From: a virus
DNA: 64,000 nucleotides
Virus record (IMG/VR): IMGVR_UViG_3300010224_000001
Location: 258,571-322,570 of that record
Strand: one strand, 5' to 3'
Made by a program: the position numbers and the translations under genes. Under the pieces are notes generated by a model that had not been told where the DNA came from, did not search any database, and worked only from the letters and a program-made list of their open reading frames with translations. The number at the start of each line of letters is the position of its first letter. Positions within the stretch are counted from its first letter, which is position 1. Of this stretch, positions 1-64,000 are shown one piece after another.

Positions 1-289
1 CCAGGACCTGCAGATCGCGATCAATCGATTCATCCACCCAGGTCGGGAGAGGCACGATCGACAGCAGGGCGTCACGACCCATGAAGCCAACTGCAGGCCA
101 GCCACTCATCACAGCGGCTTTCATAAACCATTGTTTCATGCGCAGTTCATCTTCATCCGAAGTCGACATGGTCTGCGCGCCATGATTTTGTTGGTAGTAC
201 AGATCCAGATAATCGTCGATGCTAACGAGAACCGACGGGTGATTCAGTGAGCGATCTTTGTAATCAGGAAGGGTAACTTGTTGTGCCAT
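1..289 (-). CDS. hypothetical protein (runs off the left edge; MAQQVTLPDYKDRS...)
   Basis: ATG at 289 preceded by GGAG; frame stays open to the window edge; not in the ORF track. Confidence 0.7.
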   Translation of the reverse strand, partial: MAQQVTLPDYKDRSLNHPSVLVSIDDYLDLYYQQNHGAQTMSTSDEDELRMKQWFMKAAVMSGWPAVGFMGRDALLSIVPLPTWVDESIDRDLQVL

Positions 290-324
290 GACATTCTCCA
301 AGTAAAGTGTAAAGTAGTAAAAGG

Positions 325-789
325 TTATTCGCTGAAGGTGAGCGTGTCGATACCCATACCGCAGACGGGGCTGTGTTTAGTCGCAATCTCCACCGCGCGT
401 CGAGCATCCGCTCCCATTTCTAAGGCACCTGCTGCCAAGTCAGAGCCTGCGCCAATTGCCGTGAATGGTTGTTCATTTTGCCACGGCACATGGCTGTTTT
501 CGTAAATGTAGGTACGATGACCTTTTTCATCATCTCGAGCAATGCAAAGGATGATGTTTCGTTTCTCGGGATCCTTTTGGTTCTCAGGCATTCTATCCTG
601 AGCAAACCCAGTTTGAGCCCATTCAAATACTGCTTGCGCAGTTACGGTGTGACCAGACACACCTACCAACATCTCATGACCTTCCACGACAATCTTACGA
701 ATCTTCGTGATCCGTGCATTCGGGCCATGAAAATTGAAATTCATCTTGTCAGCTGCAAGCGTCTTACCATCCCAGACAATAACAGTGAT
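325..789 (-). CDS. HslV/proteasome-beta-like Ntn-hydrolase peptidase, probable ATC start
   Basis: Extending the track ORF upstream gives (M)TVIVWDGKTLAADK, an Ntn Thr1 strand with A-D; also K, GVSG and AIGAGS motifs; GGAGG 5 nt before ATC (787-789). Confidence 0.75.
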   Translation of the reverse strand: MTVIVWDGKTLAADKMNFNFHGPNARITKIRKIVVEGHEMLVGVSGHTVTAQAVFEWAQTGFAQDRMPENQKDPEKRNIILCIARDDEKGHRTYIYENSHVPWQNEQPFTAIGAGSDLAAGALEMGADARRAVEIATKHSPVCGMGIDTLTFSE

Positions 790-804
790 AATAGCCTCCG
801 TTTT

Positions 805-1356
805 TTAAGATTGATTAAAGCTATTCTTCTTTTGAAGATTAGGTAAAGCTGGAATAATGCGAAGATTGTTTTCAACATGCAAACCTGATACATTCTTTCC
901 TTTTAATGGAACTTCATGATCAACGTGCATTTGAATGCCAGTCTCCCTAGTCTCTTCTTGGGCCTGCTTATAGATAGATTTAATCTTTTCTTTATCAGCC
1001 CAAGGAGGTGTTGCTTGTTTCTTTTCTAACCGTTGCTGCGCTGATCTTTTAGCATCAGCTTCTTTGTTGTTTTGTTGCCAATCACGACTTTGCTCCCGAC
1101 GTTGTTCGCGATGAGACTCGTTGTATCGATCCATAACCGCTTTAGCTGCTTCTGGGTTATTAGCTTTCCATCGAGCCTGTTTTTCTGCACCCTTCTCGGG
1201 ATTATTCTTTTGATACGCTGCTTGAATAGGTTTGCGACATTCATTGCAATCCGGTCGATATCCTGTCCTGCTAGCGCTCATCCGATTAAAACAACTCACA
1301 TCTTTAGTTACACCACATTTAGAGCAAGTAAGTGTGGTATAAACAATCACCGTCAA
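805..1356 (-). CDS. free-standing HNH homing endonuclease
   Basis: N-terminal CxxC...CxxC; C-terminal HVDHEVPL...LHVENNL...NLQKKN HNH motif; TTG start with AGGAGA. Confidence 0.9.
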   Translation of the reverse strand: MTVIVYTTLTCSKCGVTKDVSCFNRMSASRTGYRPDCNECRKPIQAAYQKNNPEKGAEKQARWKANNPEAAKAVMDRYNESHREQRREQSRDWQQNNKEADAKRSAQQRLEKKQATPPWADKEKIKSIYKQAQEETRETGIQMHVDHEVPLKGKNVSGLHVENNLRIIPALPNLQKKNSFNQS

Positions 1357-1367
1357 AACTTTTCTCC

Positions 1368-1733
1368 TTAAATGTAGCTAGTGTATACACGTACGACTGG
1401 TTCAAGACCACCAACAGCACGCAGTTCAGGAATAGTCATTGTCGAATACTCAGACAACTTTACCAGCCATTCTTGCGGAAAGTCTTTGGTATGACCATTG
1501 CGAAACTTCGAGACACAGGTCGAATTGATTTTGACACGTTTCAAAAGCGCACCACGAGTAAGTGTTTTGGTGGACAACTGAACGTGGTCTAGAAGTCGGT
1601 CAATGGTGTTAGGTAAAGGGAGCCATTTACCAGAAGGAAATTGGTTATTGCGATACAGCTTAACGCCATGTAATACTTTTTCTTCATGAGACGGATGATA
1701 ACAGAACATCTCTAGTTCATTCTTAATTGGCAT
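1368..1733 (-). CDS. putative XRE/HTH-like DNA-binding protein
   Basis: RGALLKRVKINSTCVSKFRNG...WLVKLS pattern resembles an XRE HTH. Confidence 0.45.
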   Translation of the reverse strand: MPIKNELEMFCYHPSHEEKVLHGVKLYRNNQFPSGKWLPLPNTIDRLLDHVQLSTKTLTRGALLKRVKINSTCVSKFRNGHTKDFPQEWLVKLSEYSTMTIPELRAVGGLEPVVRVYTSYI

Positions 1734-1757
1734 TACGCACCTACTTATAATTGTAGT

Positions 1758-2498
1758 TTAAGGAACGATTAACAGACCCAACACGTCAGTGCCGATATCG
1801 CCAGGATGACGTTGCTTACCTGTCCACGGATTGTACAGCCAGGCTACATGACCATGATAAGCACGATACTCGTCAGCGTAGTAAGGCTTTGGATGATCTG
1901 CGCCGGTAGCAGGATCATACCACATCATTTTAGCTTGCTCAGACTTGATATCTACTTTGGGATCGATGTTCGCCATACGTGCACGAACTTCATTGCATTC
2001 TCGTGCCTTGGCTTCTGCACGTTCCCAACCTTGCTTAGCGTACAGTTTAGAAGCACCCAACTCACGATGCAAGCGAAGGATCTCTTGTTTATCACGCATG
2101 TGTTCACGAGAGACTTCTGAATAAACACCATAACTGTCTTCGGCTTCAGCGCCGCCCTTATTAATGGCCCAAGCAACATTCATCAACAGAGTCATGCGCT
2201 TACGCATCGTGTCTACAACTTCTTGCAGCGTCTTACCAGCCGAATAGCGAAGCCATGATTGGATTGACTGCAATTCGTTATCAGGACCAGGCTCGCCAGT
2301 ACCGCTCCACAGTTTCAAGTAGTCCGCAAGATACTGAGGCACTTCCATCGTTACTCGCTTTAATTGCGTCTTAACCTCTACAGCAATACCGAGTCGTTTG
2401 TTTTCAGCCGCAATATGTTCTTCACTGCACTGACAGACATCGTCTTGATCGCCGCCACCTACAGTTAGGCAAGAGCGTTGATGTTGGAATTCATTCAT
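1758..2498 (-). CDS. hypothetical protein with C-terminal YDPxTG/YNPWTG module
   Basis: 246-aa ORF; C-terminal module shared with 3798..4919. Confidence 0.8.
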   Translation of the reverse strand: MNEFQHQRSCLTVGGGDQDDVCQCSEEHIAAENKRLGIAVEVKTQLKRVTMEVPQYLADYLKLWSGTGEPGPDNELQSIQSWLRYSAGKTLQEVVDTMRKRMTLLMNVAWAINKGGAEAEDSYGVYSEVSREHMRDKQEILRLHRELGASKLYAKQGWERAEAKARECNEVRARMANIDPKVDIKSEQAKMMWYDPATGADHPKPYYADEYRAYHGHVAWLYNPWTGKQRHPGDIGTDVLGLLIVP

Positions 2499-2620
2499 GC
2501 GTTTGGTTTCCCTTTCTTTTTGGTTTCGTTACCTGTTTTTGGTTTTTGTGGTTTACGCTTTCGCTGAAGCATAACCTTACGGCTATACTTCAACTTAGCT
2601 TCTAAAGTGTCATCAGTCAT
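2495..2620 (-). CDS. small Lys-rich protein (41 aa, MTDDTLEAKLKY...)
   Basis: ATGA overlaps with both neighbouring genes; fills the gap exactly. Confidence 0.6.
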   Translation of the reverse strand: MTDDTLEAKLKYSRKVMLQRKRKPQKPKTGNETKKKGKPNA

Positions 2621-2895
2621 GAAAGGCTAAATGGATAAGCTTCCGCTGCCTCGCCACGAGCAATCTCTGCGCGTGACTTCCACACCCACCAGAGACAGTC
2701 GATGTCGGCATCAGCATAACGTGTTTCGTTCTCACAATCTCTGCGAAGCAAATAAAGTTTTAAATCTGGATCCCCAAGAAGAATCTTGTCAATCATGAAA
2801 TCTTCAAAATCTTCTCGTTCCTTTTCTTCCTTTGCTTTGGTATTCTTGAGATTAGCTTCCGCTATATTGAGAACTGCTTGTATTGAGGCATCCAT
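2617..2895 (-). CDS. hypothetical protein
   Basis: 92-aa ORF in operon context. Confidence 0.7.
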   Translation of the reverse strand: MDASIQAVLNIAEANLKNTKAKEEKEREDFEDFMIDKILLGDPDLKLYLLRRDCENETRYADADIDCLWWVWKSRAEIARGEAAEAYPFSLS

Positions 2896-2907
2896 GATGA
2901 GCTATCC

Positions 2908-3366
2908 CTACACGACCTTATAACACGTCACGCCATTTTTCTTAAAGAAGGTATCCCAACCAGGAATACCAGGCGCACCAATAATTTCTTGAACACGGGC
3001 TTTGACCGCTTTGATAATCATCGTTCCGACACCTTTACGACGATTCTCACGTGAGACATACACGTAAAGAATACGACGCACTACCACGCCAACACCAACG
3101 GGCGTACCAAATTTATCAATAGCCAGATAAACATGGTGGGAACCGTTATGCTTGGTAGTAATGAGGGAACGATGCAAATTGCGATCTTTAATGAAGAGCT
3201 GATAGTCTAATGCAAGAGTAGCAGCTTCATCAGTAGATAGTCCTTTTGCAAGACTATAATTTTGAACAGGCATTTCGTCAACCAAAGTTAGTAAACTCAT
3301 ATGGTTTATCACTTCGGTATCGTTTTGGACGGTCTCCAACGAAATGCTTGCAAGTTGTGCGTTCAT
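2908..3366 (-). CDS. GNAT-family acetyltransferase
   Basis: YVYVSRENRRKGVGT acetyl-CoA binding motif A; FFKKNG motif B. Confidence 0.75.
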   Translation of the reverse strand: MNAQLASISLETVQNDTEVINHMSLLTLVDEMPVQNYSLAKGLSTDEAATLALDYQLFIKDRNLHRSLITTKHNGSHHVYLAIDKFGTPVGVGVVVRRILYVYVSRENRRKGVGTMIIKAVKARVQEIIGAPGIPGWDTFFKKNGVTCYKVV

Positions 3367-3402
3367 TATGGTTGTGTGTAGTTGGTTATTATAGACGTGT
3401 TA

Positions 3403-3795
3403 CTAAGCGGCTGCTACGTTACTGGCAAGTGCGGGATGTTGGCCTGTGCTGAAGAACGTGTTGATATGTTTAGAAATCGTAACAGCAGCAACTTGAGTTT
3501 TCGGGTAATGAAAACCTACCATCTTAAACGCTTCGTCTTTAGCCAGATCATGACCAAAGCCGACTGTCCATTTATCTTGATCATGCTTACATTGCGTGAT
3601 CTCAACAAACCTTACACCAGTGTGCTGACTGAATGGAGTGGAGTTAACACCAAACCGAGTTACGAACAGACGCATATACACGTCTTGGATGGAGACACAA
3701 TGCAAGTAATACTTCTTCTTGCTTTTGAGTTTCTTCTCTACCAAAGGACGAATAGTCGCTGTTAGTAATGTTAGAGCGGACGAATAAGACGCCAT
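3403..3795 (-). CDS. hypothetical protein
   Basis: 130-aa ORF directly after the upstream gene. Confidence 0.7.
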   Translation of the reverse strand: MASYSSALTLLTATIRPLVEKKLKSKKKYYLHCVSIQDVYMRLFVTRFGVNSTPFSQHTGVRFVEITQCKHDQDKWTVGFGHDLAKDEAFKMVGFHYPKTQVAAVTISKHINTFFSTGQHPALASNVAAA

Positions 3796-3797
3796 TG

Positions 3798-4919
3798 TTA
3801 TTCCTTGTTGTCACCGTATTCAATATTAAGACCGAAAGGATCGTCTTGAATCTGTTGTTCAGTACGTTCTTTACCAGTCCATGGGTTATATCGCCACACT
3901 ACATCTAAGAAGACGCATTGTTGACGAAGTGTGCTACCGTCCCAATCACGACCGCTGATGTTTTCACCAGTCACTGGGTCGTAACTGATTCTGACGTTGT
4001 CAATATGTAAAGCATCGCCCGGTTCACGCTTCTTAACGATAGCGCGCTCATGAGACAGATCAATCGGCATTATAACACTGCCGACTTCAGGACCACCAAC
4101 TTCAACCACCTGGAGCTTAACAGTCCCTGTTTTCTTTAACAGAACATTCTTACGTTTGGGGAAGTTAAACAACCAGCTAATTACTTTAACGGCATAGTGC
4201 GAACGACCGTAGTAGACATGCGCACGATTCTTATGGCTAACCGGGTAATAGGAGTTGTGACTTTGACCACTCGATGCTTCATTGATATCGCCGGTCCATT
4301 TAGAAATAACACGACTAGCTACATGTGGATCTTCATAATGCACGACACTAGCTGAATTACGTTTTCGCGTCCAAGTCCCTAATGAATGTCCTTTCTCTTG
4401 CATTTCGTTTTGATGCGCGTAATAGTAACGAACATCGTCAATGACCTTAACGATCATGTAAAGTGGTGGCGGATTAGGATGAGTGATCTTGTACATAAGT
4501 GCTTGAGCGTCCCAAATAGCGCAATGCTGCACCGCTCCTCTGAGTCGAGTTGGATAAGCATCAATGCGGCGCACGTCAAACTTAATACCGGGGATATTGA
4601 TCATCGTACCTGGACCAGTCAGAAGTAGCTTACTAAAGTATGCGACGTCATCAGGCCAGTCAGTAATGATTTCGATATGGTTATCACCTGCGAAGAACTT
4701 CTCCAAGTCTTCCTGAACTTCTTTATTAGTCCTCCAGCGAATCGGAATAGGACCAGAATTAAGAAACGGTAGTACATTCTTTGCCACCCAAGGATCAAGA
4801 GAATTTCGAGCAGTATCTTTAAAACCCACATACATAGAAACCAAATCTTCGCGGACTAACGCCATGGAGATTAATTCACCCATGTAACCATCAAACTCAA
4901 AATCGAGTGTGTATTGCAT
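3798..4919 (-). CDS. DEDDh 3'-5' exonuclease-like domain fused to unknown domains
   Basis: LDFEF...LISMALV...D...HCAIWDA ExoI/II/III-type motifs in the first ~145 aa. Confidence 0.7.
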   Translation of the reverse strand: MQYTLDFEFDGYMGELISMALVREDLVSMYVGFKDTARNSLDPWVAKNVLPFLNSGPIPIRWRTNKEVQEDLEKFFAGDNHIEIITDWPDDVAYFSKLLLTGPGTMINIPGIKFDVRRIDAYPTRLRGAVQHCAIWDAQALMYKITHPNPPPLYMIVKVIDDVRYYYAHQNEMQEKGHSLGTWTRKRNSASVVHYEDPHVASRVISKWTGDINEASSGQSHNSYYPVSHKNRAHVYYGRSHYAVKVISWLFNFPKRKNVLLKKTGTVKLQVVEVGGPEVGSVIMPIDLSHERAIVKKREPGDALHIDNVRISYDPVTGENISGRDWDGSTLRQQCVFLDVVWRYNPWTGKERTEQQIQDDPFGLNIEYGDNKE

Positions 4920-4975
4920 ATTCTTTATTTCCCTATGTTAATAGATTTTCTATCCATTTGATTACCATAGGAAAT

Positions 4976-5017
4976 AAAAAAAGAAAAGAGGGAGAGATTT
5001 ATCTCTCGCCTCCTTTC
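4976..5017 (-). terminator. intrinsic terminator
   Basis: GAG(G)-GAGAGAT/ATCTCTC stem followed by a T-run on the minus strand. Confidence 0.65.
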
Positions 5018-5026
5018 AAACAACAA

Positions 5027-6103
5027 TTATTCAACAAAGCCGAGTTTCGTACCGAAACGATTGATGGCTTGGCGCGCGCCGTACTCATCGGACAGCACTT
5101 CAGCAAGTGACCAGCTGTGACGACCAGTGTAGTCCAGAGGAGGTTTACCCATATCAGAACGAACCACACCTGCTTCTTCGTTTGACAAATGACGGAATTC
5201 GAGAATGTCGAAGCAACGACCGGCACGTAGCAGAGCCTGATCGATACGATTGACTGAGGGCAGATTGGTAACGAATACGATCTTCTTACCCTTGCGTTGG
5301 ACCACACCGTCCGCAGCATTCAAGAGCGACGACATCAGGAAGTTATCGTCTTCACGTTTACCCAGATGACGATCGATGTCTTCGTAGCCCAGAATGCGTG
5401 CTTTGGGATGCTGGAAGAAAGTCCTGAGCAGCGCAGGCGATTCAACCACCTCTTTGTTGTAAGCCAGGAACGCCTGATAGTTGCCATGCGCAATAAGGCT
5501 GCGCAAGAACGTCGACTTGCCAGTACCGGCATCACCAAACATTACTAGGATCGATTCTTCTGCATCCATGAACGATTGGTAGTATTCTTCGAGAGGCACC
5601 GAAAGCCACGGATAGAAGCTTTGCTTTGCCATCTTGAATTCACCCTCAGGGATGAAGGTCTTATCGGTTTCGACACGACCGTGTGAGTCGAGTTCAGTAG
5701 CGGTATGAATCACCGAACCCAACGTATTGAAAGTGTCTTTGAACCATTGGGCGATCGACTCGCATTCAAGCTGATCACCTACAGCCGTCATATCTGCGGT
5801 ATGATCGCCGCCAGAGAAGATGGTGAAATCCACCATGTTTTCGATATGATTCTGATGTTCTTTGGCTTTCAAACCAAAGATACCAAGACGGTTTTCGACT
5901 GTGAGATAACCGCGCTGTTTCAATTCAGCCAAAATCTTCTCTCGCGTGATTCCTGTATCGAGAGAGAAACGCGTCAACTTTTGATTGACGGACGACAGTC
6001 CTGCTTCTAGGCGTGACAGCACAACCAGCTGAGGCCATTGAATGGACTTCTGTGATGTGTAAGTAATTTGATCAATGAGAGATTGGAGCGGAATGTTTTT
6101 CAT
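5027..6103 (-). CDS. classical-clade AAA+ ATPase
   Basis: Walker A GDAGTGKST, Walker B LGYEDID, LLNAADG, sensor-1 VTN, SRH DQALLRAGRCFD. Confidence 0.9.
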   Translation of the reverse strand: MKNIPLQSLIDQITYTSQKSIQWPQLVVLSRLEAGLSSVNQKLTRFSLDTGITREKILAELKQRGYLTVENRLGIFGLKAKEHQNHIENMVDFTIFSGGDHTADMTAVGDQLECESIAQWFKDTFNTLGSVIHTATELDSHGRVETDKTFIPEGEFKMAKQSFYPWLSVPLEEYYQSFMDAEESILVMFGDAGTGKSTFLRSLIAHGNYQAFLAYNKEVVESPALLRTFFQHPKARILGYEDIDRHLGKREDDNFLMSSLLNAADGVVQRKGKKIVFVTNLPSVNRIDQALLRAGRCFDILEFRHLSNEEAGVVRSDMGKPPLDYTGRHSWSLAEVLSDEYGARQAINRFGTKLGFVE

Positions 6104-6128
6104 GTTGGATGTATAATTGATTGTTATT

Positions 6129-6153
6129 AAAAAGGGAGAGCAAAAGCTCTCCC
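6129..6153 (-). terminator. intrinsic terminator after the chimallin-like gene
   Basis: GGGAGAGC-TTTT-GCTCTCCC followed by TTTTT. Confidence 0.85.
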
Positions 6154-6166
6154 ACTTATGACGCGA

Positions 6167-7867
6167 TTACATAAAGCCGCTATCTACACGTTTGGTGACC
6201 TTCAGGATATTCACCAAGGTGTATTTGAAACGAACGCCACACAACTCAACTGCACGGTTTAACGCCGTTACGAATTCAGGACGAAGAGAGATGCGCTCGC
6301 TGATTTCGTAAAGAGAAAGCTTACCCGGCACTGTCATATGTTTCATAGCCAGCGCAGTATAGATCTCCATACGCTTTTCAACGATGCTGTTGATATCAAC
6401 ACCCATGTGGTTAGTAGCTTTATAGCCAGAGGGAGCTGTAAACATGCCGTTAATACCTTCGTCATTATGGACCTTACCCGTCGGAGAATGGCTATTGATG
6501 TACTCGTCCATTTCCTTGGAATCCATACTCGAACTAGCATTCAAGAAATGGAAGTTCCGCAAGTCCTGCACGCCGACGTTAGTAATAACATCGCCAATGG
6601 TAACTACTTCATTGGTGTGATAAATTACACTCTCAGGCGCTAAGGAATTGTCATTGAAGTACCGGTCAAAACCGCCGTTCGTGAAATTGTTGATGATGGT
6701 TCGCATTTCACGATGTGCTCCTTCGCTACCATTTTTTAGTGCCGCCAACATCCCCAGCAGATCTTCCGACGAACTTGCCAATGATGGGTAGTCGAAGGAA
6801 ACGATTGCATTCTCATGACATGCCTTACGCATGAATTCAAGCACATTGTTTTCATCAACTTGCTCGAACTCCTTGCTGATCCGTTTGTTACCCCCCAAAA
6901 GTTTATTAACGCAGAGAATGCCATCCGAGTCTTTAAGGTTAGTGAAACCGTTAACCCAAATATACTCGTTATTGATCTTCTGCACCGAAGCCAAAATGGT
7001 AAGAAGGACTTCGTTATCAGAACCTTCAGTGCTTACCGCGGTTACGATAAAGCGAGGAATATACTTCTTAACTTCATCCTTCCCATCCCAGACCAAATCG
7101 AAATAACCATACGCAGTACCGAGTGGCGAGTTGGAGTTGTACACCGGATGATTGATTTGAGCACTTACTTCGTAAAGACTGATTTTAACATCAGCCCGGA
7201 CCGGCGAACCGTAGTAGTTGTGGATCTTTTCTTGACAGTTAAAATCGATCTCCACATCAAAACGGCTATTTCTCGAAACCTCGGCCAGATTGAAAGGAAC
7301 GAATTCCTTGTCATTGCGACTCATGCCGGTGGAGATCTCAGAGAGTGCTTTATTGCAAAGCGCCATTACGGTTTCAGAATTGCAGAAATCAACTTCCCAG
7401 GGAATGTAAGTTTCACCGCAGTGGATAGCAGGAGCACTTTCCTTTTCAAGTAACTCATTACGAATATACTGATTGATATCAACCATGAATTCACGATGAA
7501 TAAGGTCGACAGCTTGCCGCGAAACCAGCGGCTTCTGGGTTCTGTTGAACAAGGTCGCGCCGTTTGGCGCCTGAGCCGGAAGATGAATGATGTGGTAGAA
7601 AAGCTGCCCGCTATCCTGCGGACGAACTGTCATCAGAATTGCGGTGAAGACGCCATCGTTTTTGTAATCGAAAGGGAAGGCACCGACGGACACATTCGAC
7701 ATCATGCTCTCTGCTTCGCTAGCGAACGCATCCAGTTTGGTTTTGAATTCCGTCAGGAGACTGTTGCTAGACTTCGGACCGAAAGCGTGGCGTTTGAATA
7801 AATCTTTGAAATGATTACGCGGTTCTTGTTGGTTTTGATAGCCTTGCTGTTGTTTGCTGTTTTCCAT
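6167..7867 (-). CDS. chmA: divergent chimallin (phage nuclear shell protein)-like protein, probably a paralog
   Basis: Colinear motifs matching recalled 201phi2-1 ChmA: Q-rich N-terminus, GETYIP, PFNLA, GSPVRADV, INNFTNGGFDRYF, ERISLRPEFVTALNRAVELCG. Confidence 0.75.
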   Translation of the reverse strand: MENSKQQQGYQNQQEPRNHFKDLFKRHAFGPKSSNSLLTEFKTKLDAFASEAESMMSNVSVGAFPFDYKNDGVFTAILMTVRPQDSGQLFYHIIHLPAQAPNGATLFNRTQKPLVSRQAVDLIHREFMVDINQYIRNELLEKESAPAIHCGETYIPWEVDFCNSETVMALCNKALSEISTGMSRNDKEFVPFNLAEVSRNSRFDVEIDFNCQEKIHNYYGSPVRADVKISLYEVSAQINHPVYNSNSPLGTAYGYFDLVWDGKDEVKKYIPRFIVTAVSTEGSDNEVLLTILASVQKINNEYIWVNGFTNLKDSDGILCVNKLLGGNKRISKEFEQVDENNVLEFMRKACHENAIVSFDYPSLASSSEDLLGMLAALKNGSEGAHREMRTIINNFTNGGFDRYFNDNSLAPESVIYHTNEVVTIGDVITNVGVQDLRNFHFLNASSSMDSKEMDEYINSHSPTGKVHNDEGINGMFTAPSGYKATNHMGVDINSIVEKRMEIYTALAMKHMTVPGKLSLYEISERISLRPEFVTALNRAVELCGVRFKYTLVNILKVTKRVDSGFM

Positions 7868-7917
7868 GATGATTTTCCTTTATTGATGAATTGAGTTGAT
7901 ATCGAGAGTACGTCATA

Positions 7918-7941
7918 AAGGAGTAGTTTTCACTACTCCTC
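7918..7941 (-). terminator. hairpin terminator
   Basis: AGGAGTAG/CTACTCCT inverted repeat followed by TTTATGACG. Confidence 0.7.
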
Positions 7942-7952
7942 GTTGTTATTAT

Positions 7953-8447
7953 TTAGTCGTCCAGGTAAGTCTTTTTGGGTTGCGCAGCCGGACGACCACG
8001 GTAACCGTCAGGACCCTTCTCGACGAGATCACGAAGGGTGTAGGTATAATCAGCATTTACGATCCGCATCGACGACTCTGGTAATTTGACGATGTACCAG
8101 TAATCGCGAGCGAATGCCAAGGTAATGCCAGCTTCGAAGAGCTTGTCCGAAAGCACTGCGTAGTATTCACGCAGTGCAAGATTAGCCATCGCATCTTGGA
8201 ACATCATGCCCAATTCAATGCCGAGAATCTCGACCATCGCATCTTGATCGACAGGCACGACGTAACCCATGTAATCATCAGGCATCGGACGCACTGCAGG
8301 TTTACCAGGTTCTTGCCAGCCACGTTTACCAATCACCTGACGAGTGTCGTTACGATAGCAGATCGCTGCAATGACGCGCACTGCTTTAGTGGGCGTTAGC
8401 GGAACTTGTGCTTCGTGTTTGGAAGTCGAACGGAAAGTGTGAGACAT
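7953..8447 (-). CDS. hypothetical protein
   Basis: 164-aa ORF with AAGGAG RBS. Confidence 0.75.
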   Translation of the reverse strand: MSHTFRSTSKHEAQVPLTPTKAVRVIAAICYRNDTRQVIGKRGWQEPGKPAVRPMPDDYMGYVVPVDQDAMVEILGIELGMMFQDAMANLALREYYAVLSDKLFEAGITLAFARDYWYIVKLPESSMRIVNADYTYTLRDLVEKGPDGYRGRPAAQPKKTYLDD

Positions 8448-8540
8448 TTATAACTCCTTTAAAAGGCACTCCATTTACAACAAAAAAGTAAGTCTACACA
8501 TCGTCGTTATAGACGTGCTCCATGTAGACTTACTGCTACC

Positions 8541-8576
8541 ATTCAGACTAGTGATATAGGTCTGAATTATTCTAGA
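8541..8576 (-). promoter_or_regulatory. putative early (virion RNAP) promoter, TCTAGA...TATATCAC
   Basis: Resembles the phiKZ early TATATTAC consensus; the motif recurs at 16637 and 36860. Confidence 0.6.
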
Positions 8577-9446
8577 TTAGCGAGGACGGCGGTTGTAATT
8601 AACACGGTAGGCTTGAATATCATAACCAAGTAATTCGACTTTGTTATTTTGCCAGTGTTCGTTACGCACTTGGACAATTTCGCCATTTACTTCAATCGTG
8701 CCGAACTGAAGATTAACAGTACCGGTAATTTTAACATATGCCTTTGCATCACCAAAATCTTGAATGCCGTCAAAATTAAGAACTTGGTCACGGTAATTAC
8801 TCGCAACAGACGGTGTGAATACATTCAAAGCTTGATCGAGTAAACTGACTTTCACGACAGCGCCATTCACATTCGCGTAGATGTTAGCCAGGCTTACTGC
8901 CGGATCAATGCAGTCGGTGCAATCTTGAATGCCGGTATTAATGAGCGCATCAACAAAGCTAATACCTAGCAGATCGAGTTTCTTACCAAATTGAAGAGCG
9001 GAAGTCAGAATCTCTTGACCTGCGAGTTCAACAACGTTAGGAGTCAGTGTGTTGATGTTGACGAAGAAATCAGCAGACTCTTTCCTGTAGACCGGAACAA
9101 TTGGAAGACCAGGAAGAGTTGCTTCTGCTGGAGCTTCTTCTGTTAAAATATAGCCACTGGTATCTTCGGCACCATACAGTTCCCAATCCTCAGCGAAGAT
9201 GTCTTCCATATTAGGAATCCAGTTCTTAACTAAGCAATTATCTTCGCCAAGTCTGGTTTCTACAGCCATTGAAAAAGTATGGTCTTGTTTACCTTCGCTG
9301 TAATAGGTAAACTTAAACACGTACCTTTTCATAGGTGGAGTTTCCCAAGCTAGACGAGTAACATGAAAGCCTCGTTTCATGCGTTCTAGAGCATCGCCAA
9401 AGGAGAGACCAGTTCTCTTTTCTGCTTCTTGTGTAATTTCGGACAT
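8577..9446 (-). CDS. DUF2829 (Tad2-like) domain fused to an unknown C-terminal domain
   Basis: LSFGDALERMKRG..VTRLAW and WIPNMEDIFAEDW signature motifs. Confidence 0.75.
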   Translation of the reverse strand: MSEITQEAEKRTGLSFGDALERMKRGFHVTRLAWETPPMKRYVFKFTYYSEGKQDHTFSMAVETRLGEDNCLVKNWIPNMEDIFAEDWELYGAEDTSGYILTEEAPAEATLPGLPIVPVYRKESADFFVNINTLTPNVVELAGQEILTSALQFGKKLDLLGISFVDALINTGIQDCTDCIDPAVSLANIYANVNGAVVKVSLLDQALNVFTPSVASNYRDQVLNFDGIQDFGDAKAYVKITGTVNLQFGTIEVNGEIVQVRNEHWQNNKVELLGYDIQAYRVNYNRRPR

Positions 9447-9521
9447 GTTTTGTTTTAAGGTAATAAGAGTTGAATCCTACGCCTCCTAATATTGGAAGCG
9501 TAGGTATTTTGTTATGCCGTC

Positions 9522-9701
9522 TTAACGAATCGAAGCGCTATTACCTTCGAGCACACGCACTTCGTCATCAAAACGAGTATCCGGCACTTTGAAGGTAGAG
9601 CTAGGTTCTTGCTTAGCAGATTCGGTTTTCTGGTTTGCTTTGACCATTCGAGCGATGTCGTCAGTCAGAGGGACTTTACGTTTGGTGATTGGATCGTCCA
9701 T
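9522..9701 (-). CDS. small hypothetical protein (59 aa)
   Basis: ORF filling the gap before the hairpin at 9476-9504. Confidence 0.55.
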   Translation of the reverse strand: MDDPITKRKVPLTDDIARMVKANQKTESAKQEPSSTFKVPDTRFDDEVRVLEGNSASIR

Positions 9702-9707
9702 TTGTAT

Positions 9708-11303
9708 TTATTCAGCCTTAGGAGTATCGGTTTCAAGAGCAATGGATTCTGGTTTATACGAAAGATCATCGATGTGGAAAATCGCACCATTCATACCGCG
9801 AGGTTGCTTTACTTCATCTTGCGGATTAGCTTTCAGATAAGCTTCGACTTCTTCTGGGGTCGGAACTTGACCAGGATCGCCAGTGATCATCTCATTAAAA
9901 GATGCGTTCGACATTTCTTGACCATCCAGAAGCGGAGTCAGATTGACATCAGGATCCACATGACCACCGTCATCTACTGGAGCTTTCGTACCGTCTTCAC
10001 CTTTAAGAACTGCAAACTTTTGACGCCAGCTAACTTCAAGAGCTTTTTCTTCCTCAGGAGTCAAGAAGATAGTACGACCTTTATCATCAGTAATACTAAC
10101 AGTACGGGTCTTATCGGTAGTATCCGCAGTGCCGTCAAGATTACGTTTTACGTTCATGCTAATGAGCGGGACGAATGGCTTGAGCACCGGAGGATCGACC
10201 GACATGTCCATCGTCGTGCTATCTACATTACCAAGGAAGACTTGGAACAGCGCTTCCGCAGTTACGTCACTTGCACAGTTAAGGAAGTTAGCGCGTTCTT
10301 CCGGATCAGTGATCTCTTCAACGCCTAGAGCAAGCTTAAGTGGTTCAGTAGAAGTAGTGATCGCTTCAGCAACCTTTGCTTCTTCTTCCAAGAAATTACT
10401 GTTAGCTTGCACTTGATCCTTAAGACTCTCAGCCAACTTACCAGCCACATCCAGCGCATCACTCAGCTTCGTTTTACGATCAGCCACGTCCGCTTCCAGC
10501 ATAGCGCGCGTCCAAGGTTCGAGCGTATATTCAGAATCCAGCAGTTGGCGCGCAGTCATCGGCTCCATGACTTCCAGTTCATCTTCACCTGCGGTCAGTT
10601 TGTAACCCAATGGCAGAATCATGTTCATGATCACGCCCAGGTGCAGAATCTCTGGATCGGTATTTTGGGTGATGAACTGATTAGCGAACTCGAACCTGAC
10701 TTCAGTCTCGCTAACCTGTACTCCGCTCTTGTTATAAATACGGGTTTCTTCAGTCAGGATTTCACGAACTGAATTACCAATGACAGTATTGAACAAATCA
10801 ATATCGCCATTCGGAAGGTAAATAACGTCCGGAGCATCAATGTGACCGCCGTAACCAATCGAGACTTTGTTAGCCAGTTTCGATTCGCCTACCTTATTGG
10901 TACGGAAGTACGGGAAGTACAGCTTCTCACCGTTTTCCAGAATCGAGCAGATTGCACAATACGGAAGGATCTGACGGAAGTTACGATTACCGGTATACGT
11001 CTGACCATTTTCATCGTAATTTATTTGATTGTCCAACATCTCACGACGACCAATGAACAGATAACTCTTTACTTCTTTCAGCCACTGCACCGCCGGATAA
11101 GCATTAATGCCATCTTTAAAGTTTTCTACATTCCTGACCACAACACCGTTACTGGAGAATGAAATGGGGCTGAAATAATCAGCATCGACAGCTAGGATGA
11201 ATTGCGGATGTTTGGGATCTTCTACATGTTGCTGTTGATCTTCGTTCCACTTATATTTAAACTGAAGTGCGACAGCGAGTTCTTGCGGATTTTCTACTTG
11301 CAT
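9708..11303 (-). CDS. Nudix-like phosphoesterase with a long acidic C-terminal extension
   Basis: SIGYGGHID...VREILTEE Nudix-box variant, HLG and LEPW; ATG at 11303 with AAGGA RBS. Confidence 0.7.
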   Translation of the reverse strand: MQVENPQELAVALQFKYKWNEDQQQHVEDPKHPQFILAVDADYFSPISFSSNGVVVRNVENFKDGINAYPAVQWLKEVKSYLFIGRREMLDNQINYDENGQTYTGNRNFRQILPYCAICSILENGEKLYFPYFRTNKVGESKLANKVSIGYGGHIDAPDVIYLPNGDIDLFNTVIGNSVREILTEETRIYNKSGVQVSETEVRFEFANQFITQNTDPEILHLGVIMNMILPLGYKLTAGEDELEVMEPMTARQLLDSEYTLEPWTRAMLEADVADRKTKLSDALDVAGKLAESLKDQVQANSNFLEEEAKVAEAITTSTEPLKLALGVEEITDPEERANFLNCASDVTAEALFQVFLGNVDSTTMDMSVDPPVLKPFVPLISMNVKRNLDGTADTTDKTRTVSITDDKGRTIFLTPEEEKALEVSWRQKFAVLKGEDGTKAPVDDGGHVDPDVNLTPLLDGQEMSNASFNEMITGDPGQVPTPEEVEAYLKANPQDEVKQPRGMNGAIFHIDDLSYKPESIALETDTPKAE

Positions 11304-11364
11304 GACATTCCTTCTTAGTTGATTATTGGCAATTCTACATTTGATTACGTAGGTGCAACTTTTT

Positions 11365-11694
11365 TTATTTCTTCTTACGTTTCTTAGCAGCTTGAAGAAA
11401 CTTCTCAACCTGATTTATCTTTGCTCTCTTACCGACGATAGAATTAGCGAGAGGTCGTTTACCTTCTTTTGCTTGCTTGTCAAAACTATTTTCAGCAGCA
11501 ATTAACTCCAAGTCAGTCTTCTGTCGGCCTTCAGGACGATTCCATCCGAAGAATGCAGTATTCGGCCAAGGTATTGGAAAGTTAGTACTAGTAACAATCG
11601 TTTCACTTGTTCCAAAAGGAGCACGATAGAAGTATTCACGACTAGACAAACTTGGAGTAGGATACGTAATTTCGGATTTGGTAAAATGTTTCAT
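11365..11694 (-). CDS. hypothetical basic protein
   Basis: ATGA overlap with the upstream gene. Confidence 0.65.
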   Translation of the reverse strand: MKHFTKSEITYPTPSLSSREYFYRAPFGTSETIVTSTNFPIPWPNTAFFGWNRPEGRQKTDLELIAAENSFDKQAKEGKRPLANSIVGKRAKINQVEKFLQAAKKRKKK

Positions 11695-12323
11695 GCTGTT
11701 ACCTCTTCACTACTTGTCAAGAATCTTGAATCGTTCGTTACATCCGGAACGTTTAGATAGAAGTGACCACGAATAGTACCGTTGCCATGAGAACGCAGAT
11801 GTACGACATCATAACCGTTCTTAGTAAACTTAGGTGGGTAGTCATTATCCCAAACGATACGGTCAAACAAGACTTTAAAGCTACCAGCATTGAAGAAGCG
11901 TAGACGCAAGAAAGTAGGATCGCCTTCGCCAAGTCGAACGTATGGCCAATCCTTGGTATAAATAACAAGGTCCTTATCTACCGTGATGTCGTAGCCTCGC
12001 ATGCTATCGCGAAGACTAAAACACAAAGTACTTACTTCAATGTCTTTAACGGGGAAAGCTGTCTGTTCGTCGAAAGGCGACTTCTCAGGTAAGGGATGGG
12101 TGAATGGTAAACATTTAGCCTGATGAAAGACGCCGCGTGTGGTTTGTTCAAACAAACGGACGATCTCATCGAAATGACCAGTTATTGTAGAACTATTATC
12201 TTCGGGTAAATTTAAATCAGTAACCAAGAGTTCCCATTTGCCATTTCCTACAGGTTTCATAACAACTCTTGTACCGTTAAACTCAAATATACCTAATTTA
12301 TCTTGGTGTCGAACATCACCCAT
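11691..12323 (-). CDS. hypothetical two-module protein
   Basis: N-half resembles 13022..13252 and C-half resembles 12345..13025; AAGGTGA RBS before the ATG at 12323. Confidence 0.75.
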   Translation of the reverse strand: MGDVRHQDKLGIFEFNGTRVVMKPVGNGKWELLVTDLNLPEDNSSTITGHFDEIVRLFEQTTRGVFHQAKCLPFTHPLPEKSPFDEQTAFPVKDIEVSTLCFSLRDSMRGYDITVDKDLVIYTKDWPYVRLGEGDPTFLRLRFFNAGSFKVLFDRIVWDNDYPPKFTKNGYDVVHLRSHGNGTIRGHFYLNVPDVTNDSRFLTSSEEVTA

Positions 12324-12344
12324 ACCGTCACCTTGCAAGAAGCA

Positions 12345-13025
12345 TTACTCAAAACCACACATGAGAGGTTCAAGATACACGTTTCTCAAACCACGCGATT
12401 TCATGATCAACATGTCCTTAGATGCTTCGCTAAAGACAGGTAGAATACCATTGTAGAAATTGAAAGCATTAAGTTTATCGTCAAACTTAATTTTGTAATT
12501 TCCCACATCTTCAAACACCAACCAGAGTTGATTGTAGCCGTCTTCATCATCACACATCACTGGCCAGCCTTTGGTGTAGATCGTGATCTCTCGAGACGGA
12601 CCAACTGGACGGAAATACTGAGCCGTACCATTTCTGTAATCCACCGTTACATGTGTATCCGTGGGATGGACAAGAATGTTGTAAACGTTGTTGGGTGGAT
12701 GTTCTGGTAATACTTCAGCTTGCGGACTATCCATCACAGCACGCATGCGTTCGTAGCTATTGCTAACTGTGATCTTGACATCGGTATGACCCATGCCGTA
12801 AGAATCTTCACAGCGCACATCTTCAATCTTGAGATTGTAACCCGACATCTGAGCATCAGCCACCAAACGAGCAGCGGCGCTAGCGATCTCTTTAGCCGAT
12901 CTTACCACTCCACCTTGCAGATCTCGGCTCCAGATCGACGCGTCGATGAAAGGTTTCCTGTTAATGAATTTAATCTTGGTCAGTAAATTGACAAAGATAC
13001 GTCGTGGTTTAATAGTGAATTTCAT
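12345..13025 (-). CDS. hypothetical protein
   Basis: 226 aa; IYTKGWP module shared with the neighbouring gene. Confidence 0.75.
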   Translation of the reverse strand: MKFTIKPRRIFVNLLTKIKFINRKPFIDASIWSRDLQGGVVRSAKEIASAAARLVADAQMSGYNLKIEDVRCEDSYGMGHTDVKITVSNSYERMRAVMDSPQAEVLPEHPPNNVYNILVHPTDTHVTVDYRNGTAQYFRPVGPSREITIYTKGWPVMCDDEDGYNQLWLVFEDVGNYKIKFDDKLNAFNFYNGILPVFSEASKDMLIMKSRGLRNVYLEPLMCGFE

Positions 13026-13252
13026 CGGATTTTCTTGTTGACTTCGTCAGTAATGCTGGCAGAAATCGCACGACGTGTACCTTGTTCAAAAGCACGGCGA
13101 GCAATAGTAACACTCGTATAGGGTGTCTTTACTGGGTTAGGATCACGGTTATCAATATTCGTCAGTGTTACCAGATAACCATTACTGGTCTGTTCGAATA
13201 ACACTGACTTCTCACCGTACTGGAATAAACCTAATTGGTTACTTGAAGACAT
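13022..13252 (-). CDS. hypothetical protein
   Basis: 76 aa, coupled to both neighbours. Confidence 0.7.
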   Translation of the reverse strand: MSSSNQLGLFQYGEKSVLFEQTSNGYLVTLTNIDNRDPNPVKTPYTSVTIARRAFEQGTRRAISASITDEVNKKIR

Positions 13253-13763
13253 TCGAGTCGCTCGGTAGTACGAAGCTTTCTGCTACTTGTTCAGGAGTCA
13301 TCACAACACGCACAGTGTTAGTCTCAACAATGTACTGTCCTGGTGTAATGTATTTGTGATCCCGGCTGCCGTCTGCGAGAATCATCTCGATGAAAGCATT
13401 GCCAAACGAGAATTCCACTTCAGGATGATCACCTGGTTTAAACCACTGGGTAATCTTTACAGGTTCCATCCGCGGCACTACAGTGAGTGTGTTACCTTCG
13501 CCGAAAGCTTTCTTGGAGCAGTCTGGACACAGATCAATATCGCTATTGCGTGTCATCGGACCAGTCCAGCCTAAAGCGCGAGCATCGCGACGAATTGTTT
13601 CATCTTCGTAGGCTTTATAGCCTGCGACAATCGGACCAGGTTTAGTTGAACCGTTACCACCATTGTAATTGGCTTTGCAGCACTGGCACTGAATACTGAT
13701 CCAGCTAAAACCTTGACGTTCGATTCCATCAACGATAGCGGTCTGCATGATTCTATCTTCCAA
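13239..13763 (-). CDS. hypothetical Zn-binding protein
   Basis: CQCC and CPDC motifs. Confidence 0.65.
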   Translation of the reverse strand: MEDRIMQTAIVDGIERQGFSWISIQCQCCKANYNGGNGSTKPGPIVAGYKAYEDETIRRDARALGWTGPMTRNSDIDLCPDCSKKAFGEGNTLTVVPRMEPVKITQWFKPGDHPEVEFSFGNAFIEMILADGSRDHKYITPGQYIVETNTVRVVMTPEQVAESFVLPSDSNVFK

Positions 13764-13782
13764 GAGTGATAATTGAATGGAG

Positions 13783-14826
13783 TTACTTTCGGATTAAACG
13801 TGGCTGTGCTGATTCGTTCTCTGCCAGATGAGTAATGATCTCATCAATAGTAGCTGCATCACCACGGTGGTGGTTTTCACTACAGAGCAGAGCACCTTTC
13901 TTCAGCGATTCAGTCCACGCACGAAGCTTTGGGATATCTCGACGATTGGTATCGCGATAAATTGCACGGCTCATGCCTAACTCAGGATTCGCCGTTTTGA
14001 ATTCACGCATGTCACGCGCGATGGCGTATGCGGTACTAGGTTTAGCACTCATCGGATCACACAGCGCGCGCATATCCGCCCAGTCTTCAATCAATGCAGG
14101 TGCTTGTGGATCACGACCTTTGAGAATAAAAACTGGTTCGCCTTCTGCTAGGTCAATCTTAATCTCGGTCGATTTAGCAGCGTTATATTCAGGGATGGGT
14201 GAACCATCGAAGTGTGCTTTGATCGCTTCTTGTAGCCAGTTCTGATGATCCTCATCGCCTTGTTTGATGCTTTCAAACAGAGTTTCAACTTTCTTATTCA
14301 GCTTACTAATCTGCTCATGCACAAAGGCATCTAAGGAGCTATACAAGTTTCGTTGTTCTGCATCCGACAAGTTATCCCAGCAAAAACCAGGCTGGTCAAT
14401 TGCGTCTTGCAATTCATCGATCGTGAACAGTTCTGATTTAGCTGCAGTCGTATTGCTTTCGAGGGTGGCGATCTGTTCCATGAGGCTAGCTCCTATTAGG
14501 TCTTCCAGTGAAGAATGACGATTATTTAACAGCCAATGATGAAGACTTCCTTTTAAGAAGTACTCACACGAATTAGCAGTAATATCGTTCTCTTCGATTT
14601 TATTCGGTGTGCTAGCAATGATAGAGAAGGCCTCTTGCACGGTCATCCCGCGATGAACTAAACCTTCTAAAGTGCAGCCAAACTCTTTCAGGATGGCGTT
14701 TTTATAATCGGTAAACATGAGGATAGGCAACTCGTGAAGACGTTGACTGTTACTCAGTTTAACGCTATGGTATTCTAGCAATACAGCTGTCTCCATCTCC
14801 TCCGAAGAACTAACGCTTACTCGCAT
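13783..14826 (-). CDS. hypothetical mosaic protein
   Basis: 347-aa ORF with AAGGGA RBS. Confidence 0.75.
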   Translation of the reverse strand: MRVSVSSSEEMETAVLLEYHSVKLSNSQRLHELPILMFTDYKNAILKEFGCTLEGLVHRGMTVQEAFSIIASTPNKIEENDITANSCEYFLKGSLHHWLLNNRHSSLEDLIGASLMEQIATLESNTTAAKSELFTIDELQDAIDQPGFCWDNLSDAEQRNLYSSLDAFVHEQISKLNKKVETLFESIKQGDEDHQNWLQEAIKAHFDGSPIPEYNAAKSTEIKIDLAEGEPVFILKGRDPQAPALIEDWADMRALCDPMSAKPSTAYAIARDMREFKTANPELGMSRAIYRDTNRRDIPKLRAWTESLKKGALLCSENHHRGDAATIDEIITHLAENESAQPRLIRK

Positions 14827-14955
14827 AACGATCCCTTGTTTTGGTTAATTATTTTCTTGCATTGCGGACACTTTCCTTATTATTAATTGCCGCTAATAAA
14901 AAAATAATGCGTCATAGATACTCTACCTCGAACCCGAAGATCCGAGGTAGAGATT

Positions 14956-15393
14956 TCACTGAACAACGAGACATGCATCTGGAGTTGGCTCGAGGTTATC
15001 TGTTAAAAACGCCAGATAACTCCCGATAGTTTTCGCATCTTTAATGTAATTCGCATCTGGACGAATCGCCCAAGTTTGATTACTGTTGCGGTAGTAGCAA
15101 TGAAAGATTTCTAACAACTGTATAGCACGTTCGGATTCAACATCCGGCTGAACGCCGATCGGATCCAATACACGAATGAGTGGATACCGTTCATCGTGGG
15201 GAAGATAGTTCTGTTTGTCTTCGACCAAGAGTTCATATGCTTCTTGGACGTAGCTCTGATACTCATATTCCCAACGCTCTGGGCCTGATATTAAATTTCT
15301 CATCAGATCCATAGTGAAGTTTTGTTCAGCGGCATATACAATCGCCAGATCAAGTGGGAGTTTCACCTCCGACGTATCCACATACACGTTCAT
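14956..15393 (-). CDS. hypothetical protein
   Basis: 145-aa ORF with GGAGG RBS; hairpin follows at 14922-14953. Confidence 0.7.
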   Translation of the reverse strand: MNVYVDTSEVKLPLDLAIVYAAEQNFTMDLMRNLISGPERWEYEYQSYVQEAYELLVEDKQNYLPHDERYPLIRVLDPIGVQPDVESERAIQLLEIFHCYYRNSNQTWAIRPDANYIKDAKTIGSYLAFLTDNLEPTPDACLVVQ

Positions 15394-15985
15394 TTACAAG
15401 TCCTCCTAGCACTGGACGACGGCTGTAATAACAGAAGCGGTAAGAAAGCGTATGGCCATCACGTACTGACTTGTGCGTGCTATATTGATAATCCCAAACA
15501 GTACTATCTACCGTCGGGAAGAATCGATCACACTCGTACGTGTTCTCAAGCAAGGTAAGAATCAAGTCATCAGCAATCGGTAATGCTTGCTGATAAATCG
15601 ATTCGCCACCAATGATGAAAATTTGACGATCACCCGCCATGTCAATCGCTTCTTCCAAAGAAGAGGCAATCTCCACCATCGGGTGAGTAACCGCGCCACT
15701 TGCGCTTACCACAATGTTACGACGACCTTTGAGATATTTCGGATGAGGCAACGACTCTTGAGTCTTACGACCCATGATAATCACGTGGCCTTCGGTGAGT
15801 CGTTTAAATTGCTTCAGGTCTTCCGACAACTTCCACGGAATATCACCATCTTTGCCGATACCCATGCTCTGATCCACGGCAGCGATCAGTGTGATGTTGC
15901 GGGAAGAACCACCACCAGTTTTGTGAATTACTTGCCCATGTGTGTTAAACGTAAAGCGGGCAGGTTTAGTTGTTGTGGATGTCAT
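15350..15985 (-). CDS. folA: dihydrofolate reductase
   Basis: LIAA...GIG.DGDIPWKLSEDLKQFK, IMGRKT, LKGRRNIV, IIGGESIY, CDRFFP. Confidence 0.97.
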   Translation of the reverse strand: MTSTTTKPARFTFNTHGQVIHKTGGGSSRNITLIAAVDQSMGIGKDGDIPWKLSEDLKQFKRLTEGHVIIMGRKTQESLPHPKYLKGRRNIVVSASGAVTHPMVEIASSLEEAIDMAGDRQIFIIGGESIYQQALPIADDLILTLLENTYECDRFFPTVDSTVWDYQYSTHKSVRDGHTLSYRFCYYSRRPVLGGLVNERVCGYVGGETPT

Positions 15986-15994
15986 GATGTTTGA

Positions 15995-16582
15995 TTAAAG
16001 GCGATTCTGAAGAACTAATTCCTGACGATAATCAGAGAACGTGTGAAAGTTACCACTGTTTGTAACAAACCCGCGCACTCCTTTACCAACTGGAAAATTG
16101 TTGATCCAACGCAAACCACGCCCACGTTGATCTTCACGAATGACTTCTTCGATATCTGCAAACGTGTCTTCTTGAGAAGTTGCAACTACGAGAATATCAC
16201 CATACAAAATGGCATTCGGATTATCAACATGCCTGACTCGTTGGTCGCGAATGCTGCCTTTCTCCCGTTCACCAAACCGGTCACGTTGACTAATCTCCAC
16301 CGACTTATAATAGCGTAAGTTCAATGGGTTACTAGCGTTCGGCCAAGGACCTTGTACAGTCACAAGATGAATATCGTACATCTTGTAATAAAAACGCAGC
16401 CAGTACGAAAGGTATCCTAAAGAAGCGATTACAATTAGAACTGCTAATGTTCGAACGGTGAAGTCAGACGGGATGGTAAAGAGCATCCAAGTTACAACTA
16501 ATAGCACTGGAATGAACAGGCAGGTAATCGTGATCAGCTTAAAGGTTTTGTTTATTGCAAAACCTAAACGTTGATAAGACAT
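15995..16582 (-). CDS. membrane protein with two TM helices
   Basis: Two N-terminal hydrophobic segments; GFVTNSG motif like the neighbouring gene. Confidence 0.7.
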   Translation of the reverse strand: MSYQRLGFAINKTFKLITITCLFIPVLLVVTWMLFTIPSDFTVRTLAVLIVIASLGYLSYWLRFYYKMYDIHLVTVQGPWPNASNPLNLRYYKSVEISQRDRFGEREKGSIRDQRVRHVDNPNAILYGDILVVATSQEDTFADIEEVIREDQRGRGLRWINNFPVGKGVRGFVTNSGNFHTFSDYRQELVLQNRL

Positions 16583-16636
16583 GGCAGGAATCCCCTATGA
16601 AAAACGACAAATGATAAATCACTGTTTATCACGTTA

Positions 16637-16665
16637 GTGATATAGCTTTTCTTTCTTTTAGAACC
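16637..16665 (-). promoter_or_regulatory. putative early promoter, GGTTCTAAA...TATATCAC
   Basis: Second copy of the motif, intergenic. Confidence 0.6.
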
Positions 16666-16681
16666 ACATCTACTAAATTAC

Positions 16682-17350
16682 TTATTTGTTACGAGGATGG
16701 TATTCGCTAGGCTCAGTCATGTCTTCCGGCGTGGTCCAGAGGTTTTCAGAGAAGATCTCATCGGGGTGATGAATGTAAAGCGCTTGACCATTTGCTACTG
16801 CTAATGCTCGCGCTTCTCTACGACCGATATACCGATTCGTATTGGTCATGAAACCTTGTTTACACGTGTTGCCCGAAATGTGCATTTCAGACGCATCCTT
16901 TTCCCACATCAAGGTAATGCAGTGGTGATGTCGTCCTGGTTTCATTACTGAATATACATCACCGTTAATTGCTTTAATCGCTGACGCTACGATGATTTCT
17001 TTCTCTTTAGGGAAACCTTCAAAGTAACGCTTTTGCTCAGCTAACTGCTTTGGACTCCAGATGTAAGCTTTATACTTAGGCCAAGATTTAATTGTTACAT
17101 AGCCACGGTATTCCCAGCATTTACTTAGATAGGAGGGAATCGTGGCAACTATACAAACACCCCAGAACAAAGCGGTGATAAGACCCATGCAAATCAACAA
17201 ACCCCAATGGTCGGCTAGCGTGATAGCAGCATTAGCATCTCTGGTAAAGAGGTTCGTTAGAGTACCACTTAACAGTGATACAAAATAGATCTTGCTGAGA
17301 GTATTCCACGGATAGTAACTGACAAGAAATGGAATGAACTTTACCTTCAT
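16682..17350 (-). CDS. membrane-anchored protein with an RHH/QGF.TN/FSE.LW domain
   Basis: Two TM helices followed by a common phage hypothetical domain. Confidence 0.7.
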   Translation of the reverse strand: MKVKFIPFLVSYYPWNTLSKIYFVSLLSGTLTNLFTRDANAAITLADHWGLLICMGLITALFWGVCIVATIPSYLSKCWEYRGYVTIKSWPKYKAYIWSPKQLAEQKRYFEGFPKEKEIIVASAIKAINGDVYSVMKPGRHHHCITLMWEKDASEMHISGNTCKQGFMTNTNRYIGRREARALAVANGQALYIHHPDEIFSENLWTTPEDMTEPSEYHPRNK

Positions 17351-17844
17351 GCTACCGCTCCTTGACGACGCTGTTTAATCGCACAACCGAAGTGCTTACG
17401 AAGAGTAATCGAAATGGCAGCCAATGAATACGGATATTTGGCGGCAATCTCACGCAACTTAATATTCGGTTTATCGGTTGCCATTTTAATCATTCCTTCG
17501 CGTACGTCATCCGGAATCCGTAATTGAACTTTGTAAGGCAGGTGATTCTTCTTAAGACCAAGCTTACAATTACCAGGTGTATATTTACCCTTCTTACGTC
17601 GTAGTACCAAGCAGTACTTGGCTGGATTTGCATTCTTAGGTAAGGCTTTGTATTGCTGCCACAACCATACTACAAAACGACGAGAACCAACACCATTTGG
17701 CTCAGACCATTCTTTGCCAATACAACCATCTCCGTAGCGACTACGTAATGCCGTTAAACGATTACGTAATAGGCGTTGTTCGTACGCGCCAATATCGCGT
17801 CCTAAAATGATTGCGACTTCTTTGTCTTTTTCTTCAAGGGTCAT
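17347..17844 (-). CDS. degenerate HNH-like protein with a C-terminal HTH
   Basis: YG.G...EW...F..W...GKYTPGNC scaffold without the D-R-I-D-N motif; LREIAAKY..SLAAIS HTH. Confidence 0.55.
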   Translation of the reverse strand: MTLEEKDKEVAIILGRDIGAYEQRLLRNRLTALRSRYGDGCIGKEWSEPNGVGSRRFVVWLWQQYKALPKNANPAKYCLVLRRKKGKYTPGNCKLGLKKNHLPYKVQLRIPDDVREGMIKMATDKPNIKLREIAAKYPYSLAAISITLRKHFGCAIKQRRQGAVA

Positions 17845-17859
17845 TGTTGTTGGCTCTTA

Positions 17860-18765
17860 TTAAAATTCGATTTCTTCTTCCAGGATACGACGGACTTCCA
17901 TCCAGACTTTACCCATGCGGTTTTCACCTTGCCATTTATCAGGATCGTGAATACGTTCATCATCCTTAGCAATGCCAACACCCCATTTGGTATCACTCTT
18001 ACTGGCTTCAACTAAAAGCTTACCTTTAGTCGCCATTAAGTATTCGTAAACGTCTTTGTGTTCCCTAGCTTTTTGTAAACAAGCTTTGACGAGTAAAGCA
18101 TCGGCTCTCTCATTCCATAAAGCGTCATTGTAAGGAGTTACTAGACGACCTAACTCTTTACATTTTGCTGGATCTTTCTCTTGCAGAATTAATGCGGCAT
18201 TGACGTCATCTTTCATCAGCTTGGCTTTACAGTACATCATGAAGCATTCGACTGTATGAAAGTAAACATCTTTTAACGTAAAACCACGACCGTTCCAATT
18301 CGAGAGTAAATCTTCTTTACCATGGAAAGCTACGACTTCTTTCTTACGACGTGGAACAGTGTGTTTGGGAAATGGGACTTTCCCATTAGGACGAGTTAAC
18401 TCACCCACTATAACAACAGTATGTCCTTCTGATTCTAGATAATCCTTGGCTTTATAAATGAACATATGCCGGTGGCAGTATTCTCCCTTACGGCAGTAGC
18501 AAGCAAACGCTACCCGAGTATGTTCTTTCAGCATCTGCCAAATATGACCAGCTTCTGCACGCGAACGTTGCATCCGTTCGTTATAGATTGCTGTATATTG
18601 AGTCTGCGTTAATTCGCCATCTTTATAACGCATGACGTCAGACATCTTCGGAGAGAAAGCTTTCACTCCAGATGCGGCAGTAATATCTAGAAGCTCTACA
18701 TTGGATTCTCTGGCAATCCGCCATTGTGCTAATTGAATCGTGTAGAGGTAATAAACTTGTCCCAT
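17860..18765 (-). CDS. DUF488-like domain fused to a NADAR ADP-ribosyl-hydrolase domain
   Basis: N-terminal ACYC...CHRH; C-terminal TVECFMMYCKA, KELGR, LVEAS.SD.KWGVG, GENRMG. Confidence 0.85.
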   Translation of the reverse strand: MGQVYYLYTIQLAQWRIARESNVELLDITAASGVKAFSPKMSDVMRYKDGELTQTQYTAIYNERMQRSRAEAGHIWQMLKEHTRVAFACYCRKGEYCHRHMFIYKAKDYLESEGHTVVIVGELTRPNGKVPFPKHTVPRRKKEVVAFHGKEDLLSNWNGRGFTLKDVYFHTVECFMMYCKAKLMKDDVNAALILQEKDPAKCKELGRLVTPYNDALWNERADALLVKACLQKAREHKDVYEYLMATKGKLLVEASKSDTKWGVGIAKDDERIHDPDKWQGENRMGKVWMEVRRILEEEIEF

Positions 18766-18796
18766 ATTTCATTCCCTTGTTATGCTAACGGTATAA

Positions 18797-18833
18797 ATCC
18801 CACTCCCTGACGTTGCAGTCGGAGAGTGGGGAT
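18797..18833 (-). terminator. hairpin terminator
   Basis: CCCACTC/GAGTGGG inverted repeat. Confidence 0.6.
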
Positions 18834-18869
18834 AAAACGTTACTACTACCTCAGCATACCATTTGTGAA

Positions 18870-19586
18870 TCAAGCATCGGATTGCGAATTACCTTCAGCT
18901 GCAGCTAAGATCTGTTTGTTGTTCTCAACCACACGCTGAGCAAAGCCGAGCACAGAACCCATGCCAGAGTAAGGATTTGCACCTTGCATGCTCATGCCGG
19001 AGAGAACTTCTTTAGCTTTATCGAGAACAGGGTTATTACCACTGATATCGTAATTAGCCATCATTGGTTTAACACTGCCGTTGAAACTAAAGCCGCAGTA
19101 AACAACATCATCAGGAAAAGGCACTGTCTTATCCAGGAAGGAACGAGGACCTTCAAAACTGGCTACCGCGCTCACCTTAAAGATCCACGCATCCACGACT
19201 TGTGTGCGAGTTAGATCAGGTTCAATTGCAATGAATGTAAACAAATCGTCATTGAATTGAAACTTATTTTTCAAAGTTACCAAACGATGAATGGTAGACG
19301 TGATAGCTTTACCAAAAATTTCTTTGGCGCGGAAATGGGGTCGGCATTCGTGGAATGGCTTGCTTGGTTGATATGAATTGAAATGTAGATTATTATCAAA
19401 TCCTTCAACGTTCTCTACATAAATCTCAATCAATGCCGTTATGGCAGCTGCAAGCTGAGTACTGTACTTAGAGATGTTCTCATCTAGAACCTTAATGACC
19501 AGGTTCCTGCCAACATACTTCTGTTTACCGATAAACTCAGCAGTAAGCTCAGGCAATACCAGATCGCCATTTTCATTTGCATGCAT
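18870..19586 (-). CDS. hypothetical protein
   Basis: 238-aa ORF with RBS. Confidence 0.75.
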   Translation of the reverse strand: MHANENGDLVLPELTAEFIGKQKYVGRNLVIKVLDENISKYSTQLAAAITALIEIYVENVEGFDNNLHFNSYQPSKPFHECRPHFRAKEIFGKAITSTIHRLVTLKNKFQFNDDLFTFIAIEPDLTRTQVVDAWIFKVSAVASFEGPRSFLDKTVPFPDDVVYCGFSFNGSVKPMMANYDISGNNPVLDKAKEVLSGMSMQGANPYSGMGSVLGFAQRVVENNKQILAAAEGNSQSDA

Positions 19587-19589
19587 GGT

Positions 19590-20171
19590 TTAAGCTTCCT
19601 TATCCGGAGCGCTAGCAACAGGCTCATGCAGCAGGACATGGATGACGTTAACGTATTCTTCGTCATCAGCCAGAACGAATACCCACGAATCGCTAATCGC
19701 GCGTTTAGTGGCATAGCACTTGACAGCTTTCGTGCTAATCACACGCAACAGCGGCAGCAGTGAAGACAGAGCGGATTTATGATCACCGTTCGGAACCAAT
19801 TCGTTGTGACGAGTAAAAGCCGTCTGGAGCGACTCAATGACGACTGCCGATTCAACTTGTTCGTAAGCATCCTGGATGCCGTCATGCTGCAGTTCTTTAT
19901 CGATGGCGATGTCGATAACGTCTTCACCTTCAACAACGATCGTGGCAGATTCGCACAGACGCTGCACCTTGCCTTCCTTCACCTCAACAACCAGATCATA
20001 GTTCACACTATGCTTGGCGCCAAACGAACGCTCTTTCATGTAGCTACGCAGTTGGCGATTCGTCGTCAGAGCTTCTTTACTGTACAGCGGATCGACGTGA
20101 TACTCGATGAAAGCTGTAGCGGTTTTGTGGAAATCGAAAGCTGCGTGTTGAATTACGAAGTTTGCGTACAT
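19590..20171 (-). CDS. hypothetical protein
   Basis: 193-aa ORF with RBS. Confidence 0.75.
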   Translation of the reverse strand: MYANFVIQHAAFDFHKTATAFIEYHVDPLYSKEALTTNRQLRSYMKERSFGAKHSVNYDLVVEVKEGKVQRLCESATIVVEGEDVIDIAIDKELQHDGIQDAYEQVESAVVIESLQTAFTRHNELVPNGDHKSALSSLLPLLRVISTKAVKCYATKRAISDSWVFVLADDEEYVNVIHVLLHEPVASAPDKEA

Positions 20172-20192
20172 CTATTCTTCCTTTGTGTGGTG

Positions 20193-20435
20193 TTACTGTT
20201 GAGTTTGATCAACGCTTTCAATAATCGCAACGACTGTTGCAACATCATCAGCGACCTGAGATTCTTGGTTATTGTGGAGACTACAACGCCAACGTGGATT
20301 GACGCCTTGACCTTTACCGCCAGTGCGATAAATGGCGATGCCTTGTCTTGGACCCTGCTGGCAGATTTCACAGCAGTGTTGGCTTACAGCAGGGATTAAC
20401 AAGTCTGGATTCATTATTGAATTACTCATCGCCAT
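20193..20435 (-). CDS. small Zn-finger-like protein
   Basis: CCEIC...WRCSLH. Confidence 0.6.
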   Translation of the reverse strand: MAMSNSIMNPDLLIPAVSQHCCEICQQGPRQGIAIYRTGGKGQGVNPRWRCSLHNNQESQVADDVATVVAIIESVDQTQQ

Positions 20436-20791
20436 GTCTCACGGTCTCTAGGAGCCTCTGCTTCAGGGCGAGGTTCCGGATTGTTATAACGAATTTCATC
20501 ATCCGCTAAACGCTTTTGCACCACTTTAGGATTACAGTGAGCGCAATGCTTGCGTCTCTTTAAACCCACGAAAGGGTGGTGGCATGTAGCGCAGGTAATC
20601 TTACCAACGTTCTTCTTACCAGTATCACAGAGCCAATCGCGGTTAACTGGCTTCTTGTCTGGCTCGTGTGTTTCTTTCTTTTTCTTTGCACCAGCGTTTA
20701 CTGTACCTTGGGCAGCTAACGCAAGTAATGTCGCAGATAATAAAGCGCGTTGGTAACTTTTCATTTTATCACCCCTAGTTGAGAAGGACAT
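20426..20791 (-). CDS. hypothetical protein with a hydrophobic N-terminus and CxxC pairs
   Basis: CATC...CAHC. Confidence 0.6.
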   Translation of the reverse strand: MSFSTRGDKMKSYQRALLSATLLALAAQGTVNAGAKKKKETHEPDKKPVNRDWLCDTGKKNVGKITCATCHHPFVGLKRRKHCAHCNPKVVQKRLADDEIRYNNPEPRPEAEAPRDRETWR

Positions 20792-20812
20792 CCATACTGA
20801 TGTCGAACTTAA

Positions 20813-21022
20813 TTAAGAGGCACAAAGAGGTAGGGTGTGGTCTGTTGGTTCATTCCCCGTAATGCGCGTAGACTCAAGCCATTTCTTAAAGAACTCTGTA
20901 ATAGCCAGACCGGTTTGGGGCGGATAAGTTTCTATGTAAGTAACAGTAAACGATCCGTAATGACGGTAACGACGCTTTCCATTTGGCCAATAGTAGTTGA
21001 GCCGTTTCTTTCGCATGTTCAT
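20813..21022 (-). CDS. small basic protein (MNMRKKRLNYYW...)
   Basis: ATG at 21022; N-terminus similar to the upstream ORF. Confidence 0.55.
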   Translation of the reverse strand: MNMRKKRLNYYWPNGKRRYRHYGSFTVTYIETYPPQTGLAITEFFKKWLESTRITGNEPTDHTLPLCAS

Positions 21023-21026
21023 GTGT

Positions 21027-21182
21027 TTAACGCTTATTAAATTCAATCTCAGCTAATACCTTCTCGGCAAATGAATCTACACCAAGACCGTATTGAACAA
21101 TAGTAACCCTCGCTGGGACAGGTGGCTTAACTCTAAGGACTGGTAACCAATAATGCTTATAGCGTCGTTTGCGCATGTTCAT
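21027..21182 (-). CDS. small basic protein (MNMRKRRYKHYW..., 51 aa)
   Basis: ATGA overlap with the upstream gene; not in the ORF track. Confidence 0.55.
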   Translation of the reverse strand: MNMRKRRYKHYWLPVLRVKPPVPARVTIVQYGLGVDSFAEKVLAEIEFNKR

Positions 21183-21565
21183 AGGTACTTGATCGACAGG
21201 TAGTTAATTGCAAGGTGAAGGAAGTTATCAAAGATAATCATTAACCATACCGACATCCAAGGTGGCATATCGTTCGAGTAACCTGTCTTGTTGCAGTCTT
21301 CCCACTTGATGTTACGATCATCAATCCAGTTCTTTGCGAAGATCAGATACTTCGCTAATCTGAAGCGATCAATTACTACATGGGTCGAAAACATGACAAA
21401 CCATGCAAGTACTGAAATAGGGAGGAATAAGATGAATGGTCCGGAGTAAATGAAACCATGTAGAATAGCTGCATCCCATCTACTCGTTTTATCTTTTGCT
21501 ATTCTATCAGTCTGGGTAACATAGTCACCAAAAATATGCAGAAGTAACTGCTCGTAACCGCCCAT
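21179..21565 (-). CDS. DUF3307-like membrane protein
   Basis: HIFGDY.TQ, HG.IY, H..ID, DNFLH motifs. Confidence 0.8.
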   Translation of the reverse strand: MGGYEQLLLHIFGDYVTQTDRIAKDKTSRWDAAILHGFIYSGPFILFLPISVLAWFVMFSTHVVIDRFRLAKYLIFAKNWIDDRNIKWEDCNKTGYSNDMPPWMSVWLMIIFDNFLHLAINYLSIKYL

Positions 21566-21567
21566 GT

Positions 21568-21813
21568 TTAATCCTTAGGAAATGGTACTTCTTCTTTCTT
21601 TGTTTTGATTAAGTCATCAAGCAAAGTGACATAACCCTTTATTCTGCGCATATTACCGTTCACTATTAGTCTTCGTTGTGGCGGTGCAGTAAGTACAAAC
21701 GGCTCGTAATTGGTAACCTGGTCTTGAGCTAATTGTCGAATATGTTCGAGTTTGCTAAGACTTAACGTCTCTAACTTCTTGTAAAATTTATGATTAATTC
21801 TAATTTCAGCCAT
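21568..21813 (-). CDS. hypothetical protein
   Basis: 81-aa ORF with AGGA RBS. Confidence 0.65.
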   Translation of the reverse strand: MAEIRINHKFYKKLETLSLSKLEHIRQLAQDQVTNYEPFVLTAPPQRRLIVNGNMRRIKGYVTLLDDLIKTKKEEVPFPKD

Positions 21814-21868
21814 AATACATCCTAAACACCACTAGCCAATGAAGGCTAGTGGCTTTATGACGCTTGAA

Positions 21869-22771
21869 TTACTTAGCGTTCAGGAAAGGAATTGGAGCAC
21901 TGCCGTACATCGTTTGCGGAAGTTTACCATCCCACTTCTCAGCACGCATGGCTTCCACTTCGATGCGACGCAGTTCCAGCAGATCTTTGTTCTGCGCGAG
22001 CGCTTGAGCTTTAACACGGATTGCTTGAGCTTCCGCTTCCGCAGCTTTCGTCACCGCATAGGCTTGGCCATCAGCCGTCTTCTGTGCAGCCGTAGCTTCC
22101 GCTTCTGCGATCGCCACTTTCTGTTTCTGTTCAGATTCGACAGTTTTCAGTTTGTTGTCAGCAGCTTGGCGTTTCTGCTCTTGAGTGACTTTCTCAATGA
22201 TAGCGTCCATGTAGCTTTTCTGATAAGAAAAGCCAGTCATATCAATGCTGATGACGTGAGCGCCGTAGACGCTCAGTTTACTGTCGAGAAGAGCACGTAC
22301 TGCTTTAGACACATCAGTACGTTTAGCAATCAAATCAGTAGCAGTGTAATTGGCTGTTACAGAACGGAACACTTCTTGCGTAGCGCTGTCCACGTTCGAG
22401 CTGAGGTCGCCGTTGTGCGTATACTTTTCAAACACTTCAGCCATACGAGCTGGAGTAATCGCATAGCGGACCGTCAGACTAACAAAAACTGGCTGAGTAT
22501 CGCTTGTACCGCCTTCGGCATTTTGGATCTTTGCTTCTTGGGCACGAAGATTGAAGAGGTTCATCTCTTCCCACGGCCACACCCATGCAGGACCTTCAGA
22601 GGTAGAGCGCACAATGGCACCCAGTCGCGTTACAACGCCACCAAAACCAGTAGGAACAGTACGGATAGGACGGAAGCTCCACAGGAACATCAGAGCGATA
22701 AGAACGACAGCGATCTTGATATACAGTTTCATACCAAGTTTCACATTGCGCAGTTGTTGAGGATTAATCAT
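21869..22771 (-). CDS. SPFH/prohibitin (band 7) membrane protein
   Basis: N-terminal TM, VPTG..GVV, AEAEA coiled coil, EKWDGKLP C-terminus. Confidence 0.92.
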   Translation of the reverse strand: MINPQQLRNVKLGMKLYIKIAVVLIALMFLWSFRPIRTVPTGFGGVVTRLGAIVRSTSEGPAWVWPWEEMNLFNLRAQEAKIQNAEGGTSDTQPVFVSLTVRYAITPARMAEVFEKYTHNGDLSSNVDSATQEVFRSVTANYTATDLIAKRTDVSKAVRALLDSKLSVYGAHVISIDMTGFSYQKSYMDAIIEKVTQEQKRQAADNKLKTVESEQKQKVAIAEAEATAAQKTADGQAYAVTKAAEAEAQAIRVKAQALAQNKDLLELRRIEVEAMRAEKWDGKLPQTMYGSAPIPFLNAK

Positions 22772-22861
22772 GTTTCTTCTTTTATCCTAGAGATGGAAAA
22801 GGTTTGTTACGCCATAAATACCCTACCCCTTACAACTGGGGTAGGGCTGCACTACTACCGC

Positions 22862-24331
22862 TTAGTCAATACCTTCAAGAGCACGAACGCAAACGTCCTC
22901 TTCGAATTTCTGACGCCATTCACGACGACCTTCGTTCAACCACAGGCGGTGTCCCGGACCTGGAGTAAAGAACGAATACAAGCTGTTCTCGTTAATAGCA
23001 TCATACACTTCGAGGTTACCGTTTTCATCTTCACGGCAACGCACCAGACCCGACAAGGATTTCTTACCAAGATCGGATTTCGGCTCTTTCAGAACACGTT
23101 TCCAGCCGCCGTCACGGAACTCAGCAATAACCTTCATGCTGAAGCTAAACCAGTCGCGGCTACCATCGTTAGCGATACCGCCACCGCAACCCAACAGGAA
23201 ATTGTCAACGCACCAGCCTTTATCGACAGCACCTTTAATGACAGACTCGAACGACTCTACGTTGATACCGTCACCATACAGCGCGCCAACGGCCCACGGC
23301 AGATTACGATAACCAGCGTCATTCGGAGTCGAACCAAAAGTCTCTTCCAGCCAGCCTAACACTTGCGCCAGCTTAGTAGTTGGGTCACCTGAGTCAGGAC
23401 GAGTCACAAGGCGAGCACCGCAGTTAAGGATTTCGTCCTTGAACTTCGGAATGAACTCCCTTACGAAACGTTCATCATCGTAGGTATCAGGAACAGCAGA
23501 AGCCACAGGAATACCAATACCGGCTTTGGCACGAGCCGCCACACGGTGCAGAAGTTCCATAACCATCTGCATAGCACCGAAGTCATCTTTTGCTTCAGCA
23601 TTAGAATTCAAGCACATGGTGGTGTGCTCGGTAGCTACAACAGAACTAGTGCGAGGTTTACCGGTGTTGTAGAGACGCTTAATGTACCCATTAGCGCGTC
23701 CACAATCGCTACCTTTGAAGATTGCCGCGTGCGCCATGCCTTTGAGAACAGGTGTTTCGTCCGGAGAATCTGCACCACGATCACCAAAGAAGTGTACGAA
23801 GTAATCAAGCATGGCCATGTTACCGCCAGTCATCTTGAAATACTTAGCAGCCACTTTACGCATATAGCGGCAAATCGAAGCAGTCGTCGACATCGACCAG
23901 ACCGTCGATTGAATCACTGGCTCAAAATACGGAACCAGCCATTTGACTTGTTCGTCTTCATGAGTAACAAGAAGAATCGGTGTTTGTGGTTTAACGATAC
24001 GACCTTCTTCCACACCAAAGAAAGTAAGGGGAATGCGACCACCGTAAACACGGAGGATGTATTCCCAACCTTCACGGTTGAAAGTATAACCTTGCTCAGT
24101 GACTTCAACTTCTGCTTCGTCAATCATCCACTGCTCGAGTCGCGCCGTAGCAAACACATGCGAAATAAAGGTTTGACCCATTGCGACGATTTCATCAGTA
24201 AACCACGTTTTCTTACGCGGCACTACTGCTGATACCAGTCGCTTAGATTTCTTAGGCATCTGATAGACGTGGTCGAACTTGTAGGTGTCACACCAGAGGA
24301 TGATATTGAAAGGTTTAATAAGTTCTAACAT
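22862..24331 (-). CDS. nadV: nicotinamide phosphoribosyltransferase (NAMPT)
   Basis: DTYKFDH, HFFGDRG, F.GSD, ATEHT, DTYD, RPDSGDP, GDG, GCGG, KKSLSG. Confidence 0.93.
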   Translation of the reverse strand: MLELIKPFNIILWCDTYKFDHVYQMPKKSKRLVSAVVPRKKTWFTDEIVAMGQTFISHVFATARLEQWMIDEAEVEVTEQGYTFNREGWEYILRVYGGRIPLTFFGVEEGRIVKPQTPILLVTHEDEQVKWLVPYFEPVIQSTVWSMSTTASICRYMRKVAAKYFKMTGGNMAMLDYFVHFFGDRGADSPDETPVLKGMAHAAIFKGSDCGRANGYIKRLYNTGKPRTSSVVATEHTTMCLNSNAEAKDDFGAMQMVMELLHRVAARAKAGIGIPVASAVPDTYDDERFVREFIPKFKDEILNCGARLVTRPDSGDPTTKLAQVLGWLEETFGSTPNDAGYRNLPWAVGALYGDGINVESFESVIKGAVDKGWCVDNFLLGCGGGIANDGSRDWFSFSMKVIAEFRDGGWKRVLKEPKSDLGKKSLSGLVRCREDENGNLEVYDAINENSLYSFFTPGPGHRLWLNEGRREWRQKFEEDVCVRALEGID

Positions 24332-24397
24332 GATAATTGAATCCCAATTATTTACGTCACCAGTGAGGGACTGGTAAGCCCGTTCTTGTTTGTGGTA

Positions 24398-25492
24398 TTA
24401 GACGAAGTACTCAACCATATCTGGATGGTCGTCGTACATAATCTCTTTAGCGCTCAGGATGTGGCCAGTCGGAATCCAATCCACGCCGTTATTTGGCAGC
24501 CAAGTTGCTTTCGCATCATCGCCACCTTTAGCACGAGGCGGATTACCATGATCATCACGCGGTTCCAACTTGAAGTAGAAACCATGAGTGACACGAGGGA
24601 TACCGTTATTGCGCGCTGGGTGATCAAACACATGTTGCTTACGCAGAGCAAGCCGCAGCGTTTTCTCAGATACACGCAAATTGGTTTCTTCGTAGATTTC
24701 CTTAATCACTGAATCAAACAGCGACAAGTTTCTCTCTTTGAAACCACCTGGTAATGCACGGCAACCATAACCAGGACCATGTTCATTTGCACGAGTCACA
24801 GTCAGGATATGTCCAGCACACTCAATAATCGCATCCACACAAATGAAGCTGAGCGTATCCTGGTAGGGATAGTCTTTGAACTTCTCTGTCTCGCTAAGGT
24901 AATAGCGATAATCACGCTGTGCGTTCGTATCGAACTCACGGTGTTCCAGGAAGATCTTCATCTGCGGTGGCAGGTGTTGATCTAAGAGTATACTGTTGCC
25001 AAGCTTTTGCTCGTTAGCGAACCACTCATCGCGCAGACGAGTAGCGTCGATATCAACCTGAACACCCAAATCACGACGTTTCCATTGCGGGAACTTCTTG
25101 AGATAGTAAGTAGTCTGATCTTTATCTTGACCGTACAGCGTTACGTTAGAATCATGAATACCGTTAGGTACTGCAAATTCATACACGTGTCGCTGTACCT
25201 CTGACTCCCAACGTGCTTCCTTGTAAAGATTATCAAACAGAGGCACAATCGAATAGTTACTCGTGAAAGTCGCGAGCACATGTTCGAGCACACGTTTACG
25301 TTCGATAAAATCAAAAGGATTCTTGTTGGACTTACGACGGTTCGCAGATCCAATCAGAATAAGCAAGTGGGTATTCTCTTTTGCCATTTCTTTGAGCATG
25401 CGAACATGTTCATTGTGCAGCATAGAGAAACGAGCAATTACCACAGCTAAAGTTTTACCACTAAAGTTTTGACTGCTAGTTACAATTTGCAT
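24398..25492 (-). CDS. bifunctional NMN adenylyltransferase / ADP-ribose Nudix hydrolase (NadM-Nudix)
   Basis: RFSMLHNEH (HxGH variant), IGSAN..KNPF..ER, ATRLR; ALPGGF...KEIYEET Nudix box, GGDDA, DH. Confidence 0.9.
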   Translation of the reverse strand: MQIVTSSQNFSGKTLAVVIARFSMLHNEHVRMLKEMAKENTHLLILIGSANRRKSNKNPFDFIERKRVLEHVLATFTSNYSIVPLFDNLYKEARWESEVQRHVYEFAVPNGIHDSNVTLYGQDKDQTTYYLKKFPQWKRRDLGVQVDIDATRLRDEWFANEQKLGNSILLDQHLPPQMKIFLEHREFDTNAQRDYRYYLSETEKFKDYPYQDTLSFICVDAIIECAGHILTVTRANEHGPGYGCRALPGGFKERNLSLFDSVIKEIYEETNLRVSEKTLRLALRKQHVFDHPARNNGIPRVTHGFYFKLEPRDDHGNPPRAKGGDDAKATWLPNNGVDWIPTGHILSAKEIMYDDHPDMVEYFV

Positions 25493-25585
25493 TTTCGTAT
25501 CCCGAAAAATAAGTGCACCTATTCGAAGGCGTGCACGATTCCTCTACTTCTCAAACGATGTTGCTATTAGGTAAAAATTTCCTAT

Positions 25586-26056
25586 TTACAACGATTCTTC
25601 TGCGCGCTTCTTAATTGCTGCTAAGTCAAGAGCAATCTCTTGCTCAGAGTCCTCCGACCATCGCATCCAAGACCCGCCATTAATTCCATTTCCAACGGAC
25701 CTTACTAATGTTTCACAGGTCTGCAAATTAATCAGAAGTTCAACACGCTCGTCACAAATAGAAGCAAACAGAGTACGCTCTTTAACAAGATGACTATCCC
25801 AAGCTGCTATCTCAAAATTCGTATTGAAGAATATCGGGTTAGGGAAACTAGGAAAGTCAGTAAGAGCATTAGCGTGATAATCACCACTACCGTAAAGGGA
25901 GTCAGTATAGTAGTAAGGCTTACTATTGTATTTCACTTCTCCCGTGGCAGATGGCATGTAACTCTTATTAAGACGTTCACGTAAGACTTGAAGTACTTCC
26001 TGCAGCTTAACTTTAGGAAGTACGATTTGCGGTAAATCAAACGGCGAAGTCGACAT
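25586..26056 (-). CDS. hypothetical protein
   Basis: 156-aa ORF. Confidence 0.7.
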   Translation of the reverse strand: MSTSPFDLPQIVLPKVKLQEVLQVLRERLNKSYMPSATGEVKYNSKPYYYTDSLYGSGDYHANALTDFPSFPNPIFFNTNFEIAAWDSHLVKERTLFASICDERVELLINLQTCETLVRSVGNGINGGSWMRWSEDSEQEIALDLAAIKKRAEESL

Positions 26057-26057
26057 A

Positions 26058-26735
26058 TTACTTTCCGCGGTAGGTAACCTTCATTGCACTACTAGAGGAC
26101 GAAGACGAAGAACCATAGCTCAACTTAGGAGCAGCATACGACGTCGTTTGTTTCGGAGCGTAAGATACTTGCGCAGGCTTACTCAGATCTACTCGAGCGG
26201 GAGCAGGCAATGCTTTCGGAGCAGCAGCGTAAGTAAGAGCCGGTACTGCCGGTTTGGCTAGTGCAACTTGAGTTACAGGAGCAGGCATGGATTTAACAAC
26301 TGGAACTGGATTGGAAGTACCAGGAATAGCGAAACTCGTAACTTTGGGCGCAGCTGGTTGAACAACAGCCGGAGCAACTGCAGCTACAGCGGACGCGGCC
26401 GGTTGCACAGGTGCTGCCACTACGTTGTTATTCACTACAACGGTCTTGTTAACAATCTTGGTGACTTGTTGCGGTTGTGATTGAATGGCAGGAGCTTGAT
26501 AGTAACGATCACGACCATTGTCACTCAGAGCGGTAGCGGCAACTGCGCCAATAGCCGCACCTGCCAGAAGGGCGCCAGCATCACTGTGATTATCAGCTTG
26601 CTGCACAACGACAGTCGGCGCAGGCTGCTGAACCACGACAGGAGCCGGTTGTTGATATTGAACTTGTTGTTGCGGTTGACCATCGCAGCCAGCCAGGAGA
26701 GCTACAACAGCAAACAGAGTTGCGAATTTCTTCAT
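26058..26735 (-). CDS. lipoprotein, low-complexity Q/P/A/V-rich
   Basis: MKK...LLAGC lipobox and a glycine-zipper-like segment. Confidence 0.8.
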   Translation of the reverse strand: MKKFATLFAVVALLAGCDGQPQQQVQYQQPAPVVVQQPAPTVVVQQADNHSDAGALLAGAAIGAVAATALSDNGRDRYYQAPAIQSQPQQVTKIVNKTVVVNNNVVAAPVQPAASAVAAVAPAVVQPAAPKVTSFAIPGTSNPVPVVKSMPAPVTQVALAKPAVPALTYAAAPKALPAPARVDLSKPAQVSYAPKQTTSYAAPKLSYGSSSSSSSSAMKVTYRGK

Positions 26736-26799
26736 GGTAATTCCTTTCAGGATGAAATAGGGTAATCCTCGACCTCACAAAGAAGTCGAGGTGTTCTTC

Positions 26800-27063
26800 T
26801 TAGAGCTTAACGCAGGAAATGGCTACCGTTGGATTCTCCGTCCCGCCATAACCAATACTAGAAGCTGTCGTGCACTTAATGCCGTCATCGGTCCAAGTAT
26901 TAACTTGGATATTGCGAGTACCCAAACCTTTAAAAGTAAAAACTTTCATGTCGGTAGTTACAGCAGGAATAACAGCAGCTTTTGGTTTGTCAACATTAAT
27001 AGCTAGCCAAACCACAATACCAATCAGACTAACTTTGAGAATATCTTTAGCGATTGATTTCAT
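26800..27063 (-). CDS. small membrane-anchored protein
   Basis: N-terminal TM, two Cys; ATGA coupling. Confidence 0.7.
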   Translation of the reverse strand: MKSIAKDILKVSLIGIVVWLAINVDKPKAAVIPAVTTDMKVFTFKGLGTRNIQVNTWTDDGIKCTTASSIGYGGTENPTVAISCVKL

Positions 27064-27338
27064 GTCTTGTCTTTCTCGACAGGCTGCCACTCTGGTAGAT
27101 CTAACTTGTCAATACCTTCGCCTGACAAGTAACCAATCACCCACCATTCGCGACCTTCTTTATATTCAGCCATCAGCGTATCGCCACGTGAGATTGAATA
27201 CTTGAAGAAACCTTCTCGGCTTTTACGTTCAACCATCCACGGATGATTCATTAATTCATCGAGTGAATTAAACGTAATCCTAACACGGTCTTCTTCATCC
27301 TGATCAACGAAACCAGGTACGTGTTGTGCAAATTCCAT
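27060..27338 (-). CDS. hypothetical protein
   Basis: 92-aa ORF. Confidence 0.7.
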   Translation of the reverse strand: MEFAQHVPGFVDQDEEDRVRITFNSLDELMNHPWMVERKSREGFFKYSISRGDTLMAEYKEGREWWVIGYLSGEGIDKLDLPEWQPVEKDKT

Positions 27339-27341
27339 TTG

Positions 27342-28424
27342 TTACTCCCAGTTGAGAGTACCGCCAGTTTTAGCTTCCACGGCTTTAGCTGCAACTGCAG
27401 TACCACCTTCGTTACGCAGACCAAATGCTTCAGCAAACCACGGGAAGGGATTCTTAGCACCTGGGAACAGAACACCAATACCGACAGCAGCAGCGCGTTG
27501 ATTCGCTACCGATTGCAGATAGGTCAGGAACATATCAGCGTTCATACCGAGTATGTCGGCAGGCAGTGTTTCTTTAGCTACCGCAAACTCCAATTCTACA
27601 GCTTTACGAATCAACGCAGTCACATCTGCAAAGATAGGTTGCCACAAATGCGGGTTCTCGATACGGATCGTACTAACGATGTTAGCTGCTGCTTTGAAGT
27701 GCGTCAGTTCATCACGCAGCATCAGTTGGTATTGTTCCGAAGTCTTTACCATCTTGCCGTTACGACCCAGCGTCAGCATCTGAGTAAAGCTAACTGTCGA
27801 GAACAGACCCTTCAGGATACAAGCATATACGACAAGCGACTTAAGGAATTGCGCGTCGCTCTCAGGAGTGCCGGTTTTGAACTGAGGGTCTTGGAACAGA
27901 TTCAGATACGGTTTAATGAATTCGTTCTTAGCACGAACTGAAGCGAAACTATTGTAAGTGTCGTAAACGGCTTGCTCGTCAATCTTGAGTGCATCACTCA
28001 CGTGGTAATAGACGTGGTGACGAATTGCTTCTTCCATACCTTGACGCAGCAAGTACTGACGCACTTCTGGAGCAGTCACGTGACGATAGATACCAATAGC
28101 CAAACCACCTGCACGGTCATTAAGCGTAAGCAGACCAAGATTACGAATCACCAGTTGCTTCTCTTGTTCAGACAGTGACCCAGAATTCCACTGAGCGACA
28201 TCTTGTTCCATGATGTACTCTTGCGGCATCCATTGATTCTCACAAGCCTTCAGGTACTGATCCCAAGCCCATTTATACTTAAACGGCACGAGTTGGTTCA
28301 CGTCAGTAGTTGCGTTAATCATGCGTTTGTCTGACGCGTTAACCCGTTTAGAAGTATCAACGTCACTATCGACTTGTTCTGCATTTACTGCCGACGTTCC
28401 TTCATCATCCCAATCCAACGACAT
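27342..28424 (-). CDS. nrdB: ribonucleotide reductase beta-subunit homolog with a degenerate metal/radical site
   Basis: DVNQLVPFKYKWAW..Y...W.PQE, YLLRQ..EEAI, RDE..H, NPFPW and GG.L.W tail typical of proteobacterial NrdB; key residues substituted. Confidence 0.9.
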   Translation of the reverse strand: MSLDWDDEGTSAVNAEQVDSDVDTSKRVNASDKRMINATTDVNQLVPFKYKWAWDQYLKACENQWMPQEYIMEQDVAQWNSGSLSEQEKQLVIRNLGLLTLNDRAGGLAIGIYRHVTAPEVRQYLLRQGMEEAIRHHVYYHVSDALKIDEQAVYDTYNSFASVRAKNEFIKPYLNLFQDPQFKTGTPESDAQFLKSLVVYACILKGLFSTVSFTQMLTLGRNGKMVKTSEQYQLMLRDELTHFKAAANIVSTIRIENPHLWQPIFADVTALIRKAVELEFAVAKETLPADILGMNADMFLTYLQSVANQRAAAVGIGVLFPGAKNPFPWFAEAFGLRNEGGTAVAAKAVEAKTGGTLNWE

Positions 28425-28453
28425 GCTAATTCCTTTAATTGATAATACAAAAG

Positions 28454-28480
28454 AGTAGGTAGGAGTTAATCCTACCTACT
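28454..28480 (-). terminator. intrinsic terminator
   Basis: AGTAGGTAGGA/TCCTACCTACT perfect stem followed by CTTTT. Confidence 0.8.
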
Positions 28481-28484
28481 TGAT

Positions 28485-28838
28485 TTATTTCCGAGCTTCT
28501 TGCAGTAGTTCGGTTTGACGTTGCTGAATGATTTCTTCAGTAAGCCAGATTCCAGTATCGCACTTGTAATACGGTTCAGGATCTCTACCAGCAAAACCAG
28601 CACGTTCGCAATGATGAAGATGTTGATAATCCGAGAACAAAAGAGTACGCATTTGGAAAAGCTCTCGCTGCTTGGCATTATTACTGTCAATAAACTTACC
28701 GACCGCCACGCAGAAACCAACTACCACCGCCACAACTATCATCATAAAGAACGTTGTAAAAATACCTTCATCGTGGTCAACAACGAAACCGATAAATCTT
28801 CCCAAGATTTCCTTGCCCCGTTCAAGTATCTTACTCAT
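28485..28838 (-). CDS. membrane protein with a C-x2-GFAGR-C-W domain
   Basis: TM helix plus HCERAGFAGRDPEPYYKCDTGIWL. Confidence 0.75.
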   Translation of the reverse strand: MSKILERGKEILGRFIGFVVDHDEGIFTTFFMMIVVAVVVGFCVAVGKFIDSNNAKQRELFQMRTLLFSDYQHLHHCERAGFAGRDPEPYYKCDTGIWLTEEIIQQRQTELLQEARK

Positions 28839-29103
28839 CGGAAGAATCTTTCTTACTCTTCTTCTTAATCTCACCACGCAACCAAACACCATTATCGCAC
28901 TGGTAAGTAGGTTCTGCGTTACGACCAGCAAAACCACTCCTCACACACTTGTGATCTTGCAGGTACTTGTGATCTGCTGGCGTAAGTTCATTTGACTTCT
29001 TATCCCAATAAATCATAGCACCAATAACAATCCCTATCAGCACTAAGCTGATGAGTGCTTCAGCCAGGGTGACCTCTTCACAGCTGCAGTGACATTTCGA
29101 CAT
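28831..29103 (-). CDS. membrane protein, paralog of 28485..28838
   Basis: TM helix plus KCVRSGFAGRNAEPTYQCDNGVWL. Confidence 0.75.
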   Translation of the reverse strand: MSKCHCSCEEVTLAEALISLVLIGIVIGAMIYWDKKSNELTPADHKYLQDHKCVRSGFAGRNAEPTYQCDNGVWLRGEIKKKSKKDSSDE

Positions 29104-29117
29104 GTACGTATCCTTAG

Positions 29118-29303
29118 TTAAGCATCCCAAATAACTGCATCAGCTTTACCCGTGAAAACCATCCAAGCAAGCTTAAAACGAAAACGCAAAGCAAACCACT
29201 GCGGACGAATACCGCGCATTGGCGCCCAGTGATCGTTCGGTAGAAGAGCACTCGTGAGAGTGTATCTGATATCAGTAGCGTTAACTAGTTGCGGTAGATC
29301 CAT
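29118..29303 (-). CDS. small hypothetical protein
   Basis: W.P.R...RFKLAW.VFTGKADA motif common in phage micro-proteins; RBS present. Confidence 0.65.
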   Translation of the reverse strand: MDLPQLVNATDIRYTLTSALLPNDHWAPMRGIRPQWFALRFRFKLAWMVFTGKADAVIWDA

Positions 29304-29412
29304 GTTTCTTCCTTTTCTTTATAAAAGAATCTAAACACCACACAAGAACAAATACCCAAAGAAAGAGTAACCAGAATAGATTAGAGGCAATGCTCTTGCA
29401 ATTATTGTACAT
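29281..29412 (-). CDS. small membrane peptide (43 aa)
   Basis: Single TM helix followed by KKRKK; fills the gap. Confidence 0.45.
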   Translation of the reverse strand: MYNNCKSIASNLFWLLFLWVFVLVWCLDSFIKKRKKHGSTATS

Positions 29413-29426
29413 CTGTTTCCAGAATG

Positions 29427-29753
29427 TCATGTTTGCTCCTTAGATCCAGCGCCATCTACATGGTACTTGCCGTTAGCCAGATTGTAGAGTTCAAGCTCTT
29501 CCCACCAGCCATTTGAACAATGCCACCAGATCACACCCTCTAACTTAGTGCGGGAGCAGTCATTAAGGACTGCATAGGTCAGCATTCTCTGTTCTGATAC
29601 AGCAGTCGGATCATTCTTCTTTGCGGCAGTGAAATACACTGTCACTAATGAAGCAATAACTATTGCTAGAACTGTAATGCAAGCTAAAAGTAGAAGAGGC
29701 TTTTGCTTGACATAATCGCTATGTTTCTTTAATGACGACAGTGGGGTGCTCAT
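29427..29753 (-). CDS. membrane protein, distant paralog of the 28.5-29.1 kb pair
   Basis: TM helix plus NDCSR...WHCSNGWW. Confidence 0.65.
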   Translation of the reverse strand: MSTPLSSLKKHSDYVKQKPLLLLACITVLAIVIASLVTVYFTAAKKNDPTAVSEQRMLTYAVLNDCSRTKLEGVIWWHCSNGWWEELELYNLANGKYHVDGAGSKEQT

Positions 29754-30001
29754 GTTTTATAATGAAATACCAAAGAAACTACAATCGAAACGGCAAGACA
29801 GATTCCTAATGATTGAGCGAACGATAAGTTATCGAACCATTGGAACACTTCCTCCATTACAGTGATTCGCTCAGGCTGACTTTCGCCTTCCATTATCCAC
29901 ACATTGTGGTTAGGAACAGGCTTACCATCTTCTTCATGCTTTATTAGCCAAAGAAAAACAAGTATAGCTATCAAGAGAGGATTACCAAGTACTTTCTTCA
30001 T
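29750..30001 (-). CDS. small membrane protein
   Basis: Two hydrophobic segments. Confidence 0.6.
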   Translation of the reverse strand: MKKVLGNPLLIAILVFLWLIKHEEDGKPVPNHNVWIMEGESQPERITVMEEVFQWFDNLSFAQSLGICLAVSIVVSLVFHYKT

Positions 30002-30002
30002 A

Positions 30003-30299
30003 TCACACCGCCACAGGAGCTTTGATGCCTGGATGAGGATCGTAACCTACGATTTCGAAGTCTTCAAACTTGTAATCGTAAATTGAAGCTGGTTTACGGG
30101 TAAACTTCAGTTTAGGCAGTTCGCGCCAGGTGCGCTGCAGCTGGGTCTCAACTTGTTGCATGTGGTTCGAGTACAGATGAACATCACCACCAGTCCAAAC
30201 AAAGTCACCGACAGCCATATTAAGCTGTTGAGCAAACATGTGCGTCAGGATTGCATACGAAGCGATATTGAACGGCACACCGAGGAAGACGTCGGCTGA
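30003..30299 (-). CDS. thyA: thymidylate synthase exon 2
   Basis: [15 protein letters not shown]...GGDVHLY.NH...IKAPVAV. Confidence 0.95.
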
Positions 30300-31415
30300 C
30301 ATTGTGTTCAGAATAGTTCGTTAGACTATTCCCGTTAGGTTTCTTCAATTCCTAACTGCTGCATGTCGCCATGCAGAGCAGACTATATCACGATCTCATT
30401 TCCGAGACCTCTCCCGTTTCGACTCCACTTGGAGCCTACGCCTTAAAGGCTAGTCGTTGGGCATTTCGGTAAGATAACTGTAACCCGAATATTTATCTTT
30501 ACTGCTATTGATTCGATAAACCATCAGGGCTGGTGAAATGTTTAGTTGACGAGAAGCTTCAGTCAGTGATTCGTAGACTTTATTGTCAACTTTAACTTTA
30601 CGAGAATTAGCAGGTAACGTATCTCTGGCTTTACCAAGTTCAGATAGTCGTTTCCTAGTTTCTTCGCTATGAACCTTTCCGTAGAACGGATTTAATTCAC
30701 CTACTCGTTTTGATGCATTCTCAGAGATCTTGCGACGATGTTCAGCGCTAAATACTGCACCTAAGTTATACGTGTTTCCTTTGTGTACTTCAGAAATACG
30801 CTTCTTAACTTCATCAGTGTGGATTCGGCCCCACATGCCATTTTTTGAACCTGGTCTTCCGAAGAGTAATCTCTTCTCCTCTTTCGTTAACTCATGCATT
30901 CTGTTAATTAATGTCTGTTTGATTCTAGCGATACGTTCCTCACGTTTAGGATCTCGCGTAAGTGTATCACCGCCTCCCTTAGCAACAAGGAGTACATTGA
31001 GTAACAGTTTTGTGGCTGAGTAACGATCGAGTAATTCTTGTTCTAACTCGTAAGCGTCTTCCCTTGTTTCTGTTGGGAATATCGTTACTTGGAAATATGG
31101 ATCTTTCTTCCAAGCTGCTTGAAACTTAGAGCAATGATGAATGCCTTGGTTCAATTCACGAATGTGTCGTTCAATTCGTTTTTTGATGTTCTGAGAACTA
31201 CCAACATAGAACTCACCAGTTCTTGGGTTGGTTAGAATGTATACTCCTGTAAATTCCATGTCATGCTTTCGTAATAAAGACATAGTATATTACTAGGACT
31301 ACCATTCAATGTTTGTTACTTACCGTTTAGCAACGGATTGTCTCATTTCTGAGAGGTTCCCGTTTTAGAGAGATTTGCTCTTAGGATCACTCCTAAGAGG
31401 CGCTCAGTTAAGCGA
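30300..31415 (-). mobile_element. self-splicing group I intron (IA2-like, 1116 nt) in thyA
   Basis: Exon 1 ends in U (CAG CGT); P1 GCGU/GCGC with a U-G pair; R element CAACGACTA; S element GATATAGTC; terminal G; spliced product restores YQR-SAD. Confidence 0.92.
30450..31283 (-). CDS. intron-encoded GIY-YIG homing endonuclease
   Basis: GVY...YVGSS..R...H...E; NUMOD3 repeats (NPFYGKVHSEETR) and a C-terminal HTH. Confidence 0.95.
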   Translation of the reverse strand: MSLLRKHDMEFTGVYILTNPRTGEFYVGSSQNIKKRIERHIRELNQGIHHCSKFQAAWKKDPYFQVTIFPTETREDAYELEQELLDRYSATKLLLNVLLVAKGGGDTLTRDPKREERIARIKQTLINRMHELTKEEKRLLFGRPGSKNGMWGRIHTDEVKKRISEVHKGNTYNLGAVFSAEHRRKISENASKRVGELNPFYGKVHSEETRKRLSELGKARDTLPANSRKVKVDNKVYESLTEASRQLNISPALMVYRINSSKDKYSGYSYLTEMPND

Positions 31416-32567
31416 ACGCTGGTACAACTGGCAAGACAAACGCTGCCGCGGAATATCTTCTTCATCGAAAATAGCGTGGTACTTTTCCCGATTACCATTA
31501 GCCATCCCTTGGAACCACATCGTGTCTTTAAAACGATGATGTTCGCGGCTCGTAGACATTTCGGCTCGTTCAGTTACAGTCAAATCAGTTACGTAGAATT
31601 GAAACAGTGAATGGCAAGGAGCCAGCTTCATCAGCGGTAGTTCAGCCACGTTCCAAGCCGAAACGATAATGCGACGCGAATCAGGATTATTCTTGAGAGT
31701 ATTCATGACCTCTTCGATCTGGTCGATGAATTTCTCCAACATCATGTATTCACCCGGAACTAGATCACGACGTGCAGAACCAGTAGGAAGATAGCCTTGC
31801 TTTTTGAAGATTTTAATTTCTTCAGCATGACGTTCAGGATGAAGGATTTGGACATCATGCCACTTACGCCATTGTGCACCGTATACGGGACCGAGTTCAC
31901 CATTCTTATCAGCCCACTCATCCCAGATGGTTACACCGTTATCTTGCAGATACTTAACATTGGTATCGCCTGCCAGGAACCAGATCAGCTCATGGACAAT
32001 AGATTTGAGATGCACCTTCTTCGTAGTCAAAAGAGGAATGCCTTCGTTCAAATCGAAACGCATCTGGCGACCAAACACAGAAGTCGTGCCGGTGCCTGTG
32101 CGATCCGTCTTCACAGTGCCATTAGCAAGAATATCACGCATCAGATTCAGATACTGATAGTCGGCATTATTCTTGATCTTCTTGCTGAAGGTAAACTGGA
32201 TTACATGGTTGTCTGGAATGTTCGTGACCGGCAGCAGATCTTCGTATAGAACGTTGTCAATAGTAATACTAACCGAAGTGATGTGTTCTTTCGACACATC
32301 TGTTCCGGCTGCTTTGAAAGTTTCGCTGATATCTTCTTTCGTAGCATAGTTGATTGTCAGCGAATTCATCCACATCGTCAAGACGTCGTTTGCTAACGTC
32401 GATGAGTTAGGATGCAATGTCAAGAACAAGCGGTTGGTCTTGGTGGCTCCCGTATCCGCATCAATGATGCAGTTTTCAAACAGATGTTTCAGTTGCTGTT
32501 GAAGAAGATGACCGTTCTCGACGCACGAGGTTCCGGCTGGATAACGAGCAATGCGAATATTTTTCAT
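31416..32567 (-). CDS. thyA: thymidylate synthase exon 1, with a ~135-aa N-terminal extra domain
   Basis: [52 protein letters not shown]. Confidence 0.95.
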
Positions 32568-32569
32568 GG

Positions 32570-33100
32570 TTATTTAACTTGATGCGTTTTAACGTTGACG
32601 GTAACTGTATTGCCTTCTTTGGTATAGCTGATGGTATCAAAGATAGGCATGGTGGTTTTAGTTGCAAAGCTAAGATTATCCGCATTTAACGGAGCATATT
32701 GACGATCAACAAGAGTACACTGTGGGAAGCTCATCATGAATTGCTGATGTTGAAATGGGAACAGAAGTTGTAGCTTCTTCATCAACCTTTCGATATCGTA
32801 CCATTCCCAAATCAAAAAGACGATACCTTCGCCATTCGGATCATCATCTAAATGGCAGGTATCGATAGCAATATCTGGAGCAGTGCTGATTTTGTAAGGT
32901 CTTTTGTGCTGTTCTACTTCACGAATGATTTCTCTGAGATCACCCCACATGGGTTCGTATTCCCAACTGTAATCAATCGTCTTCCCTTTGATACACATTC
33001 CGGCGGTCGTATCTAAACTAGGACGAGAATTCGGATCAGAGCGGGTGTAAATCGTACCTATGGGTAAAGCAAGGAACTCGGTAAGTTTAACAGTAAACAT
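32570..33100 (-). CDS. hypothetical protein
   Basis: 176-aa ORF. Confidence 0.7.
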
Positions 33101-33106
33101 AGTTAG

Positions 33107-33511
33107 TTACTTAGTCTGAGTTGCGACAATCTTGCAGGGTTGTACGTTAAAGCTCTTTACTACATCGGCTAAATTAAGCACGAAATAGAGTAAGGCAAAA
33201 CCAATTAACCAACCAAATGGACCGCAAAGGATTGCGAGAGTAGCGTCTGGCCAGCTAGTCGGACCTTCTTCAATAACTTCAATGCCGTCTAGTTGAGAAC
33301 GCAATTCGTCATTGTCATTCTCAGCATTCTCTAGACGATCAATAAGAGCCAATACACGCTCTGGACTGACGTAGGCTATGTATTCATCGTAGCCAGCAGG
33401 TACAGCGTTTTGACGAGCCTCTTCGACAGTGACCCAATCACCTTCTAACGCCGGATGCGAAGCTAGTTGTTTGAGCTTATCAATTTCGATATCGCGAATT
33501 TCATTACCCAT
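33107..33511 (-). CDS. Ead/Ea22-like domain protein with a C-terminal TM helix
   Basis: YIAYVSPERVLALIDRLE motif. Confidence 0.55.
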   Translation of the reverse strand: MGNEIRDIEIDKLKQLASHPALEGDWVTVEEARQNAVPAGYDEYIAYVSPERVLALIDRLENAENDNDELRSQLDGIEVIEEGPTSWPDATLAILCGPFGWLIGFALLYFVLNLADVVKSFNVQPCKIVATQTK

Positions 33512-33512
33512 T

Positions 33513-34001
33513 TTAGTATCCTTTCAGTTTTCTAGCTTTTCTAAAACCCATTCGACGTTTTTGATGTTCTCGAATTGCTTTCTTAGTCACCCTAGCTCGC
33601 TCGATCTCTAAACCTCTAATAATCGATCTAGTTTCCCATTCTTCGAAAGTTTCATTAGGGTTAGGATATAGTGGGTCTAGTTTAGGAGTAAGTGTGTTAC
33701 AACTAGCATCCGAAGAAGATTGAATCGAAACATACTTAGGATAGTTGTCTAACCAGTGACAATCTGACATCATTAGTTTGTCTCTTTGTCCTGAAGTTAA
33801 AGATTCTAGCCATTCCTCCTTTGTACCTGAAAAGCCTAGCTTCTTTGCGATTTCATAAGCGCTTTTACATTCTTCTTTTTCAACATCAATAACTTCTTCT
33901 TTTTTCTTTGTTGTGTTGAGTAACTTAACGTAAGAATAGGTAAACATACCAGCCATCATAAGACCCAATGGCAACCAGTAATAAGACTCTCCCATGTTCA
34001 T
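33513..34001 (-). CDS. membrane protein carrying one SAYxxA-GFxGTxxEWLxSL repeat
   Basis: N-terminal TM; KSAYEIAKKLGFSGTKEEWLESL. Confidence 0.7.
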   Translation of the reverse strand: MNMGESYYWLPLGLMMAGMFTYSYVKLLNTTKKKEEVIDVEKEECKSAYEIAKKLGFSGTKEEWLESLTSGQRDKLMMSDCHWLDNYPKYVSIQSSSDASCNTLTPKLDPLYPNPNETFEEWETRSIIRGLEIERARVTKKAIREHQKRRMGFRKARKLKGY

Positions 34002-34002
34002 C

Positions 34003-34200
34003 CTAGTGGTTCATCGTGCTCATCATCAACACGAATATTAGTTGGTCGATGTTTTTATCCGACATCGTTAGTAAGAAAGGTAGACCCATCAGTCCGAAGA
34101 TTAACTGAAGAACTACCGTTCCTAGAAATTCCATGCGCTTCTCATGCTTCTGTTTTAATGCTTTTTCTTTTTCCAAGAACTCTTTATCTTCGGAATCCAT
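34003..34200 (-). CDS. small membrane protein
   Basis: 65 aa, hydrophobic. Confidence 0.6.
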   Translation of the reverse strand: MDSEDKEFLEKEKALKQKHEKRMEFLGTVVLQLIFGLMGLPFLLTMSDKNIDQLIFVLMMSTMNH

Positions 34201-34481
34201 GATACCAACTTAGTGATGAGGTAGAGAGCGATGACGAAAACGATAATGATAATGACGTAGTCTTTATAGACTTGTTTCATTATGTCTTCCGTTTCAGAAT
34301 GTACAGCTGGTGTCTGAGTTGTTGTTTGGATCTCAGTAACGGGTAGAATAATCGTTGTGTGTTTTTGTTCTTTTGATTTTCTGATAGCTTCGTCTAGCTG
34401 TCGTTGTTGTTGCATTGCGTTGACAGCAATAAAGACTGCGGTAGCGCCTGTCACGTTAGTTACCTTTCCACTCTGATACAA
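34155..34481 (-). CDS. membrane protein
   Basis: C-terminal TM helix and basic tail. Confidence 0.6.
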   Translation of the reverse strand: MYQSGKVTNVTGATAVFIAVNAMQQQRQLDEAIRKSKEQKHTTIILPVTEIQTTTQTPAVHSETEDIMKQVYKDYVIIIIVFVIALYLITKLVSWIPKIKSSWKKKKH

Positions 34482-34498
34482 CGATCAAGTGTTCACGA

Positions 34499-34678
34499 CT
34501 ATTTCCGTGGCCATGATAAAGCAATGGAACAAATAAATGATAGAATACAAATACTCCACACAACGAAGTATGATTTAGCTGAAAGTCGGATGATGTTAAT
34601 CATATCCAGGAAACCGAAGAACCCAGTCAATGCAAATGCAAAAGCTAGGACCTGCACGATAAACTCTTTAAAGGCCAT
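34499..34678 (-). CDS. small two-TM protein (59 aa, MAFKEFIVQ...)
   Basis: Fills the gap; not in the ORF track. Confidence 0.5.
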   Translation of the reverse strand: MAFKEFIVQVLAFAFALTGFFGFLDMINIIRLSAKSYFVVWSICILSFICSIALSWPRK

Positions 34679-34689
34679 GTCTGTATGTT

Positions 34690-35400
34690 TTATTTAGTCA
34701 CTTGGGGGAAAGTAAAATACACCCAACCCTTAACTTGATCTGCAACTTTCTCTGGAGTGCAGTTCGCATCAACGGTATAGATAAAGCGGAACGTTTTATC
34801 ATTACTAACCGTCATCGCATCATGTAGATCGGCTTCGGGAATAGTGCTTACAATAGTGTCTGCGTGATACGGTTTCAGACGCTTTTGATAACCCTCATGA
34901 ACTAATCGGCGAAAGTTTTCTTCTTCTTTATCTAGGCGATCTTGCTTATCGGTACGAAGTGCTAAGCGCTTAACGCTTTCTTCAAATGACAAATCAAAGA
35001 ACAGTGTGTAGTCTGGAATAATACCACCCGATACAAACTCATGCAGATCATCTAAATCTTTACTGAGACCACGTGCATGACCTTGGTAGGCATACGTGGA
35101 ATCGTAGAAACGATCACTGATAACAAACTTACCTTCTTTTAATGCAGGAAGAATTTTGGTTTGCACATGATGACGGCGGGCTGCCAAGAACAACATGATT
35201 TCAGTTGTACCATCCATCTCGTTATGCAAGATAAGATTACGAATCTTTTCAGCCAATTCAGTTCCGCCTGGTTCTCGAGTAATCACCACCTCGTAACCCA
35301 AGGAACGAATCGCTTCTGCGAGCACTGGAACATTGCTAGACTTACCACTGCAATCTGGACCCTCTAGGGTTATGAACTTTCCTGGATGTAAATGATTCAT
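34690..35400 (-). CDS. tmk: thymidylate kinase
   Basis: FITLEGPDCSGKS, TREPGGT, LFLAAR, ISDRFYDSTYAYQG; start taken at 35400. Confidence 0.95.
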   Translation of the reverse strand: MNHLHPGKFITLEGPDCSGKSSNVPVLAEAIRSLGYEVVITREPGGTELAEKIRNLILHNEMDGTTEIMLFLAARRHHVQTKILPALKEGKFVISDRFYDSTYAYQGHARGLSKDLDDLHEFVSGGIIPDYTLFFDLSFEESVKRLALRTDKQDRLDKEEENFRRLVHEGYQKRLKPYHADTIVSTIPEADLHDAMTVSNDKTFRFIYTVDANCTPEKVADQVKGWVYFTFPQVTK

Positions 35401-35470
35401 TTTGGCAACAAAAAAATAAAGAGTATAAGAGAATGCCACCACCCCTTTCGGGATGGTGGCTTTTATGATG

Positions 35471-35854
35471 TCATTTCTGGCGCTGATCCAAAATAGGCTG
35501 ATCTTTACCTGGTTCATAAACGCGACGGCGAGGACCGACACGGATATCTACCGAGATAGGGAGGTAACCCATCTTTTCTACTTGCTTGAAAACATCATGG
35601 ATGACTTCAGGCCGCGGATTAATCAAATGCTTGGGTTTGTCAACTACCAAACCAAAGTTCATGCGATCGCCCGTCACATAAGAACGCACACTTACCAAAC
35701 CATGTTGCTGTGCAATTGCCACCGTGTTCCATTCAGTTTCCAGCGTGATGTTGGGATTAAGGCCGACACGCACTTCGGGTTCAGGGAAGATTGGGAACAT
35801 GGCTTTATCCTTAATGACGAGTGGAATTGTCAGCGGCGTCACTGTTAACGACAC
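35471..35854 (-). CDS. hypothetical protein
   Basis: 127 aa; hairpin follows at 35435-35460. Confidence 0.65.
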   Translation of the reverse strand: MSLTVTPLTIPLVIKDKAMFPIFPEPEVRVGLNPNITLETEWNTVAIAQQHGLVSVRSYVTGDRMNFGLVVDKPKHLINPRPEVIHDVFKQVEKMGYLPISVDIRVGPRRRVYEPGKDQPILDQRQK

Positions 35855-36311
35855 GCGGCGTATGATGCGTCGTACCGATCACCTTATGGCCGGTTTCCGG
35901 ATCAGCCGCAGCACGTCGCGCCGAAGCTTGACGAGCAGCAGCGTGTTGCTTACTCATGTCTTTGGATGCAGAGCGTGCTTGATCACGGAATCGCTGCGGA
36001 TCAGGTCGTGGCGAATCGAACGTCATGATCGGAGCAGGCTTGACTGTCATCACCGTAGCGTAAGAACGCAGCGAACGCGGAATGTAACCAACAGCGCGAG
36101 CTTCTTCGAAGATGTGAGCCAGGACATCCGGATCGAGAGCGGGAATTTCAGACACGCCTACGAAAGCGAAGGGAATCGATTCGTTGACCAGGCCCTTCTG
36201 CTTGTGATCAGCAAAGATCGAACCATGTTCGCCAATAGTGGCAGCGTCTTCACGAAACACGACACGAACGGTAATCTTGGTCTTACCTTTATTAAAGAGT
36301 TTGTTCAGCAT
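35811..36311 (-). CDS. hypothetical protein
   Basis: AAGGA RBS; shares P.V...F......GY.P.S with 35471..35854. Confidence 0.7.
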   Translation of the reverse strand: MLNKLFNKGKTKITVRVVFREDAATIGEHGSIFADHKQKGLVNESIPFAFVGVSEIPALDPDVLAHIFEEARAVGYIPRSLRSYATVMTVKPAPIMTFDSPRPDPQRFRDQARSASKDMSKQHAAARQASARRAAADPETGHKVIGTTHHTPRVVNSDAADNSTRH

Positions 36312-36340
36312 GATTTTTCCTTTTGTTTGAATATTGGTTG

Positions 36341-36712
36341 TTATTGAGATTCCACGAAGGGAATGATGTCTAGATCAGGTTTACTGATGAGACGATGTAC
36401 TACGGGTTCATTAACGCCCATCCACCTTAGCTGCTGTCGGGTTGAATCCGGTGTAACGAATTCAATTGCAGAATCAGGCAGAGCGTCAAACACTTCTTTG
36501 GTGACAATGAATGGAGCATCTTTTCGGTCTAACTTGATCGAACCGAAATTTACACGCTTACCACTAGGCGCATACACTTCAATACCATTCAAAGTACCAC
36601 GAGCTGTGGCTTCCTTGTATTCTACCTTAGGTTGTTCAGTTTCAGGGAGGATACGAATGCAGGTGCCATTTTCACGTTGAATGATCAGAGTCTTAGAAGT
36701 GAAGTTTTTCAT
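36341..36712 (-). CDS. hypothetical protein
   Basis: 123-aa ORF. Confidence 0.7.
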   Translation of the reverse strand: MKNFTSKTLIIQRENGTCIRILPETEQPKVEYKEATARGTLNGIEVYAPSGKRVNFGSIKLDRKDAPFIVTKEVFDALPDSAIEFVTPDSTRQQLRWMGVNEPVVHRLISKPDLDIIPFVESQ

Positions 36713-36859
36713 AGTGCACGAAATAAATCGTCAGGAATTATTGTTGGTTGTTATATTGGAAACAATGTAGAGGTCTAACCTCTATATGAAAGTACAGCTA
36801 GGTATTTTTTATTTGTTTCTCCTTAAATTGTTAACGTATCTCTGATACATCTCAACAAT

Positions 36860-36888
36860 GGAATATAAGTCTAAATCCGTTTAGAACC
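36860..36888 (-). promoter_or_regulatory. putative early promoter, GGTTCTAAA...AGACTTATATTCC
   Basis: Third copy of the motif, just after the late-block terminator. Confidence 0.55.
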
Positions 36889-36904
36889 ATATTGAACAGA
36901 CGTC

Positions 36905-36950
36905 ATAAAAACTCCCCCTCTAGAACCCGAAAGTTCTAGAGGGATGAGTC
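36905..36950 (-). terminator. terminator ending the fibre block
   Basis: CCCTCTAGAAC/GTTCTAGAGGG stem followed by TTTTT. Confidence 0.8.
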
Positions 36951-36962
36951 GCTACTTAGTTA

Positions 36963-39900
36963 TTAAGAACCAGTTGGCAGAGTGATCTTAGCTGTCAGTG
37001 TCAGAATCTTCAGCAGATTACTCGTTACAGCAGGAGCAGTCAGACTATTCGCAGTACCTACAGCACGTACCTGGAAGTTACCCGACATGTTCTTGATTTG
37101 CACAAACCAACGCGTACCAACAATGTTGGCCGTATACGGTCCAAGCGACGTGCCCGACGGTAACGGATCGACGTACACCTTGATGCTGCAGTTCGCATCA
37201 CCTTGGGTGTCCACAGTGCCAGCGACACTCAGGGTGGTGTTATCGAACTTGCACTTCTCGATCGTCACAACCGGAGCATTACCGACGGTAGGCGAGGATT
37301 CACCTGCCACAATCGATGCCGAAATGCCGAGGATACTGATTGCTTCACCGCCAGTTTGACTGCGGTTGTAGCCACCTGAATTACTCAGTGTGATGATCGG
37401 CGCACCATAGTTACCTGGCGGTACGTTATCCCACTCCACCGAGAACCCACCATCCGTCAACGTCACGGCAGTGGGGCCCTGTTGAGCAGCACCGTTAGGA
37501 TTGCTAGCGGCAGCAGGTAGAATTGCCGTACCGCTGGTCGGAACATACACCGTCGTGCCGCTAATGATAATGCGTTGGGCGTTGATATCCTGCCCCGTCA
37601 CTGTCACTTTCGGCAGCGTATTGACGTAAGTACCTTGCACTGCACCGGCGTCAGGCGAACCACCACGAGCGCGACCATACATGTCAATCGTGTCGATAGC
37701 GTCGGTGGAAGCTGCAGCAATCAGCGGACCCGCGTCATCCGGACGTAAGTCAGATGTTACATCACGGACCAGATTACCAGTCAGCACCGTAACACCCGTA
37801 AGTGCAGCCAACGGTGCAGCATCCGCGTAGTTACTGGTGACCTTACCGGCGCCCATACCCGATGCGTTACGAATCAGCTCGTTACCACCAAAGCCCAAGA
37901 ACACGTTATTACGCACGATGTCTTGGTTAAGCGTGTTGTTACCATTGCTGCAGTTGATGGCTGCGCCAGTGGCGCTACCGCGACGAACGAACGTGTTACG
38001 CAAGATCGTCAGCGTGCCGTTGCCGCCGAGTACATCACCCGTAGTGCCGTCTGCCAGGATAAACAGGTTGTCGGTGATCGTACCTTTACAGGCGAATTCA
38101 CCGACAATCAAACCAATGACACCACCAGTCGTCGCGATTTTGATACGATTGCGACGAATGACAGGATTGGTACCAGTTGCGGAGCCAATACCAGATTCTG
38201 CCAGAGACGCAGCACCGTTGACGTTGATACGGAAGTTCTGAACGATCGCACCATAACCGATACGCCAGCCACCAGTCACAGTCAGTTCAATACCTTCTGT
38301 TCCGTAATCACACGGATAGCCGCTATCGAGGGTGTTAGCATCCATCCCTGGGACAGGCTGCAGCGTTACCGTGTAAAGACTACCACCATTCACTGCATTC
38401 AAGTCAGCAATGGACGACACACTCTGACTCTCATACACTTCACCCAACAGCGACATACCGTTAGCCGTCAAGTCAAACCCGCGAGCGTAAGTGCAGAAGT
38501 CTTTGACGGTAGCGAAGTCTTTACCCGTACCGATCGACTTCACTTGCAGCGTCGAGGTTGACGGAGTCGGTACAGCCACGATCGGTGCTTTGATGGTGTA
38601 TTGTGCCGAAGCATTTTGCAGACTACCGTTGTTAGTCAACAAAATAGTCTTGGTGCCCGCGCTAGTACCCACGTAACTGAAGGTTGCACTTTGGGTATTA
38701 GCATTGAGTGTCACGAAGGGTGGATTGAAACTACCATCCGCGCCATCGCTAGGAACAACCGTAATCGTGCCCGACACCATACCGTCGGTGGCCACCGTAA
38801 AGTTCGGGCTTAAAACACCAGCACGACCGAGTCCCGTCGGAGCCGTCAGCAGTAATTTAGTAGCAGGTACTGCCGACAGATACGTCACTGCAGCCGGATT
38901 GCCCAGGCTAGCGTTATTGGCGACACTGATCGAGATGTTACCCGTCACAACCGGCGTATAAGTGAACGTTGCCGAAGGGGTGTTCGACGACAGATTCACC
39001 GATGCCGGTGTAAACGTACCACCCTTACCGCCGTCGCTCGGCGTCACCGTCACAGCAGCAGACGAACCATTGATAGTTACGCTAAAGTTCGAAGACGCTT
39101 GGTTGACGTAACCCTGCGCCGGACCACTCAGCAGCACAGCCGTTGCCGGTTCTGGCAGCTCGTAGGCGCCGATATCCCACGTAGTCGGACGGATGTTGTT
39201 CAAGACGTCGGTCGAACCCAGCGTGCTGGACAGGTTAAAACCAACGTTGATCAGACCGCTACCCGATTTCAGACGGAAGTCGTTCGTTGTGCTGACAAAC
39301 TGATCTGCGTATACCAGACTCGTAACGTTGTGAGTAGCGTTTGTACCACCCGGCGCGCCGTATATACCGGCAGCACGATCAGTACCATTGTAGTCCGAAT
39401 TACTGAACGAGTTTTGGCTGACGTTATTACCTACAGGGAAACCAAAGATCGCGCAGTTCTTGGCGACGTTGGTGTTGTAGTTAAGCACGGCACCATCCGA
39501 GTAGGCTGAGGTAAACGTGGTGGGACGTACGATCGTGCAGCTTTCGATAGTACCGCCACTCAAGCTGACACCACCTGCGCGGCTGGTGCAGTTAACCACC
39601 ACCAAGCAGTTGTGCATCAATGCGCCACTGTTAATAACGTTTGCACCATAGGTGGGCGGTTCTGCCGTGGTCGTAATAAAGATACAGTTGCGGATCACAA
39701 TGCCTGTTCCGCTAGCCACGACACCGTAACACCAGTTGGTAGTCGTCATCAACTGAAGACCGTCAATCACTGTATACGGGACAGTGACGTTAATGACCGT
39801 ACTACCACCACTGGTTAAAGCCAGCTTGATACCTACACCGTATGCTTGGTTATACCACAGCGGATTTGTAGCGCGAGTCGCGTGATCACGGAACGAATGG

Positions 39901-40124
39901 CCAGCAGCACAACGAATTGTGATGTTGTGCGTTACGTCCGTAGTCTTACCAGTAATGTTGATTTTACCGGTTGTAACGTTAGTGATCTCTGAATCATTAT
40001 ACACTTCACCCACGTATGCGTTGCCAGCAGCAACGAGGTCAGTAGGAATCGAATCGATAAATGCTTGGATGGTCGCGTAATCTCGACCAGCTCCACTACC
40101 GATACTCTTAATGATGGTTGCCAT
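36963..40124 (-). CDS. large virion tailspike-like protein with two beta-helix domains and Ig-like domains
   Basis: Duplicated SIG.G.D(Y/F)AT...F start, G/N/T-rich beta-helix pattern, D.R...D.GA ends; tandem SNF.V repeats. Confidence 0.65.
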   Translation of the reverse strand: MATIIKSIGSGAGRDYATIQAFIDSIPTDLVAAGNAYVGEVYNDSEITNVTTGKINITGKTTDVTHNITIRCAAGHSFRDHATRATNPLWYNQAYGVGIKLALTSGGSTVINVTVPYTVIDGLQLMTTTNWCYGVVASGTGIVIRNCIFITTTAEPPTYGANVINSGALMHNCLVVVNCTSRAGGVSLSGGTIESCTIVRPTTFTSAYSDGAVLNYNTNVAKNCAIFGFPVGNNVSQNSFSNSDYNGTDRAAGIYGAPGGTNATHNVTSLVYADQFVSTTNDFRLKSGSGLINVGFNLSSTLGSTDVLNNIRPTTWDIGAYELPEPATAVLLSGPAQGYVNQASSNFSVTINGSSAAVTVTPSDGGKGGTFTPASVNLSSNTPSATFTYTPVVTGNISISVANNASLGNPAAVTYLSAVPATKLLLTAPTGLGRAGVLSPNFTVATDGMVSGTITVVPSDGADGSFNPPFVTLNANTQSATFSYVGTSAGTKTILLTNNGSLQNASAQYTIKAPIVAVPTPSTSTLQVKSIGTGKDFATVKDFCTYARGFDLTANGMSLLGEVYESQSVSSIADLNAVNGGSLYTVTLQPVPGMDANTLDSGYPCDYGTEGIELTVTGGWRIGYGAIVQNFRINVNGAASLAESGIGSATGTNPVIRRNRIKIATTGGVIGLIVGEFACKGTITDNLFILADGTTGDVLGGNGTLTILRNTFVRRGSATGAAINCSNGNNTLNQDIVRNNVFLGFGGNELIRNASGMGAGKVTSNYADAAPLAALTGVTVLTGNLVRDVTSDLRPDDAGPLIAAASTDAIDTIDMYGRARGGSPDAGAVQGTYVNTLPKVTVTGQDINAQRIIISGTTVYVPTSGTAILPAAASNPNGAAQQGPTAVTLTDGGFSVEWDNVPPGNYGAPIITLSNSGGYNRSQTGGEAISILGISASIVAGESSPTVGNAPVVTIEKCKFDNTTLSVAGTVDTQGDANCSIKVYVDPLPSGTSLGPYTANIVGTRWFVQIKNMSGNFQVRAVGTANSLTAPAVTSNLLKILTLTAKITLPTGS

Positions 40125-40140
40125 CTTTAATTATCCTTCT

Positions 40141-42888
40141 TTAGAAAGGGCCGAGGGTGCTCGGAGCCTTATAAACACCATGCGGCGGATAGTAGTACGG
40201 CAGATCGTTACCGCCTTGGCTTGCAGGAGTACTAATAGCATTAATCTTGGCTTCAAACGCATCCAGCCAACCTTGTGCTTTAGCACACACAGCAGTGACT
40301 ATCGACGTAGTGCCGTCCATTGGCGACGGAATCTCCGGGAAATAATCACGGCGAACGAATGCCCATTGCAGACGCAGACCATTGGTGGCACCCATACTGC
40401 CGATCACGGGGTTACCGTTGACGTCAGTCATGATACCTTCTTGACCAACAGGCGGGTTCTTTGCTACCCATTCAATCCAGTCAGCATACATCGGCGGATC
40501 CGGTTGGTTATTGGTAGCATCGAGAGCTACTGAACCGCTTGTGGGAACGCGATCAGAGTAAACAAAGTTGGCTTCGTAACGACCGTTGGTGTAATACAAC
40601 GACATCAGGCTGTCCTTGTCCATGCAATCCACGAGGAAACGCAGTGCAACGTCGCACTTATTCGAACGAGCACGCATAGCTGCCCAGCAGCCAGTTTGAC
40701 GCATCAGCGACAGCACGCCATTGAAGTAACCTGCCTTACTATCGGTCCAACCACGCAGCCATTTCAGACCAGCCATACCGTTGGCACTGTTACCGTATTC
40801 AATCGTGGTATACTGACCGAAACGACGAATACCCATCATGGTCGGATCTGTACTTTGATTAATAATCGCAGGCACGTAAACGTTATCGTAAACGGATTCC
40901 AATTCACGTTGGAAACGTTGCTCAATCGTTTCACGATCAATACTCATCACCGACGTCGATGCGATCTTCCACGCAACGGCCAGCTGAAGCATACGCCATG
41001 CATGCACACGCGACATGAAGGTCGTACCAACCGTCGATTCAGGATGCGCGCTACCAAGCTGGGCGGCCACGTGCGCATACAGTCGCAGCATGCCACTGAC
41101 AGCATGAGCCGGGCTATTGCAGAAGATTGCAGCCATACCTGGACTCACGTAGGAGTGGTTGTCATCCAGTGCCCAGTAATTCCAGAAACCAGGGTGGCCG
41201 TCACGGGTAGGTGTCGGACGCGTGCCGCCGTTCTGGAGACCGCGCAGGTCAATTGTACGGTTCATCGGCATGAACGGACCCTGACCGTAGTACGCATTCA
41301 TGAAACTGATAGTGCCGTCGCGCGCGAACTCTTTTGGTAAGAGTTTAAACGTTTTGACGTCCGGAAGCATCATGTGGTGACCGTGATGGAAATATCCAGC
41401 ATTGTAGCAGTCAAGCATGGTGCGATGAGGTACATTCCCTTTTAAACGATGACCGGTCGGGTCGCTGAAGTAACGCACCAGCGGTGTATTGAGCGGAGTA
41501 CGATCATGGCGCGGACCCCCTGGACCGGCGAACCAGTCATGCAACGAAATCGAACCAGGTTCGACATTCCAACCAGAGATACGGCTAGTATGGCCTTCAT
41601 AACCGTGATAGGTCTTCGTGTTGAACAGATATGGATCTTCGAAAGTATCCAACGCATCTGCTGCATCCAGCGTAGCTTGTGAATCAGTCGATGTATCGGT
41701 AAACCAAATACCCCATTCTGGTGCCGCGTAGAACTGCAGGGTCGAGTTCCATTGGTCAGCATTAAGCTCAAGCGGAATACTAGCGTTGGACGACACACCG
41801 TTCTTCGCCAGCGACGGACGCAACGATTGCGAAGTTACACCAGGGAAGTATTTCGAAGCATTAGAACTGTATTTCAGACGATCGCTCTGCCAGAACAACC
41901 ATTGACCACAATGCAGGTGCGGACGCAGTGGTGTAGTAACACCGCGACCCCAACGCTGAGCGAGGGTTTTGTCGTTGATCGCGAGACCGTCGCGCATCTC
42001 AAACGTCTTCAAGATAGTACCGTTAGCATCGCGCACGATAATCTTGAACGGGTCGGAGTGAGTGCGATCACGATCGGGACGGAATGTATCAGCCATCGGA
42101 TAAGACGGCCAGGTTCCGTAAGGTTTGTGAGCGATAACGATCTGATGCACCGGCGTGCCGGGATTGTCAAGATTGAGCGAACCCTGGATGGTGAACATCG
42201 TCACACCAAATTCGAACTGACCGTAGATGATCGATTCCGAACTCTGCGTCACACGAATGTCGCCCATCTCCGTTGCCATCTCGGTATCTTGGTACACGAA
42301 GTCTGGTGCTCGAGTATCCAACGAGATCCGCTTCACCATGAAATGATTCGAGGGGTTAACCCAGTTTTCCAATTCAATAGTTGCAGGCGTGCCGGTTGCA
42401 GGCAATGAAGTCACCGCAACGCTACCTACACCAGACGGCAAACCACGCGGCGCTGCAATCTGAATATTACTAAAGGCGATACCAGTTTTAGCGGTAGGCG
42501 ATTGCGGCACTTTGAAGTCGGCCGAACTATTGGGCAGGCCCAGCGTACCTTCCATCCAGTGCGTTGCGCCTTCAATACGCAGCACGCTTGCGCCGGAACT
42601 GAGGTCAGCTTGCGATTGGATCGTAGAGTTAATCACGTTACCGAACTTCACAATCGAACCAGCATTGGTGACTGGAGCGCCCACGATCGATGCATTATAA
42701 AACTCGGCACCGGAAGTGAATACCGTGGTGGACGACGAATCAGCACTGCGTTTGCAACGGATTTTCAAACCAGAACCCAACGCTGCAACCAGCTTATTAC
42801 ACCAATCCAGTTTACTCGTGGCGGTCGCCAAGGTAGCTTGTAAATCCGAATCAAAATTAAGCATGTTTTTTTCCCTAGTTAAACCCAT
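40141..42888 (-). CDS. large fibre-associated protein, possibly a carbohydrate-active enzyme
   Basis: 915 aa; N-terminal domain homologous to the C-terminus of 42920..46417; aromatic/His-rich C-terminal part. Confidence 0.55.
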   Translation of the reverse strand: MGLTREKNMLNFDSDLQATLATATSKLDWCNKLVAALGSGLKIRCKRSADSSSTTVFTSGAEFYNASIVGAPVTNAGSIVKFGNVINSTIQSQADLSSGASVLRIEGATHWMEGTLGLPNSSADFKVPQSPTAKTGIAFSNIQIAAPRGLPSGVGSVAVTSLPATGTPATIELENWVNPSNHFMVKRISLDTRAPDFVYQDTEMATEMGDIRVTQSSESIIYGQFEFGVTMFTIQGSLNLDNPGTPVHQIVIAHKPYGTWPSYPMADTFRPDRDRTHSDPFKIIVRDANGTILKTFEMRDGLAINDKTLAQRWGRGVTTPLRPHLHCGQWLFWQSDRLKYSSNASKYFPGVTSQSLRPSLAKNGVSSNASIPLELNADQWNSTLQFYAAPEWGIWFTDTSTDSQATLDAADALDTFEDPYLFNTKTYHGYEGHTSRISGWNVEPGSISLHDWFAGPGGPRHDRTPLNTPLVRYFSDPTGHRLKGNVPHRTMLDCYNAGYFHHGHHMMLPDVKTFKLLPKEFARDGTISFMNAYYGQGPFMPMNRTIDLRGLQNGGTRPTPTRDGHPGFWNYWALDDNHSYVSPGMAAIFCNSPAHAVSGMLRLYAHVAAQLGSAHPESTVGTTFMSRVHAWRMLQLAVAWKIASTSVMSIDRETIEQRFQRELESVYDNVYVPAIINQSTDPTMMGIRRFGQYTTIEYGNSANGMAGLKWLRGWTDSKAGYFNGVLSLMRQTGCWAAMRARSNKCDVALRFLVDCMDKDSLMSLYYTNGRYEANFVYSDRVPTSGSVALDATNNQPDPPMYADWIEWVAKNPPVGQEGIMTDVNGNPVIGSMGATNGLRLQWAFVRRDYFPEIPSPMDGTTSIVTAVCAKAQGWLDAFEAKINAISTPASQGGNDLPYYYPPHGVYKAPSTLGPF

Positions 42889-42919
42889 GGGGTAGAAATT
42901 ACCCCATGGGAGATATGAA

Positions 42920-45900
42920 TCAGGTCAAACCATCAACCGAACGCGGAACAATCATCGAGAAGCTTACGCTCATGCCAGTGCCAGGAGCAGGGTTATCACT
43001 GATCTCGATCATTTTACCCGAGCCAGTAGGACCAACGCTACCCATAATCACACGGTCATTGCTGTTACCGCCGTGCAGTTCAAAGTGCCATGTGCCAGAC
43101 GTGATATCTGCTGTAACCAACGGATCCGTCAATTCAGGAGTCGGTGTCGATACCGATACATTGGTACCATCATCCGTCACCGTCATCAGCGACGTGAACG
43201 GGAAGCTAACCACCAACGTAGTTTCCTGATAAATGTCCAGATGGTAGGACGTGCTGATACCGTTAGCAATCGCATTTGCACCAGCGGCGCGCTTCGAACC
43301 TACCGGCGCATTAGCAATAGCGCTGTTGTATTCAGTCGTAGTGGCGCTGTCCATCGAGAACGGATAATCCGTCGGCGGTGGTAACACGTTCACCGTAATC
43401 TGAATCGTCGCACTGGTAGTTTGGTTACCTGCAGCGTCGTAAGCAATGGCATGGAAGTTGATCGTGCCGTTATCCGCCGAAGTAAACGAAACCGTATCAG
43501 TAAACGGCGACGTGTTGACCGTGCTGATCAACGCTGTTTCTCGGTAGAACTCTACGTATGTTACACCGATATTGTCAGTAGCGTTTGCCGTCAGTGTGAC
43601 GTTGCCGTTATCTGAAACAGTCGATGCAGACGACGTTAAGGTTACAACCGGAGGTGTTGTATCAGGCCCAGTGTTTTCCGGACGGACCGACGGAGTAGCA
43701 GTTGAACCCGTAGGCGGGAATGCTGTCAGCGTCGGATCAGGACCATTAACAATAACAGGTTGCTGGTCATCTGGCAACGTGCCGTTACCAGCGGTGGTGT
43801 TATAGGTACCACGTTTCGGAATCACACCGCGGATCGATTGATCCCAACCTTCTGGACCGATTGGACCACCAGTGTAATACAACTCAAACGGTGTCGCCAT
43901 GATGCAGCGCGACGGTCCAATGAACACGCAGTCCACGAACTTAACGGGAACTGAAGCGTTTTCTTGGATGATGTACGTTTCGCTGAAGTTCGGACCTTGG
44001 TCGTTCTCCAGCAGACAGTTACGGAAAATGTATTCCTGCGGCGTATTACTAGCACCCTCTTGACCAATACCGATCAAGTTACCCTGGGTCGTACCCGCAA
44101 CCTTAATGAAGTAGCTGTTCACGGCGTGAATCACACCACCGTTAGGAACGTCCAGTTCTCGCGCTTCCATCGCACCTTTGTGGTAGGTACGATCCAGTAC
44201 TAAGTAAGAAGCACGTGTCTTGAAATCGTGACCGTGTTGCGAGTTGGTGAACCTCGAACGCAGCACGTAAGTGCGGTGGCCGTGACCGAGATAGATGTTG
44301 TGCGATTGACCGTCGTAACCAGAACCGTTCTTATCGAAGTTACAATCCACGATTTCCATCGTGTAGCCGTTACCAACTGCAGCCAGGTTGGCAGAACTCG
44401 GTGCCGAGGTCAGCACGCCATCTTGACATTGCGTGATGGTTAAGCGTTCCAGGCGCAGGTGGCGAGTATCCGGGTTATTACGGATAGCAGCACCACTCAA
44501 ATCGGAATCGGCTGCACCCGTTAAGGCCAGGTCACGAATCGTTACAGTACCAGCTTCTGGGTCAAGAATAGCCTTGGAGAATGCCAGGTGAACCGTACTA
44601 TCGACTTTCAGGGTTGGCACACCCGTAACTGCCGGATCGCCCGCAACAGTGAAATTCACATCGTTCAGGAAGTAACCGGTACATTCCGACATCTGACCCG
44701 AACGGGTAATGTAAATTGTTTGTCCGTCTTGGACAGCGCTGGCAGCTAACTGAACAGAATCGTACGGAGTAGAACCAATCCGCGCAATGGACGTGATGGT
44801 GTAACCATTAACATATTCGCAGAAGAAGAAGCCGGTACTCGAATAGGTTGCACGCAGCAAGTCGATCGCCGAACCAGACGTCGAAGGCACAGGCGCAACG
44901 TTATTGGAGAACTTGTATTTCTTATCCAGCGTGACTTTGTGATTACCCGACTGATTTTGCATCAGGGCGATCAAATAGGTCTGACCGGACACCGGATTAA
45001 CAATCAGCGGAATCGCCAGGTCGGAGGTAAGGGTGATCGTAAATACGCCACCTAAGCTACCGTCGAGCGAGGTCGGCGTGATGGTCGAAGAATCTGCAAA
45101 GATGATTTCGGCAGCAGTGATGCCGCCGCCGCCCGTTCCAGCCGTACCAGGATCACCTTTCTCACCTTTCAGGCTATTGATAAAATCAATAGCGGTGCCA
45201 TTGAAACCATTGTCAACAGCGACTTGGTAGGCGCTCTTACCTGCCGGACCAGGACCACCTGGATTGCCTGGTGCGCCTTGAAGACTAGTCAGCCAATCTT
45301 GTTCAGTACCAGTAAAGCCGTTGTCAAGTGCAATCTGATAAGCCGAACGACCAGCTGCACCCGGAATACCTAAGAAGGGACCGCCGTCAAACCAACCACT
45401 ATCACCTTTGATCCAGACGTCACCATTCACCACATAGGCGCTACCAACCGGATCATCAGCCGGTAAAGAAGCAGAGTCAGCCAGCTGACCTTTAATGATG
45501 ATACTTGTACCATCTTGACCTTTGAGAGTACCCAGCCAATCTTGCAACGTGCCTTGATAGCCAGCGTTTGCAACTGCTAATTCATAAGCAGATTTACCGT
45601 CCGCACCATCATTACCAGGAGTACCTTTCAGGCTAACGACCCAGTCTTGTTCGGAACCAGTGAAACCGGAGCTAAGTGCCGATTGGTAAGCGCTCTTACC
45701 AGCGACGCCAGGATCACCTTTACCGCCGTGCAGACTGGTGATCCATTCCGTCACAGTGCCGGTAAAGCCAGTGTCTTGAGCCAGCTCGTATGCGCTGCGG
45801 CCGTCATTCCCTTTAGCACCAACTAACGAAGTCAGCCAGTTCTGCAGACTGCCAGTGTAGCCAGCTGCTTGCGCAACTTCATATGCACTCGAACCTCTAG

Positions 45901-46417
45901 GGCCCGTCAGGGAAGCAAGCCATTCATTTTGACCACCAGCAAAACCAGACGCTTGTGCAATTTCATAAGCGCTCTTGCCAGGTAAACCATCGTCACCCGG
46001 ATTACCTTGATCACCTTGCGGGCCAGCCGCACCGGTAAAGACAATGTTCCAGGAATCAAACGTTCCCGTACCTTTGATGGTAGCCGGACGAATGGTAAGG
46101 GTGGCGCCAACGTAGCTGACCACCGTACCAGTAATCGAGTTATCTACGTCATGTACTGCGACAACATGTTGACCGATCTGAAATGCCTTACCAGTCGTGA
46201 TTGAGAAAACTTTGTCGTTTGAATCAATCGTAACACTGGTCGTACTCGTGGCGGTTAAAGCACCCAACACGCGACCTAAGATGCCATTGACAACATTCGC
46301 TACAGTCGCAACAGGACCGCCGTCAGTAGTAACCGATTGCGACTGATCACCGTGCACAATTTGATGTAATAAACCAAAATCAGTTATGCCCTGATTGATG
46401 GTGTCATTAAGAGACAT
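42920..46417 (-). CDS. tail fibre with collagen-like/SAY repeats, a beta-helix and an Ig-like domain
   Basis: GxSAYxxA...GFxG...WLxSL repeats with G-X-Y linkers; HNIY...H.FKTRA beta-helix; DTTPP...ATDN.GV..VEFY Ig-like domain. Confidence 0.8.
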   Translation of the reverse strand: MSLNDTINQGITDFGLLHQIVHGDQSQSVTTDGGPVATVANVVNGILGRVLGALTATSTTSVTIDSNDKVFSITTGKAFQIGQHVVAVHDVDNSITGTVVSYVGATLTIRPATIKGTGTFDSWNIVFTGAAGPQGDQGNPGDDGLPGKSAYEIAQASGFAGGQNEWLASLTGPRGSSAYEVAQAAGYTGSLQNWLTSLVGAKGNDGRSAYELAQDTGFTGTVTEWITSLHGGKGDPGVAGKSAYQSALSSGFTGSEQDWVVSLKGTPGNDGADGKSAYELAVANAGYQGTLQDWLGTLKGQDGTSIIIKGQLADSASLPADDPVGSAYVVNGDVWIKGDSGWFDGGPFLGIPGAAGRSAYQIALDNGFTGTEQDWLTSLQGAPGNPGGPGPAGKSAYQVAVDNGFNGTAIDFINSLKGEKGDPGTAGTGGGGITAAEIIFADSSTITPTSLDGSLGGVFTITLTSDLAIPLIVNPVSGQTYLIALMQNQSGNHKVTLDKKYKFSNNVAPVPSTSGSAIDLLRATYSSTGFFFCEYVNGYTITSIARIGSTPYDSVQLAASAVQDGQTIYITRSGQMSECTGYFLNDVNFTVAGDPAVTGVPTLKVDSTVHLAFSKAILDPEAGTVTIRDLALTGAADSDLSGAAIRNNPDTRHLRLERLTITQCQDGVLTSAPSSANLAAVGNGYTMEIVDCNFDKNGSGYDGQSHNIYLGHGHRTYVLRSRFTNSQHGHDFKTRASYLVLDRTYHKGAMEARELDVPNGGVIHAVNSYFIKVAGTTQGNLIGIGQEGASNTPQEYIFRNCLLENDQGPNFSETYIIQENASVPVKFVDCVFIGPSRCIMATPFELYYTGGPIGPEGWDQSIRGVIPKRGTYNTTAGNGTLPDDQQPVIVNGPDPTLTAFPPTGSTATPSVRPENTGPDTTPPVVTLTSSASTVSDNGNVTLTANATDNIGVTYVEFYRETALISTVNTSPFTDTVSFTSADNGTINFHAIAYDAAGNQTTSATIQITVNVLPPPTDYPFSMDSATTTEYNSAIANAPVGSKRAAGANAIANGISTSYHLDIYQETTLVVSFPFTSLMTVTDDGTNVSVSTPTPELTDPLVTADITSGTWHFELHGGNSNDRVIMGSVGPTGSGKMIEISDNPAPGTGMSVSFSMIVPRSVDGLT

Positions 46418-46439
46418 GTGGACTCCTTGAAAACTCTAT

Positions 46440-46946
46440 TTAAGTTAAATAACCATCTGCAGGAAGTGTTACATTAATCAGCGTGTGTAAAGCATCGAAA
46501 CCTGCCGGAACACCAAACACATATTCCGCATCAACTTGACCCAGCCATTTAATTGCAGTCGGTTTAGCGATTAATGTAACGCTACCAATCGCACCTACTT
46601 CAAGTACAGGAATTGTGAAAGGTTCGAATTCTCCTTCCAGCAATTTCACTTGCTTATTTGAACTAATTGTATCTAAAAACTGTTCGTTGGTAAGAGGCGT
46701 GTCAGTGATAATACCAATGAAACCTAAACGCGTTAATGCTAACCGATTGTAAAACACATCCTTCGTATTTTCGTACGGAGAGTCGACATTACCGGTCACA
46801 GTAACTTTGGTATTCCTGCCCGCGTAATCAACAACTGAAGGATCCGATAATGTCACGTCAGCCAACGTCAGCGTACTGCCGTTATCTTGATTGATAAGAT
46901 CGATCAGTTGCTGTTGAGGATTTGTTAACACGGTGTAATCAGCCAT
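46440..46946 (-). CDS. phiKZ-like virion structural/fibre adaptor protein
   Basis: LIN..N...RNT.V....Y......YNR.L family, shared with 53106 and 53746. Confidence 0.7.
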   Translation of the reverse strand: MADYTVLTNPQQQLIDLINQDNGSTLTLADVTLSDPSVVDYAGRNTKVTVTGNVDSPYENTKDVFYNRLALTRLGFIGIITDTPLTNEQFLDTISSNKQVKLLEGEFEPFTIPVLEVGAIGSVTLIAKPTAIKWLGQVDAEYVFGVPAGFDALHTLINVTLPADGYLT

Positions 46947-47028
46947 GATAATCCTATCTGGGTAGAAGCGTAAAAATAGTTAACCATACGATAAGTTGTA
47001 AGTAAATACTTACTTTAACAGATCATAC

Positions 47029-47066
47029 AACAAAGACTAGGTGGACTATACCGCCTAGTCTTTGTT
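47029..47066 (-). terminator. hairpin terminator
   Basis: AACAAAGACTAGG/CCTAGTCTTTGTT inverted repeat. Confidence 0.75.
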
Positions 47067-47070
47067 ATGG

Positions 47071-47544
47071 TTAGTTTTTAATCAATGAGGGTGATGCGAA
47101 CTGCAGTTTTAACACAGGTTGTTCAACTGCAAACTTCAAAGCAGCATGCAATGTGCCCGGATCAAATCTCCAGGAATTGCTAAGACCTAAAGCGGCACCT
47201 ACAGCTTCGGAGCAGAACCATTTATTCTTGTCATCACCGACTACACTCAGAACAAAGTGTATATTACCAAGAACGTCGTATTTCTGACCTTCATGATCAC
47301 GGAACCATTGCAAAGCAGCGGTTTCATCGAAACGACCTTCTAGATCAATGATGTCCCAATTCTTCGGATCGTATTCGATAACTTTCATACGAACACCACC
47401 GTCAACAAATGAAGACGATGCCGAGATACCATTGTCGAAGATCAGTTCACAATGTGAATAAATGGATTTAGTAATGATGCGAACACCATGACTATAAATC
47501 CCAGATAAACCAGGATGAATTGATTTATAAAAAGCGACTTTCAC
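47071..47544 (-). CDS. permuted papain-like NlpC/P60 (YiiX-like) protein
   Basis: YSHCEL, KYD.LG, KWFCSE, with the His preceding the Cys. Confidence 0.8.
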   Translation of the reverse strand: MKVAFYKSIHPGLSGIYSHGVRIITKSIYSHCELIFDNGISASSSFVDGGVRMKVIEYDPKNWDIIDLEGRFDETAALQWFRDHEGQKYDVLGNIHFVLSVVGDDKNKWFCSEAVGAALGLSNSWRFDPGTLHAALKFAVEQPVLKLQFASPSLIKN

Positions 47545-48507
47545 TTAATTCCCCTGTCCATAATTCGTATTACCCAACAGGATTTGTTGTGCTAGGTATT
47601 CTGAATAGACTTGCGGATAACCCCGAGTATAGTCATAGTTATCCGGGTCTGTTGACGCCATGATTGCAGTACGGTGTTGTTCGGCAATAATAAAGAGGGT
47701 ATCTTCGTTATCAACACCCGCATCTAACACGCGATACAGCAACTCAACGGTAAACGGTATGAACTCACCAGACATGGTTTTCCAGTTAGCAAGCACAGCA
47801 GTGTACGATAATGACTTACGGGCTGCATACCCGGCGAGTATAGAGTACTGACCACGATTGCTATCATCGGTCCAGAACCAACAATCTTTACCATTGACTG
47901 CAAGCTTGATACCTTGTGTTTTACGCAAGTCACGATATGCCTTAGCACGAGCCCACTGATCTAAACGACGCTGTTGCAAAGTCGGAGTAGGCCATGGCGT
48001 TATCAAGATGTTGAGAAAATCTTGACTAGGGCGATCGATAAGACTAACATCGATATTGCGAACCGCAGCCAAAGCAGGCGGAATAGCAGGCCAGGTAACA
48101 TTTAGCAGATCGACACTATTCGTAATATCGCGCAACGCTTGACGATAGATAGTCACGTACTTCTGCGCCACTACGTCAAGTGTGACCCAACGATCTGCTG
48201 TAGTGACTGCGTCGGTGGCTGCCAGTAATGGATCACGCATACTGCGTACCCAATTTAAGATCGCAGGTCGATTTGCCGACACTACTGAATCGATACTGGC
48301 TGAATTGATACCTTTAGCTCTAGCAGCAGCGATACGCAAGAAGACTACATTCGAATGTGGAGACCATTCGTTAAATTTACTAAGTTGATCATCAGTTTGG
48401 GATAACAAACCTGTCACCGCATTACCCCAAGTATCTTGGAGTTGAATCAAGTCGACGGCAGTGTTTGTTGTAATATCACAAACCAGATACCAATTAGGAT
48501 TAAGCAT
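47545..48507 (-). CDS. tail-fibre assembly chaperone with a DUF4376-like domain
   Basis: VRSMRD.LL..TD...YRQALRDIT...VTWP and WKT..G.F motifs. Confidence 0.75.
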   Translation of the reverse strand: MLNPNWYLVCDITTNTAVDLIQLQDTWGNAVTGLLSQTDDQLSKFNEWSPHSNVVFLRIAAARAKGINSASIDSVVSANRPAILNWVRSMRDPLLAATDAVTTADRWVTLDVVAQKYVTIYRQALRDITNSVDLLNVTWPAIPPALAAVRNIDVSLIDRPSQDFLNILITPWPTPTLQQRRLDQWARAKAYRDLRKTQGIKLAVNGKDCWFWTDDSNRGQYSILAGYAARKSLSYTAVLANWKTMSGEFIPFTVELLYRVLDAGVDNEDTLFIIAEQHRTAIMASTDPDNYDYTRGYPQVYSEYLAQQILLGNTNYGQGN

Positions 48508-48528
48508 GATTAGTATCTCTTTTAAAAG

Positions 48529-49614
48529 TTAAGTGGGAGTTAGAGTCACATAACCACCCGTAGGAACCGAAACCGAATAACCAGTCGTCGAATACGTTAA
48601 GGTAGTTGGGGTAGGCGACACTTCGTACGCTAACGATCCAACGTCGCCACCTGGGAAAGTCACTCCAGCTATCACCACCGGAGGAGCAGCTGTACCAGGA
48701 ACAGTGGGATTATAGTTAGCATTGCCAGGAACTATTGGATTATAATTGGCCGTACCTGGTGTCGTGGGGTTATAGTTAGCAGTACCAGGGGTGGTTGGAT
48801 TATAATACGCTGTACCCGGCGTTGACGGATTGTAATAAGCCGTTCCTGGTACAGTAGGATTGTAGTATGCTGTACCTGCCGAATACGGGTTGTAGTTGGC
48901 ATTGCCTGGTGTAGACGAATTCGTGTATCCATACGACGGATTGGTATATGCCGGGGTATAGTTTCCAGGATTGGTTGTACCTGGTGTGCTAGTAGCAGGA
49001 TTGGTATATCCGGCTGTATAGACATCGCATACCTTAAAAGGTTGACCATTGTCATCGTAATCGTAGCCAGTGGTCCAACCAACTGGACACGTCTGCGTCA
49101 TTGCAACAGACATGGTCTGATACGAGTCCGGAACATAGTTACCAGGGGAGTATGTTGGGTCGTTAGTATTGCCAGGAGTATAACTCGCCGGAACATAGTT
49201 ACCAGGGGTTGTACTGTAGTTACCTGGAATGCTCGGATTATATCCAGCTATATTCCCACCTGAGGGAGGATTAGTTCCGGCATAATTACCGCCCGTAGTT
49301 GGATTGGTTCCAGCATAGTTACCCGGCACTGTGGGATTTGTGCCAGCATAGTTACCTGCTACCGGCGGATTGTAATTGGCAATATTACCAGGTGTATCGG
49401 GATTAGTGGATGCATAATTACCACCTGTACTAGGATTGGTATACGCATAATTCCCACCTGTAGGTGAATTACCAGTACCACCTCGACCGTTGATCTTTAT
49501 AAGAGTTTTGCCATATGGCGGGTAGAACGTACCTGGAGCATTAAACGTCGTTGCAAGTTTATTTGCTGCATTGGTTCGCTCTCGACGTAATAGTTGAGAT
49601 AATTTCATGTTCAA
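48529..49614 (-). CDS. fibre-tip/adhesin-like protein with symmetric N/P/G/Y/T repeats
   Basis: 7 x 11-aa and 7 x 10-aa repeats around a Cys-flanked loop; directly downstream of the fibre gene. Confidence 0.65.
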   Translation of the reverse strand: MNMKLSQLLRRERTNAANKLATTFNAPGTFYPPYGKTLIKINGRGGTGNSPTGGNYAYTNPSTGGNYASTNPDTPGNIANYNPPVAGNYAGTNPTVPGNYAGTNPTTGGNYAGTNPPSGGNIAGYNPSIPGNYSTTPGNYVPASYTPGNTNDPTYSPGNYVPDSYQTMSVAMTQTCPVGWTTGYDYDDNGQPFKVCDVYTAGYTNPATSTPGTTNPGNYTPAYTNPSYGYTNSSTPGNANYNPYSAGTAYYNPTVPGTAYYNPSTPGTAYYNPTTPGTANYNPTTPGTANYNPIVPGNANYNPTVPGTAAPPVVIAGVTFPGGDVGSLAYEVSPTPTTLTYSTTGYSVSVPTGGYVTLTPT

Positions 49615-49631
49615 CCTATCCAGTGTGGAAA

Positions 49632-49659
49632 AGACGAGTCAGGGTTAACTGACTCGTCT
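49632..49659 (-). terminator. hairpin terminator
   Basis: AGACGAGTCAG/CTGACTCGTCT followed by TTT. Confidence 0.75.
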
Positions 49660-49665
49660 ATCCGG

Positions 49666-52600
49666 TTACTTGGCGTCTTGAATTGCTAAGGACCCGTAAT
49701 ACGTACCGTTGTCGTATAAGAAGGTCCAGATATCCACAGCACCATTGGTTGTTGTACGAGGCGGAACATTACCGCCTGCCCATTTGATCGTATTACCAAA
49801 AGCCATCGCTAAACTATCAGCACCGTTTGTGACACGCATACTGAAGCTGAACGTTTCATTGTTCAAAGGCGGTGGGTTAGTGAAGGTAATCGTTGAGTTA
49901 GCAGTTAACGACACTTCCATCATGGTGGCTTGATCGCCGGTATTAAGATCGATATTAATCGATCCATTCGCAGTGACCGCGCGAGTACGGTCTTTACCAG
50001 CTACTAAAGCCGAACCACCGTTAACTGATTGATACACTAAGCATAACGTTGCTGTGCCTTTACCCACGAACACCGCAGTATCGCCAACCGAGGTTTGAAT
50101 ATTCGCGCCCGTCGGTAACAGCAGTGAAGCGCCATTGGTTAAGGTTAAGCGACCAGCAAAGCGTACGAAACGGAATGCACCGTCAGCTAACGTGATAGCA
50201 GTAATGGTGGTCGTGCCGGTGACTTCAACCATGTTACTGGTTGTGCTATTGAAGTTAACAGTAGCAGCACTTGCGATTGTGCCGAACGGAACCAGACCTA
50301 ACACGCCCAGCATTGTATCGCCAGCTTTGTTAATCGGATCGAAACCTAAGTTACCCTCAAGTATCGCCCAGTTAGCAGTGGTTTGACCAGGAGCGTCGAC
50401 TAAAGCACGGACGGTGTCGCCAACATTGACAGCTTTACCACCTAATGTACCAGCGACTGATACTAACCAAGTGTTGCCGCGTTTAATAGCGTTCGATGTA
50501 CCCGTACCGCCAGTAGATGGGAAGGCATTAACCGAAGCATCATAATTACCACAATCGATCCAGGTATTAGTTGCGACGCCAGCAGCTACGCTATCCACCA
50601 AGGTCTTCACCGCTTGCGTAGTAGGATACTTAGTGTTATCCAGCACGCTGAAGTCACTGGCTTTATTCGACAACGATTCTTTAGCGTTAAGTGCAGTTTG
50701 CTGTGCAGTCGATACAGGTTTGTTGGCGTCGGAGGTATTACTAACCTGGTCCAACGACAGCATCGTTTTAACCGTGCTAGCTGCCAGGCTTTCAATGTTA
50801 CCATTGCCTGCCGAGTTACGGCCTAAGAACGTAGCTGTGGTGATCTGTTGCATCTTACCGAACGTTACTGCGTTACCAGAGATCGCCGTCACAAACGTAC
50901 CAGTACCAGAACCTTGCACATCTCCGGTTAAGGTAATGGTTTGGTCGCCAGTGTTGATACCACTGTTGGTACCAGTGATATCCGACAGCAATGCCACTTG
51001 ACCATCTTTATCCGGGTAAGTGTAAGTACGCGATGCAGTGTTGCTATGCTGCATATACGACGTATTCGCACCAGTCGAATTCTTAAAGTTGATCTTGTAA
51101 CCAGTTAAGCCGACAAAACCATCAGATGCATCTTTAACGTTAGGATTAACCGGAGTATAACCTAACGCTGTGGCCACCATGGTGGAGGTGATGCCGGAGA
51201 TGTAACCAGCCGGGTTGGTAGCGTTATACGGAACATAACCGATGTTAGATTCCAACACGTCCCAGTTAGTTGCAGTCTGACCCGGTGCATCTACCAGTGC
51301 TCGGAAGCTATCGCCAACGTTAACGATTTTACCGCCTAACGAACCTGCTACTGACACGAAGAACAAGTTACCTTTAACAATCGTACCACTCGCACCAGTA
51401 CCGCCAGTCGTCGGGAAAGTATTACCAGAAGCATCCCAGCTACCGCAGTCAACAACTACGTTCGTCAAACGACCATCACAGTAGTTCTTCACTGCTAACG
51501 TGGTAGGGTATTTAACGTTGTCAAGAACCGTAAAGTCTACTACTTTGTTTGACGTATTCTCTTTAGCATTTAAAGCAGTTTGTTGCGCTGCGCTGACTGG
51601 CTTATTTGCGTCCGATGTATTGTTAACTTGGTCAATCGTCAGCAGTGTTTTAACTTGCGACGTTGTCATTGATTCCACGTTACCCGTAGCAGCAGTCGTA
51701 CGACCTAAGAAACTTGCAGTCGGGATTTGTGCTAACTTTGCCAATGATACGGCATTGTCATTAAGAGTAACCGGAATCGTCGTCGTACCACTACCGCTAG
51801 CATCACCAGTGAGTGTAATAGTTGGAGGGCCTGGGTAGTTAGCAACGACATCATCAATCATTGCAACCGTACCGTCTTTATCCGGCAGAGTGTAGGTACG
51901 ACTAGCTGTGTTGGTGTTCGACAGAATCGACAGGACCGTGCCAGCATTATTCATCAGGTTAAGAGCAAAACCTGTTAATCCAGCAACACCACTGCTTGCG
52001 TTTCGATCACCTGGACCTAACGGCGTATAGGTTAACGCAGTTGCTATCATCTCACTGGTAATGCCAGAAATGTAGCCAGATGGGTTAGTGGCATTGTAAG
52101 GCACGTAACCAATGTTGGATTCCAGCACCGACCAATTAGCTGCAGTCTGACCAGGATTATCAACCATAGCTCTAAACGAGTCACCAACATTAACTGGCGT
52201 ACCGCCTAATGTACCCGGAGTACTGACGTACCAGAAGTTACCTTTGGTGATTGCGCCACCTACGCCAGAGCCACCGGTAGTAGGCCACGTATTCGTACTT
52301 GCATCATAGTTACCGCAGTCACGGATCACACCGACCATGGTGTTGTCAACGTAGAACTTAACCGCTTGCACCGTAGGGTACAAAGTGTTATTGACTACAG
52401 CAAAGCTCGTGACTTTATTCGCAGTATCCTCAGCCGCAGTGATGTTGAGCTTATTGAGGATAGAACCCGTCGTTTCATCGCCCGTATTAATCCCGGCAAT
52501 GGCTTGGATTTGCAGCTTGGCTAAGATCGTAGCTTGAGTCTCGTCACCGGTATTCGTGCCACTTAAGTTTGTCGGAAGATCAGAAGTCAATGCAACAATA

Positions 52601-53097
52601 CCCGACTTATCCGGCATCGTCCAAATACGAGTATCTGTACTGGCCGTGGTTAAGTAGTTCGTCGTGGTATCAGTGACGTTACGCATCACTATCCGCATAC
52701 CACTTAAACCAGCGTACCCATTCGCTTTGTTCTTATTCAACGGATCTTCTTTGGCGTTGATCGTTGATAATGCATTAGAAATAGCTACAGCTTGCGGCTG
52801 CGAGACTGGCTTTTCTAAGTCAGGTGTATTATCGACTCGTTCCAAGCCAATGTTGGTTTTAGCATTAGCCTTCTCTTCATCGGTGTAGGTTACAACGGCA
52901 TCGACTCGTAAAGACGCGCCTTGATTAACCGCCACAATCTGGTCAATAATACTGCGGGCAACCTTAGCCACCTTAGCAATACTAGGCACCGGACCATTTG
53001 CGGTTTGCACATCGGTATTCTCGTCGCCATTTGCAAACTGGCCGACTTTAGTCATGCTGTCGCGAAATGCGATAATTTCATTGTCAAGTTGCGACAT
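49666..53097 (-). CDS. long tail fibre with three internal knob repeats
   Basis: 3 x DCG.(Y/W)DAS...TGG.G...VNVGD..RA.VD.PGQT..NW..LE; V.NTSD.NKPVS repeats. Confidence 0.85.
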   Translation of the reverse strand: MSQLDNEIIAFRDSMTKVGQFANGDENTDVQTANGPVPSIAKVAKVARSIIDQIVAVNQGASLRVDAVVTYTDEEKANAKTNIGLERVDNTPDLEKPVSQPQAVAISNALSTINAKEDPLNKNKANGYAGLSGMRIVMRNVTDTTTNYLTTASTDTRIWTMPDKSGIVALTSDLPTNLSGTNTGDETQATILAKLQIQAIAGINTGDETTGSILNKLNITAAEDTANKVTSFAVVNNTLYPTVQAVKFYVDNTMVGVIRDCGNYDASTNTWPTTGGSGVGGAITKGNFWYVSTPGTLGGTPVNVGDSFRAMVDNPGQTAANWSVLESNIGYVPYNATNPSGYISGITSEMIATALTYTPLGPGDRNASSGVAGLTGFALNLMNNAGTVLSILSNTNTASRTYTLPDKDGTVAMIDDVVANYPGPPTITLTGDASGSGTTTIPVTLNDNAVSLAKLAQIPTASFLGRTTAATGNVESMTTSQVKTLLTIDQVNNTSDANKPVSAAQQTALNAKENTSNKVVDFTVLDNVKYPTTLAVKNYCDGRLTNVVVDCGSWDASGNTFPTTGGTGASGTIVKGNLFFVSVAGSLGGKIVNVGDSFRALVDAPGQTATNWDVLESNIGYVPYNATNPAGYISGITSTMVATALGYTPVNPNVKDASDGFVGLTGYKINFKNSTGANTSYMQHSNTASRTYTYPDKDGQVALLSDITGTNSGINTGDQTITLTGDVQGSGTGTFVTAISGNAVTFGKMQQITTATFLGRNSAGNGNIESLAASTVKTMLSLDQVSNTSDANKPVSTAQQTALNAKESLSNKASDFSVLDNTKYPTTQAVKTLVDSVAAGVATNTWIDCGNYDASVNAFPSTGGTGTSNAIKRGNTWLVSVAGTLGGKAVNVGDTVRALVDAPGQTTANWAILEGNLGFDPINKAGDTMLGVLGLVPFGTIASAATVNFNSTTSNMVEVTGTTTITAITLADGAFRFVRFAGRLTLTNGASLLLPTGANIQTSVGDTAVFVGKGTATLCLVYQSVNGGSALVAGKDRTRAVTANGSINIDLNTGDQATMMEVSLTANSTITFTNPPPLNNETFSFSMRVTNGADSLAMAFGNTIKWAGGNVPPRTTTNGAVDIWTFLYDNGTYYGSLAIQDAK

Positions 53098-53105
53098 GAT
53101 ATTCC

Positions 53106-53603
53106 TTATGGTTTCTCTGCAAACATGGGAGGTAAAGTAACGTTAATGAACGTTGCTAAGTTATCCGCCTCTTTTGGAATGCCTGACAATAGAGAGACTT
53201 GAACGTTACCTAACCATACCAGTGAAGTTGATACAGCGCTTAAGGCAAACGTTTTCACTACACCGTTTTCCATGGCTGGAAGTTCGGTAAGTGTTAAGTC
53301 TTCCGGTGTCATTTGACAAGTCTTATCTTGATTGATAATGTCACACAACACTTGCAATGTGAATGGATCCTCTTGCATGTATTCAAGAGTAGGTCCTAAT
53401 TCAATCATGTTAGTGCGTGTGTAATAGATATTCACAGCACCGATGTATTCGCCTGCAGGTCGTGCAGTCACTGTCAATCGTGTATTCCACTTCTCTTCAG
53501 GATCGCTTGTTACATTTTCAAATGCAATATTCGCGCGTGTAAGTGGAAATACGGGTGTATTCTTCTCGTCGATCATGTCAACGATACGGTCAAAGCTTGA
53601 CAT
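53106..53603 (-). CDS. phiKZ-like virion structural/fibre adaptor protein
   Basis: WNT...EY.G...YYTR; paralog of 46440..46946. Confidence 0.7.
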   Translation of the reverse strand: MSSFDRIVDMIDEKNTPVFPLTRANIAFENVTSDPEEKWNTRLTVTARPAGEYIGAVNIYYTRTNMIELGPTLEYMQEDPFTLQVLCDIINQDKTCQMTPEDLTLTELPAMENGVVKTFALSAVSTSLVWLGNVQVSLLSGIPKEADNLATFINVTLPPMFAEKP

Positions 53604-53745
53604 GCTGTACCTCCTTTAATAGCAACACGCAATTGAATAGGTTTATTCTCTCGCAACAAATCTATTCAATCGCTCAGCTTAAAGTATTTTTTTACTTTTA
53701 TAGATACAAAATAAAAAGGAGGAGCCTAAGCCCCTCCTCGGATGA

Positions 53746-54369
53746 TTATGCTTGGATAAAGTTAGACTGGGTAGACGACGTGCTGAACAGGGCTGGATCT
53801 TGATAATCGAAACCATCTAACAGGTTAGTATTAATCACGATGCCAATATCTGTCTTCGCTAAATCAAAGCCACTTAACAGATCAACCGGTAAGTAAGTGG
53901 CTAAGTCGATCTTATTACCTTTGAGAGAAAGGTTAAGCTTGCCACGCCAAACATACGAGTCAGGAGCAGCTTTCAGGGTAAACAGACGACCTGAATAATA
54001 CTGCGTATCCACCGGAACCGATGGTAACGGTTCGTTAATGTAGTCTTCTGGCTGAAGGTTAATCGAATACGCTGTGTTGATGTCTGGAATCAGTTGCGAG
54101 ATGTACTGTGCTTCTTTATTATCGAACTCAGTACTACGGCCTCGTGGGATATCGGACATATCAACTCGGTTATACGTCAGGTCACGTAAACCGGTATAAC
54201 GCGAACCAGGTGCAGCATAGATCGTTACAGAAGTATTGCGCGATGCATTGAGTAATTCGGAGACAGGTCCGAAAATAATGTCACCCGGCTCTACTAACCC
54301 AATGTCGTTGGTTAAGTTAATTAGGTCTGTAACAATATCCAGCGGCATCTTAGTAAAATCAGTTGCCAT
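53746..54369 (-). CDS. phiKZ-like virion structural protein (same family)
   Basis: LIN..N, RNT, Y.G...YNR, IN..Y.I.L...D, S.VW.G. Confidence 0.7.
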   Translation of the reverse strand: MATDFTKMPLDIVTDLINLTNDIGLVEPGDIIFGPVSELLNASRNTSVTIYAAPGSRYTGLRDLTYNRVDMSDIPRGRSTEFDNKEAQYISQLIPDINTAYSINLQPEDYINEPLPSVPVDTQYYSGRLFTLKAAPDSYVWRGKLNLSLKGNKIDLATYLPVDLLSGFDLAKTDIGIVINTNLLDGFDYQDPALFSTSSTQSNFIQA

Positions 54370-54456
54370 CGGAAATCCTTAAAGTAAGACTAAGTTAAAA
54401 GAAACACTGTCGATAGTCTAGCATAAGATATTGCCAGGTCCCGACAGTGGTTTCAG

Positions 54457-55833
54457 TTAAGAGGTCGTGTTTTGGTCCTCATCTTCAAGCGGTCTAACGA
54501 ACACACCGAGCATCGATGAGGTGATGTGACGATGTGAAGTAATGCCTCGTTCGCGACGGCTAATAAAGCCATGCTCCATCAATAACGTACCGTACAATTC
54601 CTTAATATCGTCTCCATCCAAATACATGATTTTGACAGGCATACCTGGATAAAGAACATCACGTTTTGCATTTTCCCACACCAAGGAAATGAGGCTACCT
54701 TGACGTAGTGCGAGTGATGAGTATTCGACGTACGGATTATCGGTGATAGGGTTTCGACTCAAGGTAACGAGGTTGTTACCATTCTTACGATCTTCGGACA
54801 CGAATTCACTATTGGTATTACCACGACTTGCCATCGTCTTATTACCTTTCGTGACGGTGAACTGATCCATCATTTGCGAAGCGTCAGTAAACCTTACCCC
54901 GTTACCGGCATTTAACTGTATCACGTTGCTTTGATCGCGGAACTTTACTTGACCTGTCGAAATAACAACGAGATTGTCGCCGTCTAGTCGATAGGTGCGT
55001 TCAATTCCTGGAAAACGATTGGGTGGAACGTTGATGATCGTTAAGGTCTTGTGAACCTTATTGAATCTCGTCACATCAAAACAGGGGAACACATACCAGT
55101 AATCTCGAGTGAGATAATGGCCAAGACCTGAGTTGTAAATACCGCCACACTTGAAGTGGACATGTTCAGGAAGACTCATGATAGGTAAGCCATGAGGGAT
55201 AACAATGTGGTCACGCTTCTTTTGATTCGAAGCAGTTACCATATCGATTCCTTGGATCATCTTATCCTGACTTACCTTTACTTCCTTAGACTTCATCGAT
55301 AACAATCCTTTGATTACATTCTCACCAGTGACATTGCGGTAGATACCACCGACTGACACCATGCGAATCTTTTCTAAGAACTTATCGACTAATTGGAACG
55401 TCACCTCGTAAGCACCAGACAAGTTTAATGCCGTCTCATCTGGTGTATTACGTGATGACATCTCAATAATGGGATTACCGGTATCGATGAGTGTTGCCGT
55501 GAACCTCTCAACAGTAATCTGCGCCTCTTGATCAATACTGTCATCGGTCTCACCGATTGGAGTACAAATCAATGTAATGTCAAGCTGATCCAAATAGGGA
55601 TAGATCCGCACCGCATATGTACCTGCCGGAATCAGTAAGGTAACATGATGCTCTACTGCGTAGTTATTCAGATAATCGTTTTTGACGTCGATCGAAATAA
55701 CTGCTAACGGAATGATCGGTGTGTCACTATCCCCAACATGAATCTGCGCAGTCCAGTATTGATGAACAGGCTTCTCACCGCTCGTGACAATCTTTTGGAT
55801 TTCACGGTAAAGTGAAGACTGATCTATTTCCAT
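54457..55833 (-). CDS. conserved phiKZ-like virion structural protein (gp101-like position; possible baseplate hub)
   Basis: GGIY..GLG.Y and W......LYPGMP motifs; synteny. Confidence 0.6.
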   Translation of the reverse strand: MEIDQSSLYREIQKIVTSGEKPVHQYWTAQIHVGDSDTPIIPLAVISIDVKNDYLNNYAVEHHVTLLIPAGTYAVRIYPYLDQLDITLICTPIGETDDSIDQEAQITVERFTATLIDTGNPIIEMSSRNTPDETALNLSGAYEVTFQLVDKFLEKIRMVSVGGIYRNVTGENVIKGLLSMKSKEVKVSQDKMIQGIDMVTASNQKKRDHIVIPHGLPIMSLPEHVHFKCGGIYNSGLGHYLTRDYWYVFPCFDVTRFNKVHKTLTIINVPPNRFPGIERTYRLDGDNLVVISTGQVKFRDQSNVIQLNAGNGVRFTDASQMMDQFTVTKGNKTMASRGNTNSEFVSEDRKNGNNLVTLSRNPITDNPYVEYSSLALRQGSLISLVWENAKRDVLYPGMPVKIMYLDGDDIKELYGTLLMEHGFISRRERGITSHRHITSSMLGVFVRPLEDEDQNTTS

Positions 55834-56498
55834 TCTATCCCGCCAATCGTTCTATCAAAGGCAAAGGTCTCTACCTTGTGCTTATGGAAGACAGAACTCA
55901 TGCTTGGGTAATCGCTCTCTTCCTTCTTCTTGACTTCTTCGGTAGCGGCAGGAATTTCACCTGCGGCTTGCGCACGACGACGTTCTTGTTTCTCTGACGA
56001 TTCGACGAAAGCATTTCTGGACATCAAACCACCCAGACGACGCTTCTGACGATACAGACCAAACAGAGAAGTCGCAGTCTCTTTCGAGAACAGACTCTTC
56101 GCCGGACCATACACCACCGCTGCGAATTTATCTAAACGAATCAATTCATCAATCGTCTCTTGCGGTACACGGTTATTACCAGCGTTCTCAAAGAAGTAAC
56201 GCCAGGCGATTAAATGGTCACGAATGTATTCGTACACTGTCTTGGTATCAGCATAGCGTTGTAAGCGGATGCTGTAACCACGGTTAAAGATGTCTTCCAT
56301 CTCCGCGATCGACAGCATACGCAGCGGCCACTCCTTACTCATTTCTTGATCGATTAATGGATCACCTGTTGTTGGCATACCGAAGCGACGAATATCTTCA
56401 ACGCTCGTGGTAGCCATCAGTGGTGCCTTGCAGAGAAAACGCGGATGGAACAGATACCACACTGTCGGCCGGTTAGCTTTATCAGTTACGACTCCCAT
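55824..56498 (-). CDS. conserved phiKZ-like protein (gp100-like position)
   Basis: Synteny within the core structural block. Confidence 0.55.
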   Translation of the reverse strand: MGVVTDKANRPTVWYLFHPRFLCKAPLMATTSVEDIRRFGMPTTGDPLIDQEMSKEWPLRMLSIAEMEDIFNRGYSIRLQRYADTKTVYEYIRDHLIAWRYFFENAGNNRVPQETIDELIRLDKFAAVVYGPAKSLFSKETATSLFGLYRQKRRLGGLMSRNAFVESSEKQERRRAQAAGEIPAATEEVKKKEESDYPSMSSVFHKHKVETFAFDRTIGGIEWK

Positions 56499-57859
56499 TA
56501 CATTCTCCTAATGGCAGAACGAATTAAAATCAGCAATACTGGGATTTGATAGAATTGGTCTAACGGACCCCAGTTACTGCAGGTTAAGGTCAGTTCTAAC
56601 AGAGCCGGAATGTCAAGGGCGTAGTCGTTTAAGAAACGCTTGGCTTGAATCTCCAATGCAGAGAGACCAACATTCCAATTCTTATAAAAAGATTCTGAGA
56701 AAACGTAGTAATCGTTAAAGCGATTAATACCAGGGACATCACGTTGCGGTAAGCCTGGCAATTCCGTAATCGTAATTAACTTACCTAAGTCCGTCTCTCG
56801 AGTACTCACACTTTGAATCTGCCAATCCGACAGCGTCTTGTCTTTCAGGATGCGAATATCATCTTCAGAGCGCTGCGGGTCGCGTGGATATACCACGTAC
56901 TTCACGCCGGAGTAACGCACCGAATCCATCATCGGATCACGGGTGAAAGTAGCCGAGGACATCAGACCCATCTTGGTAGCGGCAGTCTTAAGACGGAACG
57001 GCTTCTTAGCAATTAACGCATCCCAGATCGTTGGCGTCTTTAACGAATCATCGTCACTGACGTTGAGTTCTCTGACATACTTCACGAGTTGACTATCTTG
57101 ACTACCAAACACTGACAGAACAGCTTTCGTCAAGAACGGATCGTAGATTGGGAATGTTTGCCCTGGTAACAACAGCGTGCGATATTCATTACTTACGAAA
57201 CGTCTAAAGTAATCTTTAGCAATCTCGTCGTACAAGCTGTCTAACTGCTGAAGCTGCACATATTCGCTCTTAGCGATCAGCGGATTTTGACCATAGGTAA
57301 GAAAGTCAGAGACGTAAACTAACTCTTCAACAGTCTTTTCAGTTAAGTCTTGCAGACGATCATCGCTCAACCAATCGATTAAGATGTAGTCGATAATCCA
57401 ACCGGCTTCTTCGTAAATTGAACGCTGTTCCGATAAGGTCACCCGAAATACCGCGGAGCGACCATTTAAAAGTTCCGCAACGAAGATATCGTCTTCATTC
57501 GGAATCACCCCACACGGATAGACATTCGACTGACCAGTGATGGTAAGTGCTTTAACGTTCTGATCTTGCGTCGGTGGCGTAATCGGCGTCGTAACCTTTA
57601 GCTCGAAGTTAGTGATGTGTTTGTATTGCTGGAACACTGCATCACGATCAAGGTTTTGCATTGCCACAGCGTTGTCGCGTGCTAACACTTGGCTGTAGTA
57701 ACTTACAGTCCACGACGAACCTTCAACGTGCGTCAGTAAAGAACGTAACGGCGTATAGCGGGTATCTTGCGCAACACCTTGATAACTCACCGGTGCGACC
57801 TTAATCGGGTTCGGTTGCGGTGTCGGCGGTGCAGAAGGAGAATCATTAATAATCGGCAT
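56498..57859 (-). CDS. conserved phiKZ-like virion structural protein (gp99-like position)
   Basis: LL..VEG..W.V.YY.Q, YDPFL, YVFS..FY, FY..P.L. Confidence 0.65.
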   Translation of the reverse strand: MPIINDSPSAPPTPQPNPIKVAPVSYQGVAQDTRYTPLRSLLTHVEGSSWTVSYYSQVLARDNAVAMQNLDRDAVFQQYKHITNFELKVTTPITPPTQDQNVKALTITGQSNVYPCGVIPNEDDIFVAELLNGRSAVFRVTLSEQRSIYEEAGWIIDYILIDWLSDDRLQDLTEKTVEELVYVSDFLTYGQNPLIAKSEYVQLQQLDSLYDEIAKDYFRRFVSNEYRTLLLPGQTFPIYDPFLTKAVLSVFGSQDSQLVKYVRELNVSDDDSLKTPTIWDALIAKKPFRLKTAATKMGLMSSATFTRDPMMDSVRYSGVKYVVYPRDPQRSEDDIRILKDKTLSDWQIQSVSTRETDLGKLITITELPGLPQRDVPGINRFNDYYVFSESFYKNWNVGLSALEIQAKRFLNDYALDIPALLELTLTCSNWGPLDQFYQIPVLLILIRSAIRRM

Positions 57860-57871
57860 GATATTCTTTCG

Positions 57872-59398
57872 TTATTGGCTACTAGTTTCCACGATTAAGC
57901 TTTGCACTGTACCAAACTTGATAGTGTAACCTCTTGGATTGTTACCTGGACGGATGTTCTCCATCGCCATTAACAAGCTAGTTTTAGAGATATAATTATC
58001 ACCAATCAAAGGTGGTAACAAACCGCGATCTTTTAAACTAGGATCAATGGTGTCAAGAATCTGAATAGCAGCGCGACCATGACTGCGTAAGCGCTCTAAT
58101 GCATTACCTTTCAGTAAGAACAGATCCTTCACTAACCCGACCCGAATATGGTGTTGGTGACGCAGATTGATATCCGTAGTGCCAAACACATCGAGATCTT
58201 TAGTAATCCGAAGCGGCGTCGGATCAATCAAGTATTCATTGCGATAGAAACTCACCATGATAGCGGACAGATACGGCTTGGTTAAATAGTCAGCTTCATC
58301 TGCCAGGTAAGTCAGGATATCATCACTGAACTTCTTATTACCTAAGTCTTTCAATGACAAGAAGAGTTGCGGATTGGTTTGATCAATCGTAAACAATATC
58401 GTCAGCAAACGCATGGTTTGAATCGGAATCGATGCAGGCATGAATTCATCAAACGAAGGAATCGAGAAACCTTCTTCACGTCGAATGGTTTGATCCACGT
58501 GATTCTCAAATGGGATCAATACGCGAGTACTTAATGCATGCGCTTGCAAGACATCATCTTCCGATTGAACCGGATCTTCACGCAAGTTAGATGCGATCAA
58601 CTGGTTATGCACTACCAGTGGGTAGAACATAGCAATTTCAGTCGGTCGTTGATAAGTGAACTTATACGAGAATGAGATCGTCCAAGTTGCACCATCGTCT
58701 TCCGTTGCGCCGTTGTCGGGTAATTCAAAGTCGAACATACCTTGTACGCGCATTTGTGTTTCTGGCACAGACCACAGTAATGCTGAGGCACTTAAGTTAG
58801 TTTGCTCAGTCATCCTTGGATGGCGGTTCTTCTCGAAATACTGATCGTAAGTTTCACCATAACCGTCTACATTTTCACGTAAAGTATGCAGCTGCTGCAA
58901 GATGTATAACATCTCAGGTGGAATGTTGTAACTATACGTGAGCGTATGCATGTTGATGTCACGCCGCTGGCGTAACTTGGCTTCGATGGTGTCGCGCCAG
59001 TAGATGGCTGCATTCTTATTGTTCGCACGATACTTAACGTGAACAATCGTGTCAGTCATACAGTACACTGGTTTCATGAAGATCTGTAAGGATTCGTCTT
59101 GAAAGATCATCAAGTTACCAGGACCATAGACAGGTTCTCCTAATACACGAGACTCACCCACACGTTCTTCAACTTCAATCGAGATTTTGTCATTGAAGGA
59201 AAACTTGTTGGGATCATCACCAGTTGGCACGCCAATGGCTGAACCTAACTGCTTAGCTTTATCTCCGTCTCCAGCGTAGAGGATGTTAATGTTAGTCGGC
59301 AAGCCAGTGATATCAATTAACTGACGCACCACATCAAAGATCACAGGGCGAGTTACGCACTCTGTCATCTCTGGAACCGCTAAAAGAATCTTCGGCAT
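57872..59398 (-). CDS. conserved phiKZ-like virion structural protein (gp98-like position)
   Basis: RPV, F.Y.F.Y..P, YP..VHNQ, IP.FDEF. Confidence 0.65.
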   Translation of the reverse strand: MPKILLAVPEMTECVTRPVIFDVVRQLIDITGLPTNINILYAGDGDKAKQLGSAIGVPTGDDPNKFSFNDKISIEVEERVGESRVLGEPVYGPGNLMIFQDESLQIFMKPVYCMTDTIVHVKYRANNKNAAIYWRDTIEAKLRQRRDINMHTLTYSYNIPPEMLYILQQLHTLRENVDGYGETYDQYFEKNRHPRMTEQTNLSASALLWSVPETQMRVQGMFDFELPDNGATEDDGATWTISFSYKFTYQRPTEIAMFYPLVVHNQLIASNLREDPVQSEDDVLQAHALSTRVLIPFENHVDQTIRREEGFSIPSFDEFMPASIPIQTMRLLTILFTIDQTNPQLFLSLKDLGNKKFSDDILTYLADEADYLTKPYLSAIMVSFYRNEYLIDPTPLRITKDLDVFGTTDINLRHQHHIRVGLVKDLFLLKGNALERLRSHGRAAIQILDTIDPSLKDRGLLPPLIGDNYISKTSLLMAMENIRPGNNPRGYTIKFGTVQSLIVETSSQ

Positions 59399-59505
59399 GG
59401 TTTCCTCTTTAAGGATATTAACTCATACAATCGTTTTTATCCCTGGAATACATAAGGTCATAAGAGCCACTACTCTCAAAAACGAGAGTAGTGGTCTATG
59501 ACGTA

Positions 59506-60813
59506 TTAAACCATGTGCAGATAATGCGTTAAGCATTTCTTAGTAAACGCTTCGATTGCAGTCAGCTGTTGACGCACCACACGCAGCATTGCATTTGCAG
59601 TCGCCGTCGTGGTAGTGGCATAGTGTTTATTGAAACGCAAGAAGGTTTGCACGTAAGCTTGAGCAGCTTCCGGAACTTCCATGCTATCAATTGCATCTAC
59701 CAATTGAGTCGTTGCAGCTTCAATTTGTTTTTGCGCAGATTGAAGTTTGTTCTGACCCGAGTTCAAATAGCTAAGTGCGATATCCAGCGTGTCAATTGCA
59801 ACGTCAAGAATCTTAATCAGCATATCAGGACGCGGCAGTTTCACTTCCACGGACAACTTGCTATCGCTAGCATGCTGCTCTAACTCAACGAAGCTGGCTA
59901 AGTAAGCATTCAGACGTTGAATCGCTGTGAACTTACTGACCACTTGTTCTTCACGCATCTTCATCATGAGTTGCACACCACCAGGTAAGTCAGGCGTTAA
60001 CGCCACGCCAAGGTAATGTTCGTCACGTTTTGGTTTAGTGAACTCATTGTGCGTTTTAGTCATGGTCGTCATGTCTAAAACGAATTGTGCGATATGCTTA
60101 GAGAAGTCCCGCGTCAGTAAACTTGGTTCTTCCGTACGTTTCAAACTACCTGTGCAATTCTTCAGTAAGTCAGTGATAACTTTAGCAACCGCGGCATCGT
60201 TATCGGCATGACCAACCAAAACCTTTTCAGTGCTTTGATGCACGATATCCCAGTTGTCTAAGACACCGTCCGCATTTCGAGGAGCACGACCATTACGCAC
60301 ACACAAACCTAACGGAACGGTTTGTTCAGCGTTGTAGTTACGTGGATCGATCTTCTTGGCTTGATCACGTAATGTCACTAAGCGCTGTTTATGCGAGTCT
60401 AAGAACATCGAGTATTTACTAAACGATGCTTTGATTTGATCCCGCAGTTGCCTGAGCATTTCCAGGATCGATTCCCAGATCTTCTTCAGATAACTCTTCA
60501 CATCACTTAACGACTCAGTACTTAAGACTGGGTCGGCAAAGATAACAGTAGGATCGGCATCTGTACCAACCACCGCCATCTCGCCAATGGAGCGCACCAA
60601 CGAGGCGTTCGCATCCAACTCATTTTCAGGCGTAGCTTCAGCGATGATTAACACATCTTCTAAAGCTTGCCCTGTATCTTCAACTCGGTTTAAGTTGTCG
60701 ATCGTCGATTGAATTGTCGCATCGCCATCGCTAATCTCACCCAAGAGAATAGCTTGCTCCTCTAATGAGAGATCACCTACTGTTGCAGTAGGAGGTTGAA
60801 AAAACTTTTTCAT
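59506..60813 (-). CDS. internal head (ejection) protein, phiKZ gp93-97 family
   Basis: Acidic propeptide, LSTES processing site, then an amphipathic helix. Confidence 0.8.
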   Translation of the reverse strand: MKKFFQPPTATVGDLSLEEQAILLGEISDGDATIQSTIDNLNRVEDTGQALEDVLIIAEATPENELDANASLVRSIGEMAVVGTDADPTVIFADPVLSTESLSDVKSYLKKIWESILEMLRQLRDQIKASFSKYSMFLDSHKQRLVTLRDQAKKIDPRNYNAEQTVPLGLCVRNGRAPRNADGVLDNWDIVHQSTEKVLVGHADNDAAVAKVITDLLKNCTGSLKRTEEPSLLTRDFSKHIAQFVLDMTTMTKTHNEFTKPKRDEHYLGVALTPDLPGGVQLMMKMREEQVVSKFTAIQRLNAYLASFVELEQHASDSKLSVEVKLPRPDMLIKILDVAIDTLDIALSYLNSGQNKLQSAQKQIEAATTQLVDAIDSMEVPEAAQAYVQTFLRFNKHYATTTTATANAMLRVVRQQLTAIEAFTKKCLTHYLHMV

Positions 60814-60886
60814 TAAAAGATCCTTCGAGGATGGACGAGTGAATCACTACCATCCTCAGTGAAGATGGTAGTATTGGTCACACGTG

Positions 60887-62221
60887 TTAGTAAAGAGCGA
60901 CAGCCTTTTCACACACGTTAAGCGTAGCACGTACAGCATCCGTACCACGTTTGATGAATTCACCCGGCAGACTCGACATCCAACGTGCGTAAGTGGTGTT
61001 GAAGTTCATCAGCGACTTCATCACGTCCATCGCAAACGCAGCTTCCGAACCCGTTACGTTATTCTCAGCACGTGTCCAAGTGGCTTCCGCAGTATTACCA
61101 GCAGCAGTGATCGCTTGTTTGGTATCTTGCATACCTTTGTAATTGCTACTGACTTCAAACGAAGACATGGCTTTCACTAAGGCTTCCACGGAATTCAGAA
61201 TTTCATCCACTTCGATCAGAGTCGGCGTAGCGATAACGTTCTTCACCGTAAACGAATGCGTACCAGGCATCTTGCTCGTACCCAGCGATACGTAGGTGTG
61301 ACGCAGTGCGTTCAGTGTTTGAGCAGCAGACAGATCACCAACTTTCTTGGAGTCTGGCATGCGTTTCATCTTGATCTCAAAGCAACCCATGTAACCGTTG
61401 CTTGGAACACCAGAAATGACACTACGGAAGTTGGCAGCACCAAGACGCTTAGCAGCAGACTCTAAAGTATCAGAGGCTTTAGCCGGTTCAAAGCCACGCA
61501 GCTCTTCAGCGATAATCGAACCCTGGGCTTTCACTGATTGAGTGTATTGACCAAAGACCCAGTCACCCAGTTTGTTCAGATCTTTCAGACCTGCCTTGAG
61601 TTCGCGCGCATCTTTGATCAGGTAACCCGGATACGACAGAGCGGTAGCGCCGACCACCACAGCCACTTCACGCGACTTCGGCTCTTTAGCGCCTTCCTTC
61701 TTCTTAGCAGCGACGAGTTGACGCAGCATCTTGATACGCTGCAGCTGACGCGGCAGGGCGCTGAAGAAGTTCTTGAGTGCTTGTTTGATTTGTTCAATCA
61801 GCATCTCAACATATTCACGAATCTGACGCCAAACATTGGCAGCAGTTTCACGGAAACCTTCGACTGACAGTTTCGTACCGATGTAGCATTCCATCGAAGG
61901 AATAACCACGTCTGGATTGGTATCAGTACCAGCCACTGCCATTTCAGCAGCGGTGTCAATCAGAGCGGCTTGTTGCGGAGTCAGTTCAGCCACACCTTCT
62001 ACCGTGTCAGAGATATCCAGAAGGTTATTCGAGACGTCTTCAACACGCACGGCTTCATCCAACCCAGCTTGAACCTGGTTGTGTAAATCACATGCTTCTT
62101 GCAGAATAACGATTTCTTCTTCCAGCGACAGGACAGGACGATTATGACTCAACGTTTCTGTTCCCATGCTTTCCGTCGAAACCGAAGTATCCTGCTTCGG
62201 ATCGATATAACGTTTGCGCAT
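60887..62221 (-). CDS. internal head protein, phiKZ gp93-97 family
   Basis: SLEE, MAVAGTD, SME and SVE processing motifs. Confidence 0.8.
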   Translation of the reverse strand: MRKRYIDPKQDTSVSTESMGTETLSHNRPVLSLEEEIVILQEACDLHNQVQAGLDEAVRVEDVSNNLLDISDTVEGVAELTPQQAALIDTAAEMAVAGTDTNPDVVIPSMECYIGTKLSVEGFRETAANVWRQIREYVEMLIEQIKQALKNFFSALPRQLQRIKMLRQLVAAKKKEGAKEPKSREVAVVVGATALSYPGYLIKDARELKAGLKDLNKLGDWVFGQYTQSVKAQGSIIAEELRGFEPAKASDTLESAAKRLGAANFRSVISGVPSNGYMGCFEIKMKRMPDSKKVGDLSAAQTLNALRHTYVSLGTSKMPGTHSFTVKNVIATPTLIEVDEILNSVEALVKAMSSFEVSSNYKGMQDTKQAITAAGNTAEATWTRAENNVTGSEAAFAMDVMKSLMNFNTTYARWMSSLPGEFIKRGTDAVRATLNVCEKAVALY

Positions 62222-62256
62222 TTTTTAATTACCTTTTACGATAACAAATAAAAAAA

Positions 62257-62307
62257 AGAAATGTCCCTTACCCCGCTTGTTTTACCAAGAAGAGTAAGGG
62301 ACATCTT
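62257..62307 (-). terminator. intrinsic terminator
   Basis: ATGTCCCTTAC/GTAAGGGACAT stem followed by a T-run. Confidence 0.8.
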
Positions 62308-62319
62308 TAATTGCTTAAC

Positions 62320-64000
62320 TTAAGCAGCAGCCTTAGCGGAAGCAGCTTCAGTTGCACCATGCATTGCCAGCGATTTCTCAGCGTAGTGCAGCAGAGCGCG
62401 GCAGGTGGTGAGCGCATACGGAACGAACGACGAAGCCGGTTGGTCAGCGAATTGAGCAGCGCACTTAGCCAGGGCCACGATGTCGGTTTGCGACAGACCA
62501 GAAGCACTCTCGCCTTCTTGACCAGCAACAGCACGCACGGTAGCCAGCAGTTCGCCTTTAACCTTATCGATCGAACCCATGTTCTTCTTGAATGCCAGAA
62601 CATAGCTGAGGGTGCGCTGAACCATGTTGGCAACAGACACAGCGTCTGCTTTCGACAGGGTTTCCAGCTTAGCGCCTTCAGGAGGAGACATCGACGTATC
62701 AAACGTAGCCAGACGAATCTTGCTAGCAGCCAGCACCGATACTGGTGCATTGTTAGATGCCGGGTAAACACTAACGACTGCTCGGTTACCAGGAAGCACG
62801 CGATCACGAGTAACCACAGCACCATCCGGAACCGAATTGATACCAACCGTCTCAGCCGACACTTTATCACCGGCGCTAAAAGATCCGCGAATCTTACTAG
62901 CCACAGCATCAACCGAACCAGTGCTCTTGATCAGGGAGATCAGCACTTCAGCTTGAGCATAGCCCGCTTCTGCCGAAGACATCACTTTACTAATTTCACT
63001 CGACAGAATACTAGCGGCTTCCGTAGCACGGATACCTTTGCCAGGAATGAACAAAGCACGAGCCAGACCATTGTCGACGAAGCTATCAACAGTCGGAAGA
63101 CCATTGGTTTTCGTACCTTGTTCTTTGAGCTTCTTAGCCTTGACATACAGAGCAGTGGATTCATCGAAGTACTTCTTAAAGGCTTCTTTGATATACTCGA
63201 TACCCTGTTGAATCATCTCGACGATATGATCCAGGATCTTGCGCAGATTGCTCTTCGCTTCTTCCATCGCCAGCGTCGTACCGTCAACTTTGCTCATCGT
63301 AGCGCCGCCGAATGCTTCCATCGACATACGTTGCGATTTAGCATCCATACCCGGAATATTCGCATACAGGCTTTGCAGGTGCAGATTCAGAATCGTGCCA
63401 CCGGAACGATCCAGACCACCGTTTTGAGCAATAATGCGGAGCGATTCCACCGCTACTTCGATCTTACCAGCATTATCGGTAACATCATCCAGTTCGTCGT
63501 TCATGTCGGTGATGTCGGCATCGTAAGCATTCACGCCATCGATGTCGGTATCAACTTCCGTGACACCTTCTTCCAGCAGCGAGCTATCGATCTGATCGAC
63601 TTCATTCGTTTCACCGTCGTTGACAGCGACTTCTTCAGTCAGACCAGCTTCACCAGTGGCACCGCCTTCAACCGTACCAACGTCCGGTTCTTCAGCGACA
63701 GGATCAGCCACAACAGAACCAACTGCCAGATCAGGAATTGCAGCTGCTGCGACTTCAGCGTCAGCAACCGGATCAGCAGGCGTTTCTTCAACCGTCTCTG
63801 CCGGAGTCTCGACGACAGCGTCGGCAGGCGTCTCAGCAGCCACTTCCGCCGGGGTTTCTTCCGCAGGCGTCTCAGCAACATTCACATCAGCCGGAACCTC
63901 CGCAGCAGCTTCAGCCGGGACTTCATCGACAACCGGAGCAGCTTCAACGTCAGCAGCTGCAGCTTCACCTTCAACGGTGTCAGCAACATTCACATCAGCC
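62320..64000 (-). CDS. internal head protein, 5' end truncated by the window edge; long acidic propeptide
   Basis: AVES, SMEA and AMEE sites; E/A/P/V-rich N-terminal region. Confidence 0.8.
   Translation of the reverse strand, partial: ADVNVADTVEGEAAAADVEAAPVVDEVPAEAAAEVPADVNVAETPAEETPAEVAAETPADAVVETPAETVEETPADPVADAEVAAAAIPDLAVGSVVADPVAEEPDVGTVEGGATGEAGLTEEVAVNDGETNEVDQIDSSLLEEGVTEVDTDIDGVNAYDADITDMNDELDDVTDNAGKIEVAVESLRIIAQNGGLDRSGGTILNLHLQSLYANIPGMDAKSQRMSMEAFGGATMSKVDGTTLAMEEAKSNLRKILDHIVEMIQQGIEYIKEAFKKYFDESTALYVKAKKLKEQGTKTNGLPTVDSFVDNGLARALFIPGKGIRATEAASILSSEISKVMSSAEAGYAQAEVLISLIKSTGSVDAVASKIRGSFSAGDKVSAETVGINSVPDGAVVTRDRVLPGNRAVVSVYPASNNAPVSVLAASKIRLATFDTSMSPPEGAKLETLSKADAVSVANMVQRTLSYVLAFKKNMGSIDKVKGELLATVRAVAGQEGESASGLSQTDIVALAKCAAQFADQPASSFVPYALTTCRALLHYAEKSLAMHGATEAASAKAAA

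Follow-up and report, generated by a model that had tools for sequence, protein, structure and literature searches.

The window is the whole stretch of 64,000 nucleotides analysed here, and it belongs to the complete (DTR), 323-kb genome of an uncultured nucleus-forming jumbo phage. On its minus strand, a protein of 566 residues is encoded at positions 6167..7867, with the stop codon at 6167-6169. The ORF list agrees with an earlier note on this DNA about the size and position of the gene; the frame is intact and begins with ATG. We call the product ChmA2. Its gene is located between an upstream 164-aa ORFan and a downstream AAA ATPase gene, away from the nvRNAP subunit. A location among accessory genes had been proposed, which is only partly true, since the AAA ATPase has conserved counterparts in FLC9 (46%) and in numerous contigs of jumbo phages. 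A Tad2-like domain protein is encoded two genes upstream of ChmA2. The FLC9 protein gp107 (625 aa), encoded upstream of the FLC9 AAA ATPase, was considered as a syntenic chimallin and rejected (BLASTP E 0.93, hhalign probability 0.1%, no PHROG).

Several signals surround the gene, all read on the minus strand. A Shine-Dalgarno-like AAGGA is found at 7876..7880, 8 nt before the ATG. A 9-bp hairpin at 7919..7940 separates the stop codon of the 164-aa gene from the start of ChmA2 and probably terminates transcription of the upstream gene. It is directly followed by the element TTATGACG (7911..7918), which contains a TATG whose G (7914) lies 47 nt from the ATG and is a candidate promoter core of the nvRNAP type (phiKZ 'late' type). 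On the other side, 14 nt past the stop codon, an intrinsic terminator-like hairpin (8 bp, 6 GC) is followed by TTTTT (6134..6153). The gene had been proposed to be bounded by its own terminators; of these two hairpins, the strong one past the stop codon is its own, and the other probably belongs to the upstream gene.

Chimallin identity and paralogy

ChmA2 is matched by the profile PHROG 4795 'nuclear shell protein' with an E-value of 3.7e-22 (79.6 bits), and with 3.9e-21 when the profile is run genome-wide. The Pfam family PF25677 gives 26.8 bits (E 1.8e-6) and thus misses its curated cut-off of 27 by 0.2 bits; a close relative of ChmA2, P0001, has a precomputed PF25677 match. The AF2 model of ChmA2 reaches a pTM of 0.81; the alignment fed to AF2 consists of chimallins, so that the model depends on sequence homology. 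A Foldseek search with this model, a check suggested by the earlier note, retrieves 9 of 9 chimallin chains (E 4e-23 to 1e-20, TM 0.68-0.76), and the next match has an E-value of 0.086. With VIA-align the model is superposed on all eight solved chimallin entries over 465-483 residues, with Z-scores of 27.9-29.5 and an rmsd of 3.2-3.7 Å. Model residues 31..550 fall on residues 61..581 of 201phi2-1 ChmA (7sqr_A), and residues 32..550 on 62..581 (7sqs_A). The domain limits given for the 201phi2-1 protein are 62-228 and 229-581 (PMC9365700). A complete two-domain core, with an N-terminal alpha/beta domain and a GNAT-like C-terminal domain, is therefore assigned to residues 31-550 (6218..7777, minus strand). 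The next structures after the chimallins are GNAT, TacT and AtaT chains with Z-scores of only 5-6.5. An acetyltransferase reading of ChmA2 was rejected on account of these low scores and of the absence of a [QR]xxGx[GA] motif anywhere in the protein. ChmA itself is described as lacking the GNAT active-site residues (PMC9365700).

The identity to any canonical chimallin is just 15-20%. In an alignment of 56 canonical chimallins, 47 columns show a conservation of 80% or more; ChmA2 retains 31 of them and is altered in 16. The retained positions include the motifs GxPxRxD and TNGxF. These motifs and a conserved ERxxxxxxFxxAL are colinear with those of the canonical proteins. The three motif pairs that had been named for 201phi2-1 are real. 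GSPVRADV/GNPIRADI and INNFTNGGFDRYF/INNLGGGGFERFF are paired in a phmmer alignment with the 201phi2-1 chimallin (PDB 7sqq), and ERISLRPEFVTAL aligns with ERCTYNAKFIEAL of 201phi2-1 gp105 in MAFFT. ChmA2 has a pI of 5.6, similar to that of the canonical protein, and contains seven cysteines, compared with one in the latter.

The same complete genome carries a canonical chmA gene of 644 aa at a distance of about 227 kb (G000:C1:37226-39160, minus strand), which scores 145.5 bits with Pfam and 283 bits with PHROG. It is followed directly by a gene for an nvRNAP beta-type subunit (phrog_2987, E 1e-138), and a DNA polymerase gene lies about 3 kb off. This is the usual setting: 631 of 650 chimallins adjoin an RNAP beta gene and 19 do not, according to a preprint (10.1101/2025.02.27.640493). 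An HMM built from the paralog alignment (A1) and run against the 1082 ORFs of 60 aa or longer finds two chimallin copies in the genome and no third. ChmA2 is thus a true paralog and not a sole chmA that has been relocated, because the canonical gene is present elsewhere in the same complete genome. This settles the point on which the paralog proposal had been made to depend. We consider it close to certain that ChmA2 is a real tail-less paralog of ChmA. A second ChmA within one phage is not described in the paper texts that we searched.

Terminal segments and the insertion

In 201phi2-1 gp105, the N-terminal segment (NTS) comprises residues 48-61, and the C-terminal segments comprise residues 590-611 (CTS1) and 622-631 (CTS2) (PMC9365700). 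A comparison of ChmA2 with this protein shows that the C-terminal arms are largely missing. Past the last core strand the tail of ChmA2 has 14 residues, whereas the 56 other chimallins compared have 44-67 (median 50) there. It keeps about 7 of the 22 residues of CTS1 and stops after R560-VDSGFM, six residues past R560, the conserved arginine with which CTS1 begins; nothing corresponds to the remainder of CTS1, to the linker or to CTS2. In the alignment with canonical chimallins, ChmA2 also lacks the terminal R-aromatic motif. The shortened C-terminus noted at the outset is thus confirmed, and the proposed loss of most of the C-terminal interaction segments is supported. The short tail (residues 551-566, 6170..6217, minus strand) is conserved, with 12 of 16 residues identical in P0001, including RVDSGF.

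At the other end, ChmA2 has a shorter N-tail (33 residues versus a median of 59 in other chimallins) with a Q/N-rich N-terminus. Residues 17-30 (7778..7819, minus strand), the 14 residues directly before the core, are a candidate equivalent of the NTS by their position, as judged from VIA-align and the published NTS limits. Nine of these 14 residues are identical in P0001, and they do not align unambiguously with canonical NTSs.

An insertion of about 29 aa is found at residues 461-493 (6389..6487, minus strand), slightly larger than the 25 aa estimated previously. The region q460-493 holds 33 residues compared with 3-5 in 56 other chimallins. It is predicted to be disordered, with a pLDDT below 50 at residues 466-491, and is specific to the subfamily; its first half is conserved in P0001.

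ChmA2 shares the two-domain core of the chimallin family ChmA/PhuN, as represented by 201phi2-1 gp105 (7SQQ-7SQS, 8IGG), Goslar (7SQT-7SQV) and PhiPA3 PhuN (8FNE). It differs from these proteins in having no CTS2 and only the first part of CTS1, in carrying the extra residues at 461-493 and in coexisting with a canonical copy. Like the engineered ΔCTS2 and ΔCTS1+2 variants of 201phi2-1 ChmA reported by Laughlin et al. 2022 (PMC9365700), it consists of the core without the C-terminal arms. Unlike them, ChmA2 occurs naturally as the product of a separate gene that diverged long ago, and it has an insertion of its own and the conserved short tail RVDSGF. It is not a truncated form of the resident ChmA.

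Relatives and expression signals

Close relatives of ChmA2 are rare. Among 1.84 billion representatives there is one, P0001 (565 aa, 60% identical), which shares the ChmA2 architecture with its short tail and insertion and in which the loop 89-119 is also conserved. For P0001 and for the homologue most similar (72%) to the neighbouring AAA ATPase, the longest contig has the same length of 31,223 bp. This shared figure indirectly suggests that the synteny is kept and that ChmA2 changes at an ordinary rate (60% compared with 72% for the ATPase), which does not support a reading of the gene as hypervariable. Judged from sequence features, the gene is under selection, because the 60% relative keeps the tail, the insertion and the motifs, conserved synteny is suggested, and the gene has its own ribosome binding site, upstream element and terminator.

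In related-locus searches, no relatives of the ChmA2 locus were found in viral contigs or metagenome contigs, and none of the canonical ChmA locus in viral contigs. A tblastn search of deposited phages gave four places in four records for ChmA2, compared with 120 places in 120 records for the canonical protein. Relatives of the phage infect Burkholderia, Ralstonia and Xanthomonas, and the relatives of canonical ChmA include P0059-P0062, at 93-42% identity. With phrog_4795, no second chimallin was found in five of the 120 ChmA-positive records: FLC9, LucasX, RSF1 and 201phi2-1 have one gene each, and AgentSmith has one gene and a fragment with an E-value of 0.05. Contigs from four of eight runs, none of the eight being listed as RNA, contain seven pieces (151-269 nt) identical to the window, indicating the same phage elsewhere at low depth.

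In a maximum-likelihood tree (63 rows, LG+G4, SH-aLRT only), ChmA2 and P0001 are placed on a stem of 1.56 beside P0006, a position flagged as a long-branch join, in the half opposite to the canonical ChmA of this genome. The stem of this pair measures 1.56-1.77 substitutions per site. AU tests on 26 of the 63 rows do not reject a clade formed by the pair and the canonical ChmA of this genome (p 0.119, from an incomplete constrained search) or a placement of the pair within the FLC9-type clade to which that ChmA belongs (p 0.174). Duplication within the lineage and transfer would both fit these outcomes.

The phiKZ late promoter is described as TATG with the G as start site (PMC4666361). In the present genome TTATGACG occurs 42 times, compared with about 10 expected, and a perfect hairpin precedes 16 of 50 [TC]TATGACG sites, compared with 25 of 4000 random positions. 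The hairpin-TTATGACG arrangement of ChmA2 is thus a candidate promoter of the TATG type (nvRNAP class). Elements of this type are also found in front of genes for DNA polymerase, RNA ligase and HNH proteins and of those for the terminase and a protease, so that they do not define a clean 'late' class of genes here. The canonical chmA gene has a different promoter, TTTTAGAC-CTATATCAC-N4-CTG, which fits the early-promoter consensus of chimalliviruses tabulated in PMC7058600. Directly upstream of ChmA2 no element of this early consensus is found, and the hairpin-TTATGACG is present instead. An early-type promoter lies one gene further upstream, at about 8552-8560 of the window, from which early expression of ChmA2 by read-through is possible. 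A CCCTATGTT(A/G)TA repeat upstream of canonical chmA has only two sites and is no genome-wide motif. A Shine-Dalgarno-like stretch comparable to that of ChmA2, AAAGGAAAA, is present in front of canonical chmA.

Codon usage also separates the two genes. The GC3 of ChmA2 is 0.519 (rank 46 of 146 long ORFs), whereas canonical chmA has 0.722 and ranks first; the capsid protein ranks third. Codon bias reflects abundance only indirectly. Together, the TATG-type element and the ordinary codon usage suggest that ChmA2 would be produced in lower amounts than the canonical protein and not from an early-type promoter. A separate early shell had been among the functions listed for the paralog. It is weakly disfavoured, because the candidate promoter is of the TATG type and not of the early type, and because the codon usage of ChmA2 is not strongly biased as that of canonical chmA is.

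Possible roles in the phage nucleus

Descriptions of the phage nucleus present a lattice built from one protein, ChmA, which carries accessory proteins that are not homologous to it. How this closed lattice grows and passes proteins, mRNA and DNA is an open question in the field. The CTS arms link ChmA tetramers into the lattice, and deletion of CTS2 alone or of CTS1 and CTS2 from 201phi2-1 ChmA abolishes self-assembly in vitro, as reported in PMC9365700. According to the same report, the truncated proteins are still partly incorporated in vivo, and phage propagation is not strongly affected. By analogy with these constructs, we infer for ChmA2 a lack of self-assembly and a partial incorporation into the shell. 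ChmA2 would be unable to build a shell of its own by the canonical mechanism, because it lacks the CTS arms and CTS-deleted ChmA fails to self-assemble.

It is quite possible, though somewhat short of probable, that ChmA2 is a subunit of low abundance which, unable to polymerise by itself, becomes part of the ChmA shell. It would sit in or on the ChmA lattice, accept contacts from its neighbours and perhaps donate an NTS-like segment, while giving no C-terminal links. Such arm-less subunits may interrupt the lattice locally or provide it with specialised sites, and the insertion is a candidate functional surface. The TATG-type element and the ordinary codon usage would be consistent with an addition of ChmA2 to an existing, growing shell. 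A complex prediction of the ChmA2 core (residues 30-566) with the C-terminal 60 residues of canonical ChmA, run without controls, gave a score of 0.01 and a mark of 0.32, values that speak neither for nor against a contact. ChmA2 is a candidate for a specialised minor part of the phage nucleus. The proteins ChmB, ChmC and PicA/Imp1 are proposed or shown to act as accessory proteins at the ChmA shell, as described in a review and in PMC11087766. They are not homologues of chimallin, as ChmA2 is; ChmA2 would likewise be a minor shell component.

A role away from the lattice appears rather unlikely but has several observations in its favour. ChmA2 would then be a soluble monomer or small oligomer, which may bind the terminal peptides of free ChmA and so regulate or chaperone its assembly, or may bind another partner via the insertion and the 89-119 loop. 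The absence of the inter-tetramer arms would fit such a function, as would the 16 altered columns, the additional cysteines and the conserved loops of the subfamily; the very long stem is also consistent with a change of function. On the other hand, the whole core is kept at an rmsd of 3.2-3.7 Å with 31 of the 47 columns, including GxPxRxD and TNGxF, a segment is still present at the NTS position, and CTS-less ChmA is reported to enter the shell (PMC9365700). These points argue against a role away from the lattice. ChmA2 may also serve in conflict, as a decoy or dominant-negative protein against host defences that sense chimallin or against competing nucleus-forming phages in a co-infection, which we regard as improbable. 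An identity of 15-20% to canonical chimallins would make it a poor mimic of the ChmA of a competitor, its rate of change is ordinary when judged by the linked ATPase, and no defence that senses ChmA is known to us. The narrow distribution of ChmA2, the unrelated gene in the FLC9 slot upstream of the AAA ATPase and the counter-defence-like Tad2-like domain protein two genes upstream would nevertheless fit this role.

A second, diverged PicA/Imp1-like gene is present in the genome, 47 kb from the ChmA2 gene, and hints that components of the nucleus duplicate and specialise. With more than one component duplicated, ChmA2 might build a distinct early or late shell of its own. This appears very unlikely: without CTS1 and CTS2 the known lattice contacts are missing, the gene has neither an early-type promoter directly upstream nor the codon bias of an abundant protein, and the two duplicated genes are 47 kb apart. 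The least probable reading is a decaying or functionless duplicate. It would account for the high divergence, the lost tail and the rarity of ChmA2, and is opposed by the open frame of 566 codons with its ribosome binding site, upstream element and terminator, by the confidently predicted fold (AF2) and by the 60% relative, in which length, tail, insertion and subfamily-specific motifs are the same.

The subunit reading can be extended to a mixed nucleus, a speculative proposal that we consider unlikely as a whole. ChmA2 would be expressed from a promoter of the nvRNAP type once the shell is in place and would act as an acceptor-only protomer. Its missing arms and the 29-aa insertion would create specialised lattice sites, such as openings or patches for docking, used in import, in the export of mRNA or in the docking of capsids, perhaps together with the second PicA/Imp1-like import factor. 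If true, this would be the first paralog-based specialisation of a phage nuclear shell, comparable in principle to the specialised subunits of other protein shells. If ChmA2 enters the shell, such shells can be heteromeric, which would point to lattice discontinuities that are tolerated or used. A tail-less paralog that is maintained by selection beside canonical ChmA is a natural 'ΔCTS' construct and offers a probe of lattice connectivity.

Identity of the second chimallin and of the canonical gene

The ORF at window 6167-7867 on the minus strand (566 codons, ATG start) encodes a protein that is a member of the chimallin family by descent and by fold, at every level testable. It matches PHROG 4795 'nuclear shell protein' at E 3.7e-22 and Pfam PF25677 at E 1.8e-6, where its 26.8 bits lie slightly below the cut-off of 27. 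In a phmmer search of PDB sequences nothing but the chimallin entries 7sqq and 8igg comes up (E 2e-4); the motif pairs listed in the earlier note for 201phi2-1 ChmA are present in the alignment to the PDB chimallin. Searched with HMMER, 1.84 billion representatives yield 56 matches at E <=0.001. The sole close one, P0001, is 565 aa long and 60% identical (E 7e-227), and the remaining 55 are weak (E >=1.6e-10) with lengths of 584-674 aa. Together with the paralog and the canonical ChmA of the genome, these 56 matches form a chimallin alignment of 58 rows (A1), which served as AlphaFold2 input.

The AlphaFold2 model has a pTM of 0.81 and a mean pLDDT of 77.9. Its input alignment is made up of chimallins, so the model does not count as evidence separate from the sequence homology. 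In Foldseek it matches nine of nine chimallin chains (E 4e-23 to 1e-20, TM 0.68-0.76) with the next match at E 0.086, which bears out the chimallin likeness described in the earlier note. A BFVD search with the model finds 17 chimallin-sized phage proteins at E <1e-15. In VIA-align the model reaches Z 27.9-29.5 against all eight chimallin entries (rmsd 3.2-3.7 Å over 465-483 residues), and its residues 31-550 superpose on residues 61-581 of 201phi2-1 ChmA. GNAT, TacT and AtaT chains come next at Z ~6; no acetyl-CoA-type motif is found in the paralog. This likeness of the ChmA C-terminal domain has already been published (PMC9365700).

The protein had been proposed to be a paralog and not the only chimallin of the phage. 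Whole-genome Pfam and PHROG searches indeed find a canonical chmA at genome positions 37,226-39,160 on the minus strand (145.5 and 283 bits, respectively). Its 644-aa product is similar to PhiPA3 PhuN (E 4e-34) and to the chimallins of 201phi2-1 and Goslar (E ~1e-17), and it has relatives at 93, 63, 54 and 42% identity. The next gene downstream encodes an RNAP beta-type subunit (phrog_2987, E 1e-138, NADFDGDEMN motif), and a DNA polymerase lies ~3 kb away. When an HMM derived from A1 is run on the full set of 1082 ORFs with 60 aa or more, only the paralog and canonical ChmA match. Residues 19-548 of the paralog are colinear with residues 52-588 of canonical ChmA at 19% identity (E 9e-8).

Loss of the C-terminal segments and possible role

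The limits of the 201phi2-1 ChmA segments are given by Laughlin et al. as NTS 48-61, core 62-581, CTS1 590-611 and CTS2 622-631 (PMC9365700). The earlier note had described a shortened C-terminus lacking most of the interaction segments, and this holds in detail. In A1 only 14 residues follow the last core strand in both the paralog and P0001, versus 44-67 (median 50) in the other 56 sequences. The paralog keeps ~7 of the 22 CTS1 residues and lacks both CTS2 and the terminal Arg-aromatic motif; in the alignment with 201phi2-1 gp105 it ends six residues past the conserved Arg that opens CTS1. The extra insertion is likewise found, with 33 residues in the paralog and P0001 versus 3-5 in the others, thus ~29 additional residues, modelled at pLDDT <50. 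The N-tail of the paralog has 33 residues (A1 median 59, minimum 31). Structural mapping places residues 17-30 at the expected NTS position, where the sequence alignment is ambiguous. Conservation among the 56 canonical sequences reaches 80% or more at 47 columns; of these, 31 are kept in the paralog and 29 in P0001. The finding of a tail-less chimallin paralog is real and well supported.

Evidence of retained function comes from P0001, which at 60% identity is alike in length, tail and insertion. Several subfamily-specific stretches are kept in both proteins, namely HFKD.FKR.AF, loop 89-119, DSKEMDEYIN.HSPTGK and the C-terminal RVDSGF. The longest contig of P0001 is 31,223 bp, and the same figure is recorded for P0085, the nearest non-self homologue (72% identity) of the AAA ATPase encoded beside the paralog. 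Indirectly, the matching figure suggests that the two genes are also linked in the source of P0001 and that the paralog is changing at an ordinary rate.

In ChmA, as described in PMC9365700, CTS1 and CTS2 provide the inter-tetramer links and NTS the intra-tetramer link. In the experiments cited from that work, removal of CTS2, or of both CTS1 and CTS2, abolished self-assembly in vitro, and CTS-truncated ChmA was partly incorporated into the full-length ChmA shell with little harm to the phage. Given these published roles, a paralog consisting of the core and an NTS-position segment without CTS should not be able to form a lattice through the contacts known so far, but should fit positions within the ChmA lattice. 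It would accept links from its shell neighbours and donate none, and its conserved insertion and loop would be candidate functional surfaces. Taking in the hints of modest, differently driven expression described below, we consider it quite possible, if somewhat short of probable, that the paralog is a low-abundance shell-associated subunit which accepts but does not donate links. No description of two ChmA homologues in one phage was found in the literature searched, including the article text of Prichard et al. 2023 and of a huge-phage preprint (10.1101/2025.02.27.640493), and the word 'paralog' does not occur in the article text of the 2025 Annual Review.

Gene surroundings, promoter-like elements and codon bias

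On the minus strand, an AAGGA site lies 8 nt 5' of the paralog ATG, and a strong hairpin with a T-run (window 6153-6134) follows the stop. Between the stop of the upstream gene (7953) and the paralog start there is a 9-bp hairpin (window 7940-7919), whose 3' side is directly abutted by TTATGACG (window 7918-7911). This octamer occurs 42 times in the genome versus ~10 expected. For [TC]TATGACG, 16 of 50 sites, that of the paralog included, come no more than 3 nt after a perfect hairpin of 7 bp or longer, versus 25 of 4000 random positions. Window 7911-7940 is an example of a genome-wide junction element, in which a GC-rich hairpin is followed directly by TTATGACG and often by TC and a T-run. 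The junction is probably a terminator combined with a TATG-type nvRNAP promoter; phiKZ late promoters are described as TATG with G as the start, read by nvRNAP (PMC4666361). Since the genes behind the element are mixed (DNA polymerase, large terminase, a protease-like gene, two HNH genes and RNA ligase), we term it nvRNAP-type and not strictly late. The terminator hairpin 3' of the paralog is palindromic enough to be readable on the plus strand too, where TTATGACG also comes next (window 6156-6163), antisense into the 3' end of the paralog. It may mark an antisense start, or no more than a terminator that works in both directions.

Canonical chmA carries TTTTAGAC-CTATATCAC-CAAA-CTG ~100 nt upstream, which recurs at a handful of sites and fits the early-promoter consensus tabulated for 201phi2-1 and phiKZ (PMC7058600). 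The early-type element (AT-rich, AGACCTATATCAC, N4-5, CTG) is present at canonical chmA and at a few small ORFan genes; by sequence, such elements lie at genome positions 39,259, 79,431 and 227,901. Another (window ~8552-8575, minus strand) precedes the 164-aa ORFan gene immediately upstream of the paralog. With this early-type site (window ~8552-8560) one gene upstream, early read-through into the paralog is possible. With a GC3 of 0.722, canonical chmA stands by far the highest among the 146 ORFs that reach 250 aa, a set that takes in some spurious antisense frames; the capsid gene comes 3rd and the paralog 46th. GC3 of long ORFs is 0.49 +/- 0.07 in this genome of 45.6% GC. The values of canonical chmA and the capsid gene show codon usage to be strongly biased for the most abundant phage proteins. 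Compared with a shell-forming ChmA orthologue, the paralog lacks the CTS arms, sits outside the core locus and has neither the early-promoter signal nor the signs of abundance. We infer that its expression would be modest and differently driven from that of canonical chmA.

The AAA ATPase gene adjoining the paralog (window 5027-6103, minus strand; PF00004, phrog_14322) is widespread in jumbo-phage contigs, with 64 matches at E <=1e-20 including one of 46% in FLC9. On the other side, window 8577-9446 (minus strand) encodes a 289-aa protein with an N-terminal Tad2-like (Thoeris anti-defence 2) domain (PF11195, E 1.2e-11). It also has a stretch resembling part of the phiKZ major capsid protein (PF25620, E 5.6e-20) and is 31% identical to the 729-aa capsid-like ORF at genome positions 159,213-161,402.

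Distribution, origin and a second PicA/Imp1 gene

The source record (322,570 bp, direct terminal repeats) is rated 100% complete, and the window covers its positions 258,571-322,570. The GC (0.453) and GC3 (0.519) of the paralog are typical of the genome, so the gene bears no mark of recent foreign origin. No relatives were found in IMG/VR or JGI metagenome contigs, and among deposited phages only canonical chimallins match the paralog (four records). The PHROG profile, which picks up both copies in this genome, finds no second chimallin in FLC9, LucasX, RSF1 or 201phi2-1, each of which has one gene. The Burkholderia phage FLC9 is the closest deposited relative, its canonical ChmA being 35% identical to that of the genome. 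Upstream of its AAA ATPase gene lies gp107 (record 120,469-122,346), a 625-aa ORFan that is unrelated to the paralog and has no PHROG match. The site occupied by the paralog seems to be variable, next to an AAA ATPase gene that is conserved. In the tree, the paralog and P0001 sit on a very long stem apart from the phage's own canonical copy, a placement that carries a long-branch warning; in AU tests on a reduced row set, a common clade with that canonical copy (p 0.119) or a place within the FLC9-type clade of that copy (p 0.174) is not rejected.

PicA/Imp1-family genes (phrog_3141) are likewise present twice in the genome. One, the core copy (genome 27,398-29,014; 237 bits), matches PhiPA3 '063'. 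The diverged copy (216,660-218,069, minus strand; 469 aa, 141 bits) lies 40.5 kb before the window and has 26% identity with the core copy (E 4e-33). In the phage of PMC11087766, gp69 is PicA, and its PhiPA3 homologue gp63 is described there as shell-associated. With a second chimallin and a second PicA/Imp1 gene, two nucleus components have therefore been duplicated and have diverged in this phage.

The best tblastn match of the paralog among deposited phages (E 8e-12) is in Bacillus phage vB_BspM_AgentSmith (MW749006.1, 99,595-101,493), a 632-aa chimallin-family protein (phrog_4795, E 7e-68) whose gene is close to one for a tubulin-like protein and one for RNAP beta. One Gram-positive Bacillus host was already noted among chimallin-encoding phages in Prichard et al. 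2023.

Follow-up and report, generated by a model that had tools for sequence, protein, structure and literature searches.

The window, a 64,000-nucleotide stretch (positions 258,571 to 322,570 of virus record IMGVR_UViG_3300010224_000001), contains on its minus strand a 360-residue open reading frame at 27342-28424, with an ATG start, a TAA stop and an AAAGGA Shine-Dalgarno sequence 7 nt upstream of the ATG. This frame, which encodes a homologue (P0001) of the small subunit R2/NrdB, or beta, of ribonucleotide reductase (RNR), had been reported as intact in an earlier sequence-only reading and was recovered at exactly the same coordinates. The gene and its parts are as follows.

28431..28480, minus strand: upstream hairpin with a T-run (28454-28480) and, at 28431-28436, the AAAGGA ribosome-binding site; consensus scan only
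27342..28424, minus strand: R2/NrdB homologue P0001, full coding sequence, stop codon included (Pfam, NCBIfam, HMMER, AF2, Foldseek)
28401..28424, minus strand: N-terminal tip MSLDWDDE, aa 1-8, a motif opening canonical NrdB of the NF005550 type
28218..28346, minus strand: N block RVNASDKRMINATTDVNQLVPFKYKWAWDQYLKACENQWMPQE, aa 27-69, holding the relay Trp W65 (28230-28232)
28116..28118, minus strand: D103, first metal-ligand position, Asp kept (HMMER alignment; C. trachomatis E89)
28029..28031, minus strand: E132, second ligand position, kept (C. trachomatis E120; invariant in alignments A2/A3)
28020..28022, minus strand: R135 (codon CGT), replacing the first His ligand (alignment; C. trachomatis H123)
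28008..28010, minus strand: Y139, radical-site tyrosine position, kept (C. trachomatis F127)
27810..27812, minus strand: K205 (codon AAG), replacing the third-ligand Glu (C. trachomatis E193)
27699..27710, minus strand: E239-L-T-H242, the E-x-x-H ligand pair, kept (C. trachomatis E227, H230)
27372..27392, minus strand: tail linker A345...A351, Ala at both radical-relay positions (alignments)
27345..27368, minus strand: C-terminal tip TGGTLNWE, aa 353-360, ending in the L.W[DE] motif

In the consensus scan a terminator-like stem precedes the R2 gene, predicting that the gene begins its own unit. The early-promoter motif TATATTAC was matched twice in the window, versus 1.76 matches expected, and neither match lies near the R2 gene.

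The phage genome is complete (322,570 bp, or 322.6 kb, with terminal repeats) and belongs to a jumbo phage of the nucleus-forming type. It contains a single match to PF00268 and hence no second R2. The absence of nrdA from the window, which had been noticed from the sequence, extends to the complete genome (no match to PF02867 or PF00317), in which NrdD and NrdI likewise went unmatched (PF13597, PF07972). The R2 gene occupies a conserved slot (Tmk ... ThyA ... small membrane proteins, R2), and the genes for thymidylate kinase, thymidylate synthase and NAD salvage share a conserved block with R2 in all four phages. The split thyA region probably holds an intron, as suggested by the split ORFs, a GIY-YIG gene and short megablast hits; Rfam returned no family at gathering score for this region. 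The sole pointer to a host is Burkholderia phage FLC9, which is the closest cultured relative when one structural protein is compared (39.5% identity) and which lacks R2 altogether.

Fold, residue map and kept surfaces

P0001 matched PF00268 with an E value of 6.7e-62 (209.9 bits, cut-off 33.6) and NCBIfam NF005550/PRK07209 with 404.1 bits (cut-off 309), and by sequence match it is an R2/NrdB of the betaproteobacterial/Pseudomonas type. Foldseek with the AF2 model (pLDDT 86.8, pTM 0.84) gave a TM of 0.92 and an rmsd of 1.6 Å to the R2 of Chlamydia trachomatis (1SYY/2ANI); in this predicted model, the all-helical ferritin-like R2 fold is retained.

Residues were mapped by HMMER alignment to C. 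trachomatis R2 (2ani/1syy/4d8f), which gave, with P0001 first, W65=W51, D103=E89, E132=E120, R135=H123, Y139=F127, K205=E193, E239=E227, H242=H230 and A351=Y338. We take the E. coli equivalents to be, in the same order, W48, D84, E115, H118, Y122, E204, E238, H241 and Y356. The ligand set of P0001 is D, E, R, K, E, H, with four of six kept versus the canonical D/E, E, H, E, E, H. The radical-site Tyr (Y139) and the W48 equivalent (W65), both previously read as retained, are present in this alignment, and W65 is the sole invariant column in the 61-sequence alignment A4. The relay Tyr (A351, the canonical Tyr of EYQ) and the Glu six residues before it (A345, the canonical Glu of FFE) are both lost. 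The three replacements first read from the letters, namely His to Arg in EEAIRHHVY, Glu to Lys in ILKGLFS and relay Tyr to Ala in AVEAKTGGTLNWE, are all there, and the corresponding canonical strings EEAIHTHAY, IMEGLFF and FFETRVTEYQTGGALSWD were seen in alignments with Burkholderiales NrdB. Since D-E-H-Y-E-E-H-Y stands at the mapped positions in 118 of 119 non-self homologues (the exception is P0002), the Arg and Lys changes are more than chance. With Arg and Lys for two of the six ligands, the site would be nearly charge-balanced and should not hold a dimetal centre, and with Ala at both C-terminal relay positions no radical could reach the alpha subunit.

The ends of the protein are host-like, in agreement with the sequence-only reading, MSLDWDDE and L-x-W-[DE] being canonical NrdB motifs of the NF005550 type. 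The N-tip motif M.{0,2}L.[WF][DEGN][DE] was found in 110 of 118 canonical homologues and in six of eight degenerate relatives, and the L.W[DE] end in all 118 and in seven of eight, respectively, the latter being a motif match from which binding is only predicted. R2 binds the large subunit through its C-terminal tip; canonical ends include TGGTLNWD, TGGALNWE and SGGTLNWE, and P0001 ends in TGGTLNWE. The N block (aa 27-69) is the best-kept region of P0001, with 0.81 identity to the canonical consensus and a mean top-residue frequency of 0.89 within the degenerate clade, and aa 112-131 are also about 0.8 identical to the consensus. By the same measure the ligand helices (0.32-0.60 identity) and the tail linker (0.18) are eroded, and the helix-B region, of possible importance for dimerisation, is down to 0.40.

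Degenerate relatives, selection and origin

Alignment with NrdB families and phage homologues showed that the substitutions of P0001 are kept in P0270 and P0002. P0270, a 94% identical variant in which 350 of 361 positions are similar to P0001, retains all the altered residues, and P0002 (60% identical) retains R, K and A; six further degenerate relatives at 43-46% identity have other ligand losses and keep the N-terminal block and the tail tip. Arg at the R135 position is shared by P0270, P0002 and P0125, and Lys at the K205 position by seven of the eight degenerate relatives, whereas the E-x-x-H pair, kept in P0001, is lost in several of them and the radical-site Tyr is F or Q in three of seven. 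Three of the degenerate copies lie in the same slot, in three related jumbo-phage records, two of which are 100% complete and none of which has a PF02867 match.

The absence of NrdA and the long end branches of the degenerate copies (0.16-1.04, versus 0.02-0.23 for canonical rows grouping with betaproteobacterial NrdB) could be taken to mean that the gene is a functionless leftover of a lost nrdAB operon. However, every degenerate copy read as DNA (P0001, L006, L025 and L027) is a full-length open frame, the metagenome degenerate relatives are full-length protein predictions at 43-60% identity, the constraint along the protein is strongly uneven, and the changes in the 94% variant are mostly conservative. 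In addition, L025 versus L027 gave a dN of 0.163, a dS of 1.41 and a dN/dS of about 0.12, which is not near 1 and so fits selection for this pair, the only usable one; the comparisons of the P0001 gene itself are saturated in dS (3.1 with L006, undefined with L025, 2.0 with L027; NG86) and do not extend the result to P0001. Decay is scarcely credible on this evidence. The proposal that P0001 is a selected non-catalytic beta is well supported by sequence comparison, as ligands are missing throughout a clade whose genes are intact and evolve under purifying selection, in phages without alpha.

It was also considered that D/E/E/H together with Arg and Lys might support a metal-poor or metal-free radical on Y139, similar to class Ie, with P0001 as a new active R2 feeding host NrdA. 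Such a site would be near charge-neutral, with three carboxylates against Arg and Lys, and formal neutrality is the description given for class Ie sites (10.1101/348268); both the retention of Y139 and W65 and the conservation of R and K down to 60% identity are consistent with this reading. However, Ala occupies both tail relay positions, NrdI is absent from the genome, and the replacement of the Tyr in three of seven relatives, along with ligand sets that vary between members, argues against a conserved new site. The Lys of class Ie is, moreover, described as replacing a different, bridging Glu, with both His and the full radical path kept (10.1101/348268). An active enzyme of this kind is thus very improbable.

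The nine degenerate rows are compatible with one clade (p-AU 0.93), which a quick tree placed outside the canonical group (98% SH-aLRT), and a topology uniting it with L002 and L023, two canonical copies from syntenic phage loci, was not rejected (p-AU 0.574). Y139, W65, D103, E132, E239 and H242 are all still present in P0001, which makes it the least degenerate of the clade, and thus the best member for asking which loss came first and whether metal still binds; their presence also counts against the dead reading. The suggested capture from a Burkholderiales/Pseudomonas-type host holds for the family type but not as a recent event, because the gene lies in a conserved jumbo-phage slot, shares no more than 48-52% identity with any canonical NrdB and clusters with the degenerate copies.

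Among related phages, a canonical R2 was found in G009 (100% complete) and, in the same slot, in G007 (86% complete) and G001 (82% complete), with no NrdA found in any of these records, and these copies fit the orphan viral R2 type that acts with host R1 (poxvirus F4 type). Two phages with nrdB only are mentioned by Dwivedi 2013 (PMC3653736). One or more ligands are missing from 36 of the 79 cluster representatives that have residues in all six ligand columns, and an L-x-W-D/E end is still present in many of the 36. A metagenome scan with P0001 kept 80 loci at 47-51% identity, which is the canonical NrdB level by identity alone, and nothing closer was found among them. No degenerate R2 copy was found in the cultured phage records open to the search; the Pseudomonas putida phages among the cultured matches have both nrdA and nrdB. 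The best cultured match, 'Acinetobacter phage MD-2021a', was rejected as a probable bacterial sequence because two-component-regulator and LysR/TetR regulator genes, as well as nrdA, adjoin it.

Docking on the host large subunit

DNA precursors arise de novo only through RNR, one of the points at which phages and their hosts contend for nucleotide pools. Since P0001 is the only R2 of the phage and no R1 accompanies it, any partner must come from the host. With two metal ligands and its relay residues lost, its large-subunit-gripping end kept and no RNR of the phage's own, P0001 probably acts on the host enzyme, rather than in precursor synthesis itself. A different use would be as a scaffold, in which the ferritin-like body ties, e.g., ThyA/Tmk to host NrdA or serves a role unrelated to RNR; the conserved gene block around it in the four phages and the retention of surface blocks while ligand positions drift freely are consistent with such re-use. 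However, the tail tip and the relay-Trp surface, the parts that are kept, are precisely what P0001 shares with canonical NrdB, which points to the canonical partner, and a scaffold is considered quite unlikely.

The explanation preferred here, which is given an even chance of being correct, is that P0001 is a folded, catalytically dead beta that docks on host NrdA and titrates or down-modulates host RNR. The conserved tip TGGTLNWE would dock P0001 on a host class Ia NrdA, presumably of the Pseudomonas/Burkholderiales type with a double ATP cone, where the alpha-facing conserved N block, and possibly the host-like N-tip, may help, and P0001 would thereby take the binding site of host NrdB. The net effect, titration or down-modulation of host RNR, is the least certain step and would work like that of a poxvirus R2 made inactive by engineering, whose dominant-negative action runs through host R1. 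P0001 probably descends from an active phage R2 that lacked an alpha of its own and worked together with the NrdA of the host. A complex prediction of the host-type NrdA core (L102 280-930, alignment A5) with the P0001 tail (321-360, alignment A3), run without controls, gave a score of 0.16 (mark 0.32), which weighs neither way on binding. The diverged helix-B region counts against dead docking, and inhibition would seem costly to a phage that carries no RNR and should depend on the host for dNTP synthesis.

In a second reading, the dead subunit behaves like yeast Rnr4 and pairs with host NrdB as a beta/beta-prime heterodimer, or it stabilises or re-tunes the host holoenzyme in some other way, so that the phage would raise or deregulate host dNTP synthesis rather than block it; one possibility is that NrdA is kept out of its dATP-induced inactive alpha4 ring. 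A phage without RNR should benefit from more dNTPs, the canonical orphan R2 of related phages suggests an ancestral helper role, and identity to host-type NrdB reaches about 80% in the N block and aa 112-131, compared with 32-60% in the rest of the protein. Precedents are the yeast alpha2-beta-beta-prime enzyme, described with a ligand-deficient Rnr4 (PMC3824934), and the host-type enzyme, described with an inactive alpha4 state that binds one beta2 (PMC5794259). However, the helix-B divergence is unfavourable, and the fast evolution of the degenerate copies would be odd for a subunit fitting the highly conserved host NrdB. A role of this kind is possible but unlikely.

More broadly, and only as a tentative suggestion, dead R2 proteins could form a large, fast-evolving class of phage effectors, acting not as plain inhibitors but as tail-anchored adaptors that hold host NrdA in a phage-chosen state. 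They might prevent the dATP-induced alpha4 off-state or anchor NrdA to phage ThyA/Tmk beside the phage nucleus, and the phage would gain control of dNTP supply with no radical chemistry of its own; the series from NrdAB through orphan active R2 to dead R2 in related jumbo phages would then record their origin. A literature search found no paper on dead R2 in phages. If P0001 inhibits, bacterial class Ia RNR would have a naturally occurring protein inhibitor, which might serve as a starting point against Burkholderia or Pseudomonas-type enzymes; if it is an activator or re-tuner, it would represent a new viral way to control dNTP supply.

Comparison with known systems

Betaproteobacterial/Pseudomonas class Ia NrdB, the best profile match of P0001 and 48-52% identical to it (Methylophilaceae, Massilia and Collimonas), shares with it the N-tip, the N block, the fold and the C-terminal tip, whereas P0001 has Arg, Lys and two tail Ala and no cognate NrdA in its genome. 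The nearest solved structures by sequence are C. trachomatis R2c (1SYY, 2ANI, 4D8F, 4M1I) and 6Y2N (E 1e-84 to 1e-89), and R2c is also the nearest to the predicted model by fold (TM 0.92, rmsd 1.6 Å). R2c carries the full set of six ligands, the first of them Glu, with Phe as the radical-site residue and the relay Tyr in place; in contrast, P0001 has Asp and Tyr at those two sites and lacks two ligands and the relay Tyr, and does not belong to class Ic. The betaherpesvirus proteins M45/UL45 are catalytically inactive R1 homologues kept for another role, but they are the large subunit of an animal virus, unlike the phage small subunit P0001.

Class Ie NrdF (VPK/QSK) resembles P0001 in its partial ligand set and a Lys in the site. 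However, as the sequence-only reading had held, the pattern differs: class Ie is described as having three carboxylates replaced, both His, the Tyr and the radical path kept, a need for NrdI and an nrdFIE operon (10.1101/348268), whereas P0001 has one His and one Glu replaced, has lost the relay Tyr and comes from a genome with no PF07972 match, and is not assigned to class Ie. Yeast Rnr4 is likewise described as a ligand-deficient, non-radical R2 under selection (PMC3824934); it pairs with an active Rnr2 from the same genome, whereas P0001 has neither a second R2 nor an R1 beside it in the phage genome.

Vaccinia F4, a poxvirus orphan R2, is described as relying on host R1 via a C-terminal binding peptide, its Y300F mutant with an intact R1-binding tail as dominant-negative via host R1, and a 7-residue tail deletion as removing this effect (PMC2900304). 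P0001 is likewise an R2 without an R1 and has the tail, but has lost catalytic residues. F4 as found in nature is an active enzyme, and its dead form is man-made and harmful to the virus, whereas the dead state of P0001 would be natural and conserved. The known unusual kinds of R2 are the non-catalytic Rnr4 of a cellular enzyme, the active orphan R2 of poxviruses and the metal-free but active class Ie, and a naturally dead R2 that keeps its alpha-docking tip in RNR-less phages would differ from all three as a virus-made ligand for the host large subunit.

Fold and metal site of P0001

The R2 homologue P0001 is read from an ATG start preceded by AAAGGA, with a 12-pair hairpin and a T-run just 5′ of it.

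27342-28424, minus strand: P0001 coding sequence, a 360-aa ORF

A PF00268 match spans the whole protein (Pfam, E 6.7e-62), and P0001 passes NF005550/PRK07209, the NrdB profile of betaproteobacteria and Pseudomonas, with 404 bits against a curated cut-off of 309. Among solved structures, 6Y2N and the entries for Chlamydia trachomatis R2 come closest (E 1e-84 to 1e-89). An AlphaFold2 model built from a 61-sequence alignment (pLDDT 86.8, pTM 0.84) limits disorder to residues 1-12 and 338-354 and superposes on C. trachomatis R2 with a TM of 0.92 and an rmsd of 1.6 Å, so that the R2 fold is predicted to be intact. Functional positions were taken from a HMMER alignment to the same protein.

Functional residues of P0001 and their C. 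trachomatis R2 counterparts
W65: W51, kept
D103: E89, kept, as Asp
E132: E120, kept
R135: H123, His replaced by Arg
Y139: F127, Tyr in P0001
K205: E193, Glu replaced by Lys
E239: E227, kept
H242: H230, kept
A351: Y338, relay Tyr replaced by Ala

The E. coli equivalents are presumably, in the same order, W48, D84, E115, H118, Y122, E204, E238, H241 and Y356. The three substitutions reported by the sequence-only reading (R135, K205 and A351) are real, since each can be read off this position-by-position alignment, and a fourth was found, Ala345 replacing the Glu six residues ahead of the relay Tyr (canonical FFETRVTEYQ). As 118 of the 119 listed non-self homologues show D-E-H-Y-E-E-H-Y at these positions, the sole exception being the homologue P0002, the deviation of P0001 lies beyond ordinary variation. 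With an incomplete ligand set and the relay Tyr gone, radical delivery by P0001 along the known path is not possible, while the radical-site Tyr and the relay Trp are present. The residual site holds three carboxylates, one His, one Arg and one Lys, near charge balance, and looks like a means of stabilising the four-helix bundle without metals.

Two known classes were considered for P0001. Class Ic is ruled out, as Tyr and Asp stand where R2c has Phe and Glu. Class Ie, which replaces three carboxylates, retains both His along with the radical path and depends on NrdI (10.1101/348268), is ruled out by the substitution pattern, the lost radical path and the lack of NrdI in the genome.

A degenerate family under uneven constraint

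The 94% identical P0270 (similar at 350 of 361 positions) retains all the listed residues, and P0002, at 60% identity, carries Arg, Lys and Ala at the three substituted places and has also lost the first ligand (Gly). Six more degenerate relatives, at 43-46% identity, have all lost the relay Tyr. Two close copies, P0124 and the one at phage locus L025, share the ligand set V-E-V-Y-K-Q-Q, and the other sets are A-E-R-F-E-Q-H, D-E-T-Y-K-Q-Q, N-E-M-Q-K-V-H and Y-E-S-F-K-L-H. The third-ligand Lys is common to 7 of 8 degenerate relatives, and F or Q replaces the radical-site Tyr in 3 of 7. Across these sets no new conserved site has replaced the old one, and a new active cofactor in P0001, although Tyr and Trp persist there, is considered very improbable. 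P0001 thus belongs to a family and is no accident; having lost just two ligands and kept Tyr and Trp, it is the least degenerate of the group.

Placing the nine degenerate rows in one clade carries no likelihood cost (p-AU 0.93), and a quick tree splits them, at a branch supported by 98% SH-aLRT, from 35 other rows, of which nearly all are canonical. Their end branches measure 0.16-1.04 changes per column, versus 0.02-0.23 for canonical rows grouping with betaproteobacterial NrdB. Every degenerate copy read at the DNA level (the window and the phage loci L006, L025 and L027) has a full-length open frame, and the metagenome relatives are full-length as protein predictions. The sequence-only reading had named a dN/dS near 1 as the mark of a decaying gene; L025 versus L027 (75% aa identity), the sole pair close enough, gave a dN of 0.163, a dS of 1.41 and a ratio of about 0.12, and dS was saturated in comparisons involving the window's own R2 gene. 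Simple decay of the gene, with which the long end branches might agree, is scarcely credible beside the open frames and this ratio.

Identity of P0001 to the canonical consensus
aa 27-69, including the relay Trp stretch NQWMPQE: 0.81
aa 112-131: 0.80
four ligand helices: 0.32-0.60
tail linker, aa 336-352: 0.18
last eight residues: 0.62

This uneven constraint indicates that both termini and two surface-forming blocks were kept, and that the metal site and the radical exit path were lost. The C-terminal end L-x-W-[DE] occurs in 7 of 8 degenerate relatives and 118 of 118 canonical sequences. Residues 1-8, MSLDWDDE (28401-28424), fit the motif opening 110 of the 118 canonical NrdBs, two of which start exactly so; the host-like termini noted earlier are thus borne out at both ends. 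Beside these termini, a scaffold or unrelated role for an intact fold is judged rather unlikely. What the window newly contributes is the conserved Arg/Lys pair, the quantification of the termini as host-like, and a link to phages with canonical orphan R2s.

As a separate observation, the canonical opening M-L-S-[FW]-[DE]-[DE]-E (110 of 118 among P0003-P0120) mirrors the alpha-binding end L-[SN]-W-[DE], and the dead phage copies retain both.

For breadth, the 150 top-ranking cluster representatives (clustering at 50% identity) were taken from a 1.84-billion-protein library; 79 of these 150 (listed as P0121-P0269) fill all six ligand columns of the profile alignment, and 36 of the 79 carry at least one non-canonical ligand, many still ending L-x-W-D/E, in a set where 50% clustering over-represents fast-evolving groups and the most distant representatives may be imperfectly aligned. 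In a metagenome scan with P0001, the 80 loci kept were all 47-51% identical, the canonical-NrdB level. Among 80 viral loci retrieved by means of the family alignment, 57 (L034-L087 and L089-L091) have Glu as first ligand, Ile/Val at the radical-Tyr position and the tail end LEDDF; they look like a group of R2s without the tyrosine that is common among viral contigs. One match, CAKLQH020000007.1 (L015, "Acinetobacter phage MD-2021a"), is surrounded by nrdA, nrdB, a two-component system and LysR/TetR regulators, and looks like a bacterial chromosome, not a phage.

Gene neighbourhood and related jumbo phages

The window forms the final 64 kb of a virus record (322,570 bp, direct terminal repeats) that is rated 100% complete. 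One structural protein is 39.5% identical to that of Burkholderia phage FLC9 and about 32-34% identical to those of Ralstonia and Burkholderia phiKZ-like phages. The entire 322,570-bp genome has one R2 match and none to the RNR large-subunit barrel, its all-alpha domain, anaerobic NrdD or NrdI, which extends to the whole genome the earlier statement that the window lacks nrdA. The P0001 gene lies in a metabolic block with a thymidylate-kinase-like gene, a split thymidylate synthase, several small membrane proteins and NAD-salvage genes.

22862-25492, minus strand: NAD salvage pair, nicotinamide phosphoribosyltransferase (NAMPT_N and NAPRTase domains) and a cytidylyltransferase-like/NUDIX fusion (NadR/NMNAT type)
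27060-27338, minus strand: 92-aa ORF, starting 4 nt past the R2 stop (TAA CAA ATG)
28485-29753, minus strand: three small paralogous proteins between thyA and the dead R2
30003-32567, minus strand: split thymidylate synthase gene, whole
30003-30302, minus strand: its C-terminal part (Pfam positions 169-266)
30450-31283, minus strand: GIY-YIG/NUMOD3/I-TevI-type endonuclease gene between the two thyA parts
31404-32567, minus strand: thymidylate synthase N-terminal part (Pfam positions 2-169)

Given the 4-nt gap, the 92-aa ORF is probably co-transcribed with R2; Pfam gave no match to it, nor did tblastn at the equivalent place in L006, L025 or L027. Each small paralogue has a hydrophobic N-terminal stretch and a common C-terminal motif, C-x3-G-[FY]-A-G-x6-7-Y-x-C-x2-G; they stand at the matching place in all three related loci (e.g., L006 9476-9796; L025 about 9300-9960), and a Pfam scan of one matched no family. 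Short megablast matches near 30354-30397 land on coliphage DNA annotated as intron, Rfam found no group I intron over the split thyA at gathering score, and the thyA of L006 is unsplit.

Related phage records with a degenerate R2
L006: G003, 271 kb, complete
L025: G005, 272 kb, complete
L027: G006, 226 kb, 83% complete

None of these three records has a large-subunit match. Their 21-kb loci share 14-17 ORF matches with the window genome in conserved order (a few being antisense shadows), and the R2 slot is identical, after ThyA and small membrane proteins. The NMN-adenylyltransferase/Nudix fusion and the nicotinamide phosphoribosyltransferase both adjoin the dead R2 in L025 and L027 (47-69% identity). 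The more distant L023 (G007, 86% complete) and L002 (G001, 82% complete) share 7 ORF matches and have, in the same neighbourhood, an R2 with the complete canonical ligand set and relay residues; a large subunit was not found in either incomplete record. A canonical R2 without a large-subunit match also occurs at L019 in G009 (249 kb, complete), and both RNR subunits in two other complete jumbo phages, G002 and G008. L019, L023 and L002 are candidate orphan active R2s needing host NrdA, as in poxviruses. A tree uniting the degenerate copies with L002 and L023 is compatible with the data (p-AU 0.574), which does not thereby prove the clade. The simplest series would run from full nrdAB through an orphan active R2 on host NrdA to a dead docking R2.

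Proposed action and comparison with known systems

At about even confidence, we favour P0001 as a tail-anchored dead beta occupying the NrdB site on host NrdA. The phage encodes no alpha subunit that a radical could be passed to, and in class I RNRs the R2 C-terminal peptide is the main anchor on R1. The conserved C-terminal tip of P0001 would bind host NrdA, and the default effect would be competitive titration of it. In a vaccinia study, removing the last seven residues of the small subunit F4 lowered host R1 co-precipitation by about 90%, and the catalytically dead F4 Y300F was dominant-negative only with the tail present (PMC2900304). Whether host RNR would be lowered or raised is the least secure step, since a phage lacking RNR would be expected to need dNTPs. 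The main alternative, distinctly less probable, is a helper or re-tuner of the Rnr4 kind, which would work by forming a heterodimer with host NrdB or by shifting the alpha4 equilibrium. Two ATP-cone stretches occur in the bacterial NrdA genes that adjoin the closest canonical NrdBs, an arrangement of the Pseudomonas aeruginosa type, and the off-state of this type is a dATP-induced alpha4 ring binding one beta2 (PMC5794259).

The literature searched yielded no account of a dead phage R2; one survey mentions two phages with nrdB only and does not name them in its text (PMC3653736). By profile and fold P0001 belongs to the NF005550-type NrdBs, but three features that define an RNR beta subunit are missing: a complete set of ligands, the relay Tyr and an alpha subunit of its own. 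As a tail-anchored dead beta, it would come closest in its working to yeast Rnr4 or to the dead vaccinia F4 made by engineering; in contrast to both, P0001 is dead by nature, and its genome has no other RNR gene.
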